Source of the DNA: Promethearchaeota archaeon
GTDB taxonomy: Archaea > Asgardarchaeota > Lokiarchaeia > Sigyniarchaeales > SOKP01
Assembly: GCA_011364925.1 (NCBI GenBank)
Contig: RDOA01000008.1
Coordinates: 40,744-104,743, forward strand
Direction: 5' to 3'
Length of the DNA stretch: 64,000 nt
In this document: piece by piece, positions 1 to 64,000 of the stretch
Numbering within the stretch: position 1 is the stretch's first letter
How the letters are laid out: each line of letters begins with the position of its first letter
Translations under genes and position numbers: made by a program
Notes under the pieces: model-generated
What the model was told of the DNA's origin: nothing
What the model saw: the letters and a program-made list of their open reading frames with translations, nothing else
Database searches by the model: none

Positions 1-1
1 T

Positions 2-361
2 TACGATCAAGAATACAACTGAAGTTAGGCTAATTAAAGATCCAATTCTGGCTATTAAATACTGTTTTTTATCTTTTTTAAAATACGATGAGAATATTAG
101 AGCGAAGGGTATAAAGGAAAAGCTTAGAATTAATGCTGTAATTGTAAAAATTGTAAATGATACGAAATTTGGAGCCCCAGATAGTGCAAATACGCGCCCT
201 AAATCGCTAAAGAAGTTTCCCCAGAAATAATATCCTGGACTTAAAGGATTTACCAAAGTGCCTCCCGCGTAAAAAAACATCGCTATCGCCGTAAAAACTA
301 TATATTGTGTGGGTCCAAAAATTATAGATACCGACGCAAATAGTTTCCAATTTTTAATCAT
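2..361 (-). CDS. Membrane protein, DUF998-like (partial; C-terminus runs off window start)
   Basis: Manual translation from ATG at 361: MIKNWKLFASVSIIFGPTQYIVFTAIAMFFYAGGT...PGYYFWGNFFSDLGR; open to window edge; not in ORF track. Confidence 0.65.
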   Translation of the reverse strand, partial: MIKNWKLFASVSIIFGPTQYIVFTAIAMFFYAGGTLVNPLSPGYYFWGNFFSDLGRVFALSGAPNFVSFTIFTITALILSFSFIPFALIFSSYFKKDKKQYLIARIGSLISLTSVVFLIV

Positions 362-517
362 CTTCAATAAAACCACCATAAAGTTATTTGCATAATAATT
401 TTAAATTAATATTTTTAAAGCTCGAAAATAATACATCGTGCTATAACTATCCTTAGAATTAAAAAAATCAAAAAAAAGGTTAAAATCAACTCTAACTCAT
501 GTCGTTAAATCCGTATC

Positions 518-1336
518 CTACGCGTATTTAGGTTTTGAAATGAAACCTATAAATATGAGTAAATTGACGCCAATATCGATTAATTCAGCAATAATTCCAA
601 AAGATAGGTTTGCGTTAATTAAGATCGTTCGGACTAAATTTGAGATCAGAAAACATATAAACGCTAATCCAATAATTAATCCATGTGCTTGGGTAAGCCG
701 TTTGTTTTTATACATAAACAAAAACATGAACGCAATCGCAATATAGCTTAAAATCGTGATGAATGGAAACACGAGGTTAAGAAAGTTTAATGTGGGCGCT
801 AATACGATAATCAAAGCTGTTACTATAACAAACCCAAGCATAATCCTCAATCTTAGCTTGCTAAACTGCTTCTTATTCATCTCTTTATCCTTATTCATGT
901 TAATGTAGACAAGAACTGCTTCTAAACCGATATATAATATCGGAATTAAGTTTACGATGATTACGAAAAACCTGATTTTTGTTAAAAGCAAAACAAATTC
1001 AGTACTAAAGGTTCCAGATATAATTACTAAATTGTAAAAGATATCATAGACTTTTGCGCAAGTAAGTATTCCAAAAAAGGCTCCGAATAAAAAATAAGCA
1101 TCTGATAGATATATTGCTTCTTGCTTAAACCATTTTCGAAAAAGAACGAACGACAATACTCCTAATATCAAGATTCTCACGAGTATTGCCACTAAGCCTA
1201 TCCACAGACCTTCAATGCCAAAAAACGCTGCAACTAAGCTAGACCAATACAAAGAGAACAATACGCTAAAGAAAATCATTAAAACAAGAATTAAGGCAAA
1301 AATGCTGCAAATAAATTTTTTTCGTTTACTCTCCAT
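518..1336 (-). CDS. Multi-pass membrane protein, unknown function
   Basis: 272 aa, about 7-8 hydrophobic segments. Confidence 0.75.
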   Translation of the reverse strand: MESKRKKFICSIFALILVLMIFFSVLFSLYWSSLVAAFFGIEGLWIGLVAILVRILILGVLSFVLFRKWFKQEAIYLSDAYFLFGAFFGILTCAKVYDIFYNLVIISGTFSTEFVLLLTKIRFFVIIVNLIPILYIGLEAVLVYINMNKDKEMNKKQFSKLRLRIMLGFVIVTALIIVLAPTLNFLNLVFPFITILSYIAIAFMFLFMYKNKRLTQAHGLIIGLAFICFLISNLVRTILINANLSFGIIAELIDIGVNLLIFIGFISKPKYA

Positions 1337-1540
1337 TATTAAAAACCTTTTAACAACGATTATGTGTCTATTTTTTTTTCTAAAATATTTTAACTATTCT
1401 AAACATAATTTTGTAAATAGCTTTTAAAAACCCGAATTTTTTTCCATTGGCTTAATTTTAAGAAGATGAATTTCTATTATTTAAGAAAGAGTTTAGCTAA
1501 ACATAAGATTATTTAGGGAAATATCTGCGTAGAATAAGGG

Positions 1541-2920
1541 TTGGGTATGGTTTATTTTAAAATTAATGGATTAGGATATAACTGCGGTTATATCGAAAGT
1601 AAATGCCCAAAAGAAAAGACTTCTTGTATTGAATGCATTAAAGATCGTTTAAGAGATCTTGGATTTGAATTTGATTCGACAATAGAAATCTTTAAACTCG
1701 ATTCTATCGAAAAACAGTTAGAGTTAGAAAGAGATACCATTTGGCAAAAATTTTTGGATGTATTAAACATTAAGCACATTCTAATAATGGACAAGGAATC
1801 AGGATTAACCGTGATAAACTACACAGTATCAGGAGTAGATGTTGATGTAGAGCTTCTGAGTGGGTTTATACAAGCTAATATAACATTTTCTGAATCAGGA
1901 GAAGCGTCTAAGCAAAACCTCGTATCCTCTTACGAAAATCTTTTTTACGAATTCCAATATAAAAGTTTTAATATTCTGCTTAAAGATGGGAATCATGTTC
2001 GAATTTGCTTAATACTCGACCATAAGGCGTCTAATAAACTTCGAAATCACACATTTCGATTTGTAGAGGAATTTGAAGAGAAATTTGAAGAGGAACTTAT
2101 TACTTTACGAAACACTGGTTCTATTAATTTCAATAACATGATAGATGATATTGTGGATAGTTTTAACATAAATCTTACATTTCCAATGACTTTAGTACAC
2201 TCAATTCCGCCATATGAGTTAGAAAAAGTAAAAAGAAGCATACTGCAGAAAGCGATATTTAATTTAGCAAAAGAAATGCTTGCGGTAAAACCGTTCTTCT
2301 TTATATACAACATGCTACAGCGTATTAAGAAAATTGTAAATATCGATGATGAAGTTATCCTCTTTGAGATTCACCAACTCTTAGAAAGACAAATCATTAC
2401 TCCAACACCTATAGAAGCGATTGCAGATACCATAGAATCTGGTCAGTTGGCTGATAAGAAGAAAGAAACTAAAACTAGTTCAATATCATCTATTATTATA
2501 AGTAAAACGGATACTGATGAACTAAAAAGCAAATTAGACACAATGGACAAATTTTCAGCACAGAAGTTAATTAAGGAATTGATGCGAAAAGCTAAAGCAG
2601 CAGAAAAAGAATCAACTTATCAAGTAACTCTTAACGAATACAATAAAGCTTTATTTATAGCTAAGGACTTTAAACTCAAAGATGAGATTAGCAAGATTAA
2701 CCAAAAAATCTTTAATTTAGAGCACAAATCTAAAAATATAGAATTAGACTTTAATATTGAAAAAGCAGAAAATGCTGAAAAATATGGCGATTTTATCAAC
2801 AGCATCAATTATTATCAAAAAGCTTTAGAAATCCTTGACGAATTCATAGTTTATAATATTATCGACCCTAGAATAAAGAAGTTTAAGAAAAAAATCGCAC
2901 AACTTCGAGAAGAGATCTGA
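1541..2920 (+). CDS. Longin-like domain protein with N-terminal Cys cluster and C-terminal TPR/MIT-like helices
   Basis: HILIMDKESGLTVINY...ELLSGFIQANITFS longin-like pattern; four Cys near N-terminus; helical repeats (AEKYGDFINSINYYQKAL). Confidence 0.65.
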   Translation: MGMVYFKINGLGYNCGYIESKCPKEKTSCIECIKDRLRDLGFEFDSTIEIFKLDSIEKQLELERDTIWQKFLDVLNIKHILIMDKESGLTVINYTVSGVDVDVELLSGFIQANITFSESGEASKQNLVSSYENLFYEFQYKSFNILLKDGNHVRICLILDHKASNKLRNHTFRFVEEFEEKFEEELITLRNTGSINFNNMIDDIVDSFNINLTFPMTLVHSIPPYELEKVKRSILQKAIFNLAKEMLAVKPFFFIYNMLQRIKKIVNIDDEVILFEIHQLLERQIITPTPIEAIADTIESGQLADKKKETKTSSISSIIISKTDTDELKSKLDTMDKFSAQKLIKELMRKAKAAEKESTYQVTLNEYNKALFIAKDFKLKDEISKINQKIFNLEHKSKNIELDFNIEKAENAEKYGDFINSINYYQKALEILDEFIVYNIIDPRIKKFKKKIAQLREEI

Positions 2921-3052
2921 TCTTCATTTATAGATACTGCTGTAGAATCAAACATGCTTTTATTAACCTAAAACCTTTTTTACGTGTTAATATTACACAA
3001 TTTAACTGAAACAGAACTGTTTGAATTTTAATATAAATAATTTGCACTCATT

Positions 3053-3559
3053 ATGGAAACAGTAAAAATCATCGTTTCTGGAGATGGCGGAGTAGGAAAA
3101 ACGTCATTTTTGAATCGTTTAGTCAATAATAGTTTTGACGATTTTAGTGAATTAACAAAAGGCGTCGATTTTTACTCAAAAAGGATATTTGTTAATGGAA
3201 CCGAATTTAATTTCATAATGTGGGATTTTGCTGGCCAAGATCGATTTAAAACATTGTTAAACGACTTTGTTGAAGGTTCACTTGCTGCTTTTATTCTTTT
3301 TGACTTATCAAGAATTAATACCATAGAAAATGTATATGAGTGGATAATTAATTTAGAATCATTCGGACAAATTCCTATAATATTAATAGGAACAAAGGTG
3401 GACTTGATAACCCCATATCAATCCCAAACAATTGATACTTACATCTCAGAAATTAAGAAAGAGTATGAGAATGTAATCTCTTATATAAAAATATCATCGA
3501 AGACTGGGGAAAATATAAAAAATGCTTTTGAAATTTTAATAGGAAATTTGTTTCGATAA
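3053..3559 (+). CDS. Small Rab/Ras-like GTPase
   Basis: GDGGVGKTS, GVDF, WDFAGQ, GTKVD, SSK motifs. Confidence 0.92.
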   Translation: METVKIIVSGDGGVGKTSFLNRLVNNSFDDFSELTKGVDFYSKRIFVNGTEFNFIMWDFAGQDRFKTLLNDFVEGSLAAFILFDLSRINTIENVYEWIINLESFGQIPIILIGTKVDLITPYQSQTIDTYISEIKKEYENVISYIKISSKTGENIKNAFEILIGNLFR

Positions 3560-3584
3560 ATAATTCTCCATATAGATGGAATAG

Positions 3585-4619
3585 TTACACTTTTTCAACC
3601 CATCCAAATTCATCCTTTATGTCTAAACGTTGAATTCCCACGAGAAGCTCATATAATTTACGCGTAAATTCCCCCGGTTCCCCTTCACTAAAAATCCTTT
3701 TTTTATCGTCTACCGCAACAGATTTAATCGGAGTGATAACAGCCGCTGTACCTGAGCAGAAAGTTTCGGTACAAGAATCTTCAAATAATTCTTTATATGA
3801 AATGTCCCTTTCTTCAGTGTTCATACCAATTTTCTTTGAAGCTAGCTCTAGTATTGATTTTCGAGTAATACCAGGTAAAATCGTTCCTGCAGCTTTGGGT
3901 GTAGTAAGAACCCCATTAATCACAGCAAAAAAATTGGCAGTTCCTACCTCGTCGATGAACTCCATATGGACGGCGTCTAGGAATATTACTTGGGCAAACC
4001 CCTTTTCCTTCGTTTCTTTTGCGGGTAACATTGACCCCGCGTAATTACAACACGTTTTAGATGCTCCTGTTCCCCCAGGAGCGGCTCTGGTGTATTTTTT
4101 AGTGATTTCTAAATCTATACCCTTAAAGCCTTCTGGAAAATAAGGTCCTACAGGAACTGTAAAAATTATTAATTTATATTCTTTAGCGGGTTTAACTCCA
4201 ACTATAGGTCCCGTTCCTATCATCAGAGGGCGAATATAGAGTGCTCCACCACTATCGTAAGGAGGTATAAAATCCGTGTTTGCTTTTACTACTTCTTTTA
4301 CAGCAGAAACAAAATCGTCCGTATTATAATTCGGCATTAATAATCGGTCAGCACTGTCGTTAAACCTTTTTGCGTTTTCAATAGGTCTAAAAAGCACTAT
4401 CTCACCATTTTTCGTCTTTAAAGCCTTCATCCCTTCAAAAATTCCCTGTCCATAGTTCAAAATGCAAGCAGCGGGAGATATTTCAAAATTTCCGAAAGGA
4501 ACTAATCTTCCTTTATCCCATTTACCATCCTTATAATCTGAAACAAACATTTCTTTGGTTTTAATAAAGTCGAACCCTAAAGAATAATAGTCAATATCAT
4601 TAGCATCCATAAATATCAA
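3585..4619 (-). CDS. ilvE: Branched-chain amino acid aminotransferase
   Basis: LNYGQGIFEGMKA, LYIRP, KTCCNYA, ILPGITRKS, GTAAVITP. Confidence 0.95.
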   Translation of the reverse strand: MIFMDANDIDYYSLGFDFIKTKEMFVSDYKDGKWDKGRLVPFGNFEISPAACILNYGQGIFEGMKALKTKNGEIVLFRPIENAKRFNDSADRLLMPNYNTDDFVSAVKEVVKANTDFIPPYDSGGALYIRPLMIGTGPIVGVKPAKEYKLIIFTVPVGPYFPEGFKGIDLEITKKYTRAAPGGTGASKTCCNYAGSMLPAKETKEKGFAQVIFLDAVHMEFIDEVGTANFFAVINGVLTTPKAAGTILPGITRKSILELASKKIGMNTEERDISYKELFEDSCTETFCSGTAAVITPIKSVAVDDKKRIFSEGEPGEFTRKLYELLVGIQRLDIKDEFGWVEKV

Positions 4620-4809
4620 ATCAATGTTTTATTTATCAGATTTATTTAATGAAGAGTTCACTAAAAAACCTTATTGATAATACTAAGGGTATTTTCAAAC
4701 GAATATTAATTATAGGTTATCAGAAAAATCAATAAAGATAAATAAAAAAAATTTGATTTATAAATTAATTTTAAATTTGCCTTTTAAACGAAATTAACGC
4801 CTAAGAATT

Positions 4810-5754
4810 ATGGCTGTAATACCCCGCAAATCTAACGAGTTTAAACTGGTTATTGCAGGATTGGATAACGCTGGTAAAACGAGCGCTCTAATAGCGTTAA
4901 GACAAAAATATAATTTTTACGAGCGAGTCAAGAATTTAAAACCAACGATAAAAATTGATTATAGCTCCTTTAAATTTCTTAATAAATACCGAATTAATCT
5001 CTGGGATATGGGAGGACAAAAAAAATTCAGAAAGATCTATATTAATAATCCGATTTATTTTGAAGACACAGATTACATTTATTATCTTATAGACATTCAA
5101 GATGAAGTCAAATTTGAGGAAGCTATTGAATATCTCCACGAATTACTTAAAATCTTTAGGAATCTGGCTTATCCTAACGAAGTAATAGTCTGTTTTAACA
5201 AGTACGATCCCCAATTCAGAAATAACGAGGAATTTAGAGATCGAACAGATATGATTAAAAATTTGGTCAAATCACAAAACAAAGATATTAAATTTGAATT
5301 TTATAACACATCATATTACGACATTTCATCGATTTCGAAAGCATTGTCTCGCTCGTTAAATAGTTTGTTAAATTTAAATGAAATAGATAACGGTTTAAAT
5401 AATTTAGTAAGTAACTTTAATTGTAGATATGCAATATTATACACAGATTCAGGAATCATTATTTCTGATCATTATTTAGACACTATGGACATAAGAGAGT
5501 TTGAAGATAAAATAAGCCATAAAATTAGCGGGGATCTTGAATTCTTTCAGATGTTAAAGGATGAAAATGTTAATATCGACGATAGAATCACATTTTCCCA
5601 TGATAAAACTGACTATGTTAAAAAATTTTCAATCCTATCAGAGAATATGGACAATACTCTGTATATTGGGGTAAGTACGACAGTTAATAGTATTAATGAG
5701 GTTAAAATCGAATTAGAAAAACTAAGTAATGTCTTACAAACAAGTTTTGTATAA
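4810..5754 (+). CDS. Arf/Rag-like small GTPase with C-terminal roadblock-like domain
   Basis: GLDNAGKTS, WDMGGQ, NKYD, NTSYYD; C-terminal YAILYTDSGIIISD roadblock-like segment. Confidence 0.8.
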   Translation: MAVIPRKSNEFKLVIAGLDNAGKTSALIALRQKYNFYERVKNLKPTIKIDYSSFKFLNKYRINLWDMGGQKKFRKIYINNPIYFEDTDYIYYLIDIQDEVKFEEAIEYLHELLKIFRNLAYPNEVIVCFNKYDPQFRNNEEFRDRTDMIKNLVKSQNKDIKFEFYNTSYYDISSISKALSRSLNSLLNLNEIDNGLNNLVSNFNCRYAILYTDSGIIISDHYLDTMDIREFEDKISHKISGDLEFFQMLKDENVNIDDRITFSHDKTDYVKKFSILSENMDNTLYIGVSTTVNSINEVKIELEKLSNVLQTSFV

Positions 5755-5871
5755 ACATAATGGAAACCAGATGTACTATTATTTAATTCGATTTTGACCC
5801 ATTTGACCTTTTTTCTATTAAGTCTCACACTCAATCAAAAGCTTTTTCTTGAGTATAGGTTTTCTTCATTT

Positions 5872-6753
5872 ATGGCTCTTCAAAAAATGACTGCCAAAAA
5901 AATCATCGAGAAAAAGAGAAAAGGAGAAAAAATCGTAACCATTACTTCTTATGACTATTCGTTTGCTAAAATTGTCGACGATTGTGGGATTGACTTAATT
6001 CTCGTAGGTGACTCCCTTTCCATGGTTGTTCTTGGATACAAAAATACATTAGCAGTGACCATGGACGAAATGATTCACCACACTAAAGCAGTGACAAGAG
6101 GCGTTTCAAATGCGATGGTAGTTGGAGATATGCCCTTTTTGTCCTATAAAATTGGAGTCAAAAAAGCAGTCCAAAACGCGGGAAGATTTATTCAAGAAGG
6201 AGGAGCAGAAGCGGTAAAAGTTGAGGGTGGAGCTAAAATCTGTCCGACTATAAAAGCAATGATAGATGCAGATATACAAGTAATGGGCCATATTGGTCTA
6301 ACTCCTCAAGCAATATATGAATTTGGAGGTTTCTTAGTACAAGGAAAGACCATCGAAGGAGCGAAAACTTTAATTATTGATGCTAAGAAGTTGGAAAAAA
6401 CGGGAGTGTTTTCAATAGTACTTGAGAGTATACCGTGGCAAATTGCAAAATTAATAACTCAATCGGTAGATATTCCTACCATTGGTATAGGGGCTGGTTC
6501 GTATTGTGATGGACAAATATTAGTTATTAACGATATGTTGGGGCTTTTTACAGACTTCAAACCAAAATTTCTAAAATATTTTGGAGATATTGGTAATTCC
6601 GTCAAAATGGCCGTTAACGACTACCAAAACGAGGTAAAAAGTGGTCTCTATCCTGATATAGAACACTCCTATGAATTCCCAAAAGAAGATTTGAATGAGA
6701 TCGAAGAATGGTTTGAAAACACTGATCTCGAAAATGAAGTAGGCGAAAAGTAG
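5872..6753 (+). CDS. panB: 3-methyl-2-oxobutanoate hydroxymethyltransferase (ATG at 5872 preferred over TTG at 5794)
   Basis: [37 protein letters not shown]. Confidence 0.96.
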
Positions 6754-6977
6754 GGTAAATTAATCGTAAGAATCTAACAATATAGGAGTATAGTAAATAG
6801 TAAATTATTTCAATTTTGTTTGTTATCACCAAACGCATGAGATGTATCTAGAGAATAAGATTTTAATTATCCAAAAGTATAATTAAATAAATTTTTATTA
6901 ATAATTATAACATAAGAACTTTGTTTGAAGATTTATTTAGCAAATTAAAGATCGAATAAATTAACGGAAGATTTAAA

Positions 6978-8720
6978 ATGGCCGAAGAATACGATTTTTT
7001 GTTTAAATCGATTGTGGTAGGTGATGGCGGAGTTGGTAAAACAGCACTTACGCTCCGTTTCTCAAAAGGTTTTTTCACTGAAGATTACAAAATGACAATC
7101 GGTGTTGATTTCCACGTAAAGACAATTTCAATTGATACATCTGAAGGGCCTATCAAGTGTAAGCTCCAACTCTGGGATACTGGGGGTCAAGAACGATTTA
7201 GCTCGATAAGACCAATGTACTATAGAGGATCGTTAGGAACTGTACTCGTTTTTGATCTCACAAATTCAGAAAGTTTTGGACATTTACCACAATGGATACA
7301 AGAAGTCAGAGCTAACATAAAAGCTGATATTCCGGTGCTTCTTGTCGGAAATAAAAGCGATCTAGTTGACCAGAGAGCCGTCTCGGCGGAGGATGTAAGT
7401 AAATTTACAAGAGACTTTAACCTATATTATATGGAAACTTCGGCTAAAACGGGTGATGGAGTTGGAGATTGTTTTTACATTCTTGCATGCTTAATGATAG
7501 GACAGGGTGTTCCTGAACAATTAATTGCAAACTCAATCGTTTTTGCTCCAGGACAATTTGCTACACCAGCCGTTCAAATTTCTTCGCAACCAATAGTTAC
7601 TAAGGAACCTCAAAGCAATTATATCGCACCATCTGTTCCAGGACATATCCAAAACTTGAAAGAGGAGCCTGAAATAGAGTTTGAGGCACCACCAGTTCCT
7701 GAACCGAAGTTATCAAAAGTTCGAGGTCCAACGTCTCCTTTCATTTCCGATTCAGAGATTGAATTTGAGGCTCCACCTGTTCCTGAACCACCACTAAAAG
7801 CGAAACCGCAACCTACTCCCGAAATCTCTCTACCTGAACCAACTGAAATAGAGTTTAAAACTCCTGATGAAATTATGATCAAAGAAGCTATAAAATCCGA
7901 ACTTGATACATTAACAAGCGGTGACAATGTCTATAAACCTAAGACTGCACCTTTTACACCCAATGCTCCAGAACCTACAGCACCTCCTAAAGAATTTCAG
8001 AGTTCTTATTCAGAAGAACCAATCGAGAGATCTCCTATCCACACACCATTTCGCGTTATTAAAAGAGAAGAGTCTCCTAAACCTCAACCAGCTTCAATGA
8101 CGTTTGAACCTAGCCCTTCACCTCAACCAGAATCAACTGAATCTTTAGAATCAACCTCTGATTCGTTGATCGACTATATGCCTCAAACAATTTTAACGAA
8201 AAAAGAGAAGAAAAAGCAAGCAAAGGAAAAGAAAAAACAAGAAAAAGAGAAAGCAAAAATAGAAAAAGAGAAGAAAATGCTCGAAGAAAGGGAGAAACAA
8301 GAAGAATTGATCAAAGAAATGAAAAAATCTAAAAAATCTAAAAAGGAAAAACCCATCGTAACCCAAACATCAGAACCAACGCAAGCACCTACTATAAGTC
8401 GACCAGAAACTGGTATGAATTCCTTATTCCAAACCCTCACCCAAAAATCTGAAGTCTCCCCACCAGATCAGAGTGTCCCATTTATACCTTTTTCGGGAAC
8501 AAGCAAAACTAAAGAAGAAGGGACATCTAAATTAAGAATCATCCCAAATGTAGCAGACATTGATGCAAACTCTAACGGTTTCACAGCTTTTACTTCGTCT
8601 CAATCCAATCCAGATGAAGAACCAAAAGCTAAAACTAAAGATCTCTTAATTTGCGAGCAGTGTGGTTCAATCTTATCTGCTGATTATGCATATTGTAACA
8701 AATGTGGTAATAAGTTATAG
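6978..8720 (+). CDS. Rab-like GTPase with long Pro-rich/charged extension and C-terminal zinc ribbon
   Basis: GDGGVGKT, IGVDF, KLQLWDTGGQERF, YYRG, GNKSD, ETSAK; C-terminal CEQC...CNKC. Confidence 0.9.
   Translation: MAEEYDFLFKSIVVGDGGVGKTALTLRFSKGFFTEDYKMTIGVDFHVKTISIDTSEGPIKCKLQLWDTGGQERFSSIRPMYYRGSLGTVLVFDLTNSESFGHLPQWIQEVRANIKADIPVLLVGNKSDLVDQRAVSAEDVSKFTRDFNLYYMETSAKTGDGVGDCFYILACLMIGQGVPEQLIANSIVFAPGQFATPAVQISSQPIVTKEPQSNYIAPSVPGHIQNLKEEPEIEFEAPPVPEPKLSKVRGPTSPFISDSEIEFEAPPVPEPPLKAKPQPTPEISLPEPTEIEFKTPDEIMIKEAIKSELDTLTSGDNVYKPKTAPFTPNAPEPTAPPKEFQSSYSEEPIERSPIHTPFRVIKREESPKPQPASMTFEPSPSPQPESTESLESTSDSLIDYMPQTILTKKEKKKQAKEKKKQEKEKAKIEKEKKMLEEREKQEELIKEMKKSKKSKKEKPIVTQTSEPTQAPTISRPETGMNSLFQTLTQKSEVSPPDQSVPFIPFSGTSKTKEEGTSKLRIIPNVADIDANSNGFTAFTSSQSNPDEEPKAKTKDLLICEQCGSILSADYAYCNKCGNKL
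7671..7790 (+). repeat. Intragenic repeat encoding EIEFEAPPVPEP twice (third partial EIEFKTP near 7845)
   Basis: 7671-7706 and 7755-7790 encode the identical 12-aa peptide with synonymous differences. Confidence 0.85.
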
Positions 8721-8756
8721 TTTATACGAATCCTTTATTCCTTTTTTATTATCTTC

Positions 8757-9539
8757 CTAAAGATTTTTACCACAAATGGGACAAGTACTCCATATTTTCT
8801 TAATCTTTGAATTACAATAAGGACAAGTTTTTAAATCTGGGTCTATTTGAGTTTGAAGTTTTCCAAAAATGGTTACATTATCTTCAGCACTATAACTTTT
8901 TGGCTGATGCGGTGGCTGAATCTCTCTACTATTTGTGTAAATTTGAGAAGATGTATCTATGGGTTCTTGCAGTTTTTCTTGAATTCTAAGATTTCGTTCT
9001 TGGTCTATAGTATCAGGTAGCTCTAACATTTCGTTGTATTCGCTTGAAACAGCAGCTCCTTGAGGAATTTGTTGGTTAACCTCAGATTCTTCGATAGGAA
9101 TACCGACTTCGTAATGAAAATATTTGCCCTCGTTATTTTCAATCACTGTTTCGCCATGAGCCAAAAGAACTTCAATATAATAGATAATTATAGAACCCAT
9201 TGGGACATCATTTATTTCGGCAATAAAATAATCCAATTCTTGTTCCATTCGCAAGCGATACCATGACTTTCCATGATCAGCACTAAAAATTAGAAGGACT
9301 CTTTCTAATGTGGTACTGAAATCTTCCTCTGTGATTTTAACAACAATTTTAATCGTTTTTTTTAAAATTTCTGTTTGTCCAACAGATTCCGCTGCCTTTG
9401 TAGAATCCCATGCAGCGCCACATTTAGGGCAGTTAGTAAACCAATTTGGGTATACAAATTGACAATTGGTGCAATTTTTCGTAAAATATCTAGTAGTTTT
9501 TATTCCAAGTGTTTTTTTTTTATCTTTTCCCATTATCAA
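8757..9539 (-). CDS. Protein with two zinc ribbons flanking a beta-sandwich (CBM/Ig-like) domain
   Basis: CTNC...CPKC at N-terminus, CPYC...CPIC at C-terminus; central IIYYIEV...IENNEGKYFHY. Confidence 0.65.
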   Translation of the reverse strand: MIMGKDKKKTLGIKTTRYFTKNCTNCQFVYPNWFTNCPKCGAAWDSTKAAESVGQTEILKKTIKIVVKITEEDFSTTLERVLLIFSADHGKSWYRLRMEQELDYFIAEINDVPMGSIIIYYIEVLLAHGETVIENNEGKYFHYEVGIPIEESEVNQQIPQGAAVSSEYNEMLELPDTIDQERNLRIQEKLQEPIDTSSQIYTNSREIQPPHQPKSYSAEDNVTIFGKLQTQIDPDLKTCPYCNSKIKKIWSTCPICGKNL

Positions 9540-9650
9540 TTCATATCTAAAGAGGAATTTTACCCTAATGAATTAGGTTAAATTATTAAATTACGATTCA
9601 ATTAATAAATATATTTCTGATAGCTATATTAAAAGTCTAACTTCTTCTTA

Positions 9651-10826
9651 TTATAATTTTAGTTTTTTTACAATTTTTTCTAAATCATCAGCAAAACGAG
9701 ATAAGTGTTGTCTTTTTACATGAGGCATTACAACAATTCTAATTAAATTTAAGTCATTGAATTTCCCTAACATCCACAAATTTTTGCGTAGCGCTTGTTC
9801 GAGCTCACACACACTATCTCCGTTTTCAGTGGTGATGCCTACAATATTCAATACGGGATTAGTAGCGATTTTTACCCCTTGAATTTCAGATATTCTTTGC
9901 ACTAAGTATTCAGTGTTTTCCATACACTTTTTAACGATTTCTTTGAATCCATTAATGCCTAAATACTTTAAAATCACCCAAAACGCAATAATTGGACCTC
10001 CAGGTCTAGTGCCGACGATATGAAAATGCTTAAATGATCCACCAGCTAAATACGGGATTTCAAAACCTGTCCTCTGTAATATTGAAGCATCTTTGATAAA
10101 ATAACCACCTGAAGGAATTACTCCTAGTCCCATTTTATGAGGATCAGCTGTAATTGAATCTACTGTATTTACGGAAAAATCCCATGAAGGAACCTTATAA
10201 CCCAGCCTTTTAAGAAAGGGCAAAACAAATCCTCCGAATGCGGCATCTATGTGAAAGAAAATGTCTTTCCCTTCAATCAATTTCCCTATTTTTTCAATAG
10301 GGTCAACTAATCCTAAGGAGGTAGTACCCGCAACTCCAACAATCGCGCATGTATTTTTGTTAATTAATGATTCAAAGTGATCTAAATCTACTTGATAATT
10401 TTCTAAGAGTTTAGCTTTTCTCAATTTAAGGTTCAAGAAGTCTGCAGCTTTATCAAAAGAAAGATGAGCAGAAGCTGGAACCACAATTTCGGGCTTTTTT
10501 ATGTCAGGTCGTAAATTTCTAGCTATTCTCATCGCTATCAGATTAGCTTCAGACCCTCCTGTAGTGAATGCCCCAATAATATTATTGTTTCCGAATAAAT
10601 CACCAATTTCTAAAACTAGTTCCTCCTCAAGTTCTGCTGTGCCTAAAAATAACCCTGGGTCACCTAAATTCTTAGAAATATACTTTAGATAGATTTCCTT
10701 AGCAAGATCTAAAGGTTCTGTGCACATAGATCCTAAGATTGACCCTGAATCGTAAGAAAAATCTTTCTCTAACTTCTTGTCAAGCAATTCGAGTATCTCT
10801 CGTTTCTCTAAGCCTTCTTCTTGCAT
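9651..10826 (-). CDS. mfnA: PLP-dependent tyrosine/aspartate decarboxylase MfnA
   Basis: ILGSMCT, NLGDPGLF, GGSEAN, HIDAAFGG, DPHKMG, GTRPG. Confidence 0.93.
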   Translation of the reverse strand: MQEEGLEKREILELLDKKLEKDFSYDSGSILGSMCTEPLDLAKEIYLKYISKNLGDPGLFLGTAELEEELVLEIGDLFGNNNIIGAFTTGGSEANLIAMRIARNLRPDIKKPEIVVPASAHLSFDKAADFLNLKLRKAKLLENYQVDLDHFESLINKNTCAIVGVAGTTSLGLVDPIEKIGKLIEGKDIFFHIDAAFGGFVLPFLKRLGYKVPSWDFSVNTVDSITADPHKMGLGVIPSGGYFIKDASILQRTGFEIPYLAGGSFKHFHIVGTRPGGPIIAFWVILKYLGINGFKEIVKKCMENTEYLVQRISEIQGVKIATNPVLNIVGITTENGDSVCELEQALRKNLWMLGKFNDLNLIRIVVMPHVKRQHLSRFADDLEKIVKKLKL

Positions 10827-10950
10827 TTTTTATGGGGGTGATACGACTAAGTTACTTCAATTCTAAAAAGTAAAAAGCTTAAAAGAATTAAAATTTTACA
10901 ATTAGAGATTTAAATTTAGAAAAAATTTTCAAAGCTGTAAAATTATGTGG

Positions 10951-11286
10951 CTAAACAAATCGTTTTGAGTCCCTTTTAGTAAACTTATCTATAACGAGAG
11001 ATAATTCTCTATTTAAATCTATTTTATAGTAATTAGCCACACAACTTATAGAAAAAATAACATCAGCTAATTCTTCTCCTAGATTTTTTTCCGCTTCGTC
11101 TGTTTTTTTAGGTTTATGACCTTCGAGATGGTTTATTTCTTTTGCTAATTCACCTACTTCTTCCACTATTGCACTTAACATAGAGAGAGGAGGCCAATAT
11201 CCACCATGAGCCACTATCCACTTGTCAATTAATTTTTGATGTTCTAAAAGAGAAATATTTTTGTTCATATATATTTTAATAAACAA
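10951..11286 (-). CDS. MazG-like nucleotide pyrophosphohydrolase
   Basis: EEVGELAKEI...LGEELADVIF. Confidence 0.88.
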   Translation of the reverse strand: MFIKIYMNKNISLLEHQKLIDKWIVAHGGYWPPLSMLSAIVEEVGELAKEINHLEGHKPKKTDEAEKNLGEELADVIFSISCVANYYKIDLNRELSLVIDKFTKRDSKRFV

Positions 11287-11306
11287 AGCTATTTATTGTC
11301 AGATAT

Positions 11307-13445
11307 TTACGAATGTAAAGTATACCGTTTTCTCGATTCCCATTCAGCTTTCTTACCTAAATTATATCTATTTACTTCGCTATAGTACCCCGTAATTCTC
11401 GAATACACCTTAACGTCTCCAGATTGACAAATTGGACAATTAAAAGTTCCACCCCGGAACATTTTTCTGCAATGAGGGCAAAAAGTAAAATCAGTTGTGT
11501 AAGCGAAATACGCTGTGTTTGTATTGAGACAAATGTTTTTAGTCAACTCCCATAAGCCATGAATATCTGGATTCTGCTCACCGAGCCAAATATGAGTAAT
11601 TACACCTCCTTCTACAATGGGGTGCAAATCTCCTTGCTTTTTAATCCTTTCAGGTAAACTTATATCAGCATCATATCTGAAATGGCTAGAATTTGTATAG
11701 TATGCTGACTCACCTGAAGATTGCGGGATTGCTTGTTTAGGGAAATGCTTCAAATCTAATCTTGCAAATCTTCCGGAACTAGATTCAGCAGGTTGTTCCC
11801 ATAAAGAAAAGCTAATTCTTTCCCTCTCTGTCATGAAATTGCACTTAGCTACCATATATTCTAAAACTTTTTTTCCTAATTTATATGCAGTCTCATTTTC
11901 ATGTAATTCGTATCCAGTCAATCCCTTCATGGCTTCGTTCAAACCAGTAAAGCCGATCGAAAGGTTTTGATCTTTTAAATTAAAAATTGATTTTCCATTA
12001 ATTTCGCCACTACATAAGGGTAGATGCCCCGATCTTAAACGCTTTTCCATTAAGCTCCATTTTTTTAGTAAAATCCTCGCAGAAAGCTCTATTTTTTCAT
12101 CTAAAATCCTAAAATAATCATCTTCATTATTAGCCATATATGCATATCTTGGTAAATTAAGACTAACGCTTTGAAGTGAGCCAATTGAGACATAATTCTC
12201 CCATACATTAGCATTCTTTCTTTCTTCGGAATCTAATATACATTTACTAATAATCTGATTTCCACTTAAAAATTTTCGACAACATTGGCTATGAATTTCG
12301 TCTGGCATCCATTCAGGACACATATTAAGAAAATAGGGAGTCCCCATTTTCGCAACTTCTTCCATTAACTTAATGTAGGATGGTTCGAACTCTTTTAACC
12401 ATTCCTTTTTAATTTTTATTTCGTGTTTCGGAAACGCAAACAGCTTTCCATCGTAATCTCCTTGGATATAAACGTCGGTAAGAGCATCAAAAAGTTTTAA
12501 ACACTCCTCTTTATAATCCTCATACTTTCCAATGACTTTACCATGGGGACCAATAGCGGGGATGTTTAGCAACCCGTCAGGTATTGTGGGAGTACATGAT
12601 ATTGATGTAAAGGGTACTTGACCTCCTCGAGCTGCAAAAATTTGATTTGTTTCAAATATTAAGCATTGCATAGATTGTTCGATTTCTCCCGCGGAAAGAC
12701 CATGTGCATAAGGAGCGAGGAATGTAGTAATATAGTCGTACCCCTGACCGCCTGAAAATTCGCCCTGAATAGTGCCTAACCATTTAGCTAAGTGTGTTAC
12801 TGCTACCCTTAAACTTCCTGCAGGACCCGATCGATTACAATGAGCCCAACTATTTACAGGTGGTAATCCGTGTTCAAGAATCATACGTGGATCCCATTCC
12901 TGACAAAAAGGTCGAAGGTCGAAATATCTAAGCATATGTACGTGAATATCTCCACATAAATGGGCTTGTGCTTCTTCAGAGTCTAAAATTCTTAGGAGAG
13001 CGTATTCATCAGAAATTCTATTTGCAGCCCAATGATGAATACTCTCTGGGTTCATATCTTGATTAGCGTTTTCATTAATACCCTTCTCAAGTATTGCTTC
13101 ATAATCCATTAAAGGCATACCGATTCGAGTATATAGCTTACGTTCATCCTCGTAGTGTTCTTCTGATAAAATTGAGCACACAATTTCTCGTATGTGTGGG
13201 CCTGATAAAAATGATATATTAGAGGAAATAATTCTCCTCACAACTAATTGCGTAATTCTGTCAGCAGATTCTAAATCGAGCCCTGTTTCGCGCATAATGC
13301 TTTCTTTTATTTTTAAAGGGTTAAAAGGTACTACATCGCCTTCTGTTCGTGAAACTCTCGGTAATAAATTCTTTAAAAATCCACTTTCTAACAGCTTTTT
13401 TTCGTTAGTAGTTTCAGATTCTGGAGTTAAAACCATAACAATCAT
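11307..13445 (-). CDS. nrdD: Anaerobic (class III) ribonucleoside-triphosphate reductase with ATP cone
   Basis: N-terminal ATP cone, SQCCR, SLNLPR, QPAES, YYTNS, CxxC...CxxC, RITGYY glycyl-radical motif. Confidence 0.95.
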   Translation of the reverse strand: MIVMVLTPESETTNEKKLLESGFLKNLLPRVSRTEGDVVPFNPLKIKESIMRETGLDLESADRITQLVVRRIISSNISFLSGPHIREIVCSILSEEHYEDERKLYTRIGMPLMDYEAILEKGINENANQDMNPESIHHWAANRISDEYALLRILDSEEAQAHLCGDIHVHMLRYFDLRPFCQEWDPRMILEHGLPPVNSWAHCNRSGPAGSLRVAVTHLAKWLGTIQGEFSGGQGYDYITTFLAPYAHGLSAGEIEQSMQCLIFETNQIFAARGGQVPFTSISCTPTIPDGLLNIPAIGPHGKVIGKYEDYKEECLKLFDALTDVYIQGDYDGKLFAFPKHEIKIKKEWLKEFEPSYIKLMEEVAKMGTPYFLNMCPEWMPDEIHSQCCRKFLSGNQIISKCILDSEERKNANVWENYVSIGSLQSVSLNLPRYAYMANNEDDYFRILDEKIELSARILLKKWSLMEKRLRSGHLPLCSGEINGKSIFNLKDQNLSIGFTGLNEAMKGLTGYELHENETAYKLGKKVLEYMVAKCNFMTERERISFSLWEQPAESSSGRFARLDLKHFPKQAIPQSSGESAYYTNSSHFRYDADISLPERIKKQGDLHPIVEGGVITHIWLGEQNPDIHGLWELTKNICLNTNTAYFAYTTDFTFCPHCRKMFRGGTFNCPICQSGDVKVYSRITGYYSEVNRYNLGKKAEWESRKRYTLHS

Positions 13446-13860
13446 CTTTTTTTTTAATTTATTATTTCCACTTATATGATAACGGAAAATTACCGTTAAG
13501 AAAAACTAAAATTTTCGTCGGTTTGATTAAGCGAAATAATAGCTTAAATGAATATATATTCTCGTTAATACATTGCCTCTTTTGATATAAAAATCTATTT
13601 CTTTTTCCAATTTAAACTTAATCTATTAAATAATTGTTCACAACCTAAAAACTCTGTCAGGAAAATCACAGAAAAATCCATATTGTCACCGTTAAATTTG
13701 GGTACGTTATCACAAATCTCGATATTTTACTCGCAAACTTAAAATTGTCGTCTTAACTGGTTTTGTAATTTTCAATTTATGGGTGAAAAATTTAAAAAAT
13801 ATTGATTACGAGTATATTTAAAGAAAAATTAGATGAGATTAAGTTAAAAAACCAGTTAAA

Positions 13861-14190
13861 ATGAAGAAAAATCCCGTAAACAAAAGTTCTATCAATGGTA
13901 TAGAGGCATTGACTGGAATCTATCGAAAAACCTTAATCTATAACGATAATCTGATGTTATGTCATTTTTTCTTAGAAAAGAATTCAGAAGTTCCCCTTCA
14001 TTCGCACAAGGAACACCAAATTGGGTATGTAATTAAAGGAAAATTAAATTTTTTCACTGAAGATGGAGAATTTATGGCTGAAGAAGGAGACAGTTATGTT
14101 TTTGAATCAAATGAAAAACATGGGGCTAAAATCTTGGAAGATTCGGAAGTAATAGATGTTTTTAGCCCATCAAGGGAAGATTACAAATAA
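13861..14190 (+). CDS. Cupin domain protein
   Basis: PLHSHKEHQIGYVIKG...HGA...DVFSPSREDY. Confidence 0.9.
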   Translation: MKKNPVNKSSINGIEALTGIYRKTLIYNDNLMLCHFFLEKNSEVPLHSHKEHQIGYVIKGKLNFFTEDGEFMAEEGDSYVFESNEKHGAKILEDSEVIDVFSPSREDYK

Positions 14191-14223
14191 CACTGAATAG
14201 ATGTAGATAAACTTAATAAAGAT

Positions 14224-14595
14224 TTACCACTGATACGCAGCGACAACAAAAACGGCAATCATACAGAAAATAAATTGTGCTAATAGCCAGTCGATGAACA
14301 GTTTTCTTTTTTGATCTCTATTTTCCTTAACTTTCGCTGCTAATGCAAAACTAATTGCTGAATTGGTTCCAGTGAAGATTATCAGTGCAAATGTGGATGC
14401 GTTTAATCTTAATGTAATCATATCTAGGATATAATCAAAAATAAAAAAAACACTTAACAAGGCTAACATCGCTATTAAAAATATCCATCCCGAAAATTGA
14501 ATGACTTTCTCAAATACGATTTCCTCTTCAGATAATCCTCCTGGTAACCTTGTCGTTTTTTTCTTTACTTTTGACATGTCTTTAATACCATACAA
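14224..14595 (-). CDS. Small membrane protein (3 TM), unknown function
   Basis: Three hydrophobic segments; co-directional with nac. Confidence 0.65.
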   Translation of the reverse strand: MYGIKDMSKVKKKTTRLPGGLSEEEIVFEKVIQFSGWIFLIAMLALLSVFFIFDYILDMITLRLNASTFALIIFTGTNSAISFALAAKVKENRDQKRKLFIDWLLAQFIFCMIAVFVVAAYQW

Positions 14596-14661
14596 ATTAT
14601 AAACAATTGAATGCTTAATGATTCTTAACTCTTTTTTTTTCTATAAACTCATTTCAAAATA

Positions 14662-15141
14662 TTAAGGTTTATTTTTTAGAAATAAAATCGCCTTTGCTAT
14701 ATCTCCCTCGCTATCAATTAATGCAGCATTAGCCTCTTCCTTACTTACTTTTGCTTGAGTAGCTACTAACATTATATCATTTTCAGTAATAATCGTTTTT
14801 GTTTCAGATTCTTCGATTATTCCCTCTTCTTCCTCTTCTTCCCTTTCCCCAAACTGAACCTCGCCTACGGGATATTCCTCTGCTTCTCCTATCACTTGAT
14901 AAATTTCTTGACCCATTTGCTTCATTAATACGACTTCGGGTTGATCTATTACGAGTGTTTTATCGTAACTTTCGATTATTACGCGTGTGGCGTTAACTTG
15001 TTCCATATCTATTCCTTGTTGCTGCATTCGACGACGCATCTGTCGTGATGCAAATTGTTGACCTTCTCTTTTTTTTGTTGCTTGTGGACGTGTAGGTTTA
15101 CTTTTTTCCTTTTTTTGCATCTCTTTAGGCAATTTTACCAT
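14662..15141 (-). CDS. nac: Nascent polypeptide-associated complex protein
   Basis: RQMRRRMQQQGIDM, VIDQPEV...YQVIG, C-terminal UBA-like DIMLVATQ...GDIAKAIL. Confidence 0.92.
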   Translation of the reverse strand: MVKLPKEMQKKEKSKPTRPQATKKREGQQFASRQMRRRMQQQGIDMEQVNATRVIIESYDKTLVIDQPEVVLMKQMGQEIYQVIGEAEEYPVGEVQFGEREEEEEEGIIEESETKTIITENDIMLVATQAKVSKEEANAALIDSEGDIAKAILFLKNKP

Positions 15142-15189
15142 TTTTTCAACAACTCCAAACGATATTATATTATAATTATCTATTTATTT

Positions 15190-15681
15190 TTATAATTTTG
15201 ATTTATTGTTTCCTTTCCTAACTTTTATAGCAACTCCAGTTTTAAAACTTTGAACATATGGAACTGGGATCATTAGCTTTCCAATCGCTAAAGTTTCATT
15301 TTCCTGATTCACAACAATAACTTCATCTAAAGGTCTTAAATTTTCATCAATCTCAATAATGTGTTTACAGAAGACATTTCGACCTATTCTAATGAAATCA
15401 GATACTTCACTCATAACCACAGCTCTGAGTTTTGGTGAAGGGATATTCTTAGCTATTTTATCAGCTGAAAATAAACTTAGTGTAAAAAAACCATTTGTAG
15501 GTCTTAAATTTAATATAAGGTTGTTTTTATAATATACATGCTTTATTTTGCCTGTATTTTTAGAAAATTCAAAATGAATCTCATTTTCATCTTCAAACAG
15601 AATATCTGTGATCGGTTGACCAAATTGGTAATCAGAAATCGCTTTTGCTTTTCTTAAAGCAAATAGCATTTTGGTTTCCAT
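15190..15681 (-). CDS. PUA-domain RNA-binding protein (TGT C-terminal-like)
   Basis: DYQFG, SKNTGKIKHV, GRNVFCKH, RPLDEVIVV, GVAIKVR. Confidence 0.88.
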   Translation of the reverse strand: METKMLFALRKAKAISDYQFGQPITDILFEDENEIHFEFSKNTGKIKHVYYKNNLILNLRPTNGFFTLSLFSADKIAKNIPSPKLRAVVMSEVSDFIRIGRNVFCKHIIEIDENLRPLDEVIVVNQENETLAIGKLMIPVPYVQSFKTGVAIKVRKGNNKSKL

Positions 15682-15741
15682 ATTGACATATTGTTGTATA
15701 ACTTTACATTAAAATAAAATGGATTAATACAGATAAGAAGG

Positions 15742-16953
15742 TTAAGTATACATTCTTGATTGAACAGACTGATCTTTCATTTTATTCATTACTTTATTTA
15801 CAGCTTCAACAAAATCTTCTTTGACGATTTGCTCTGCATCTTTCCTGATTGCAAACATTCCAGCTTCAGTGCATATGGCTTTGATATCCGCTCCAGTAGC
15901 CCCCTCGGTTAATTCAACTAACCTATTAAAGTTAACTTCACCTTCAATATTTAAAGCTCTAGTGTGAATTTTGAATATTGATTTTCTTGATTCTTCGTCT
16001 GGTATGGGAAAATCAATCATTCGATCAAATCTACCTGGTCTTAATAAAGCAGGATCTAAGATATCGATTCGATTTGTTGCTCCAATTATTTTTACATCAC
16101 CTCTTTGCTCAAATCCGTCTAATTCGCTTAACAATTGCATTAAGGTCCTCTGAACTTCCCTATCTCCAGAAGTGGCAATTTTTAATCTTTGTGAACCAAT
16201 TGCGTCTAATTCGTCAATAAATAAAATTGTGGGCGCTTTTTGTTTTGCTAAATTGAAAATTTCTCTTACTAAGCGAGCACCTTCACCAATAAATTTCTGA
16301 ACTAATTCAGAACCAATTATTCTGATAAAAGTCGCTTCAGTTTCGTGAGCAACTGCTTTTGCTACGAGAGTCTTACCTGTACCCGGGGGTCCATAAAGCA
16401 AAACTCCTTTAGGAGGATCGATTCCTACTTTTTTAAATAAATCCGGTTTTAAAAGAGGTAATTCGACAGTTTCTCTTACTTCTTGTATTTGATCACTTAA
16501 TCCACCTACGTCTTCGTAAGAGATGTCTGGAATTTCGTCTATTACTTCCATTCCTTTCACAAATGGATCCAATTTAGTCGGTAGAATCTCCATAATTGCG
16601 AAAGTTCTCTGATTTAAGGCGACTCGCATACCAGGAGTTAAATTCTCATTTTTCACTTTTCTACTGGGGTTAACAACAAAACTAGGTCCTGTGGAGCTCT
16701 TAACAATGACTTTTCCCGTGTCTTCTAACATATCAATTACAGTAGCTGACACTAATGGAGGCTCTCTTAATCTGTCAATCTCATTTCTTAGACTATTTAA
16801 TTCCTGCTCTAATCTTAAACGCTCTGCATCTAAAAGTTGCTTCTCCGTTTCAAGATTTCTTAATCTTTTTTCTAAATGCCTCGTATAGGTGATTAGATAT
16901 TCTTCATCTTTCGAAGTTTCTTCCTTTTTTCTCCTGTCCTTAGTCGTTGTCAA
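15742..16953 (-). CDS. pan: Proteasome-activating nucleotidase
   Basis: Coiled coil + OB + AAA: [31 protein letters not shown]; C-terminal HbYX (MYT); TTG start. Confidence 0.97.
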
Positions 16954-17195
16954 ATATTATCTTCCCCATCTTTTACTTATTTCAATTCTAAGATAAAAAT
17001 CTAAATTAATAATAACAATTTATTCATTTAAACTTAAGGTAATACGCTAATATCAGAAAGCAGTTGAGTAATAAAAAATTTTTGGATTATATTTTATAAC
17101 GAGTTCTATTTAGAAACCATAAATTATAAGAGTTCTATATCCCAATCTTATTTGTGAAGTTTTTCCTTTAAAATTACCAAGAGCAGTGTTATTCT

Positions 17196-17732
17196 ATGTC
17201 GAAAAAGAAGGGAAACGAATATGAGAAGGAATGTCCAATTTGTGGTGGAATAATATGGGGACAAGGAGAAAAGGTTCTCATTGAAGGAGCAAAAATTACC
17301 GTGTGTCAAAGTTGTGCTCAATTTGGCGTAAAAATTAAACCTAAACCTAAAATTGCGGATAATATGCAAAAAATTTATCCTAAACCTAAACCATCCTCGA
17401 AACGAATAGTTCATTCCAGAGATTTGGACGAGAGTGTAGAGATTGTTAACGATTATGTCAGGAGAATTAAAAAAGCTCGGAATGCTCGCGGACTGAATCA
17501 AGATCAGTTTGCTCAAAAACTAAACGAGAAACCTTCTTTATTGAGAAGAATTGAAGCTGGGAAAGTCGAGCCTACAATACAGTTGGCAAAAAAGATAGAA
17601 CAAGTTTATAGCATTGTACTTCTTAAGCAGGTAGATGAAATCGAACCTTCAAATAAGCAAAGCCAGTATATGAAGAAATCTAGTGGCTCTTCTTTAGGTG
17701 ATATCGCTTATGTTAAAAAGAAGAAGAAATAG
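17196..17732 (+). CDS. mbf1: Multiprotein bridging factor aMBF1
   Basis: CPICG...VCQSC zinc ribbon + Cro-like HTH; SLGD tail; divergent from pan. Confidence 0.92.
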   Translation: MSKKKGNEYEKECPICGGIIWGQGEKVLIEGAKITVCQSCAQFGVKIKPKPKIADNMQKIYPKPKPSSKRIVHSRDLDESVEIVNDYVRRIKKARNARGLNQDQFAQKLNEKPSLLRRIEAGKVEPTIQLAKKIEQVYSIVLLKQVDEIEPSNKQSQYMKKSSGSSLGDIAYVKKKKK

Positions 17733-17864
17733 CATCTAATTGAAAAAAGAAAGTCAAGATCTATCTCGTTGGATTGAAGGTCTTTAGATAAATAGTACCT
17801 TTACTAATCCTTAAGTTTATTTTGTATATATAATATTCTCTAGAGGATAACTCAAGGAATTAGG

Positions 17865-18437
17865 TTATAAATCAAGATTTTCAATAAGAACAATTTTTTC
17901 TTTTAGAAATTGGATTAGTTCTTGATTGTCTTGTGCTTCTAGCGGACCCCCACAGTCGGGACATCTAAAATTCAATTCAAAAGCCTGATCAAAATTAAAT
18001 TTGTTACTAGAACTCGAGCATTCTTTACAGACAAAAAAATAGTTGCTTTCTTCAAATTTTAATCTCTCTCTTAATTTTGTCTCCATTAATTTCCTTTTCT
18101 CCATTAATATTTCTTCAAACAAGTCAAATTCATGCCACCAATAATAAATAAACCATCCCGTAGATTTATCTCTAATTCTTCTAAATTGAGCGAGCTTGCT
18201 ACTATATAGTTTGTAAAGCGTTTTTCGTACAGTATTAAGTTTCAAAAATTCCCCATCATTATCTTCAAAGATTATATCAGGTTTTAAATTTTTAAGGCGA
18301 TCTTTAATGTTTTCAGTGATACCCTCATCAGTTATATCCTCCTCTTCTGAATTTAATAATTCAATTCCAACTTCAATAGCTATTTCGCCACCTATTATAA
18401 ACAAAAAAGATCTTAATAGAGGGTTCATTTCTTTCAT
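17865..18437 (-). CDS. tfe: Transcription factor E (TFE alpha)
   Basis: LNTVRKTLYKL, RDKSTGWFIYYW, CKEC...FRCPDCG. Confidence 0.93.
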   Translation of the reverse strand: MKEMNPLLRSFLFIIGGEIAIEVGIELLNSEEEDITDEGITENIKDRLKNLKPDIIFEDNDGEFLKLNTVRKTLYKLYSSKLAQFRRIRDKSTGWFIYYWWHEFDLFEEILMEKRKLMETKLRERLKFEESNYFFVCKECSSSSNKFNFDQAFELNFRCPDCGGPLEAQDNQELIQFLKEKIVLIENLDL

Positions 18438-18540
18438 AATTCTTTATCTTCCCATTCTTATCTATTCTTCTTACTATTAAAACTTACATTAAAATTAAAT
18501 TTTTTTAAATTTAAAATACTAAAATTAATTTTCCTGACTC

Positions 18541-19323
18541 TTAAACTATAATTGAGTACTGTTTTTCTATCACTTCACCATCAACATCAAGAGAACGAAA
18601 CATTTTTCCTTTTCGCACAGCCATGATTCTTAATAAGGAAGAATTTTTGATGTTCTTAGGGATCTCAATCTCATTTATTTTATAATTATTAAATATTATA
18701 AGGGATTTCCAATTTTTAGGAATCTCAGAAATAAAATCAGGAACCGCTGAATCTAACACCATCTTTAGGTTAGTAGCAGTGGTGCTTAATGTACCACTGC
18801 AAAATTGAATTCTTTTGCTCAAATCATCATCTTCAACTTTTTTTTTCGATGGTTGGGGGATGCTCTTTTTCGTAGTTACCTTACAATTTGGATTAATACC
18901 AAAAGATAAGAGTAAGTAGCTGTTTTTTCTAAAAATATCTATCGCTTGTAATAATTGATTCTTTTTTACCTTGTCAATAATGTCAGCTTTATAATTTTTC
19001 GTTTGACCTGTAGATTTTTTCAATTCCCATGTTAACCCAAGATGTGATATTGTTTCTTTTAAATCCTCACCTGATATCAACTTTCCTTTAATCTCAAATT
19101 CAAGTTCGGAACTAGAGATCGATTTACCTACTAGTTCTAAAATCAAATCTTCATATTCATGAGTTCCTTTAAGCGTGATTTTTCCACTGGTTTTAGAGAT
19201 CTTTAGCGCGGGACCAATAAAATCTCCTTTTGAGTATCTATAGAAATGTCTATGAATACTCATATAGTTTTTCGGTGGATTCTCTAAAATGGGGTTCTTG
19301 ATTAACTCACTTAAAAAATGCAT
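18541..19323 (-). CDS. Conserved hypothetical archaeal protein
   Basis: 260-aa ORF, HRHFYRYSKGDFIGP motif; co-directional with tfe. Confidence 0.7.
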   Translation of the reverse strand: MHFLSELIKNPILENPPKNYMSIHRHFYRYSKGDFIGPALKISKTSGKITLKGTHEYEDLILELVGKSISSSELEFEIKGKLISGEDLKETISHLGLTWELKKSTGQTKNYKADIIDKVKKNQLLQAIDIFRKNSYLLLSFGINPNCKVTTKKSIPQPSKKKVEDDDLSKRIQFCSGTLSTTATNLKMVLDSAVPDFISEIPKNWKSLIIFNNYKINEIEIPKNIKNSSLLRIMAVRKGKMFRSLDVDGEVIEKQYSIIV

Positions 19324-19417
19324 CTTAACTCGTTAAATTATTTCTCTAATAATATATATCTAAACAATGATATTATAAATAGAACATAACTTTAAATTTT
19401 AATTTATGCATTAAGTA

Positions 19418-20314
19418 GTGAGCAAAATTAAAACAGAAGATTCTATTGTTTCGAGCATCGTCAGCTATTTAGAGGATAATTTTAAAAATAATCTCGTTAG
19501 TGTGTTCGGTATTGGAAGCTATTTTGATAAATCACTTCCATTTGATTGGAAAATCACTGATATTGATGTAATTGTCATAGTAAACTCCCTCGATACAATC
19601 CCGAAGCCTGAATGGACTGAAGTTCGATATGAAACTAAATTTATTAATAATTTCAAAGTCTGGTTGGGATACAATACACTTGAAGGGTTAAAAAATAAGG
19701 AAATTTTCAACAAAGAATCGTTTGCTAACTACGAATGGAGCCTTATAGACTTAAAGTGTCCAAAAAATTCTCAAATCTTATATGGTAAGGATATAAGAAG
19801 CCAGCTCCCAAAGGTCTCTGAATTAAAGTATAATTTTGATGATATTTTTGCGAGGAGCCTTTATCATCTAGATAAGAGTCTTAAGGAATTTAGTGGTTTA
19901 AGAGTATCGAATAAGGACATTTTAGCGTCTAAGAGAGAATTTACTAAGGCTGTGTTCAAATTCGGATTCTATCTATGTAAATATTTCGATAACGAGTACT
20001 ACTTAACCTCAATTCTTGATATATCAAAACATATAGAAAATTTGCCTTTAGACAAGATGGTGCGAAAAAAAATGCTATATTTTACGAAAGAGTCGGTTCT
20101 TTTTAGGAGAACAAATAAATTCTCTACAGATTTTAAAAATATTCAAAAAAACTATACATTTTTTATTATTTCTCTTCTTCGAAACGGAATCCTCCATCGA
20201 CAATTAGAATATCAAGAACTAATTAGCTATCTTAAGGAATTACTCAATGGGTTGCCATATCTCACAAGCTACATAAAAATTGCTAAAAAGATCTATAATT
20301 CCTCTAAAAATTAA
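19418..20314 (+). CDS. Pol-beta superfamily nucleotidyltransferase domain protein
   Basis: FGIGSY...DIDVIVIV; helical C-terminal half. Confidence 0.7.
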   Translation: MSKIKTEDSIVSSIVSYLEDNFKNNLVSVFGIGSYFDKSLPFDWKITDIDVIVIVNSLDTIPKPEWTEVRYETKFINNFKVWLGYNTLEGLKNKEIFNKESFANYEWSLIDLKCPKNSQILYGKDIRSQLPKVSELKYNFDDIFARSLYHLDKSLKEFSGLRVSNKDILASKREFTKAVFKFGFYLCKYFDNEYYLTSILDISKHIENLPLDKMVRKKMLYFTKESVLFRRTNKFSTDFKNIQKNYTFFIISLLRNGILHRQLEYQELISYLKELLNGLPYLTSYIKIAKKIYNSSKN

Positions 20315-20430
20315 AAAAGATAAATAACTATTTTCACTTATCCCAACAGATATAAAATCAGATTAATAAACTTAAAAAAAAATAAAATATAAGATATTAT
20401 TTAAACCACTAAAATAAGAAACGATGTTTA

Positions 20431-20658
20431 ATGTTATTTTTAAACTTCCAAATCGATGGTTTTCAAGTTCCTTCAATGACTATTTGGGTCTTAGCATGGG
20501 TTTTTCTTGTTATTGGATTCTTTTCATTAGCAATATTAATCATTTATACAAAATATGGAAGAGAATTATCAATTAGGCTCTCAATTATCTCTATTATCAT
20601 TTCAGCTATTTTATTAGGATTTGCGTTCCATTTCTTCCTCATCACATTTGGAATATAA
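20431..20658 (+). CDS. Ost5/TMEM258-like 2-TM oligosaccharyltransferase subunit
   Basis: 75 aa; VFLVIGFF...TKYGR...LLGFAFHFFLITFGI resembles the recalled TMEM258 pattern. Confidence 0.65.
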   Translation: MLFLNFQIDGFQVPSMTIWVLAWVFLVIGFFSLAILIIYTKYGRELSIRLSIISIIISAILLGFAFHFFLITFGI

Positions 20659-20844
20659 TTTTGAGTTTTTATCTGCTAAAATATAGTACCTATCTTCTCC
20701 AGTTCCGTGCGTGCTACTCTGTCGCTGGAGCTTTTCTTCACAAAAATTAATTAAAATGATGATAAAAATTTATAAAAGAAGGATGAATTTTTCTCTTAAT
20801 TTAATAATTTAATAAAATTCTATTCAATAAGAAGGAGAAGATAA

Positions 20845-21294
20845 ATGTTATTTCAGATAATTAATATTGGTGATCCTTTATTTTTCGTTTTGTGGTTAAT
20901 CTTAGCAACGGTGATAGTATTTCTCATTATGTACATTGCTGTTCTTGTGGTAGTTTCAAAAACTAAAGCGCGAGACAAGTGGTTTTTAATTCTGCTATTG
21001 GCCTTTATAGCTGTTTTAGTGCTTCCCATTATCGTAGGAGCAATTATGTGGGTCTTAAATTTATTAGGCGAAGGATTAGCAGCTTTGAGAAATGCCATTG
21101 AGCCAGGTGCAGGACATAACTATTTACAGCTTTTTGCACCGATTATATTCTTTCTTTTGCTATTAGCTTTAACTAAATTCTTGCTGGGCATTTCTTGGGA
21201 GCACGCATTGTGGGTATCGCTATTAACATTATTCATTTTGTATATTATTTACTCTCTAATTCCAGAATTGTATGGTTTTATCCAATTCGGATAA
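20845..21294 (+). CDS. Membrane protein (about 4 TM), unknown function
   Basis: Highly hydrophobic 149 aa; AAGGAG upstream. Confidence 0.75.
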   Translation: MLFQIINIGDPLFFVLWLILATVIVFLIMYIAVLVVVSKTKARDKWFLILLLAFIAVLVLPIIVGAIMWVLNLLGEGLAALRNAIEPGAGHNYLQLFAPIIFFLLLLALTKFLLGISWEHALWVSLLTLFILYIIYSLIPELYGFIQFG

Positions 21295-21380
21295 TATAGA
21301 GATTAAATTATACTTTTTTTTCTTTTTTTGAAAAAATGGTGTCTTGTAGTAAAATAAAAATTAAAATTTTAAAAAGAATA

Positions 21381-24300
21381 CTATATTTTTTCTTTCAATT
21401 TAAGTCTAGGAGCTAATCCAAGAGACATCATTTCTTGAAGTAAAAGCTTAAAGGCATAAGAACATACAACCTTCGATATCACGGTCCCTTCTCCACATAC
21501 TGGGCAATATCTCTTGTCTCTATTTCGATCGTACACTGCTAAAAGCCCACATTTTTCACATACTAAAATAACCGTTCGATCTGACTCATCAAGTAGTCTT
21601 TCCTTTAATAACAGAGCCGACCCATGACCTACTAAACAATCTCTTTCCATTTCACCGAATCGTAAGCCCCCTTCTCTTGCTCTACCTTCTGTCGGTTGCC
21701 TTGTCAAAATCTGAACTGGTCCTCTCGCTCTTGCGTGCAGTTTATCCGCTACAAGATGGTATAATTTCTGATAATAGATTGGAGCGCAATAAATTCCTGC
21801 TTCGTATTTTTTTCCAGTAATCCCGTTATACATTACTTCTCTGCCGTTAAATTCAAAACCTGCTTCCACCAATTGGTCTTGAAGTTTTGTGATATCTTTC
21901 CACTCGAACGCAGTGGCATCGCCTAATTTACCAGTTGTACATGCTATTTTGCCACTGATCCCTTCAAATAATTGACCCAAAGTCATTCTTGATGGCATGG
22001 CGTGGGGATTTACTATAATATCCGGAATTACTCCATTTGAAGTGAACGGCATGTCTTCTGCTGGTTGAACGAGACCAAGTACTCCCTTTTGGCCGTGTCG
22101 AGAAGAAAATTTGTCTCCTAACTCTGGAATTCTCAAATCTCTAACTTTAATTTTAACTAATTTGTTCCCATCAACAGTTTCTGAAATGATCACAGTATCT
22201 ACTATTCCTTTTTCGTTATGTCGCATATTCTTTGAAGTTTCGCGTCTATTCGGTTGCATCAATTCAAATTCTTCGTAAGATTTAATGAACCGAGGCGGAG
22301 ATGTTCGACCAATAAGTACATCACCTCCATTAACAGCGGTTTCAGGTTCAATAATACCGTCTTCTTCAGATAATAACCTATACGATTCAGCAGATTTGAA
22401 TCCTCTCACACCTCTCTCAGGAATCTCGAATTTATCCAATTCTCCTCCGGGATACTTTCTTTCTTCAGCATCATAAGTTCTAAAGAAGTGACTACGCGCT
22501 AATCCGCGTTCTATAGAAGCTTTGTTTATTATAATTGCATCTTCAATGTTATATCCTTCGTAACTCATCATTCCAATTACAAAATTTTGACCCGCTGGTC
22601 GCCGATTGATTCCAATTATCTCCATTGGACTTGTTTTCACTAAAGGCTGTTGAGGATAATGGAGTGTGTGGCCACGAGTATCAAGCCTTAAATGCATATT
22701 TGCAGCAAACAGACCTAGTGCTTGCTTAACCATCCCTGCTTCATAAGTATTTCGGGGAGACTGATTGTGTTCTGGAAATGGAATAATCGAAGCACATATT
22801 CCAAGAATTGCTGCTGGAGATATTTCAAGATGAGTGTGTTCTGCAGTAATTTCCTCTTCAAACATAGCAATGAACGCGTTTTCTTCTTCTTCAGCATCCA
22901 GATATTCTATAACACCTTTTTGGATTAAATCTGACCAGTTATATTTACCTTGTTTAAGTTTCTCAATATCTTCATTTGTGATAAGGAGTTGTTGGTTTTT
23001 GATGATAAATAATGGTCTGGTCGCTCTTCCAGCATCACAATTTATTTGAATTTCTCTTGAATCGTGATAATAACCAATATTAACGTGTTGACCAATTTCA
23101 CCTTTACGTCTCTTCTCTCGTAGCTGATTAGTGAAGGGATTGTATTTTTGATGAATTCCGACTAATTTACCATTAAGGAAGACATTTACTTTTTCTCCTC
23201 TTACGTTTTTCACTTCGTTAATAGGTATTACGCCCAGATCGATTAATATATTCTCGATAACCCTTTCGTCAGCACCAACAGAGATAATAGACGCTAATCC
23301 TAAGTTTTTAACTAACCCACAATTAGGTCCTTCTGGAGTTTCTGCTGGGCAAATCTTGCCCCATTGAGTAGGATGTAAATCTCTTGCTTCAAAATGAGGT
23401 TGACTTCGGCTTAATGGAGATATTACTCTTCTTAAATGGCTTAATGTTCCGACGTGATTTGTTCTATTTAACAATTGACTAACGCCCGCTTTACCACCGA
23501 CCCAATTTCCTGTTGCTAACGCGTGTCTTATTCTTTCTGTTATTACATCTGCTCTCACAGCGGTTTTTATATTTGGAGCTCTACCTCGAACAGCGGTACG
23601 TTCTAGCTGGTATTTTATGTCTTTTACAAGATTCAAAAACGCAACTCTGAAAAGAGATGTAAATAATTCACCAGCTAATTTCAACCTTTTATTAGCGTAA
23701 TGATCTTTATCATCCGGCTCTCGAAAACCTAGCGCAAGTTCCATAACCTTCTGAGCCATTTGGCCTAGATAATAAGCTTTTTTAATTCGGTCCTCCTCAG
23801 CGTTTCCAACGTGAGGTAATAAGTATCGATCTAAGACTTGAAGTGCTCTTCTAATACGATAATCTTTTGTCTGTCCTATTGCCACCCTTTTACCGATGTA
23901 ATCTAAAGAGTTCTGTTGAGATTTTTCTGGATCTTTTAAAACTTGAATTTCTGAAGCGACATCTATAACTGGAATTAATTCTTTTTGAATATCTTCGTTT
24001 TCAGAGATTGCTTCAAAAATTTCCTTATCAGAGTGCAATCCAAGAGCTCGCATCAAGATAGCTAAGGGAATTTTACCGGGAACTGACGGAAACGATACTC
24101 TTAGATTTCCATCTTTCTTTCTTTCAATTGTAACTGGTGCACGAAAACCACTTCTAGTAGAAAACACCTTAGCTTGATGAGTTGCACTGGAACTTCGACT
24201 AGCTTCTTCTGCAAGAATTCTATTAGGAGCTAAATCCTCTTGTGTTACTAACACTCTTTCTGTTCCATTGATGATAAAATATCCACCAGGATCAAGCGGA

Positions 24301-24752
24301 TCTTCTCCTCGATTAATTAGTTCTTGTTCAGATAAGCTTTCCAGAGGGCAACGACAGCTTTTCAGCATGATTGGGATTTTACCAATATATATATCAAGAG
24401 TCTCTTCTGCTTCCTCCCTCTGAGTTCTTTCATCAATGGTAATAGGAGTCATTTCTAAAGTTATATCAGCAGCATAACTTAATTCGCGAATTCTAGCTTC
24501 AATGGGCGTAATTTCCATTGTAGCACCGTCAGCTTCTCTAACTTTTGGAACTCCTACTTTAATCTTACCAAAATTAATTTTAAATCCGGGAATATCAGGT
24601 ATGACTTCACCAGACTCATCAACTATGCTTTGCATCTCCTCTTCAATAAAATTATTATAAGAGTCGAGGTGTTGGCGTACTAAACCTTTTTCATCAAATA
24701 AGCTTTTTAAAACAACCCACTTATCGCTGTTAGATAATTTGTCAGAACTCAA
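21381..24752 (-). CDS. rpoB: DNA-directed RNA polymerase subunit B (Rpo2), unsplit
   Basis: GGYFIINGTERV, CPAETPEG, GDKFSSRHGQKG, GGLRFGEMERD; 1123 aa; TTG start. Confidence 0.99.
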   Translation of the reverse strand: MSSDKLSNSDKWVVLKSLFDEKGLVRQHLDSYNNFIEEEMQSIVDESGEVIPDIPGFKINFGKIKVGVPKVREADGATMEITPIEARIRELSYAADITLEMTPITIDERTQREEAEETLDIYIGKIPIMLKSCRCPLESLSEQELINRGEDPLDPGGYFIINGTERVLVTQEDLAPNRILAEEASRSSSATHQAKVFSTRSGFRAPVTIERKKDGNLRVSFPSVPGKIPLAILMRALGLHSDKEIFEAISENEDIQKELIPVIDVASEIQVLKDPEKSQQNSLDYIGKRVAIGQTKDYRIRRALQVLDRYLLPHVGNAEEDRIKKAYYLGQMAQKVMELALGFREPDDKDHYANKRLKLAGELFTSLFRVAFLNLVKDIKYQLERTAVRGRAPNIKTAVRADVITERIRHALATGNWVGGKAGVSQLLNRTNHVGTLSHLRRVISPLSRSQPHFEARDLHPTQWGKICPAETPEGPNCGLVKNLGLASIISVGADERVIENILIDLGVIPINEVKNVRGEKVNVFLNGKLVGIHQKYNPFTNQLREKRRKGEIGQHVNIGYYHDSREIQINCDAGRATRPLFIIKNQQLLITNEDIEKLKQGKYNWSDLIQKGVIEYLDAEEEENAFIAMFEEEITAEHTHLEISPAAILGICASIIPFPEHNQSPRNTYEAGMVKQALGLFAANMHLRLDTRGHTLHYPQQPLVKTSPMEIIGINRRPAGQNFVIGMMSYEGYNIEDAIIINKASIERGLARSHFFRTYDAEERKYPGGELDKFEIPERGVRGFKSAESYRLLSEEDGIIEPETAVNGGDVLIGRTSPPRFIKSYEEFELMQPNRRETSKNMRHNEKGIVDTVIISETVDGNKLVKIKVRDLRIPELGDKFSSRHGQKGVLGLVQPAEDMPFTSNGVIPDIIVNPHAMPSRMTLGQLFEGISGKIACTTGKLGDATAFEWKDITKLQDQLVEAGFEFNGREVMYNGITGKKYEAGIYCAPIYYQKLYHLVADKLHARARGPVQILTRQPTEGRAREGGLRFGEMERDCLVGHGSALLLKERLLDESDRTVILVCEKCGLLAVYDRNRDKRYCPVCGEGTVISKVVCSYAFKLLLQEMMSLGLAPRLKLKEKI

Positions 24753-24798
24753 TTTTAATTAACCTATTGTTATATTAGTTTTAGATAAAAAACACTCA

Positions 24799-25056
24799 CT
24801 ATACTTTTTCTTTTTTGACATAACGATAGTAATCTATAAATTTTACAGTGGTATGAGATTCCCGAACAATTCTTACAATATCTCCCTCTTTTGCACCAAT
24901 CGCTATAGAAACTGGGTCCTTCTCAAAAATCTGAGGCAAATCGGAAATATTTATCTGATATTTTTCTAATAAATTTTGAGATTGTTCTTTAGTTAGAAGA
25001 TAATGTTTAGGGACTAGTTCATGGAGTAGAACATCAATTTTCCTTTTTTTAGTCAA
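24799..25056 (-). CDS. rpoH: RNA polymerase subunit H (Rpo5)
   Basis: HELVPKH, LPQIFEKDPV, GDIVRIVRES, YRYV. Confidence 0.97.
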   Translation of the reverse strand: MTKKRKIDVLLHELVPKHYLLTKEQSQNLLEKYQINISDLPQIFEKDPVSIAIGAKEGDIVRIVRESHTTVKFIDYYRYVKKEKV

Positions 25057-25169
25057 AAAAAATCCTCTTTCCTCGCTAGTTATTTCAAAAAATATTCTAT
25101 TTCTAAAAAATTTTACTATTTAAAAAATAGCTAATCACCTTTATTTTAGATACCTACACCTAAAAATCT

Positions 25170-25808
25170 TTATTTTGTCGTCAAACAAAAAATCCAGTAC
25201 CCTGACCTTTTAAAAGTCACTTCAATTGTTTCGTATAAATCTGAAAAATGTGTTGTTAAATAGTTTTGAATGTACTCAGCTCCCATCTTCCTTTTTATGA
25301 CGAATTGGAACTGCCCCTTCGATTTTAAATGTCGAGGAACATCTTCACATAATTTGAGAAATTCTTGTCTCCCTTTACGTAAGGGAGGATTCATATATAC
25401 CCCGTCAAATTTAATACTTTTATTCTCAAACGGTTTAAAATAGCTTCCTTGTAAAAGTATGGTTTTGCCAATTCTCTCTGATAAATTAAACCTAATATTC
25501 TCCTTTGCACACCAAAGAGCTCTTTTATTAATATCGGTGAAATACACTGTGCTTTTAGGCTTTAAGTATGCTAATACAATCCCAATCGCACCATATCCAC
25601 AACCCAAGTCAAGTAGAATAGATCCTTGTTCTGGAATTTTCATGTGTTCTATGAAGACTTTAGTTCCTAAATCCAGTTGTTTGAATGAAAATATTCCTGT
25701 AACTGTTTTAAAGAAAAATAGGTGATGCTTTAAACTTTCAGAGACAGAGTATACTCTTACTCTGACATCTGGAAATTGAGTTGAGTAATGTTGATTCTTC
25801 TTCTCCAT
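25170..25808 (-). CDS. Class I SAM-dependent methyltransferase (RsmC/MTS-like); likely start ATG 25808
   Basis: GIFS...DLGT, LDLGCGYGAIG, MNPPLRKG. Confidence 0.88.
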   Translation of the reverse strand: MEKKNQHYSTQFPDVRVRVYSVSESLKHHLFFFKTVTGIFSFKQLDLGTKVFIEHMKIPEQGSILLDLGCGYGAIGIVLAYLKPKSTVYFTDINKRALWCAKENIRFNLSERIGKTILLQGSYFKPFENKSIKFDGVYMNPPLRKGRQEFLKLCEDVPRHLKSKGQFQFVIKRKMGAEYIQNYLTTHFSDLYETIEVTFKRSGYWIFCLTTK

Positions 25809-25824
25809 ATCATTTAGTTTTTCC

Positions 25825-26835
25825 TTAATTTTTTTTGATTTCATCCCATCTAGGATATGTTCCACGTTCCATAAAGACTTTATTGGTTTTAGCTACAATC
25901 CCTGACTTTGCTTTATAAATCTTCATGGCATTCATTTTTGAGATCCCAAAACCTATTAATTCTTTTTTAAGAGTCATATAGACAACTTGTAAATCTGGTT
26001 TAATCCTTGCATCAATATAGCATACTCCTGCAGAAGCTAAATCTGCACCATGGCATAATGCATCAACTGCTGTATCTCTTACATAGATTTTAGGCAAATG
26101 AGAAACCATTTTTTCCATAGGTGAAATGATCTTTCTCAAATAATACTCCTCTCCCTCAAATCTATATAAAGAATAAGAATCCTTTAAATTTTGAAGGGTA
26201 ATTAAACTGTTATCTTCTTTAAAATGTCCAACTCTAGTTCTCCTAAGTTCTAACATGTGAGCGCCTGAGCATAGCGCTTCACCAATGTCAAAACATAACT
26301 TTCGAATGTAGGTCCCCGCTTCACATCCAACTTTAAATAAGATGTGATTATTATTCACTTCAAGGACGCTCGCATAGTAAATTTCCCTAATTCTTAATTT
26401 TCTTACTACTGATGATTTAATAGGAGGCGTTTGATAAATTTTCCCCGTAAATAATTTAAATGCTTTTTCTATCTTTTTTAATGTCATGGGAGCGTGCAAA
26501 TACATAACTCCAACATACTCTTTACCTGCATCTAGTAAAGCAGATAAAACTCGAGTAGCTTTACCTAGTGCGCAAGGGAGAATTCCCGTTACCTTTGGAT
26601 CCAACGTACCTCCATGCCCTACATTATCAATTTCTAATATTTTACGTGCCCAAGATACTACTTCATGACTTGTTGGTCCCCTAGGTTTATCTAAATTTAT
26701 AACGCCGTACTTTAAGAGATCTTCAATATCCCTGTTATTAGGGTCACACCCATAATCTTTATTTGTCGTATCTTGTGATTTTACTATTAGTTGTTCTGGT
26801 TCATCAGAGGGTAGTTTATATTCTGATTTGGACAT
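25825..26835 (-). CDS. cbf5: H/ACA RNP pseudouridine synthase Cbf5 (TruB family) with PUA domain
   Basis: DKPRGPTSHEV, GHGGTLDPKVTG, CEAGTYIRKLC, ELRRTR. Confidence 0.96.
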   Translation of the reverse strand: MSKSEYKLPSDEPEQLIVKSQDTTNKDYGCDPNNRDIEDLLKYGVINLDKPRGPTSHEVVSWARKILEIDNVGHGGTLDPKVTGILPCALGKATRVLSALLDAGKEYVGVMYLHAPMTLKKIEKAFKLFTGKIYQTPPIKSSVVRKLRIREIYYASVLEVNNNHILFKVGCEAGTYIRKLCFDIGEALCSGAHMLELRRTRVGHFKEDNSLITLQNLKDSYSLYRFEGEEYYLRKIISPMEKMVSHLPKIYVRDTAVDALCHGADLASAGVCYIDARIKPDLQVVYMTLKKELIGFGISKMNAMKIYKAKSGIVAKTNKVFMERGTYPRWDEIKKN

Positions 26836-26981
26836 TTGGCTTAATTTGAAAAGAATTTTATTATAGGTTGTTAATTTTTTGCAAAATTAATTTCTATCGT
26901 TCTAATGATCAAAATTTTTAAAATTGAAAATCTTCAATCATAAAAAATGATCGCAAGTAATATCCCGAGAATAGATAAATG

Positions 26982-27085
26982 CGGGCCATGTGGGAATTTC
27001 GCATTGCTTCATAACGAAAAAATGTATCGAACCCACGACCTTCAGGTTAAAAGCCTGCTGCGCTACCTGCCTGCGCTAATGGCCC
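26982..27085 (-). tRNA. tRNA-Lys(UUU) with 30-nt intron at T-loop position 59/60 (intron 26996-27025)
   Basis: Acceptor GGGCCAT/ATGGCCC, anticodon arm CAGG-CTTTTAA-CCTG, T-stem GTGGG/CCCAC; insertion forms a strict bulge-helix-bulge. Confidence 0.93.
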
Positions 27086-27239
27086 GGAAAATCACCCTTG
27101 AGAGCGTTTATTAATCAAGGGAGATTGAATTTATAAATATATTTTTTGATAATCGTCAATTTAACTTAAATTTTATCTTTTCTTGTGATCTTCTATAAAT
27201 CTATAATAGATTCGAAGATAGAATCTTCAACTCAAGTTG

Positions 27240-27803
27240 CTACTTCACTATTAAATTGGAAAACTTAACAGCAAAATCTTTAATTTGTGTCCAGTCTCGA
27301 AAATCGTGTAATCTGCCTTCAGGATCCATCACTCCATATTCATTTTTCATAATTCCGATTACTATTTTCCTTGTTATGCCAGTAATTGCCGATTCATTAG
27401 TTAAATCGTAAACTCCTCCAAACGCATCAATTAGGGCAGGCATCAATCCAATATCTTCTAACTTTAATGTAATATATTTATTTATCGCGGTCTTTATTTT
27501 GGTTTGCTCTGAAGCTTCTCCACAGCATACGTAGAATCCTAAATTATCCTGTATTTTATTTAATTCAGATTTTCTTTTATTAACAAAATTCTTCATAGAT
27601 TTTGTCCATCGTCCCATCATAATTCCTGTACCCAGAAGAACACCATCATAATCTTTTAACGGAGGAATTTTCTTTGAAGGATATTCTTTTAAATCATAAC
27701 TTTCAGTTACTATACCCTTCGCTTTAATAATCTTTTCAATTTCATCCGAAATCCCTCTAGTCGTTCCATATCTCGTTCCGTATAAAACTAATGCTTTACT
27801 CAT
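27240..27803 (-). CDS. Flavodoxin-domain protein (HemG-like)
   Basis: LVLYGTRYGTTRGI, YDGVLLG, FGGVYD, DFRDWTQI. Confidence 0.85.
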   Translation of the reverse strand: MSKALVLYGTRYGTTRGISDEIEKIIKAKGIVTESYDLKEYPSKKIPPLKDYDGVLLGTGIMMGRWTKSMKNFVNKRKSELNKIQDNLGFYVCCGEASEQTKIKTAINKYITLKLEDIGLMPALIDAFGGVYDLTNESAITGITRKIVIGIMKNEYGVMDPEGRLHDFRDWTQIKDFAVKFSNLIVK

Positions 27804-27914
27804 TAAATTCCTTCTCTCAATTATAAGATTTTAAATTTATTCCTTAAATTCTAATATTCTTAGTAATATTTAACTAATTTGAGTAACCTACTGGTTCAAA
27901 ATAAAATTTAGAAA

Positions 27915-28931
27915 TTATTCAAAATGTTGATAACCATGAATTTTTAATTCTTCTCTTTTGTCTTCCTTGCAAAGATACACCTTTTCTTCAGATATTGCTT
28001 TTCCAACCCTTATTAATGTCCCACCATGAGAATTTACCAGAACTTTAGCTTCTTCGTAATCTTCGGGATGAACTGTAAACAAATGAATAAACTCCTCACC
28101 TCCATTTACAATTAGCTTTTCTAAAGATATATTAAATTCAAGTGAATACTTGAACGCCTCCGAATCTATTAAATTTTCATCAAATTCAATTTCAAAACCT
28201 ATGCCCTTATTTGATAACATTAAATCTCGCAAAGATTTGACTAAACCATCTGATGAGTCAATACTAGCGCTAGCTAAACATCTATCTGATAAAAGATAAG
28301 ATTCTAATTCTGATATCTTTGGCTCTAAAACGCTCATTATTGCCCGATTATATTTAGAATATTCTTCAACCCTTCCCTTTCTCTCAAGAAGGATATCGAA
28401 TCCTACACTTGTTAAGCCGAATTTTTTATTTATTATCAGAATATCCCCTTTATTAATCCCCTTTCGATAAATAATCTTTTCTGGATTCTTAAACCCAAAA
28501 ACAGTAGGATTAATAATTACTTCTTTTGATTTATTAAGATCTCCTCCAAGATACTGCAAATTCCATTTATTAGAATATTCAATAATGCCTCTAATTAATT
28601 CTTTAAATTCCGATACTAGTAGTTTAGGAGGTAAACCTAATGATATAATAATTCCTATTGGTTTTACACCCTTTACCACTAAATCACTAATATTCATGAG
28701 AACAGATTTTCGTCCCATCTGATAAAAATTCATTTGTTTGGGAGCGTCAGTTGTCGCATTAAACATATCTGAGTTTAGGACGAGTACATCTTTATCTTTT
28801 CCGTCATCAAGGTGAAAAAAGAAGGAATCATCTCTAATTAATTGTTTACCTGTTATTTCAATAATTTTTTCTTCTATGAGGTGGATTAACTTTACTTCTC
28901 CTAATGAATTAATGGGAATATTTTCATTCAT
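27915..28931 (-). CDS. thiL: Thiamine-monophosphate kinase
   Basis: GEVKLI, NISDL, LGGDLN, IDSSDGL, GGEEF. Confidence 0.9.
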   Translation of the reverse strand: MNENIPINSLGEVKLIHLIEEKIIEITGKQLIRDDSFFFHLDDGKDKDVLVLNSDMFNATTDAPKQMNFYQMGRKSVLMNISDLVVKGVKPIGIIISLGLPPKLLVSEFKELIRGIIEYSNKWNLQYLGGDLNKSKEVIINPTVFGFKNPEKIIYRKGINKGDILIINKKFGLTSVGFDILLERKGRVEEYSKYNRAIMSVLEPKISELESYLLSDRCLASASIDSSDGLVKSLRDLMLSNKGIGFEIEFDENLIDSEAFKYSLEFNISLEKLIVNGGEEFIHLFTVHPEDYEEAKVLVNSHGGTLIRVGKAISEEKVYLCKEDKREELKIHGYQHFE

Positions 28932-28982
28932 GAGAAAATTTTATAATTTTTTGAGATTTATCTTTATTATATTCAATTATAA

Positions 28983-29054
28983 GCCTCTGTGGCTTAGCGG
29001 TAGAGCAACAGATTCGTAATCTGTAGATCGGGGGTTCAAATCCCCCCAGAGGCT
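28983..29054 (+). tRNA. tRNA-Thr(CGU), intronless
   Basis: GCCTCTG/CAGAGGC acceptor; ACAGA-TTCGTAA-TCTGT anticodon arm; GGGGG-TTCAAAT-CCCCC T-arm. Confidence 0.96.
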
Positions 29055-29058
29055 CTAT

Positions 29059-30084
29059 TTAAACCTCTTGTGTTTCTATATATTTTTTTATAATTTGAAG
29101 AGCGAGCATTCTAAAAGCGTCATTTATGTTCTCTCCTGTCTTTGCGGATGTTTCAAGATAAGTTAATTTTAATTTCTGCGATAAGGCTTCTCCTTCTTCC
29201 GTTGAAACAACTCGTTCTTCTTTTAAATCTATCTTATTTCCTACTAAAATAAGGACAATGTTAGGAGAAGCCTTCATAATCTCACTATACCAATTTATGT
29301 CTATGTTTTCAAAACTTTCTCGATTAGTTACATCGTAGACTAAAATTCCCGCTTCAGCATTTGCTAAGTATGACATTCTAACCCGTTTAAATTGAGCTTG
29401 CCCCGCTAAGTCCCATATCACAAACCTAACAGTGCTTTCAAGCTCTTTGAAAGAACATTCCTTTTTCATGATCGATGTTCCAATCGTAGATTTATAATCT
29501 TTTGCAAAAACATTTTCTACATATCGATGTACCATACTCGTTTTTCCCACCGCTCCATCTCCACCGAGAATCAATTTAAAAGCGTATTCTTTAGATTTGA
29601 CTTTAACTTGTTGAACTCTATCTACTTTTCGTTGGATTTGAGAACCTCCAGAATTTATTACTAATTTTGGGATGACGGGACTCACAGTTCTTCCGTCAAA
29701 GATTCGTGATATTTTTTCAGCTGCTAAATAGGCATAAGGGAAAACCTCATCTACTCCAGATAAAGAATCTAAAACCGTAACAAGAACAGCTTCGGGTCCT
29801 GACTCGCAGAATATGAACCTATAATCTTCGGTATCAAAAGTACCCGTTCCAAATGAGCCGGAACTAAATTCTTCGGTAATCCTAGATAAAACTGGCTCAA
29901 CCAAAGCACTTACCCCTCCAATAATCTCTTCATTTAATGAATTCTCTGAAGAGCCAATTAAAGAGTCCATAATTAAACCATCCCGGTTTACGACGAGGAC
30001 TGCGATTAAATCCTCACCTAAACTCTGTTTATACCATTGGAGTAAGGCTTTTAACTTTTTTGTGTCAATCGACATCTTTTTCAA
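29059..30084 (-). CDS. Roadblock/LC7 domain fused to C-terminal Rab-like GTPase
   Basis: AVLVVNRDGLIMDS roadblock N-terminus; GDGAVGKTS, WDLAGQ, GNKID, ETSAK. Confidence 0.9.
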   Translation of the reverse strand: MKKMSIDTKKLKALLQWYKQSLGEDLIAVLVVNRDGLIMDSLIGSSENSLNEEIIGGVSALVEPVLSRITEEFSSGSFGTGTFDTEDYRFIFCESGPEAVLVTVLDSLSGVDEVFPYAYLAAEKISRIFDGRTVSPVIPKLVINSGGSQIQRKVDRVQQVKVKSKEYAFKLILGGDGAVGKTSMVHRYVENVFAKDYKSTIGTSIMKKECSFKELESTVRFVIWDLAGQAQFKRVRMSYLANAEAGILVYDVTNRESFENIDINWYSEIMKASPNIVLILVGNKIDLKEERVVSTEEGEALSQKLKLTYLETSAKTGENINDAFRMLALQIIKKYIETQEV

Positions 30085-30344
30085 GTTCTTTTTTCTAAGG
30101 TCATCATATTCTAATCATACCAATTATATTAATATTTAAAACTTATGAATAAAAATTTTGTTAAATATTTACAACCAAAGCAAGTGTTATTTTCATCTCT
30201 TAATTTCAGTATCTAACTTACTTCACTATTTTCTAGTCAAAAAACCAAAGCTATAAAAAAAAAAATTTTTAACGATTTTATTCTTTAATGCTATTAAGTT
30301 CGAGAAGATAATTAAATTATCATCTGCTTTTCCTTAGATTAGTT

Positions 30345-30429
30345 GCAGGAGTCGCCAAGCCTGGTCAAAGGTGCTAGACCGAGGCTCTAGTCTCATAGGA
30401 GTTCGAGGGTTCAAATCCCTCCTCCTGCA
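30345..30429 (+). tRNA. tRNA-Leu(GAG), long variable arm, C at position 33
   Basis: GCAGGAG/CTCCTGC acceptor, discriminator A; CTAGA-CCGAGGC-TCTAG anticodon arm; GAGGG-TTCAAAT-CCCTC T-arm. Confidence 0.92.
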
Positions 30430-30584
30430 CTTTTCCGAATATACGATCTTCTTGGAAAGGTAATTATGAAAGAAAATTAAAATTTAACGCATATATAAAA
30501 AGCTGATGTGTATTAAGAAATTTTTAAGCACATCTTTAAGCTTAGAATTAAACCCTTTAAATATCACGATCAATTATGTAAGAT

Positions 30585-33500
30585 TCAAAAGAAACTAGAC
30601 AATTTTTGTTGCTTTATTCTAGGATTATTTGTGAGACTTTCTACATATTCTTCAATTAGTTCCATTCTTTGAAGCGTATAATTATCTAACTTAAAGTCTT
30701 TACATAGTTTTAAAGCTCTAGGAATGTATTTTTCTATACCTCCTCGATTAACAGTCAATATAATTTTATTTCCACATTTCGGACACTTTCCTGCGTTTGA
30801 AATTGGTGGACGAGTGAATTTTTCATTACATTTTATACACCGAAAATTCTGCACAGCAAATTTTCTTAAATTTCCTAGGATATCCGGATTAAAGTGAGTA
30901 GCTAAAATTTTTTCAGCGACTTTCTTCTCGTTCACAGCTTTGATAATTTTCGCAAGGTACAATTGAGCTTCGATTTTTTCTTCCATAGTGGTATAAGTTT
31001 TATACGCCGTAGTTATCGGACCCTCGTTGATATTTCTGGTCGGCATATTAAAGCCAAGATTTATATATTGCTCTGGAGTTCCTAAGCGCTTTTTTACAAG
31101 CTTCATGTAATCTTCAATTTCAACGGGCATAACATATTTCTGAGTCGCTCGATAAAATTCTAAGGGGTATTTATAGAGGGTGTCAATGTTATGTGCTTCG
31201 CTATCTATTTCATTTGGATCTAGTACGGAAGAAATTACGAGTGTTGCGTCCATTCTACCTCCTATTTTACTCGGTAGATAGTATCTAGAAAAATTTAATA
31301 GCGGATCTAACAGAAGCATTATCCCATCCTCATCCCCATCGCAGTTTCTTCGCTTAGCAGCGTGCCAAAATGGGTGAGCGTATATTGATCGAGCGGGTGT
31401 AAAACCAATGATCCTTCCCACAATACCAGCACTTGTATGTGGTGCTAATCCAACGACCAAATGACCTATCAATCCGTTCCTTTCTGTGATATGGTAAAAT
31501 CTATCCATTTTATAGAAGAATTCTAACTCATCATCTATGAACTTAGCAATCTTCACGAAATAATCTGCACAATCATCAGATAAAATGACATCTTGCACTT
31601 GTAGTTCTATTATTTGATCTTGATTGGTTAAATCATTATTCTTATAATCCTTTTTGTATCCTAGTTCGTGTAATCTACTTATAGAGGTTGTGATTTCTTG
31701 TGGTTTAAAGTGAGTTAATGGGATATCGGTGGCATCGTAACGTATTTCAGCAGTTTTATAAACCATCAATCCGTTTTTAGCTCTTAACATTCCCTTGGCG
31801 ATTGGTTCTGGAACTTTAAACTTATTTGTTAAACCAAGAATCCCTTTAAACTTGTTTGGTAATGTTATGTTGAGTGAACTTGAAATTGTCTTAATATAAT
31901 TTTTGATGTTGAAAGACGCTTCTTTGGAGTATTGTAATATTTCTCCGCATTGATGGCATTTTTCTTCGTTTTTAGGATAATATTTATTGCATTTTTGACA
32001 TATCTTCTGAAACTCTGTATGTGTTCCACAATTGGGGCAAGTATTAAAGGGTGTAATTGTTTTACATTTAGGACATTTTTTTCTGCAAATATCAATTTTC
32101 ACCTTTCCGATTTCTGCAGCTTTCCCTACAGATCGAGTATTCCCCACTTTATCGCTAAGTGGAAATAAACTTTGAACACCTTTCATGCTTTTTCGCTCAG
32201 ATTTCTCAGGACGCCCCATGCGAGTACCCATATAATATGGAGCCTTATTCCTAATTTCTATAGGTGAAAACATTGAAAATAAAGTAAAAACATCACTGTT
32301 TTCGGGCAATTTATTAGCTTTTTCTCGTTTTAAATCAAATATGGATGTGAAGATTGTAGTTCTAGAATCATCTAATAAGATATTATCATCACTAATTGTA
32401 TGGGAAATAAACGCTTTTTCTAAAACCTCCTTCAATTCTTGAGTTACCTTTAAACCTATTTTATGACTTTCCTCACTATACGCTGAAACCATAGCTTCTC
32501 TTAACAGAATTAGTTCTTTTCCAGTGAGATTTCCCCAAAAATCAGTATATTCAGGATGGAGAGGGATACTATACTCCTTTGCGATACGGATTGCCTCTGT
32601 AGGTGAAGGTATGTTATTAAATGGATCCTGAATGTATTTTATCAACTCTAAATTTGTCTTTTGCTTGATATTTATAGCTTCCTCTAATTCCAAAGCCCAC
32701 CATTCTTCAACATAACCTGAAGGGACTAATCTATGATTATTTTCAGAAAATTCACCGAACCCAAAAAGAATATCGCCCAAAAACAAAACTTTTTCTATGT
32801 TTTGAAAGCATTCCTTTGCCATTTTCAAGTTCGTAATTTTTGTTATAGTCCCATCTTTCAGCTTTACGATTGGGGGTTCGATTGAGCTGACTGGACAGAT
32901 ACTAGTGCTTTTTCCTGGTCTTTCAATTCTTAATTGAGTTCCAATTGCAATAAAATTGTCTAAAAGTGTCATTGTTGCGGGATGTAAACCGGCTGCAGCT
33001 AGTCCCGTGTTTCGGGATCTACCATATCGAATTCTATGACCTCCTATCTCAGAGGGATGGCTAAAAACTGGTCTCCCAGCGATGATATCCGCAACATACT
33101 TAGAATTTGGTGAAATGAACGACTTTTTTGCTATACTAGAAATATCTGTATTAGTTTTCTTTTCGCCCTTCTGTGCGATGTCTTTTAGCTTTTTAAGCCA
33201 ATCCCAACCTTCTAAGTTCATACTTTTAGCAATCTTCAGTAATTTTGGAGCTTTAAGGAGAATTCCATCATTTAAAACAAGGCAAGCGCCACCTCTTATC
33301 TTATTCGTTTCAATTCTTGGAAGATTTCTAAACGCAGAAACTTCTTCATCTTCTGTGGAATCTCCATTAATTTCTACAGGTAAGTGTTCTACAGCAAATC
33401 GGATCTCGTCATTTGAAGAGGGATATTGTAAATGAACTCGTCTATCATAAAGTTTAACCTCTTCGACATACCTCCCGATTTCACCCTCAGTTGCGTTATA

Positions 33501-34019
33501 TTTAGGTATATTCGATTTTTTTCTTACATAATCTGCAATTAAAATGCACAAAGCTGCTGTTGTTCCTCCTGCAGCCCTAATAGGACCTGCAAAATATAGG
33601 GATAAGTATTTATTACGGTGCTGATCCTCTCGTATTAATATTTTAGATATTCCTTCTAGCGGGGCACTAACAACACCCATTGTTTTAATAGCAAGCCCAA
33701 CTCGTATTGATCTTTCAACTCTTTCTTCAATGGATTCAATATTTCCAATATTCTTGCTAAGAATTTCAGAAACAACTTTAAATACTATCTCATCTTCAGA
33801 TTTCCCTTGGCTTTTTAGTTTTCTAATTATATCAGCTACTCCTTTAGGGCCTACTAATTTTTCAACTCTCCCAGCTAAATCTTTTGCTTGAGGTGATTCA
33901 ACGAAGACTTCAGGATCTAACCCTTTTTGACGAGCTTTTTCAGCAATTTCATAGCACTCATCTACATTTTCCTGTAAATTAGAAAAATATGCTGCTGTAT
34001 CTTTACTCATTTCTACCAT
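30585..34019 (-). CDS. polC: DNA polymerase D large subunit DP2
   Basis: YFAGPIRAAGGT, RYGRSRNTG, RMGRPEKS, HAAKRRNCDGDED, Zn fingers, C-terminal PIP-like QQKLSSFF. Confidence 0.98.
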   Translation of the reverse strand: MVEMSKDTAAYFSNLQENVDECYEIAEKARQKGLDPEVFVESPQAKDLAGRVEKLVGPKGVADIIRKLKSQGKSEDEIVFKVVSEILSKNIGNIESIEERVERSIRVGLAIKTMGVVSAPLEGISKILIREDQHRNKYLSLYFAGPIRAAGGTTAALCILIADYVRKKSNIPKYNATEGEIGRYVEEVKLYDRRVHLQYPSSNDEIRFAVEHLPVEINGDSTEDEEVSAFRNLPRIETNKIRGGACLVLNDGILLKAPKLLKIAKSMNLEGWDWLKKLKDIAQKGEKKTNTDISSIAKKSFISPNSKYVADIIAGRPVFSHPSEIGGHRIRYGRSRNTGLAAAGLHPATMTLLDNFIAIGTQLRIERPGKSTSICPVSSIEPPIVKLKDGTITKITNLKMAKECFQNIEKVLFLGDILFGFGEFSENNHRLVPSGYVEEWWALELEEAINIKQKTNLELIKYIQDPFNNIPSPTEAIRIAKEYSIPLHPEYTDFWGNLTGKELILLREAMVSAYSEESHKIGLKVTQELKEVLEKAFISHTISDDNILLDDSRTTIFTSIFDLKREKANKLPENSDVFTLFSMFSPIEIRNKAPYYMGTRMGRPEKSERKSMKGVQSLFPLSDKVGNTRSVGKAAEIGKVKIDICRKKCPKCKTITPFNTCPNCGTHTEFQKICQKCNKYYPKNEEKCHQCGEILQYSKEASFNIKNYIKTISSSLNITLPNKFKGILGLTNKFKVPEPIAKGMLRAKNGLMVYKTAEIRYDATDIPLTHFKPQEITTSISRLHELGYKKDYKNNDLTNQDQIIELQVQDVILSDDCADYFVKIAKFIDDELEFFYKMDRFYHITERNGLIGHLVVGLAPHTSAGIVGRIIGFTPARSIYAHPFWHAAKRRNCDGDEDGIMLLLDPLLNFSRYYLPSKIGGRMDATLVISSVLDPNEIDSEAHNIDTLYKYPLEFYRATQKYVMPVEIEDYMKLVKKRLGTPEQYINLGFNMPTRNINEGPITTAYKTYTTMEEKIEAQLYLAKIIKAVNEKKVAEKILATHFNPDILGNLRKFAVQNFRCIKCNEKFTRPPISNAGKCPKCGNKIILTVNRGGIEKYIPRALKLCKDFKLDNYTLQRMELIEEYVESLTNNPRIKQQKLSSFF

Positions 34020-34217
34020 ACTAAACGCACTTTAAAGCAGTTAAAAAACTTTTAATATTGAAAATTAGACACATATTTTTAAATTCTAACTTTTTAGATA
34101 AAATATTTTATTAATAGGTTAGTTGAATATTATTCCGTATAATAATTTGAGGAGATTTACAGTTTATAGTGAAAGTATGAGATTTGATACGCACTCCTAT
34201 TACTTAAAAAAATTTGT

Positions 34218-36053
34218 TTGTTCTTTAATAATAAACAATTTAACTGTAATTTTCATAAAAATATTAATTCTACACTGGACAAGATTGATTTGAAGAACGA
34301 GATATTCGAGCAGAAGCAAATCATATTAAAGAAATTAGTTAATTCTGGAATTAATATTAGTCCTAAAATGTTAGAGTGTGTGTTAAACCTCAAAAATCCA
34401 ATAAAAAGTATAAACACGCTTATTAAGGAAACTAGTTTTATTCCTTCATTTAAAAGCCATTTAACAGAAACGATTGTCAACGAATTATCAAACGAAGAAT
34501 TACGAAAAACACTAAAGCGAGCTCTATCTAAATCGCTTCCTATTCATTTAAAGGAAGAAACTGAAAACGATGTCAAGAAGACTCTCAACATATTAAATGT
34601 GAAAAATATCAATAACGATATTGAACCTTTGATTAACCAGCAACTAATAGAACCTAATGAACTTGATGAAATGAGTAAAGCGACGGCTAATTTCTCAACC
34701 GTTCTAACACCAAATACGAAAAAAAATACAGAGCCATTCCATGGAACAACTAAATCAGTCTTTGCATTTAAACCTCGAGCGAAAGATTACGATTCTCAAT
34801 TTGAGATAATAAGTGACCCAACTGGGAAATTATATACCAACGGTGAATATGAAGATTTTTATCAATTGACCGTCGATAAATACAACAAGCTTAGAAATCT
34901 CATGAAAAAAAGACCAGAAGCGAGAGCTGCTACGAATATTAATAATATCTATAGATTATCAAATAATGTGGAAATCTCTACAATCGGGTTAGTAGAAAAT
35001 ATACATCATACGAAAAAAGGGAATGTTATATTCACTATAGAGGATTTAACGGGTAAGATTAGTGTCCTCATACAAAATAATTCCAATAACTTAGAAATTC
35101 TTAATATAATGGAGAGAACTTTTCGCGACCAGATGATTTTTGTCAGAGGCTCGTACAATCCTGGAGAAGGTGGAAGAAAAGGAATAATATTTGCAAATTA
35201 CATTTCTAAAATTGACATACCAACAGACTTTAAACCAAATGTTTCTCCTGATCCCTTATCTATTGCATTAATCTCTGACACTCACATAGGTAGTAAAGAA
35301 TTTGAGGAAGATTTGTTTAAGAAATTCCTTAATTTTTTGAATGGAAAAAGCAATAATAAGGTTTTAAGGGAACACGCAGCTAGAATTAAATACATCGTTA
35401 TAAATGGTGATTTAATTGATGGTATAGGTATCTATCCAAGACAGAATGAAGATTTAATTCTATCTAATATTTTTGACCAATTTAATAAAGCCTCAGAATT
35501 ATTGTCAGAAATTCCAGAATACATTAAAGTTTTTTATATATCGGGTAATCATGAACCTGTTAGAAATGCTATCCCTCGGCCTGCTGTACCTAGTAAATAT
35601 TGTGAAGAATTAATTAATCTTGGGATAGTTTGCTTGGGTAATCCTTCTCTTATTAAAACTCATAATGTTAATACACTGATATACCATGGAGAGAGCATGC
35701 ACGATTTAAATAGATTAATACACGATTTAGATATTAATAAACCCACTGAAACTATGAAAGAATTCCTCATATGTAGGCATCTAGCTCCTGTGTTTGGCGA
35801 GAAAACACAATTAGCACCTATCAATAATGATCTACTTGTATTGAATAAAATTCCAGATATTTTTCACACAGGACATATTCACATTAATGGAATTGGAAAA
35901 TATAGAAACGTAACGCTTATTAATTCTGGGTGTTTTCAAGCGCAAACAGATTTTATGAGGAGTTTTGGAATAATTCCAACACCAGGTATTGTACCTATAG
36001 TTGAACTTGACACATTAAACTATTTCCAATTAGACTTTAATAAGTTTAATTAA
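34218..36053 (+). CDS. polB: DNA polymerase D small subunit DP1 (true start may be slightly downstream)
   Basis: OB fold (EDLTG) + phosphoesterase motifs SDTHIGS, GDLIDG, GNHE, YHG, HTGHIH. Confidence 0.95.
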   Translation: MFFNNKQFNCNFHKNINSTLDKIDLKNEIFEQKQIILKKLVNSGINISPKMLECVLNLKNPIKSINTLIKETSFIPSFKSHLTETIVNELSNEELRKTLKRALSKSLPIHLKEETENDVKKTLNILNVKNINNDIEPLINQQLIEPNELDEMSKATANFSTVLTPNTKKNTEPFHGTTKSVFAFKPRAKDYDSQFEIISDPTGKLYTNGEYEDFYQLTVDKYNKLRNLMKKRPEARAATNINNIYRLSNNVEISTIGLVENIHHTKKGNVIFTIEDLTGKISVLIQNNSNNLEILNIMERTFRDQMIFVRGSYNPGEGGRKGIIFANYISKIDIPTDFKPNVSPDPLSIALISDTHIGSKEFEEDLFKKFLNFLNGKSNNKVLREHAARIKYIVINGDLIDGIGIYPRQNEDLILSNIFDQFNKASELLSEIPEYIKVFYISGNHEPVRNAIPRPAVPSKYCEELINLGIVCLGNPSLIKTHNVNTLIYHGESMHDLNRLIHDLDINKPTETMKEFLICRHLAPVFGEKTQLAPINNDLLVLNKIPDIFHTGHIHINGIGKYRNVTLINSGCFQAQTDFMRSFGIIPTPGIVPIVELDTLNYFQLDFNKFN

Positions 36054-36123
36054 GGTTAGTGACCAAAAGCACAATAGGTGTATTAAAATAAGTTTTACAG
36101 TACCTCGTAATAATCTTTCAGAA

Positions 36124-36771
36124 ATGATTTTATACATCTGGAAAATTATTGATTTACCATACATATCTACAGATGACTTAATATATAGACTTTCCTTCGA
36201 AATGTTTCTCTTTTCACCTCATGAAGCTCAATTGTTTGTTAAAAAAGCAATCCAAAAAGGTACATTGACTGTAGATGATAATCACAGGCTAAGTTTGTCA
36301 GACGCTTTAGTTCTTGAATTAGAAAATTGGCATAGAAAAAGGGAGGAAGAAATTTTAAAAAATATCAAATCTACTGCGAGTATAAACAACAAAATCGAAA
36401 GCTTTAAGAAAGATAGTCTGAAAAAGTTTAACATTCTATTAAAAGCGTTTTTGGACACAGGTACAATTAATAGAGCAGTATTAGTATCTGACAGTTCTAT
36501 TCTTCTCACTAAATTCGATCCTCAAAATGGATTGCTTAAAGCTGAGATTAAAGGTTCTCGGGACACTCCTTACATTATTGAAATTTCTACTACTGAAAAG
36601 ATTGTTAAACACGATTGTCATGATTTTCAAACTAAAAGAGCTCAAGATAAAAAATTTTGTAAACACTTAACTAAATTATTTCTTCTACTAAAAGAAAAAG
36701 ACGAAAAGGAAGCAACAACAATCCTTGAAAAAATGTCCAAGGAAATTAATAAATGGTCTTTTGAGAGTTAA
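36124..36771 (+). CDS. DUF2240-like N-terminus plus SWIM zinc finger protein (possible ATA start at 36088)
   Basis: HDCHDF...KFCKHL SWIM motif; N-terminal winged-helix-like segment. Confidence 0.75.
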   Translation: MILYIWKIIDLPYISTDDLIYRLSFEMFLFSPHEAQLFVKKAIQKGTLTVDDNHRLSLSDALVLELENWHRKREEEILKNIKSTASINNKIESFKKDSLKKFNILLKAFLDTGTINRAVLVSDSSILLTKFDPQNGLLKAEIKGSRDTPYIIEISTTEKIVKHDCHDFQTKRAQDKKFCKHLTKLFLLLKEKDEKEATTILEKMSKEINKWSFES

Positions 36772-38090
36772 ATTAATCTTCTAAAGACTATATTCTTTAA
36801 TTTAACTTTATCAGTTTGGAGTACAATAGGTTTATAATCTAACAACTTGTAATTATGAATTTTTTTAATTTGAGATAATACTCGTTGTACTAATCCAACT
36901 TCAATATCAAGTTTTATGATTTTTGTGCGCCCATAATGTCCTAATGATCTCGTATTTGCAGAAATTAATCCTGATAAGGTTAATTCGTTGATATAATCGC
37001 TAATCCTTCTACGCGTTAATTGTTTCAAACCTGGAATTTTATTTGAGAATTCTGAGTGGACTTCATAAATATCTCCTGAAGTAATTACATGTTCTTTTGC
37101 GAATTTTGATAATAAATATATTGCAGTTAAAGTTAATTGGGCTTGTAAAGGCATTGAAAGTATGTATTCTACAATGTGATCTTTGTCTATGTCCTTTTGG
37201 GCTTTTATTACATGGCTTTCCATGATTTTTTTGTTTTGATTTTTCTCAGCTAATTCTCCTGCTTTTCTAAGTAATTGAAGTGCCTTTCGTGCATCACCAT
37301 GTTCCTTAGCAGCGAGACCAGCGCATAATTTAACTACACCATTATCAATTACACCTTCATTAAATGCAATTTCTGATCTCTGTTTTAGAATGTCCGCTAA
37401 CTGATTCGCATCATATGGGTGAAATACTATTGGTTCTTCTTCTTCTAGATTAGAAGTAACTCTGGCGTCTAAGTATTCCATAAATTTTAGTTTATTAGAT
37501 ATACCAATCACACTTGTTCTACAGAAATCTAAATTTTCATTTAGCCTTGTTAGATTGTATAAAATTTCATTTCCTCCATTTTTTTCTATTAAAATATCAA
37601 TTTCATCTAACACAAGAAAACAAACGCTATTCTTTATTAATTGATCCAACAATCCAAGTAATTTTTTCAAGATTATGTCTTTCGGCAAACCAGTTGCTGG
37701 TATTTTCTCTTTTCCAATAATAGTGTTATAGATATGAGCTAAAATTCGATACGGGGTCGATACTACAGTACAATTGATATATACCCACCAAGGAGGATTA
37801 TTAGAGCAATGTTGAGCTAGTTTCTGTGAAATATACCGGACAGTTGCAGTTTTACCTGTACCTGTCATTCCATAGCATAAGAAATTGGGAGGAACATCTC
37901 CTTTTAACGCACACGCAGTTATACCAGCTATTTTTTCAATCTCAGAATCTCGGTGAGGTAATTCATCAGGAATAAATGTTGGCTCAAGAGCCTCTCTTTT
38001 TTTAAAAAGCTTTGGACCTGTCAAATAATTTTGATAAAATTTATCAATGTTAAAAGAGTACATATCTTTATTATCTTTGTTCGTCAACAC
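36768..38090 (-). CDS. cdc6: Orc1/Cdc6 replication initiator
   Basis: PDELPHRD, YGMTGTGKT, LVLDEID, HGDARKAL, C-terminal winged helix (GRT). Confidence 0.96.
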   Translation of the reverse strand: MLTNKDNKDMYSFNIDKFYQNYLTGPKLFKKREALEPTFIPDELPHRDSEIEKIAGITACALKGDVPPNFLCYGMTGTGKTATVRYISQKLAQHCSNNPPWWVYINCTVVSTPYRILAHIYNTIIGKEKIPATGLPKDIILKKLLGLLDQLIKNSVCFLVLDEIDILIEKNGGNEILYNLTRLNENLDFCRTSVIGISNKLKFMEYLDARVTSNLEEEEPIVFHPYDANQLADILKQRSEIAFNEGVIDNGVVKLCAGLAAKEHGDARKALQLLRKAGELAEKNQNKKIMESHVIKAQKDIDKDHIVEYILSMPLQAQLTLTAIYLLSKFAKEHVITSGDIYEVHSEFSNKIPGLKQLTRRRISDYINELTLSGLISANTRSLGHYGRTKIIKLDIEVGLVQRVLSQIKKIHNYKLLDYKPIVLQTDKVKLKNIVFRRLI

Positions 38091-38110
38091 TTAATCCCAC
38101 CGTGTGTAAT

Positions 38111-38128
38111 GTTTCCACTCGAAATGAG
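38111..38128. promoter_or_regulatory. ORB/mini-ORB-like Orc1 binding element upstream of cdc6
   Basis: GTTTCCACTCGAAATGAG resembles the TTCCAxTxGAAA ORB core, about 20 bp from cdc6 start, next to an AT-rich intergenic region. Confidence 0.5.
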
Positions 38129-38397
38129 TTCTAAACTAATATTTCGATTCCACAATATTTAAACTTATTTATTAATCGAAAAACTAATGATTCATGTTAA
38201 AGGTTTAATATAGAACTCTCATGTTTTGTAATTTGCTGCGATTAGATCGATAATTTATAATATTATTGTCGGAACTTTAAAAGATAATTATTTAGGAAGC
38301 AATATTATTAAGGGTTTAGTAGAACAAAATATATTTGCCAAAATTTAATTTCAATTAAAAATTATCCCATCTAATCTCAATAGTTATAGAAACTATT

Positions 38398-39171
38398 ATG
38401 ACTTCACTTAATAATAAGGGAGATATTAAAAGAAAGGATATTAAACTCGCGATATTTTTAACGATTTTCTTTATATGTCTACTCTTTTTTAATTTTCTAA
38501 TTATTTCAATTTTATTTACTTGGGCAGATTGGCTAGCGACTCTTATTTTTAGCGTCCTTTTTATAGTTCCTGCATATTTTTCAAACGCAGGAATGGTTAT
38601 TGTAGGTGGGGGAAAACCTTTAGATAATGGGAAAATTTGGAGAGACGGGCGTAGAATATTTGGAGATCATAAAACAATCTCTGGACTCATTAAAGGTCCG
38701 CTATACATAGGTATTCCTTTGAGTTGTGCGTTATATTTATTATTTTTATTGTTATGGCCTGTAATACAACAGATACCAATAGATGGAGTTTCACATGGAT
38801 TCTATCGACTATATTCTGATATATTTTATTATAAATACTATTTTATTGGTGGAACATTTCCAATCGGAATCTTAATGATTGTCTTTAGAATAGTATTTAG
38901 CTCATATGGAGCTGCATTAGGCGATTTAGGGGGTTCATTTTTAAAAAGAAGATTTAACATTCAAAGTGGAGCCCCTTTTTGGGTCATAGATCAATTAGAT
39001 TTTGCTATAGGTGCTATTATATTTGCTTTAATCCCTGCAATTTTTTTTCCAGGATACTACATGGTTCCTGATATCAATATTATCGTATTTCTTCTAATAT
39101 TAACTCCTTCTGTAAGTCTTATAGCTAACACAATCGCGTATCTCATCGGCTTAAAAGAAGTTCCTTGGTAA
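38398..39171 (+). CDS. carS: CDP-archaeol synthase
   Basis: PAYFSNA, GGGKPLD, DGRRIFGDHKT, GDLGGSFLKRR, DQLDF. Confidence 0.93.
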   Translation: MTSLNNKGDIKRKDIKLAIFLTIFFICLLFFNFLIISILFTWADWLATLIFSVLFIVPAYFSNAGMVIVGGGKPLDNGKIWRDGRRIFGDHKTISGLIKGPLYIGIPLSCALYLLFLLLWPVIQQIPIDGVSHGFYRLYSDIFYYKYYFIGGTFPIGILMIVFRIVFSSYGAALGDLGGSFLKRRFNIQSGAPFWVIDQLDFAIGAIIFALIPAIFFPGYYMVPDINIIVFLLILTPSVSLIANTIAYLIGLKEVPW

Positions 39172-39177
39172 GTTTTT

Positions 39178-39693
39178 TCATAAACTTACAACTTCACACT
39201 TTATTTTTACTTGAAATCCATGGTAATCTGAAAATTTTATGTAATCATCGAAAATAGTATTAATAGCTTTTATATAATCACCATTGCAACCTATGGCAAT
39301 TCCTCGTTCTTCGTAGGAGAGAAACCCGACCACAATCATTATCTGTCCTAAACTATTATTTCTTTCTATCCTTATTGTATGAATATAGGGATCTGGGAAA
39401 AAACCAAACACTAAATTTAGTAAAACATTTTCTTCTCGAACAATTACAATTCTTAGATTCTGGAATTTTTTTCGTAAATACGACAGTTTTGAATACGCTT
39501 CGAAATAGTGTTCATTATCCAAGAAGAAAAATACGATATCTTTGATAATAATAACATTTTTAGGAAAAACTTTCGTTGAATCGTAAAAAAAGTGAAAGAG
39601 CAAAAGTTCTCTATTAGAGAATTTCTTTTTTACTGTTAGTTTTTGATAAAACAACAAATTATCAATGAATGAGTTTTGAATTGTACTCAACAT
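39178..39693 (-). CDS. Divergent archaeal NusA-like KH-domain protein
   Basis: ERGIAIGCNGDYIKAIN KH GxxG loop; first KH degenerate. Confidence 0.6.
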   Translation of the reverse strand: MLSTIQNSFIDNLLFYQKLTVKKKFSNRELLLFHFFYDSTKVFPKNVIIIKDIVFFFLDNEHYFEAYSKLSYLRKKFQNLRIVIVREENVLLNLVFGFFPDPYIHTIRIERNNSLGQIMIVVGFLSYEERGIAIGCNGDYIKAINTIFDDYIKFSDYHGFQVKIKCEVVSL

Positions 39694-39812
39694 ATAATTA
39701 AAATTACAATACTGCTTTTATAAACTCCTAAGAAATTTTAAATAAACAACAAAAGATTTAATTTCAAACGCGATTATTTATAATAATTTTTAACTGAAAA
39801 CAGAGGATTTAA

Positions 39813-40250
39813 ATGAAAAGAGCTGGATTTGAGTTTCGAGAACATACGGCGGATGTTCAAGTGAGAAGTTGGGGTCCAACCTTAGAAGAAGCATTTTCCC
39901 AAACCGCTTATAGTTTAATGGAAACTATTACTCCCAATTTAAGAAAAATAACTCCTAAAATTGAAAAAAGAATTACTATCGAAGCCGAAGATAAAGAGGC
40001 TTTATTATTTGATTTTCTCTCTGAATTTTTGTACATCTTTGATGTAGAAGAGCTTGTTTTTAGTTATATTCTTGTTGAAAAAATCGAAAGATCAAAAGAT
40101 TTTTATAAACTCCAAGCGATTCTTAAAGGGGAAAAATTCGATTCAAAGAAGCATGAGATTGGAATTGAGGTTAAAGCTATAACTTATTCTTTCTTAAATA
40201 TAGAAGAAAGACACGATTGTATAATTATTGATATAGTATATGATATTTGA
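39813..40250 (+). CDS. Archease
   Basis: EHTADV, LLFDFLSEFLY, EVKAITY, YDI. Confidence 0.95.
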   Translation: MKRAGFEFREHTADVQVRSWGPTLEEAFSQTAYSLMETITPNLRKITPKIEKRITIEAEDKEALLFDFLSEFLYIFDVEELVFSYILVEKIERSKDFYKLQAILKGEKFDSKKHEIGIEVKAITYSFLNIEERHDCIIIDIVYDI

Positions 40251-40529
40251 CCATAAAAATAACTATGAACATTTTTATTGGGGAAGATAATAATAATCTT
40301 TAATTTGGTTGAGTTTAAATAAGCTTTTTGAAAATAATATCTTAGCAAAGTTGAGTTGTGAATGCTTTTACCATCAATTAAATTTGAAATAATATAATTA
40401 AAGACAAAGGGGATTAAAAATACCGGGAAATAGTGGTATAACACCTTAAGCATAAAACTACTTAATGTAGTTATAATTTTATTTTCATTTTTTATAAATT
40501 TGCAAAAGAAAAATACCTATATTAAAGCT

Positions 40530-49934: not shown

Positions 49935-50378
49935 ATGGCAGAAGAATTCGCAAATTTCATGCAAGAAACAAAAAAAGCTCCACTTGAAGAAAAATTAAAC
50001 GCTTTTGGAGATATCGTTGAAAGAATGATGTCTGTTATTCTGAGGATTCCAGATTTAGTAGATCAGTCTCTAGCAAGTGTTGGACAAAGAATTTCAACTT
50101 TAGAGTCACGATTAACCACAATTAATAGTGAAGTGTCAGCTCTTAGAACAAGAGGTTCTGGAACAGCTCCAGTTATCGCTGCACCTTCTGCTCCTACGAG
50201 TGCTCCTCCGCCCACATCGGGTCCACCTGGAGGTCCCCCCGGTGGCCCACCTGGAGGCCCACCACCTCCGCCAGGAGGTCCTGGTGCAGCACGCCCAGCG
50301 AGTCCTGTAAGCTTAAGAGGTGCTATAATGGGCGAGCTAAAACAATTATTTTCAAAAAGAGCTCAATCAGGACAATAA
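49935..50378 (+). CDS. Coiled-coil + polyproline + C-terminal amphipathic helix protein (WASH/WAVE/VASP-like layout)
   Basis: RISTLESRLTTINSEVSAL coil; GPPGGPPGGPPGGPPPPPGGP; LRGAIMGELKQLFSKR; GGAG upstream. Confidence 0.7.
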   Translation: MAEEFANFMQETKKAPLEEKLNAFGDIVERMMSVILRIPDLVDQSLASVGQRISTLESRLTTINSEVSALRTRGSGTAPVIAAPSAPTSAPPPTSGPPGGPPGGPPGGPPPPPGGPGAARPASPVSLRGAIMGELKQLFSKRAQSGQ

Positions 50379-50503
50379 TCCTAAATTGTTTTTATTTTAT
50401 GAATTAAGGATAATTTCCCAATTTATTTCTAAAGAAATTACAAATATATTAAGATTAAAATTAACTAACAAATATATCAATATAAAGAATTATAAGTGCA
50501 ATA

Positions 50504-52246
50504 TTGGTTAATTCGGTGCCGAACGCATTAAATCGTGAAGTTGAATTCTCTAAAGTTAGAATTGCTCACGATTTTCAGAAGCAAATATTAGAAATCCCTT
50601 CTTTTATAAGAGTTCTCAATAATTATTATTATAATAAAACTGTTGTCCAATCAAAATTAAAACCTTTAGCATTAAGGAAATTCAAAGGAGGGAGGAAACC
50701 TTTAGAGACTAATAAAAATTGGCTTTATCTTCTTCCTACGCCTTTAAATGTCTTAAGTAGGGATTTACTTCATAAAAAAGATGCTTTTCAATTCCCAGAT
50801 AGCATTTTGTTATTTGAAGCTTGGATGAACTTAGGATTGGGTGCGTTATACCCTAGATTAGCGCTACACTATAAATTCCCAGGAATATTAAAGAATGAAA
50901 AAATAAGGCATGTTTTTCAATTCACATTTTCTACCTCAAGAGGATTTGGATTTCCAATCTATTTTGGACCACAATTTTATGAGTATTTTTTGACGATTGG
51001 TAAAATTCTTGAACCCTTATTTAAGTGGAGTCATACCATTTGTCATAGAGCTAATCAGGCCATATTTCTGGTCGGTAAGAGATATGGGATTAAAAGGCAT
51101 CATCCTGGGGAATTTGAATCAGTTATTATTTCAGAATATGAAAATAATATGTTTAAAGGGATTGACACTCTCCTTCATGGATATTTCACTCAAGACCCAA
51201 AAAAACTGGGAACATACTCAAATTTAGACGAGATTCTTGATAATACGATGTTTTCTTACTCTATTGGTGATCACGCTATGAGTATAGAAAGAAAAGTTAA
51301 GAATCAGACAATTACTATTCCTCTGATTACTCACGATTATATTGTTAACAAGTATAGTGTCAATTTTTATGAGTATCTAAAAGGTTTAATTTCCATCAAG
51401 AATCTTCTTATTAAAAAGATTTTGCTCTATAAAACGCAGAGAAAAGCATACATTAACAAATTAAAAAGAATCGATAAAATTAAATTTAGATTAAGCCAAT
51501 CTAAAAAAAAATCCATTCCCAATTTAAGATTGTTTAAACGATTTTCTAAAATTCAAGAATCTTCGCTTCACATTAAGCTTATGGAACAATTATTGGAAAT
51601 ATTATGGACTTCACCGTTGTACACTCACGCAATTCACCACAGTATAAATGAAGAAATCACTTCTCAAAAATCTACAGACAACGAAACCCTTACCAATTTT
51701 GAAAAAGATTCAATGGATTCAATATTTTTATTATATATAAAATTTTTCGAACAAAATAACGATTTTACATTTAAGGAAGTTGAAGTTTTTGACGAATTAA
51801 GGAAGGCTAGGGATCTAATAGGAACTATGTGGTTATCCTTTAAAGAAAAGCATTTTAAATTCGGTATTAAAAAAATAAATGAACTTTCACTTTTATCCAT
51901 TACCAGGCAAGATTATAATAAATTTGTAAACGATATGATAAATAACCTCATACCTATATTTTCAATTTACGAAATCTTTAATAGATCGCTTTCAGAATCC
52001 GTTTATCCAGAATCTATCCCTCAAACCAAACGAATAGGAGCTTATATCGCAAGTTTTTTAACATCAAGGTTCAATCCTTTTGGTGTAAATTTAATGAACC
52101 TCTTCAACAGGCTTGCCTTTTATAATTGGAGCTACTTCATTATAAAAAAGAAGCTTAATCGAACCAACTTTTTCAAATCAATTTTTAAGCTCCCTATATG
52201 GAAGTATATCCCTCCCAACATTGAAAAGAAAATTCTATCTTGTTAA
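50504..52246 (+). CDS. Hypothetical protein, 580 aa
   Basis: Long ORF; no recognised motif. Confidence 0.7.
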   Translation: MVNSVPNALNREVEFSKVRIAHDFQKQILEIPSFIRVLNNYYYNKTVVQSKLKPLALRKFKGGRKPLETNKNWLYLLPTPLNVLSRDLLHKKDAFQFPDSILLFEAWMNLGLGALYPRLALHYKFPGILKNEKIRHVFQFTFSTSRGFGFPIYFGPQFYEYFLTIGKILEPLFKWSHTICHRANQAIFLVGKRYGIKRHHPGEFESVIISEYENNMFKGIDTLLHGYFTQDPKKLGTYSNLDEILDNTMFSYSIGDHAMSIERKVKNQTITIPLITHDYIVNKYSVNFYEYLKGLISIKNLLIKKILLYKTQRKAYINKLKRIDKIKFRLSQSKKKSIPNLRLFKRFSKIQESSLHIKLMEQLLEILWTSPLYTHAIHHSINEEITSQKSTDNETLTNFEKDSMDSIFLLYIKFFEQNNDFTFKEVEVFDELRKARDLIGTMWLSFKEKHFKFGIKKINELSLLSITRQDYNKFVNDMINNLIPIFSIYEIFNRSLSESVYPESIPQTKRIGAYIASFLTSRFNPFGVNLMNLFNRLAFYNWSYFIIKKKLNRTNFFKSIFKLPIWKYIPPNIEKKILSC

Positions 52247-52276
52247 TAAGATTGATAAAATAAGGAATTAAATATT

Positions 52277-52858
52277 CTAAAATTCCAGAAATCCAGGATC
52301 ATCAAAAATGTCGTCAATTTTCTTTTCTTTCTTCATATCGCTATCATCGTGTTCTGTAAACAATGACTCGTCATCGGTTTTTATCCCCTTCTCCAATTCT
52401 AATGTATCTAATTGAAGTAATGCGTTCTTTTCTTTTCTTTTATATTCTTCAGCTTTTGTTTTCCATCTATTTACTTCCTCGAGATCGACATTGTTCTCGT
52501 CCTCTAAGGCTTCAGCAGCTTTAGCTTTACAAAGATCAGTTAAAATAGAGTAACATAAAACTAATTCCCCCCACTCGTTCTTCTGTTTTAACTTTGCTAT
52601 TCTTTTCTCTAGTCGCTGAAGTTCTTGATCAGCATAAAAGATGTCTATAAAATCTCCAAATGCATCAACAGGTTCCGAAATAGAATTAACAAGCACTTCC
52701 TTAGTTAGCCCACAATGGCCACACTTCACCGTAGCTATTGCACTTTTCCTAATATTTTCCACTTTTACGGATTTCTCTCCGCAGTTAGGGCATGTGAATA
52801 TCTTCGGAACTTTTTTCACTCTTTTATAGGTTTGCTGCTTTCTTTTTCGTCTTCCCAT
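52277..52858 (-). CDS. elf1: Transcription elongation factor Elf1 with long C-terminal extension
   Basis: MGRRKRK...FTCPNCG...CGHCG...EPVDAFGDFID. Confidence 0.88.
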   Translation of the reverse strand: MGRRKRKQQTYKRVKKVPKIFTCPNCGEKSVKVENIRKSAIATVKCGHCGLTKEVLVNSISEPVDAFGDFIDIFYADQELQRLEKRIAKLKQKNEWGELVLCYSILTDLCKAKAAEALEDENNVDLEEVNRWKTKAEEYKRKEKNALLQLDTLELEKGIKTDDESLFTEHDDSDMKKEKKIDDIFDDPGFLEF

Positions 52859-53035
52859 CGAAATTCATACTCTAGTCTTTTTTATTTTATTTGTAAATAA
52901 TTCAATCAACCAAAACTAAAAAATTTTCGCTTTTCTGAAAGTAGAACAGAGGAAACCAAAAGATTTTTTAGGAATGCTTAATTTATACACTTACTCTTTT
53001 TAGCTGAACTAGAAAATTGTATTTTTAATTGTAAG

Positions 53036-54148
53036 TTGATTTTAGGTATGGAACATACGAATATATCAATCGAAAACGATAAAAACTTAATAGAGAAGGT
53101 TCTTGATGATATAGATATGAGGTACATTGTTTTATTTCTCTATGTCATAAGAAATGACTTATTTAAAGATCTGGTTGATTCAGAACTGATTGAATCATAT
53201 GAGAAAGTCTTAATTCTAGACGAAATTTTTAAAAACAATATTTTAAACTTCTGGAATGATGAATTTATTGATGTAGCTATTGATTTAGGTTTATTCAAAA
53301 ACATACGAAGTATGAGAGAATTTCAGCAAAAAGAAGGAGACTTTATAATTCGCCTGGGTGAAGAAACTATAACAATTGAAAACAACACTATTTCAGTCCC
53401 AGATCATACATTATTCTTAATAATAAATAAGAAGTTCAAGTTCTTAACAAGAAGGAATTTTAACTCAGCTTTGATAAAATTGAAAGGAGTGCGGTGTGAG
53501 ATAAATAATGTTATCCATCCGTTTATCTCTGAAATAGGAGAACATGATTATACAATTCCAAATGATATTTATTACATTTTAGACCAATATGGTAATGTTT
53601 ATCAAGCGATTAAAATAGAAATTACAATCGAAGGTATGTATCAAAGGTATTTGGAAATCCAAGAAAAAATTGACAAATTTATTGAAATCTTCGAGCCAAA
53701 ATTAACGACTAAACCTTTTTTAAAGAAAATACATGAAGCCATAAAAGGAAAAAGAGACATTATCACGGCCTTAAAGGATGATAAGCTAGAATTGTCCGAG
53801 AAATTTGACTGTAGTAAAATTGATATAGAAAATCCAATTTTTAAAGACTGGAATTCCAAATTAATGCAATTGCTGAATTATTCATTTCAAATGAAGGAAA
53901 TAGAAAATCAAATACTAGATATTAAGAAATATTATTCCGGAAAGGGTAAAAAGTATAACTACCTTGAATTTATTGAGAAAATATCTTTTAATGAAAATAA
54001 CATTGTAAGCAATATTCAAGATGCTTTGATTAAACTTAGAGAAGAGTTAAAAGATATCAACAATCAAATTGAAATCTTAACAAAGAAAAAACTAAAACTA
54101 ATCAATTTGGATTATGAAAGATATTTAATAATGAGTAGTGATGAATAA
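53036..54148 (+). CDS. Winged-helix-like + coiled-coil hypothetical protein
   Basis: RRNFNSALIKL followed by a hairpin; C-terminal heptads; first gene of the cluster. Confidence 0.6.
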   Translation: MILGMEHTNISIENDKNLIEKVLDDIDMRYIVLFLYVIRNDLFKDLVDSELIESYEKVLILDEIFKNNILNFWNDEFIDVAIDLGLFKNIRSMREFQQKEGDFIIRLGEETITIENNTISVPDHTLFLIINKKFKFLTRRNFNSALIKLKGVRCEINNVIHPFISEIGEHDYTIPNDIYYILDQYGNVYQAIKIEITIEGMYQRYLEIQEKIDKFIEIFEPKLTTKPFLKKIHEAIKGKRDIITALKDDKLELSEKFDCSKIDIENPIFKDWNSKLMQLLNYSFQMKEIENQILDIKKYYSGKGKKYNYLEFIEKISFNENNIVSNIQDALIKLREELKDINNQIEILTKKKLKLINLDYERYLIMSSDE

Positions 54149-54150
54149 TT

Positions 54151-55107
54151 TTGAAATGTTCTGCGTGTAATATCGAAATGGAATCACTTGTTCCGGGAAT
54201 ATTCCAATGTCCACGTTGCAAAAAAATACAAAAACAAAAAGATGATAAAAAAGAGAAAGAAGCAGAAACACATATAGAGCAGGGGGAATTTCTGGATGGA
54301 GACTATTTCCATAAGAATGCTAGTCTTAATAAACAGTATGAAATTTGCGAAAAAGGAGTAATAATTGACAAAACAGAAACCCGCTTATTTGCTGCATTGA
54401 TATGTCATAGCGCTTATTTAAAAGATGAAAAATATATAAGACTCTCATGGTGGAAAACATATCAACATGCGGGTATGTTTAAAATATACGACAAAGATGT
54501 ATTGAATAATGTTATTACATCATTAGAAAAAATTAATGATAGTTTCGATGATGTTTGGAAATGGATTGGAAAATATGGTAAACAAGAACCTAAAACAGAA
54601 GAAATATTAGAAAAAGAAAAGTATTTAGAGTTACTCAGATCTCGGATAATTGAAAATCGTACCTGTCCAAAATGTCAAAAAAAAATGAATAAAGAAAAAT
54701 CTCACTACGAATGCCAACATTGTGGTGAGATTGTTATCCTTGAAGGCTACAACCAACCTATCTTTAACATACCTTCTAAAGAACTTGATTTATCCTTCCA
54801 AGCTAACTTTCCAATTAATTACTATATGCCTGTAAGTGGTATTACTGTAAAATGGCTTATGGGGGAATGGAAAGCAATAGTAATAATTCATTCTAAAGAT
54901 AATCCAAATAAAAAATGGCTCCGATTTTACTGGTGGATGAGAGATTTGAGTAATATTTTAAAATTTGGGCAAAGAGAGATAGGAGAGGGCACACAAATGG
55001 GCTGGAAAGCACAAAAAGGTATAGCTTCACCAAATATGTACGATAAAAAATTAGTAATCCCTTTAATTAAGGCGTTAAAGAAAATCCAAGCAGATTTAGA
55101 TTGGTAG
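54151..55107 (+). CDS. Tandem (Zn ribbon + PC4-like) repeat protein
   Basis: CSAC/CPRC and CPKC/CQHC ribbons each followed by KYIRLSWW...YDK and KWLRFYWW...YDK units. Confidence 0.6.
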   Translation: MKCSACNIEMESLVPGIFQCPRCKKIQKQKDDKKEKEAETHIEQGEFLDGDYFHKNASLNKQYEICEKGVIIDKTETRLFAALICHSAYLKDEKYIRLSWWKTYQHAGMFKIYDKDVLNNVITSLEKINDSFDDVWKWIGKYGKQEPKTEEILEKEKYLELLRSRIIENRTCPKCQKKMNKEKSHYECQHCGEIVILEGYNQPIFNIPSKELDLSFQANFPINYYMPVSGITVKWLMGEWKAIVIIHSKDNPNKKWLRFYWWMRDLSNILKFGQREIGEGTQMGWKAQKGIASPNMYDKKLVIPLIKALKKIQADLDW

Positions 55108-55132
55108 ATAATAACAATTTTTATAATAAATC

Positions 55133-56287
55133 GTGAAATTGATGGAAAATTTTAAAGATTCTACATGGAAAGAATTACTTCAAGACTTTCAAAAAGGTAT
55201 AGATAGAGCGATTGAAGAACTGGAAAATAGAGATGTAGAAAACATCCCTGGGGCAAAAGAAGCTCTTATCCAAAGATTAAAGAATATGAGGCTTCATTTT
55301 CCTAAGAACAATGGTGAGATCTTTCTAAAGTCAATTAATGATAAAATTCAAAACGCCTTCTTTCCAAACACGAAAGATTTTACTGAAGCTTTTGAAAAAA
55401 TAATCAAATCAAGAACACATGAACAAGATTTCATTATAAATGAGTTATTAAATGGTTTTGTAACATCAAAAGCTAAAGCCATAGCTTCAGGAACTCAGGG
55501 ACCTATAATAGATAGAATGGTAGAGGCTTTTAGTAGAAGAAACGACTTCCATATTGTAGATTATCAATTTTTTGCAATGTTTGGAGATCCTAATAAGCCT
55601 CGTCATCGTGTTAAAAACCAACTTGAAGAACTTGCTAAAATGTTTGGTTTAGTCTCAAAAGAACTTATTGTTGAAAAAGATGTAAGAAGAAGTGAAGAAA
55701 AGGTATACACATTTTATACTTTTCCTGATGGGATAATTAAAATTCTTGAAGAAAAATATTTGATAATCGATGAAGAATTAGGTTACGCTTATGTATCAGA
55801 AGCTTTTGATAGAAATGTATTTATTTGTATGTTTTTAGCTAATGTTGCAATCAATAGAGATAATATCAATAAGATTGGAGGATCTTACACTTTAAATGGT
55901 ATTTCTGCAATTTTTGCTCTAATTCTATTATTGAGTTTTTTACCCAAATTGAGTATAGATGAGACTAGTCCGATCCTCAACGATCCGAATTATGATCCAG
56001 AAAGCATGAGTGTGATACCGAAATCTTGGATGATGAAACAAGTTCTAGATCCTCTCTTTGAGCCTCTAATCAAAATAATTGCTTACAGGTTAGGAGGAGG
56101 TTTGTGGTTATCACATATAATCGATTCTGATATAAATAAGAGAATTCATAATCAAGTACGATTTTTAATTAAAGATGTTAACAAATGGATTTTAGGACAA
56201 TTAGTGAGAGTAGAAATCCCAATTTTCGTAGAGATTTCAAATATTTTCACAGAAATCGTTGTAGGGTATGAAGATGAACAATTATAA
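55133..56287 (+). CDS. Hypothetical protein, 384 aa
   Basis: Long ORF within a tight co-directional cluster. Confidence 0.7.
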   Translation: MKLMENFKDSTWKELLQDFQKGIDRAIEELENRDVENIPGAKEALIQRLKNMRLHFPKNNGEIFLKSINDKIQNAFFPNTKDFTEAFEKIIKSRTHEQDFIINELLNGFVTSKAKAIASGTQGPIIDRMVEAFSRRNDFHIVDYQFFAMFGDPNKPRHRVKNQLEELAKMFGLVSKELIVEKDVRRSEEKVYTFYTFPDGIIKILEEKYLIIDEELGYAYVSEAFDRNVFICMFLANVAINRDNINKIGGSYTLNGISAIFALILLLSFLPKLSIDETSPILNDPNYDPESMSVIPKSWMMKQVLDPLFEPLIKIIAYRLGGGLWLSHIIDSDINKRIHNQVRFLIKDVNKWILGQLVRVEIPIFVEISNIFTEIVVGYEDEQL

Positions 56288-56307
56288 TTATACGAGTTGT
56301 AAAACTA

Positions 56308-57615
56308 ATGAGTTACAAAAAGAAATCCACGAGAATTGAGAAACCTGGTAGAAAAAGAGAAAAGTGGACGGATATTCTTCCTCGATATCTTACATTTTTG
56401 ACACACATGCGCCCGATTTTAAGAGAAACCAGGAGAATTATAATTGATTTAGATGCAGATCTATTATTAGACCCTGAAATCCTAGATAAAATTAGAGAAG
56501 AAGAAGAAAAAAGAAACATCAGAAAAGTAAGAGCTTTATCCGAATTTTCTGCAATGTATAGATCAAATATCTACGAAATCATAAAAGATTTTTTAGTAAA
56601 ATATAGGGATCGAATTCCAGTAATTGATATTAAAGATTACATTATAGAATTTTTGTTCGAATCCATAGATGCGTTAAATGTATTACGACACATAACTAAC
56701 CCTGATGAACAGAATTTAGAAAAAACTTACTTATATGCTCTAGTTAAATTTATCGAAGAAAAGCTGCTTCCTCGAGGTAGAAATATAAACGTAATTTACA
56801 AAAAACTATTAGATGCTTCCCAAAACGTATATGAATGTCAAAGGCATATACTTCAACCACATACATACTATCGCGAAAAACTAGAGGATTCAGATTCATT
56901 TGAAATTCCAGGAATTTCCCCAAAAGTATATCAAATTATTAATAATATCACATCACTCCTTAATCTAGATCCTAATTTTGGAAACTTTCCTGAAAGAGAG
57001 AACCATGAAATCCCAATGATTTTAAAGGCTGATATTTTTAACCCATATATAGATTCAATAGCAAATGCAGAAGAAAACGCAGTTGGTCAAATTTCTGAAC
57101 GCATTGGACTTCGTATTATTGATGAGATTTTTCTCGCACCAAGAGAAAACTTAGTAGAAATCATGTTAGAAAATAATTTCGTACGTACCACTACACAATC
57201 TGATGGAACTATAAGATTATTACCCCAATTGAGCAATGAAACATTAATATTATACTATTTATCATTTGCTTCCCAAAGAAGAGGTTTCTTGACTAAAGAA
57301 TTAATAAATTGGATATCAATGAACTTCGCTTTTTTAATGTATATGGGGATTTTAAAATGGAAATTATCTGATCAAAACATTTTCTATCCAATTTTTAAAG
57401 ATTTACAAACCAATGAGAAAATTCTTCCTTACTTAATGAAACTTATCTGTTTTCCTAACTACTTAGGCATAGATAAAATGAAGATAAGGGATTCACCTCA
57501 GTATAGAAAAGAAATTTTCAACTTTATTGGTTCTCAAATAGATAATCTTAAAGATTTTATCAATGAAATAGCAATGTTTTGTGAAAAGTTTGATAAAGAA
57601 AGGAAAAATAACTAA
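56308..57615 (+). CDS. Hypothetical protein, 435 aa
   Basis: Long helical ORF within the cluster. Confidence 0.7.
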   Translation: MSYKKKSTRIEKPGRKREKWTDILPRYLTFLTHMRPILRETRRIIIDLDADLLLDPEILDKIREEEEKRNIRKVRALSEFSAMYRSNIYEIIKDFLVKYRDRIPVIDIKDYIIEFLFESIDALNVLRHITNPDEQNLEKTYLYALVKFIEEKLLPRGRNINVIYKKLLDASQNVYECQRHILQPHTYYREKLEDSDSFEIPGISPKVYQIINNITSLLNLDPNFGNFPERENHEIPMILKADIFNPYIDSIANAEENAVGQISERIGLRIIDEIFLAPRENLVEIMLENNFVRTTTQSDGTIRLLPQLSNETLILYYLSFASQRRGFLTKELINWISMNFAFLMYMGILKWKLSDQNIFYPIFKDLQTNEKILPYLMKLICFPNYLGIDKMKIRDSPQYRKEIFNFIGSQIDNLKDFINEIAMFCEKFDKERKNN

Positions 57616-58741
57616 TTTACTATTAAATGAGTTGAGAAAAATTAATAGTTCGAAAGAAACAGCGAGAGAAAATATAACATTTACTGATGATGTTATAAAA
57701 AATAGGATAGGAAAATATGGTGCAGTCTATTTTCCTTCCGACATTCAAGAGTCTATTGAGGATATCTTAGGCAATGAAACAAAGAAAGAAATTTTACATG
57801 ATTTTTTTAAAGCCTTGAAGAAATACCATGAATTTATTAAACAATTAAAAGGTTCGAAACTTAATCCTAGTTTAACTGTTCTCTTATATGGGCCTCCTGG
57901 GACCGGAAAAACTTCCCTTACAAGAGGATTTGCAAAGGAATACAATATACCGATTTGTGTTGTAGAAACTGATAGACTTGTATCTCCCCTGCTTGGAGAT
58001 ACTATAAAACAAATTAGAAATGTTGTAGAATTAGCAGCTGAAATTGCAAAAGAGAGAGGAGCTTTTATTTTATTTTTTGATGAGATTGATGCTATTGGAT
58101 CTGAACGATCTAATATCCACGAAGTCGGAGAGATAAAACGAGCTGTAATCTCTTTTTTACAAGTTGTTGATCGAGTTAATTATGAAGGAGTGCCATTAGC
58201 TATTTTTGGAGCCACTAATCATCAAAATCAGTTAGATTCTGCCATTTGGAGGCGATTCACCTTCCATTTTAGCTTTGAATTTCCTGATTATCAATTAAGA
58301 AATCAAATCATTAAATCATTTCTTGATAAAGTTGGAAAAGCAAAAATTGGGGTTGATGATTCAATATATACTAGTTTGAGAGATGAATTTAAAAGAATTC
58401 AAGAGTTGATTAACGATTTAGAACGCAAATTAGGTCATACTGTCTCTGAATTCGAAGGGGATATCTTCTGGGACGAATTTCATAAAAAATATAAGGAGAA
58501 GGGTTTAATTGAACTATCTAAAGGGTATTCGGGTTCAGATATAGAGAGAGGTACGAGAGTAGCATTATTAAAAGCGATTAATACCGAACGCCTAACCTAT
58601 GACCTTTTTTATAACTCATTAAAATTGGTTGGAGGTACGGCAATTCATGTAGAAAGACAAGATATTTTAAGTAATACGAAGCAAAAGATTTTTAGTACGA
58701 GTAGAGCAAAAGATGACCGAAAAAAACCACCAGAAATATAA
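57581..58741 (+). CDS. Single-domain AAA+ ATPase (SpoVK/IetA-like)
   Basis: [46 protein letters not shown]. Confidence 0.9.
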   Translation: MKSLIKKGKITNLLLNELRKINSSKETARENITFTDDVIKNRIGKYGAVYFPSDIQESIEDILGNETKKEILHDFFKALKKYHEFIKQLKGSKLNPSLTVLLYGPPGTGKTSLTRGFAKEYNIPICVVETDRLVSPLLGDTIKQIRNVVELAAEIAKERGAFILFFDEIDAIGSERSNIHEVGEIKRAVISFLQVVDRVNYEGVPLAIFGATNHQNQLDSAIWRRFTFHFSFEFPDYQLRNQIIKSFLDKVGKAKIGVDDSIYTSLRDEFKRIQELINDLERKLGHTVSEFEGDIFWDEFHKKYKEKGLIELSKGYSGSDIERGTRVALLKAINTERLTYDLFYNSLKLVGGTAIHVERQDILSNTKQKIFSTSRAKDDRKKPPEI

Positions 58742-58789
58742 AAATCTTATTAAAAAAATAGATTAAAAGGTTTTATTCAAATAAAAATC

Positions 58790-59824
58790 ATGGAAAATCA
58801 ATTATTTAACCTCAAGAAAATTAGAGAATTATTATCTCCAATTGAGCAACTTCAAAGTAACATTAACCAGTTAGAAAATTCAATTAATCAATTTAATACA
58901 CAAAAGAATTATATTTCTACATCTACCAAAAATGAAACCTTTCTCACTCAAATTAACGATATATCAAATCTCATCGAAAATATCAATGTAAACTTCAAAA
59001 TTGTCTTAACTAATAACATAAACTCACTTCTTTATATTAAAAATAAACTGACGAATAAATACAAGAAAAATTTAAAAGATAATTTAAAAAAAGTCGATTT
59101 AAAAAGTATTCACACAAAATCTATTGGTCAATCTTTAATAGAGAAGAAAAGTATCAGTAAAATTAAAAATGAGATATCTTATACTCCCTCTGTAAGCACA
59201 AAACAATGGTTAGAATTAATTGATGCTTTAAATAGAAACATACTTTTTGCAAATTCTGCAAAAAAACTTCAAGATAATTATCTAAAAAATATAAAAAATA
59301 AATTAACCAATGAATTAGAAAAAATTCCAAATAAAACCCCTCCTTCAATTATTGAAGAATTTAAAGCCCAATTCAATAAAAATCACGATTTGACTTATGA
59401 AGATTTTCTCAAAATATTTGATGGAAAATTTACAGAAAAGGAATTGCAAATTAAAGAAGAACTAGTATCTAAAAGAAAACAGAAACAAGAAATCGAAGAA
59501 TTAAAAAAAAAGCAAGAAGAACAAACAGAGACTTATGAAAGTTATTTGAAGTTATCAGAAGAAGAATTTGAAAGAAAATTGCGTAAAAGAAAAAGAGAAA
59601 AATTAACAGATGTTAAAGAACCAGGAAAACAAAGAAAGCTTGAACTCTCTGATGAAGTCACAGAAAAAATTCAAAAATTCAAAATGAAATTTGATAAGGA
59701 TTCGAACGATAACTTTTTAACAAAAGAGGAAAATGGAATAGATCCTATCAAGATTATCAGAGAAAGAAAAAGGAAAAATAAGAAAGAGTATCAAAAATAT
59801 AAAAATCATTTTGAATCTGACTAA
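58790..59824 (+). CDS. Lys/Glu/Asn-rich coiled-coil protein
   Basis: 344 aa heptad-rich, charged C-terminus. Confidence 0.65.
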   Translation: MENQLFNLKKIRELLSPIEQLQSNINQLENSINQFNTQKNYISTSTKNETFLTQINDISNLIENINVNFKIVLTNNINSLLYIKNKLTNKYKKNLKDNLKKVDLKSIHTKSIGQSLIEKKSISKIKNEISYTPSVSTKQWLELIDALNRNILFANSAKKLQDNYLKNIKNKLTNELEKIPNKTPPSIIEEFKAQFNKNHDLTYEDFLKIFDGKFTEKELQIKEELVSKRKQKQEIEELKKKQEEQTETYESYLKLSEEEFERKLRKRKREKLTDVKEPGKQRKLELSDEVTEKIQKFKMKFDKDSNDNFLTKEENGIDPIKIIRERKRKNKKEYQKYKNHFESD

Positions 59825-61448
59825 TAAAAGTGAAGTGAATCCAAAAATGAGTCAAAAAAAATCCGAACTCGACATTGGATCAAAAACGATTACAATAGAA
59901 GACAAAGTTACTCTTATTACGGGTAAGTTTAAACGAGAATTATTTCAGAAATACCAGAATAAAGAATTCATAGAAGTTATTGATGAGCTAGATTTAATTC
60001 CGGCGAATAAATTCGTCAGTCAGTTCCAGAATAAATCAGATGAATTAAAAGGTTTAGAACATTCTTTAAATATATTGGATTTTATAACAAGTTATCTAAG
60101 AATAACGGAATATAATTTAGAAGTATTTTCTAAATTTAATAATACTATTGAAATTATTTTAAGTGCTTTTGGATTTTTAAATTTAACAGAAACAAAATAT
60201 CAACTGGAAACAGAATTATCATTAGCAAAAAAGTATAAAAAATCCAGTGAATTATCAGCGATTGTAGATTTAATTAATAAGTTAAAGAAATCTATAAATG
60301 AGAATCAAATTAAGTTAAATTATATTAAAGAAGATTATTTACGACATAAAAATCAAGTAGATCAGTTAAAAAAAACCATAAACGGTTTCGAAGAAAGTAT
60401 TAAGGAATTAAATCAAATTAAAAAGAACTGTTTCAATCAAATAAATAGAATTACTAGACAAATAGAAGGAAATACTAGCCATCAAGATGAGAGTTCGTTA
60501 TCAGAATTAGGCGTAGAGAGCAATTTAACTAATGCAGAAAAAATAAGAGCACTCCAGAAGAAAGCAAAAGATTCTCAATATGAGATTAAACAAATTAAGT
60601 TAAAATCCAATCAAACGAAAGAAAAACTGGAGAAAATAACCCCACAGTATAATATTTATAAAAATGATTACGAGGCAATCTTAGAATCAATTAGAGAAGA
60701 TGAAAATCGAATAAAAGTAACACAAAATGAATATGAGAGAAAATTGTTAGATAATAACGAATCGCGAATTGAAGAGATAAAAGAATTTTCATTTTCTCCA
60801 GCAAGAACTGTAATAGAAATTGAGCATGAGCTCTCAAAAATTAATTCAGAATTGAAAGAACTTCCGATTTCAGAAAGTATCTCTGATAAAGAAAATGTTA
60901 TTAATCTAAACATTATAGTTAAGCGATTAAAAGAAATCGATGATATCCTACGGAATCATAACGATAAGATTTACATTCATAAAAGTGAAGAAGAACTTTC
61001 AAATGCTTTTGATAAATATTATCTTTTTGAGGGTGTTATAAAAGACTTAGAAGGTATTCTAAATGATTTCTTAAAAGAAATTAGTCTTGAAATGAAGTTC
61101 CTCCTTGTTATTAATGAATCTAATACTTCATTTTATCTAAAAACAGTTTTCGAGAGAAAAGATAAAGAAATTGCAAACTTTGAAGATCTTACGACTCCTG
61201 AAAAAATATTCTTTATTGTTTGTTTTTTTATCTCAAATGAAGTTCTTTTAGGACATAACAACATTGTTTTCTCAAATCTATTTATTCCTAAGATTTACAA
61301 TAAAGGTGGATCTATTTATCGTACGTTTAGAAGAATTATTCCCTTATTTGATACAAATGATAAATTAAGAAAATTTAAATTGATTTTTGTCATATCGAAT
61401 CTGGAATTAAAAAAAGACATCAATAATATCAAAATAATTAAAGTTTAG
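59811..61448 (+). CDS. SMC-like coiled-coil protein with degenerate ABC-ATPase head (ATG 59847 possible start)
   Basis: N-terminal TITIEDKVTLITGK; about 300 aa of coiled coil; C-terminal DLTTPEK / IVFSN / KLIFVISN where signature, Walker B and H-loop would lie. Confidence 0.65.
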   Translation: MNLTNKSEVNPKMSQKKSELDIGSKTITIEDKVTLITGKFKRELFQKYQNKEFIEVIDELDLIPANKFVSQFQNKSDELKGLEHSLNILDFITSYLRITEYNLEVFSKFNNTIEIILSAFGFLNLTETKYQLETELSLAKKYKKSSELSAIVDLINKLKKSINENQIKLNYIKEDYLRHKNQVDQLKKTINGFEESIKELNQIKKNCFNQINRITRQIEGNTSHQDESSLSELGVESNLTNAEKIRALQKKAKDSQYEIKQIKLKSNQTKEKLEKITPQYNIYKNDYEAILESIREDENRIKVTQNEYERKLLDNNESRIEEIKEFSFSPARTVIEIEHELSKINSELKELPISESISDKENVINLNIIVKRLKEIDDILRNHNDKIYIHKSEEELSNAFDKYYLFEGVIKDLEGILNDFLKEISLEMKFLLVINESNTSFYLKTVFERKDKEIANFEDLTTPEKIFFIVCFFISNEVLLGHNNIVFSNLFIPKIYNKGGSIYRTFRRIIPLFDTNDKLRKFKLIFVISNLELKKDINNIKIIKV

Positions 61449-61456
61449 AAGAGAGA

Positions 61457-61984
61457 ATGAAACTAAATATGGAAAATACAAATTTTGAAGAAACTGTAAA
61501 GAACATCTCTAAAATAGTGCTTACAAGTCCTCAAAAAATGATTCGAGAGGAAGACCTAAGAATTCTAAGTAAAAATTTCGATTTTGAAGAAATAATAAGC
61601 GCTGTTTATTTGAATTTAGTAAATATCGGTTTTGAGTTTATTAAATCAAAGTTTTTAGATCAAGTTTATTATATTTTAACCTCTGAAGGTAAAGATGATA
61701 ATGTAACACCTTCGCAATATGGTACGCTTGCGTTGATTATAGCGTATAGTAAGGAACTTGGAGAAAATTTAGAAATTACGGACTTAAAGGAGATTTTTAA
61801 AGAGGTTTGGAGCTCAGATATTGAATTTCTAATAGATAAGGATTATCTTAGAAAATTCGGAGATCAAAACATTCTCCGTGTTACCCCACTTGGAAAGGCT
61901 TTGTTAAAAAATGTCATTCAAGAACTAGATTTGAAGAAGCTATTAGATGTTATTACTACAAAAAATACACTTGATAAACTATAA
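61457..61984 (+). CDS. Tandem winged-helix protein (KITE/ScpB/Nse1/MksE-like)
   Basis: LVNIGFEFIK...YYIL; TPSQYGTLALII; LIDKDYLRK...RVTPLGKALL; directly after the SMC-like gene. Confidence 0.55.
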   Translation: MKLNMENTNFEETVKNISKIVLTSPQKMIREEDLRILSKNFDFEEIISAVYLNLVNIGFEFIKSKFLDQVYYILTSEGKDDNVTPSQYGTLALIIAYSKELGENLEITDLKEIFKEVWSSDIEFLIDKDYLRKFGDQNILRVTPLGKALLKNVIQELDLKKLLDVITTKNTLDKL

Positions 61985-62000
61985 AAAAAAAAGATCGAAA

Positions 62001-62420
62001 TTATTCCTTATTTAGATCAATTTTGAATTGGTCGTATATCTTCTTTACGCGTTCAGCCGAAGGACCCGTCCCTCTTACTCCTTCCTCATTTACAATAATC
62101 TTTCCGTTTAAAATGGAAATTATATTTTGATCTTCAATATAATTTACATGTCCTTTAGAAAAAATAGTAGCAATTCGATCCGCTAATCCTTGCATTGGAA
62201 ACGGTTCTTCTTCGACCGTTACATAATGATAATAGGAATTCCTTATCATAATTTTAGGGAAAACTTTATTCTTTTCATTTTTGGCGTTTGCTAAAATGAG
62301 ATTAGAATCTTCTGAAATACCTTTTAATTGACCGACAAAAAACTTGTCCTTTTCAAGATACACCTTTACAATCTTATCAATAAGTGATCCTAATTCCGTA
62401 TTATATTGTCTTAGACTTAT
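62001..62420 (-). CDS. Lsm/SmAP3-like RNA-binding protein; apparent ATA start at 62420
   Basis: SLRQYNTELGSLIDKIVKVYL...FVGQLKGI...NLILANA...IMIR Sm fold plus C-terminal domain; in-frame TGA two codons before the ATA. Confidence 0.8.
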   Translation of the reverse strand: MSLRQYNTELGSLIDKIVKVYLEKDKFFVGQLKGISEDSNLILANAKNEKNKVFPKIMIRNSYYHYVTVEEEPFPMQGLADRIATIFSKGHVNYIEDQNIISILNGKIIVNEEGVRGTGPSAERVKKIYDQFKIDLNKE

Positions 62421-62517
62421 ATTTCAACACCTTCAATAAATCTATTTGTTTATTATTAATATTATCTTCATTTACTTTTATTTTTAATTTAACCAATCTC
62501 TTACTAATTTCATTTAA

Positions 62518-63177
62518 TTAATCGGGGAACAACTCTTGTATTAACTCAGGGATGTTTTCACCTGTTACAGTACTAGTTGTAAATATTTTCAGATTCGGGT
62601 TTATTTCTAATGCATCTCTTATCATTTCTTCAATGTTTACATCAACTACATCGATTAAATCAACTTTATTAATAACCGCAATATCAGAAAACTTGAATAA
62701 CATTGGATGCTTTCGAATAACCCATGGACCCTCTGTGATAGATACAACAACTATTCTCTTATCAGTACCTAATATAAAATCGGATGGACATATAAGATTT
62801 CCGACGTTTTCTATAAAAATCACATTATACTCACTTAAATCTAAATTTTTTATCACTTGGGATATGTGGTAGGAATTTAGGGCACATTCTCTTCCGGTGT
62901 TAATCTGAATAGTCTTTACACCATGTTTCTCAATTCGGTCTGCGTCAATTCTCGTCGTTACATCTCCGTTTATTACTAAAACTTTTTTATTCTTAGAAAT
63001 CTCCTTGGAAAGCGTTTCTAAAAGTGCTGTTTTTCCAGCTCCTATAGCCCCAACTATGTCAAATGATTTTATATTATACTTTAAGAAAATTTCTTTATTT
63101 TGAGCTGCTAAATTCTCGTTATTTTCAATTAAATCCTCGTTCAACTCTATTATTTTTGACAGTTTTTCTTCTGGCAT
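62518..63177 (-). CDS. hypB: Hydrogenase nickel incorporation GTPase HypB
   Basis: GAIGAGKT, INTGREC, IENVGNLICP, SITEG, KHP, NKVD. Confidence 0.93.
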   Translation of the reverse strand: MPEEKLSKIIELNEDLIENNENLAAQNKEIFLKYNIKSFDIVGAIGAGKTALLETLSKEISKNKKVLVINGDVTTRIDADRIEKHGVKTIQINTGRECALNSYHISQVIKNLDLSEYNVIFIENVGNLICPSDFILGTDKRIVVVSITEGPWVIRKHPMLFKFSDIAVINKVDLIDVVDVNIEEMIRDALEINPNLKIFTTSTVTGENIPELIQELFPD

Positions 63178-63276
63178 AAATAAAACTCAAATAATTAAGT
63201 ATTCAATAATGGTAAAAAAACCTAACTTTTAATCGTTGATATTTTTTTCGGATTTAAAACATAAAAATCTAAAAAA

Positions 63277-63999
63277 TTAGAATCGGTTTTTCATTTTATA
63301 ATTATAAACGATAAATGAAGCAAGGACTCCTCCTAAATCTGGAAGATATATTAAGAGGACTGAAGGATTGCCAATTGCAAACAGCAATCCCGGGACTATT
63401 TTTATAAGGATTAAAAATGTTATTATTGTTTTCCCTTTCATTCTGATTGGCATAAAAAAGAATAAAAATATCATTCGACGGTTCCAATTCATATATATTG
63501 TAAAACAAATAACACCTAGCAGAGCACCCGAGGCTAAACCGTAAGGAACTATCGCTATAATTCCAAGAGGTAATAAAAAAATCTCCAATATAACCCATAA
63601 TACAAAATATAATAAACCCGAAAATAATGCGCAAATTAAATACAATTGTATCAAAAATTTTGTTCCAAACGCCCGTTCAATATTTTTTATAAGCATATAG
63701 AAAAAAATAAGGAGTATAAATAGAAAAATTAAGCCAAAGAAATCGTACGTGAAATTAACAAAAATTGAAGTAAAAAAAGTCCATAACCAAAAATCTAAAA
63801 AACTGCGACTACTTAAAGATAATTCGTATGGAAACACCAAGCTGGCAATAGACATTATGGTGATTGCGACCAGTAAATAGAGTGTCAAATTTTTCTGTGT
63901 TAACTGAGAGTCATAACTCCTATAAAGCTTAATTGTTTTTTGTTTCTGTTTATCTTGTCTTTTCAGATATTTCTTAAAACTCCTTGAAGTTCCATGTAA
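63277..63999 (-). CDS. Rhomboid-superfamily membrane protein, probably a pseudoprotease (partial; N-terminus beyond window)
   Basis: WTFFTSIF, IERAFG, GLASGALLG, PDLGG; frame is open upstream of 63888 to the window end. Confidence 0.75.
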   Translation of the reverse strand, partial: LHGTSRSFKKYLKRQDKQKQKTIKLYRSYDSQLTQKNLTLYLLVAITIMSIASLVFPYELSLSSRSFLDFWLWTFFTSIFVNFTYDFFGLIFLFILLIFFYMLIKNIERAFGTKFLIQLYLICALFSGLLYFVLWVILEIFLLPLGIIAIVPYGLASGALLGVICFTIYMNWNRRMIFLFFFMPIRMKGKTIITFLILIKIVPGLLFAIGNPSVLLIYLPDLGGVLASFIVYNYKMKNRF

Positions 64000-64000
64000 A

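Follow-up and report, generated by a model that had tools for sequence, protein, structure and literature searches.

Homology of a 147-Residue Asgard Archaeal Protein to the Tail of an Arf/Rag-Type GTPase, Judged from Sequence Profiles, and the Possible Targets of Its Conserved C-Terminal Helix

MinD and FtsA carry C-terminal, membrane-targeting amphipathic helices on flexible linkers, and tethered C-terminal peptides of such a layout are also known from FtsZ and from the P1/P2 tails of the ribosomal stalk. In VASP, the FAB segment (peptide 259 to 278 of the human protein, GGGGLMEEMNAMLARRRK, sequence from PMC10340426) and an oligomerizing coil suffice together for bundling (PMC10340426). According to PMC13716822, the known actin regulators of Asgard archaea are limited to profilins and gelsolins. 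How the small GTPases of these archaea reach membranes or the cytoskeleton is a largely open question, which bears on the protein family described here. No description of this family was found in the literature searched.

The gene under study is located on contig RDOA01000008.1 of a lokiarchaeial genome (GCA_011364925.1), in a stretch of 64,000 nucleotides that was analyzed as a whole and is called the window. A first-pass annotation had described the product as a miniature WASH/WAVE/VASP-like protein, composed of a coiled coil, a GPPPPP motif, and a basic amphipathic helix. The gene, its parts, and its neighbors are listed by position in the window.

49935 to 50378, plus strand: whole gene, an ORF starting with ATG and encoding 147 aa, stop codon within the coordinates (ORF list, translation)
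49938 to 49976, plus strand: N-terminal acidic-Phe helix, residues 2 to 14, AEEFxxF[LM] (AlphaFold2 model, conservation)
49983 to 50069, plus strand: conserved docking helix, residues 17 to 45, ...LEEKLNAFGDIVE..M..L.IPDLVDQS, with the most invariant columns
50070 to 50153, plus strand: heptad coiled coil, residues 46 to 73 (sequence pattern, pLDDT above 90)
50154 to 50312, plus strand: disordered Ala/Ser/Pro/Gly linker, residues 74 to 126 (pLDDT below 50)
50220 to 50285, plus strand: (GPPG)3-GPPPPP-GGPG tract, residues 96 to 117 (translation)
50223 to 50263: 12-nt tandem repeat CCACCTGGAGGC, 3.4 copies, encoding PPGG repeats (Tandem Repeats Finder)
50313 to 50363, plus strand: C-terminal basic amphipathic helix, residues 127 to 143, LRGAIMGELKQLFSKRA
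49163 to 49795, plus strand: upstream neighbor, an all-helical protein of 210 aa, conserved in the Loki synteny and without a Pfam family
50504 to 52246, plus strand: orphan of 580 aa directly downstream, without a Pfam match
52277 to 52858, minus strand: Elf1-type zinc-ribbon protein, extended at the C terminus by about 115 aa that are charged and coiled

The segments quoted in the first-pass annotation are present in the translated ORF: the coil segment ...RISTLESRLTTINSEVSAL comprises residues 52 to 70, the Gly/Pro tract residues 96 to 117, and the terminal segment RGAIMGELKQLFSKR residues 128 to 142. The proposed layout, an oligomer-type coil followed by a Pro-rich spacer and a basic amphipathic end helix, also agreed with the sequence and with an AlphaFold2 model. 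This model, based on an alignment of 41 sequences, contained helices at residues 2 to 14, 17 to 73, and 127 to 145 and disorder at residues 74 to 126, with pLDDT values above 90 for residues 21 to 70 and below 50 in the linker. Read off the sequence, the a and d positions of the coil are occupied by L46, V49, I53, L56, L60, I63, V67, and L70. The protein contains no Trp and ends with ...KRAQSGQ, so that an acidic Trp tail is missing, as had been stated.

The ORF is well beyond chance, as indicated by its homologs and by invariant residues at both ends. A GGAG sequence is located 8 nt 5' of the ATG. A TATA-like, AT-rich stretch at about positions 49872 to 49886, approximately 50 nt before the ATG, and an oligo-T run immediately after the stop codon of the preceding gene make it plausible that the gene is a transcription unit of its own, transcribed separately from the upstream gene. 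The linker-coding DNA has a GC content of 63 to 74%, that of the surroundings being about 30%. The tandem repeat in this GC-rich DNA fits the variation of the linker length among the homologs, of which it is likely the source by way of slippage. Two spurious ORFs, 50063 to 50215 on the minus strand and 50128 to 50310 on the plus strand, are also created by the repeat.

A word-indexed search yielded at least 200 homologs of the 147-residue protein at an E value of ≤0.01. The E values of the best 120 of them reached down to 1e-74, and the named ones among these 120 were "hypothetical protein" entries from Asgard archaea. Only unnamed Asgard clusters were retrieved from a protein atlas, the cluster with the Thor-type members carrying the label Thorarchaeota. 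No Pfam family was above the cutoff for the protein or for 41 relatives; the commonest weak matches in the 41 members were generic coiled-coil families, with Baculo_PEP_C in 32 of them. A profile of the head was run in all six frames against 300 genomes of the phylum and matched 63 of the 68 genomes of one Loki-type family and all 7 of a second. Weaker matches to ORFs of the same size came from several other families of the phylum. Twelve loci from outside the Loki-type families, with Thor-type and Odinarchaeia loci among them, were retrieved, and all possessed the same three-part architecture. The family ranges over Lokiarchaeia, Thor-type genomes, and Odinarchaeia. Nearly all Lokiarchaeia possess it, as a single copy.

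Within the Lokiarchaeia, the N terminus (AEEFxxF..KAPLEEKLNAFGDIVE..M..L.IPDLVDQSL) and the C terminus (RPASPVSLRGAIMGELKQLFAKR) are highly conserved, and the coil and the linker are variable. E4, F5, and F8 of the acidic-Phe helix are invariant there. Across the whole family, conservation is limited to the N-terminal acidic-Phe helix, with F5 being nearly invariant, and to the C-terminal E-L-K-x-L-[F/L], with E134, L135, K136, and L138 as the only invariant residues. Because the sole residues that are invariant throughout the family are positioned in the end helix, with the core motif R-x-x-h-h-x-E-L-K-x-L-[FL]-x-[KR]-[KR], this helix should be the functional core. The linker differs in length and composition from member to member. 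Thor-type linkers are rich in Ala, Ser, and Gly, with few prolines and without GPPPPP, which indicates that GPPPPP is a trait of the Lokiarchaeia and not of the family.

To find the module in other proteins, 1.84 billion representatives were searched exhaustively with the profile at a threshold of E ≤ 0.001. This yielded 184 proteins, most of them free-standing with 100 to 190 residues. Several proteins of 390 to 460 residues contained an HhH-like N-terminal extension and an Arf/Gtr1-RagA-type G domain, followed by the whole module. The genome under study encodes such a GTPase paralog of 415 aa (contig C95, positions 5882 to 7126; locus L012, positions 304 to 1551, plus strand), which begins with an HhH-like extension of about 135 aa and possesses the coil, the linker, and an ELKQLF end helix, ending in ...RSKVLDELKQLFEKKRKLNL. 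In an hhalign comparison, the family profile matched the GTPase tail with a probability of 91% and an E value of 1e-6. The match extended from the acidic-Phe helix to the coil and included the docking helix. In the paralog, the G domain is followed by the helix EPEFSKYIKE, with which the acidic-Phe helix aligned. The end motif R-x-x-h-h-x-E-L-K-x-L-F-x-K-K/R is also common to both, and a motif profile made from both families had exactly two carriers in the own genome, the gene of the 147-residue protein and this GTPase, with E values of 1.3e-9 and 1.2e-8. All parts of the tail module were found: an acidic-Phe helix, a docking helix, a coil, a linker, and an R..hh.ELK.LF.K[KR] end helix. Judged from these profile comparisons, the tail of the approximately 416-residue Arf/Rag-type GTPase is homologous to the 147-residue protein.

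The GTPase family comprised 665 proteins at an E value of ≤1e-10, annotated as ADP-ribosylation factor-like. Full-length matches were present in all genomes of the two Loki-type families (68 of 68 and 7 of 7), many Loki-type genomes having several matches each to the query, and the family was not detected in Thor-type or Odin genomes at E ≤ 1e-20. Most Loki GTPases have a short linker and no polyproline, and the linker of the paralog in this genome is rich in Ala, Ser, and Gly and without GPPPPP. The GPPPPP on which the first-pass annotation had relied is real in the tract at residues 96 to 117 but no feature of the family, being absent from the Thor-type members and from the genome's own GTPase paralog.

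Parts of the module also occur in other contexts. The head alone was found in rare metagenomic proteins with 1 or 2 cluster members each. In the protein P0511, with 560 residues, the head is located between two gelsolin-homology domains, with a Ras-type GTPase in front of the first and a zinc finger behind the second. From its 90%-identity cluster, a shorter protein carrying the head together with the second gelsolin domain matched the Lokiarchaeal gelsolin 7whg (2DGel) with an E value of 9e-11. In P0511, P0272 (locus L035), P0296, and P0512, the head adjoins one or two gelsolin-homology domains, behind which a zinc finger is located, and some of these four proteins possess in addition the N-terminal Ras-type GTPase. 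The gelsolin fusions and the 147-residue protein have an identical stretch of about 20 residues, which suggests that the fusions may result from recent domain shuffling. The head was not found in the gelsolin-type protein of this genome (contig C90). Rare metagenomic proteins with leucine-rich repeats (LRR) or a Zn ribbon also contain the head, so that its docking helix is present in gelsolin, Ras, LRR, and Zn-ribbon fusions. The cassette of Pro-rich region and end helix occurs likewise behind unrelated N termini. Among the 150 representatives listed, 60 carried the helix motif, located not more than 20 aa from the C terminus in 57 of the 60 and preceded by PPP in 35; the helix was internal in the remaining three.

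The genomic neighborhood was compared between the classes. In Lokiarchaeia, the order is pelota, a radical SAM protein, a helical protein of about 207 to 210 aa, the gene of the 147-residue protein, an optional orphan of about 578 to 580 aa, Elf1 on the other strand, and an operon of eight genes, with the Elf1-type gene as a conserved adjoining gene. Language-model look-alikes of the upstream 210-aa protein included BAR/FAM92/Bin3 clusters with scores of 0.77 to 0.81, and this BAR/FAM92-type likeness of the 207/210-aa protein is a lead only. Of three related Loki neighborhoods, two contained the orphan and one did not, which indicates that it has no fixed association with the gene. The neighbors in the Thor-type and Odin loci are entirely unlike those in the Loki loci. 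No operon that would indicate a function across classes and no membrane-related gene linked across classes were found in the Loki, Thor, and Odin loci compared. Genes for small Ras-like GTPases are located one to three genes away from the family gene in Odin and Thor loci. The actin genes and the single profilin-like gene found are on contigs other than that of the gene under study.

The genome encodes two Lokiactin paralogs of 381 aa each (contig C16, 85284 to 86396, and contig C32, 45692 to 46798) and three further, more divergent actin-family proteins. The distance between the profilin-like gene (C16, 63065 to 63301) and the first actin gene, C16:85284-86396, is about 22 kb. At positions 46632 to 46787 of the window, on the plus strand between the GNAT and pelota genes, an ORF of 51 aa contains ...LGEELKEEIKRGVTLQKV..., a WH2-like pattern, and ORFs of 50 to 51 aa are present at the equivalent site of two related loci. 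The Pfam WH2 model did not match this ORF either in the genome-wide search at E ≤ 10.

The best reading of the family is that of a variant of the tethered-helix adaptor. The tail module, widespread in Asgard archaea, has three parts, and the gene encodes a version of it that stands alone. Its head, composed of the acidic-Phe helix, the docking helix, and about four coil heptads, may oligomerize, dock a partner, or both. The disordered Pro/Gly/Ala/Ser spacer, about 50 residues long and of variable length, would give reach to the C-terminal basic amphipathic helix, which would bind the target with its core E-L-K-x-L-F and the subsequent Lys or Arg residues. Identification of this target would therefore provide a function for two conserved Asgard families at once, that of the 147-residue protein and that of the GTPase.

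Among the possible targets, we put the membrane first, albeit tentatively and with less than even confidence. The end helix would lie along the membrane on its cytoplasmic side, like the hypervariable-region anchor of a small GTPase or the targeting helix of MinD and FtsA, so that an oligomeric head would be leashed near the membrane and show its conserved docking surface there. The helix is at the extreme C terminus in 57 of its 60 carriers, follows a flexible linker, is amphipathic, and has a net positive charge. The weak BAR/FAM92-type likeness of the conserved upstream protein would fit as well, as a lead only. Its HeliQuest-type values (muH 0.33 to 0.54, H 0.2 to 0.5, net charge +1 to +3, D 0.7 to 1.5) are within the range for possible to likely lipid binding. 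In the alignment of the GTPase family, the extension of about 135 aa beside the core takes the place of the usual N-terminal amphipathic helix of Arf, which leaves the end helix as the only candidate for a membrane anchor in these GTPases. The absence of polyproline from the Thor-type members and from the GTPase is as expected for a mere spacer. If the membrane is the target, the module would be a way for Asgard GTPases to anchor without lipid modification.

On the other hand, the invariant Glu and Lys that flank the hydrophobic face, and the invariant Gly and Ala in Lokiarchaeia, point to protein recognition instead, since generic lipid binding does not need such residues. Of the three carriers with an internal helix, moreover, one already has transmembrane segments. 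The AlphaFold2 models of the 147-residue protein and of the GTPase paralog gave no information on contacts of the helix. The same invariant residues may alternatively mark a short linear motif for another protein, for instance, an MIT-like domain, a regulator of the Arf/Rag-type GTPase, or its G domain, in which case the 147-residue protein would be a competitor or an adaptor without a GTPase domain of its own in the GTPase pathway. The invariant Glu and Lys, the Arg six residues upstream, and the small residues are typical of the recognition of a peptide in a groove, and the module is indeed common to a GTPase. The AlphaFold2 model of the GTPase paralog, however, left the end helix undocked on the G domain or elsewhere, with pLDDT values of 33 to 55 in the tail, and the 147-residue family is present in Thor-type and Odin genomes, where the GTPase family was not detected at the threshold given above. 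The small GTPase genes near the family gene in the Odin and Thor loci would agree with this pathway, but such a proximity means little because small GTPases are very numerous in Asgard genomes. An ESCRT-III MIM1 tail was rejected as the identity of the end helix: the pattern (D/E)xxLxxRLxxL(K/R) is absent and the helix is net basic, in contrast to the acidic, differing MIM1-like tail ...EDEIDKLRKELEGS of the Snf7-family ESCRT-III protein encoded in the same genome. Both the missing pattern and the opposite charge speak against an MIT-like partner. Altogether, recognition of another protein by the helix appears to us rather unlikely, albeit well within consideration.

The remaining candidate target is actin, as proposed by the first-pass annotation. 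Homology to WASH, WAVE, WH2, or VASP is not supported by the profile comparisons. The WH2 model (PF02205) had no match in the whole genome in six frames at E ≤ 10, WH1/EVH1 was found neither in the 147-residue protein nor in the genome at E ≤ 1, an SH3 model returned nothing usable from the whole genome, and no LKKV-type motif follows the end helix, as read off the sequence. VASP_tetra was neither among the matches listed for the protein nor among the 25 most-matched families of the 41 members. A VCA arrangement as in WASP, WAVE, or WASH, with WH2, a central helix, and an acidic Trp tail, is not present in the protein. The coil, for which a likeness to WAVE and WASH had been proposed, gave matches at noise level to the partner coils Brick1 and CCDC53, and neither a WAVE homology domain nor a WASH head was recognized. 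When compared with the sequences of the PDB, the head profile matched only coiled coils of a generic kind, most of them trimeric and with polar layers, Brick1 being far down at an E value of 0.22. CCDC53 matched 3 of the 41 members at E ≥ 0.018, and its model had no match anywhere in the genome. This likeness is thus one of generic coiled coils. The profiles of the end helix retrieved nothing relevant and no solved relative from the PDB. Since these profile and HMM comparisons found no match, membership of the protein in the WH2, WASP/WAVE/WASH, or Ena/VASP families is not demonstrable.

The likeness of the C terminus to VASP, in contrast, stood in part. A position-specific scoring matrix (PSSM) of the end helix of the family was made with weighting by clade and compared with a background of 1.06 million sequence windows from the ORFs of the own genome. 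The human VASP FAB peptide scored 21.9 bits in the correct register, and only 2 of the 1.06 million windows reached this value or more (about 2 in 10^6), one of them presumably being the 147-residue protein itself with the genome-wide maximum of 41.3 bits. The Thor-type end helices, which read GGGGGLMGELKSLL[AT]ARR[RK]K, come near to the FAB sequence. The FAB score depended on them, however, decreasing to 11 bits (13-residue core, 14.5 bits) when the Thor-type sequences were left out of the matrix. In addition, the Lys that is invariant in the family is Asn in VASP FAB, and the likeness is inflated because both helices are basic, amphipathic, and preceded by a Gly-rich linker; any such helix would match much of the FAB pattern. 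The resemblance is rare but unproven and may be regarded as suggestive, and no match to the VASP, WASH, or WAVE families accompanies it.

If this resemblance reflects function, the 147-residue protein could be a miniature Ena/VASP-like actin factor, a coil oligomer with flexible arms ending in a helix of the FAB or WASP C-helix type that binds F-actin or G-actin, which bundles or tethers Lokiactin filaments. The tract might then hand over profilin-actin in Lokiarchaeia, and the GTPase, having the same tail, would be coupled to actin without an intermediary. The combination of FAB and an oligomerizing coil, sufficient for bundling by VASP, would be provided, PPP precedes the helix in more than half of its carriers, and in rare proteins with a Ras GTPase at the N terminus, the head is flanked by two gelsolin-homology domains. 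According to PMC13716822, an ARF GTPase, not named there, was enriched by coimmunoprecipitation with Lokiactin in L. ossiferum, and BAR proteins were detected. The gelsolin fusions are few, nevertheless, and contain the head only, without the helix. No linkage to actin, profilin, or gelsolin genes was seen in any class, WH2 and EVH1 are missing, and the polyproline is not maintained in the Thor-type members or in this genome's GTPase paralog. Loki profilins, moreover, do not bind polyproline according to a report cited in PMC8410842. An actin-related function of this kind appears for these reasons rather unlikely, albeit likewise within consideration. In a broader version, the E-L-K-x-L-F helix would serve throughout the Asgard archaea as a motif of the VASP FAB type for binding actin filaments, the 147-residue protein would be a minimal oligomeric bundler or elongation aid for Lokiactin, and the GTPase would be an actin-tethered switch; this version is to be viewed with slightly more doubt. 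In the context of the GTPase tail, a role as membrane anchor or a GTPase-related role is no less likely than one related to actin. Should actin be the target, the family would be the first archaeal counterpart of the filament-binding element of the Ena/VASP type, and if the FAB-type reading is true, the Ena/VASP logic of an oligomer, a proline-rich region, and an actin-binding helix would predate the eukaryotes.

Compared with known systems, the 147-residue protein resembles the EVH2 part of Ena/VASP proteins (GAB, FAB, and tetramerizing coil) with the preceding Pro-rich region by its putative oligomerization coil, its Pro-rich stretch, and its basic amphipathic helix. The order is permuted, however, with the coil coming first. 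The coil is a plain N-terminal heptad coil and not the C-terminal tetramerization domain of VASP. EVH1 and a GAB/WH2 region with an LKKV-type motif are missing, the polyproline is not conserved across the family, and a sequence match at the family level does not exist. The likeness to a miniature VASP consists, as far as the sequence tells, of the layout and one short motif only. Brick1/HSPC300 of the WAVE complex and CCDC53 of the WASH complex are likewise small proteins with an N-terminal coil of comparable length, and CCDC53 has in addition a Pro-rich middle part like the 147-residue protein. Their matches, however, were at noise level, and Baculo_PEP_C matched far more members.

The tail of the Arf/Rag-type GTPase, on the other hand, shares the homologous acidic-Phe helix, docking helix, and coil as well as the same end motif. 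The 147-residue protein differs from the GTPase by the absence of the HhH-like head and of the G domain, by a longer, polyproline-rich linker, and by the wider distribution of its family, which includes Thor-type and Odin genomes, in which the GTPase was not found with the query used. With the helices of MinD and FtsA and with the hypervariable region and anchor of Ras, Rho, and Rab proteins, the end helix has in common its position at the extreme C terminus behind a flexible linker, its hydrophobic face, and the flanking Lys and Arg residues, and it is joined to a small GTPase in the paralog, as are the Ras, Rho, and Rab anchors. It differs from these anchors by an invariant Glu and a strict conservation of its sequence, lipid binding being putative. 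New findings are the homology of the whole module to the tail of an Arf/Rag-type GTPase, the result of the FAB comparison with the PSSM, and the range of the family into Thor-type and Odin genomes.

Follow-up and report, generated by a model that had tools for sequence, protein, structure and literature searches.

A hinge-less, ATPase-dead SMC protein encoded with an intact AAA+ ATPase: a conserved eight-gene operon of Promethearchaeales and its possible role as a DNA clamp

What defines an SMC complex is an ATP cycle of its own. What can an operon be for, if its SMC protein has lost that cycle and an intact ATPase of another kind is encoded beside it? The question is raised by a stretch of 64,000 nucleotides (the window) from a Promethearchaeota archaeon of the Lokiarchaeia (contig RDOA01000008.1). 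Positions 53036-61984 of the window hold eight ORFs on the + strand, called here g1 to g8, of 370, 318, 384, 435, 386, 344, 545 and 175 aa. The first-pass annotation had described gaps below 50 bp or overlaps, and the spacings from g1 to g8 are indeed 2, 25, 20, -35, 48, -14 and 8 bp (minus values are overlaps), that is, -35 to +48 bp. Its description of a core-gene region without mobility genes also holds: the flanking genes, on the opposite strand, are of core type, one being an Lsm gene by Pfam and the second, judged from its translation, an Elf1-like zinc-ribbon gene, and no mobility gene was seen among the ORFs of 46-64 kb. Among the eight genes, only g5 receives a name from Pfam, NCBIfam and PADLOC. 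One RNA run gives even coverage, in long contigs, of all 19 kb; it therefore probably contains DNA and is uninformative on co-transcription. A scan for sigma-70 promoters, whose model is unsuited to archaea, stayed at chance level.

Is the block more than an accident of one contig? Scattering of the genes in relatives had been named as the outcome that speaks against a common function. Among 80 relative loci compared, 59 hold all eight genes, and order and strand are kept in 59/59; no operon gene is absent wherever the contig has room. Thus, the gene block is not due to chance. Synteny in the window's own family was discounted as evidence by itself, because conservation there extends equally to the flanking genes; among genomes of the sister family, the eight-gene block stays and its outer neighbours differ. 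All eight genes are found in the same order in two single-contig genomes, too. A single copy of g3 is present in 131 of the 148 Promethearchaeales genomes (118/134 and 13/14 in the two families of this order), and the operon with the dead SMC occupies a fixed locus, again in single copy, in about 89% of the draft genomes. Weak g3 matches also turned up in three further families (E about 1e-4); they seem spurious, and the two that were inspected lack the operon. To the question whether the distribution across Asgard archaea is core or patchy, the answer is core, on the scale of the order: the operon is spread through Promethearchaeales, with sparse divergent copies, for example in Helarchaeales, and is not Asgard-wide. 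Median dN/dS values of 0.07-0.31 across all eight genes indicate purifying selection. The genes g6 and g7, with 40-43% identity across the family, evolve much faster than g3 (about 81%) and g4 (about 80%). The operon is broken between g5 and g6 in one genome (G008) and between g3 and g4 in another (G030).

The product of g7 (59811-61448, + strand, 545 aa) is a hinge-less, ATPase-dead mini-SMC. It has the layout of the SMC superfamily, a split ABC head and an antiparallel coiled coil, and its membership is supported by HHalign comparison with the SMC of the pan-Asgard SMC5/6-related operon (P97, E 6e-11) and with that of the intact operons described below (P95, E 4e-8); TIGR02168 is matched as well (E 9e-8), and matches to JetC, LmuB and Rad50 are at coiled-coil level only. 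A remnant of the P-loop lies at about 59916-59942 (+), the signature is replaced by LTTPEK (61188-61205, +) and Walker B by IVFSN (61263-61277, +). Since Walker A, signature and Walker B occur in 0/37 g7 orthologues, the earlier impression of an inactive SMC head was correct. A short variable loop connects the two arms, and the alignment contains no hinge or CxxC hook; Pfam finds no hinge in g7, whereas it finds one in the other SMC5/6-related protein of the same genome. The adjoining g8 (61457-61984, +, 175 aa) encodes an Nse1/Nse3-type KITE with tandem winged-helix (WH) domains, which aligns with the KITE of the intact operons (HHalign P98, E 2e-14). A further comparison supports the Nse1/3 type (E 9e-5), and the g8 profile matches pan-Asgard Nse1/3-like KITE loci and, weakly, NSE3/MAGE-G1 (E 0.4-0.9). 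The SMC and KITE resemblance proposed at first is thus one of ancestry. With g7, g8 and g2 as queries, PDB profile searches found no significant match.

From what kind of operon did such a reduced SMC come? In divergent relatives, g1-(g2)-g3-g4-AAA leads into genes for an SMC of full length, whose motifs are intact, and for a WH protein, a kleisin and a KITE. Operons of this ancestral form lie at loci L114, L177, L186/187 and L189, with partial copies at L178-180, L184 and L193; the best PDB match of an intact SMC is SMC6 (E 2e-14). From this gene order and the alignments, the dead operon very probably descends from such an operon; on sequence comparison, g8 is the orthologue of its KITE and g7 the shrunken descendant of its SMC. 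A second lineage (L188) has likewise lost its SMC motifs and kept its AAA intact. In the complete genome G210, the dead operon has been exchanged at its site for an intact one, flanked by a retained g2 on one side and a stub of g8 on the other; this hints that the two types share a job. The intact operons are patchy, divergent and found in varied contexts; one adjoins E2-E1 (UQ_con+ThiF) and JAB genes, and another is near an NYN gene. The dead operon is kept alongside intact Smc-ScpAB, the pan-Asgard SMC5/6-related operon and Rad50-Mre11.

The only recognisable enzyme of the eight is g5 (57581-58741, +, 386 aa; Walker A at about 57890-57913), an intact single-domain classical-clade AAA+ ATPase (PF00004, E 3e-26) which is IetA-like (PADLOC IetA, E 4e-57; TRIP13, E 2e-19). 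The complete AAA motif set is present in 19/19 orthologues, so that the presence of a separate, intact AAA+ ATPase, as first claimed, is confirmed. In a tree, the AAA proteins of dead-type operons form one clade (99/94) inside a clade of dead and intact types (100/99). Pore loop 1 of g5 has Leu instead of an aromatic residue.

The g6 gene (58790-59824, +, 344 aa) occurs only in the dead-type operon. Its product had been called a coiled coil; it is helical indeed, with a conserved basic stretch near residues 250-275, and structure prediction suggests a kleisin-like role for it. When g6, g7 and g8 were modelled as one complex, as had been proposed for SMC-KITE-kleisin contacts, residues 1-129 of g6 were placed on the g7 neck and g8 with a score of 0.73, compared with 0.42 for the best control; the runs agree in at least 82% of contacts, and partner pLDDT is at least 66. 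The score mark is reached by 58/80 solved pairs and 2/110 mismatched pairs, to be read with the reservation that this run, unlike the calibration, used three chains with alignments of our own making, and that packing of helices on a coiled coil is easy to predict. It is likely that g6 binds the g7 neck and the KITE like the N-terminal half of a kleisin, for which it may stand in. As a diverged kleisin, WH or SMC fragment, g6 was rejected on the sequence level, because none of these profiles matches it. Profiles reveal no homologue of a kleisin that bridges neck and cap, and the g6 sequence shows no WH at its C-terminus; nor did the ESM Atlas yield a usable match for g6.

The first four genes encode WH and zinc-ribbon proteins. 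In g1 (53036-54148, +, 370 aa; from the conserved N-terminus, the start is probably ATG 53048, giving 366 aa), the AF2 model (pLDDT 92) has an N-terminal WH with an insertion, followed by a three-helix bundle, and C154 and H161 are near-invariant. The WH best matches residues 1-112 of 9qe0_E, which we infer to be the JetA nWHD (Z 9.8, rmsd 2.8, 93 aligned), in a tie with TubR (Z 9.3) and generic WH proteins; no second WH follows the bundle. This gene occurs in both dead and intact operons, and profile comparison rejected it as an Nse4-like kleisin. The first-pass annotation took g2 (54151-55107, +, 318 aa) for a tandem PC4-like protein. The duplication is real: each copy has a C4 zinc ribbon and an aromatic beta-meander/helix unit with invariant Cys, Trp and Tyr, and the halves align to each other (HHalign P98, E 1e-14). 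The PC4 likeness exists by eye only, as PF02229 (PC4) and PDB profiles do not match. The two supposed orphans, g3 (55133-56287, +, 384 aa) and g4 (56308-57615, +, 435 aa), are paralogues of each other, with a common domain of about 250 aa (HHalign P98.6, E 6e-16); the whole fold of g3 has no match, and g4 has none in Pfam, PADLOC, NCBIfam or, in usable form, the ESM Atlas. The helical g3 model (pLDDT 81) contains a central WH at residues 120-201 (about 55490-55735), which is most similar to the C-WHDs of kleisins (Scc1, with Z 8.4 and rmsd 2.4 over 67 aligned residues; also Brn1, ScpA and Rad21), near the background range; a HORMA fold was not seen in its fold-match lists. Foldseek with the g1 and g3 models gave no match at E<=0.001, the WH matches of Z 8-10 being near background, and the Atlas shape search gave nothing over TM 0.3 by query; none of this is proof of a new fold.

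Which known system is nearest? Kinship with MukBEF, Wadjet or ClsN had been suggested, but the nearest kin are the archaeal SMC5/6-related SMC-kleisin-kite operons, which include an extra Asgard copy with an 'Nse3-related' kite (Yoshinaga & Inagaki 2021, PMC8665677; 10.1101/2024.01.07.573240). Table 3 of the preprint appears to score this kite in two Lokiarchaeia (10.1101/2024.01.07.573240), and it may be g8; the term AAA is absent from the main text of both papers (PMC8665677; 10.1101/2024.01.07.573240). The SMC head and arm and the Nse1/3-type KITE are homologous, an SMC, a kleisin and a KITE share one operon in the ancestral form, and both are an extra copy next to two other SMC operons. 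The present SMC, however, has half the length, no hinge and a dead ATPase; a kleisin cannot be recognised from sequence, and the operon adds an apparently active AAA+ as well as g1-g4 and g6. The SMC6 match of the intact relative and the weak NSE3/MAGE-G1 match of g8 point toward eukaryotic Smc5/6 (Nse1-Nse3-Nse4, Nse2), which differs from this operon in its SMC heterodimer, hinge, ATPase and RING/SUMO ligase domain; a dedicated AAA+ gene is found here instead. The predicted helices of g6 on the SMC arm recall Nse4-N or Nse2.

Wadjet (JetABCD) and MukBEF also unite SMC, KITE and WH proteins in one operon, and the WH-plus-bundle layout of g1 resembles that of the JetA/MukF N-terminus (10.1101/2025.03.10.642339). 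In contrast to them, the SMC here is dead, the KITE is of Nse1/3 and not MukE/JetB type, the distribution is core, and JetD is missing; no JetD or Toprim model in Pfam, PADLOC or NCBIfam matches any of the eight genes, as the first reading had it, and the genome-wide PF09664 (JetD) search ran without a positive control. The advised defence-system check, run with PADLOC, returned an IetA-like g5 and the coiled-coil-level JetC/LmuB matches of g7, and no nuclease. With IetAS, TRIP13/Pch2 and p97-type remodellers g5 shares its classical-clade AAA domain, IetA profiles matching best, but it scores 173 bits against the IetA cut-off of 510, its pore loop is non-aromatic, and the block contains no S8 protease (Pfam) or HORMA partner. 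No account of the operon or of its gene combination was found in literature that was largely free of subscription papers.

What might the operon do? We tentatively favour, at close to an even chance, a third, SMC5/6-derived, non-extruding DNA clamp that is remodelled by the AAA+ ATPase and has a housekeeping role in Promethearchaeales. In the course of its descent, the SMC was very probably halved and lost its hinge and ATPase, the WH and kleisin genes disappeared, and g6 took their place. Having neither hinge nor ATP cycle, g7 could not extrude loops and would act as a static clamp or landmark, which may touch DNA through the KITE g8 and the basic stretch of g6. The proteins of g1-g4 may serve in DNA binding or as adaptors, and a g5 hexamer might load, remodel or strip the complex in the way that TRIP13/Pch2 or p97 act on chromatin factors, the whole serving chromosome maintenance. 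Several points count against this reading: the pore loop of g5 is without the aromatic residue that threading unfoldases typically carry, the operon is broken in G008 and G030, and g6 and g7 are far less conserved (40-43% identity) than g3 and g4 (about 80%).

The break at g5/g6 in G008 and the unequal rates would fit a reading in which two separate modules were co-inherited, an AAA module of g1-g5 with its own substrates and a structural remnant of g6-g7-g8 independent of g5; g1-g5 also stay recognisable whether an intact or a dead SMC comes next. Such independence is unlikely, if worth some weight, as g1, g3, g4 and the AAA gene adjoin an SMC-type cassette in every locus with room, even at 20% identity, the pan-Asgard SMC5/6-related operon likewise begins with a gene of the AAA family, and G210 replaced the entire block as a unit. 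Conversely, all eight proteins might form one chromosome machine, driven by the AAA+ ring in place of the SMC ATPase and with the functions of a kleisin divided among g6 (neck/KITE), g1 (nWHD and bundle) and g3/g4 (cWHD-like); this seems rather unlikely. Might the operon be a domesticated surveillance or defence system instead, which recognises extrachromosomal DNA like Wadjet or eukaryotic Smc5/6 and whose IetA-like ATPase triggers an effector (g3/g4 or g2)? The best profile match of g5, the Wadjet chain matched by the g1 WH, the in-place replacement in G210 and the patchy, divergent intact versions in varied contexts (E2-E1 with JAB; NYN) would suit it, but the dead type occurs as a single copy at one fixed locus and is under strong purifying selection, the block contains no nuclease, Toprim or S8 protease, and the PADLOC JetC/LmuB matches do not go beyond the coiled coil, so that we regard it as doubtful. 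A division or cytoskeletal assembly unrelated to DNA, a coiled-coil scaffold disassembled by a Vps4/CdvC-like ATPase, is very improbable: g5 does match CdvC (E 4e-22), but so would any classical AAA; its similarity to IetA is much greater, it has no recognised MIT domain, and the coiled-coil match to CdvA is weak. The division role suggested at first thus finds no support, as g7 and g8 descend from SMC and KITE and g1 and g3 have WH folds.

If the one-machine reading were true, the operon would be a mirror image of the pan-Asgard SMC5/6 operon, which pairs an active SMC with an AAA that is mostly dead, and would mean an unrecognised AAA-SMC partnership in relatives of eukaryotes. The natural intact, independently dead and swapped versions of the operon make a comparison series. 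Throughout an order, purifying selection has preserved a hinge-less, ATPase-dead SMC along with a KITE, an intact AAA+ and a new kleisin-like linker. This points to an SMC function that is independent of the motor or powered from outside, and it has a bearing on how eukaryotic Smc5/6 arose and on what its core function is.

The first-pass annotation described the operon at 53036-61984 (+) as eight tightly packed ORFs, and this holds: g1 to g8 encode proteins of 370, 318, 384, 435, 386, 344, 545 and 175 aa, respectively, with intergenic gaps of -35 to +48 bp. Among the 80 loci of relatives fetched with g4, 59 have all eight genes, with identical order and strand in 59/59, and no operon gene is absent wherever the contig is long enough. 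Inside its own family the flanks are as conserved as the operon itself, and the comparison was therefore extended to the sister family (g3/g4 identity 44-53%), in which the block is retained while the outer neighbours differ, including in two single-contig genomes of 6,035,313 and 4,324,194 bp. A g3 profile finds essentially single-copy matches in 118/134 and 13/14 genomes of the two families and divergent copies in one further family, with no credible match in the remaining Asgard genomes searched. g1-g5 and g8 have median dN/dS values of 0.07-0.16 (only two pairs for g5), g6 and g7 values of 0.26-0.31. The operon is broken between g5 and g6 in one genome (G008) and between g3 and g4 in another (G030). 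The conservation check proposed at first thus returns a core distribution, and the operon is real and order-wide. The dead type of operon, as in the window, is the one with an ATPase-dead SMC; in a divergent example at L194:2890-13583, g2 is relocated to the front, the g7 position is taken by a gene for 678 aa, and there is an additional gene, for 463 aa, whose product has a zinc ribbon at its N-terminus and weakly resembles g1. Three further conserved genes lie ahead of the window's operon. Behind a 210-aa coiled-coil gene (49163-49795) sits one for a 147-aa protein that begins with a coiled coil, continues with a polyproline tract and ends in a short helix, WASP/WH2-like by eye (49935-50378; no significant Pfam match); the third is an uncharacterised 580-aa gene (50504-52246), missing at the same locus in many relatives.

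The suspected inactive SMC head is borne out, as no ATPase motif is found in any of 37 g7 orthologues, and neither hinge nor hook is found between the arms. Where does such a protein come from? The g3 profile, run against 1.8 billion representatives, gave 38 matches, and the divergent full-length ones on long enough contigs lie in operons of the order g1-(g2)-g3-g4-AAA-SMC. Their SMCs (1030-1200 aa) preserve both Walker motifs and the signature, L188 excepted; on contigs that extend far enough, a winged-helix (WH) protein, a kleisin and a KITE come next, of ~290, ~280 and ~165 aa, respectively. For one of these intact-type SMCs the best PDB match is SMC6, with archaeal Smc heads close behind, and the kleisin aligns with the pan-Asgard profile for kleisins (P97) and has weak similarity to Nse4_C. 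Judged from sequence, the window's operon is a reduced descendant of the intact type, because g8 aligns to the intact-type KITE (P98, E 2e-14), in keeping with its early KITE-like label, g7 aligns to the intact-type SMC over C-arm and head (P95), and the AAAs of both types form one clade with the dead type as a single clade inside. At L200:1025-4972 and L184:1-3288, genes for an E2-E1 fusion (UQ_con+ThiF) and Prok-JAB lie immediately upstream of an intact-type operon carrying a third g3/g4 paralogue, possibly a defence island or a ubiquitin-like link. At L180:885-3878, a second, divergently oriented SMC gene (997 aa) adjoins an intact-type operon.

In the exception, L188:14390-18704, the 1034-aa SMC has all motifs gone, the kleisin is truncated to 182 aa and the WH gene is absent, but the AAA is intact. 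In the AAA tree it falls on another branch, so the SMC was inactivated at least twice with the AAA retained. The complete genome G210 has an inverted intact-type operon at the usual locus, flanked by an orphaned canonical g2 (L114:1483-2457) and a canonical g8 stub (L114:14654-14839) adjoining galK; canonical g3 and g4 were not found there. A genome of the same genus retains the dead type, and L186 has the same head-on g2 arrangement. Probably the dead operon was swapped in place for an intact one, and this replacement hints at a common function of the two types.

No kleisin of SMC5/6 type is found by profile among the eight genes. g6, present in the dead type only, was rejected as a kleisin homologue on profile comparison; it is predicted to sit on the g7 neck and g8. 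The kleisin N-half binds the head-proximal coiled coil of an SMC and a KITE. In the predicted g7-g8-g6 complex (score 0.73 against 0.42 for the best control; contact agreement at least 82%, partner pLDDT at least 66), g6 residues 1-129 contact g8 and follow the coiled coil of g7 close to its head (residues 88-128 and 364-400), as a kleisin N-half would; the prediction supports such binding. The mark used is reached by 58/80 solved and 2/110 mismatched pairs, counts that apply only roughly to a prediction with its own alignments and three chains.

The separate AAA+ ATPase proposed earlier is g5, with Walker A, Walker B, sensor 1 and arginine finger in 19/19 and Leu at pore loop 1. It is the sole gene named in family scans (classical AAA, PF00004, E 3e-26), and its match to IetA (E 4e-57) is under the NCBIfam cut-off. 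The two supposed orphans, g3 and g4, indeed receive no family name and are paralogues of each other (P98.6), with a third copy in some intact operons. Modelled g3 (pLDDT 81) contains a WH at its centre and has no whole-protein fold match; this WH comes closest to kleisin C-WHDs (Scc1, Z 8.4, rmsd 2.4, 67 aligned; Brn1, ScpA and Rad21 also high), near background and a lead only. For g1 (53036-54148; pLDDT 92) the WH stands, followed by a three-helix bundle. The WH best matches the N-terminal part of a Wadjet-II chain of 495 residues, presumably JetA (Z 9.8, tied with TubR), equally near background and a lead only. Five near-invariant g1 residues, His7, Asp15, Arg29, Cys154 and His161, are candidates for a metal or catalytic site. 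The tandem duplication supposed for g2 holds, each copy being a zinc ribbon joined to an aromatic beta/alpha element; a PC4 likeness is not confirmed by profile search.

The window's operon is additional to Smc-ScpAB, Rad50-Mre11 and the pan-Asgard SMC5/6-related operon of its own genome. The latter (L130:2528-8479, on contig C32; motif-dead AAA, intact SMC, kleisin and KITE) is headed by a homologue of the g5 AAA (P99), whose motifs have decayed in most lineages while the SMC is intact, and it is thus a mirror image of the window's operon. In one family (L163, L172) the SMC of this operon is short, at 835 aa, and the AAA still has its Walker A. Loci from other Asgard families (L204, L206-L211) have an SMC of ~950-995 aa, a putative kleisin, a KITE roughly as close to g8 as to the pan-Asgard KITE, and then a small Cys-rich gene, with no adjoining AAA.

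One study (10.1101/2024.01.07.573240) reports a third SMC complex in Asgard archaea, one whose kite is Nse3-related, and neither that work nor PMC8665677 describes AAA, dead SMC or partner genes; a description of the eight-gene operon was not found in the literature searched. The operon is related to SMC5/6-type complexes but is not a strict member, because the SMC ATPase and hinge tests fail. It is neither Wadjet nor IetAS, having no JetD and no protease, respectively. Rather, it is a variant of SMC5/6-related systems in which ATPase activity is divided in an unusual way.

What, then, might it do? A domesticated surveillance or defence system would fit the patchy intact copies, one of them beside E2-E1 and JAB genes, and is unlikely for an operon of core distribution; that two independent modules merely share one operon is somewhat unlikely, and a role in cell division is very improbable. 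With SMC5/6-type ancestry, a dead hinge-less SMC, a KITE and an intact AAA+ established, our tentative preference, held at slightly less than an even chance, is that g6, g7 and g8 would form a static DNA clamp or landmark incapable of loop extrusion, that the WH and zinc-ribbon proteins would be its adaptors, and that the AAA+ would load or strip it, so that clamp and AAA+ together may serve chromosome maintenance.
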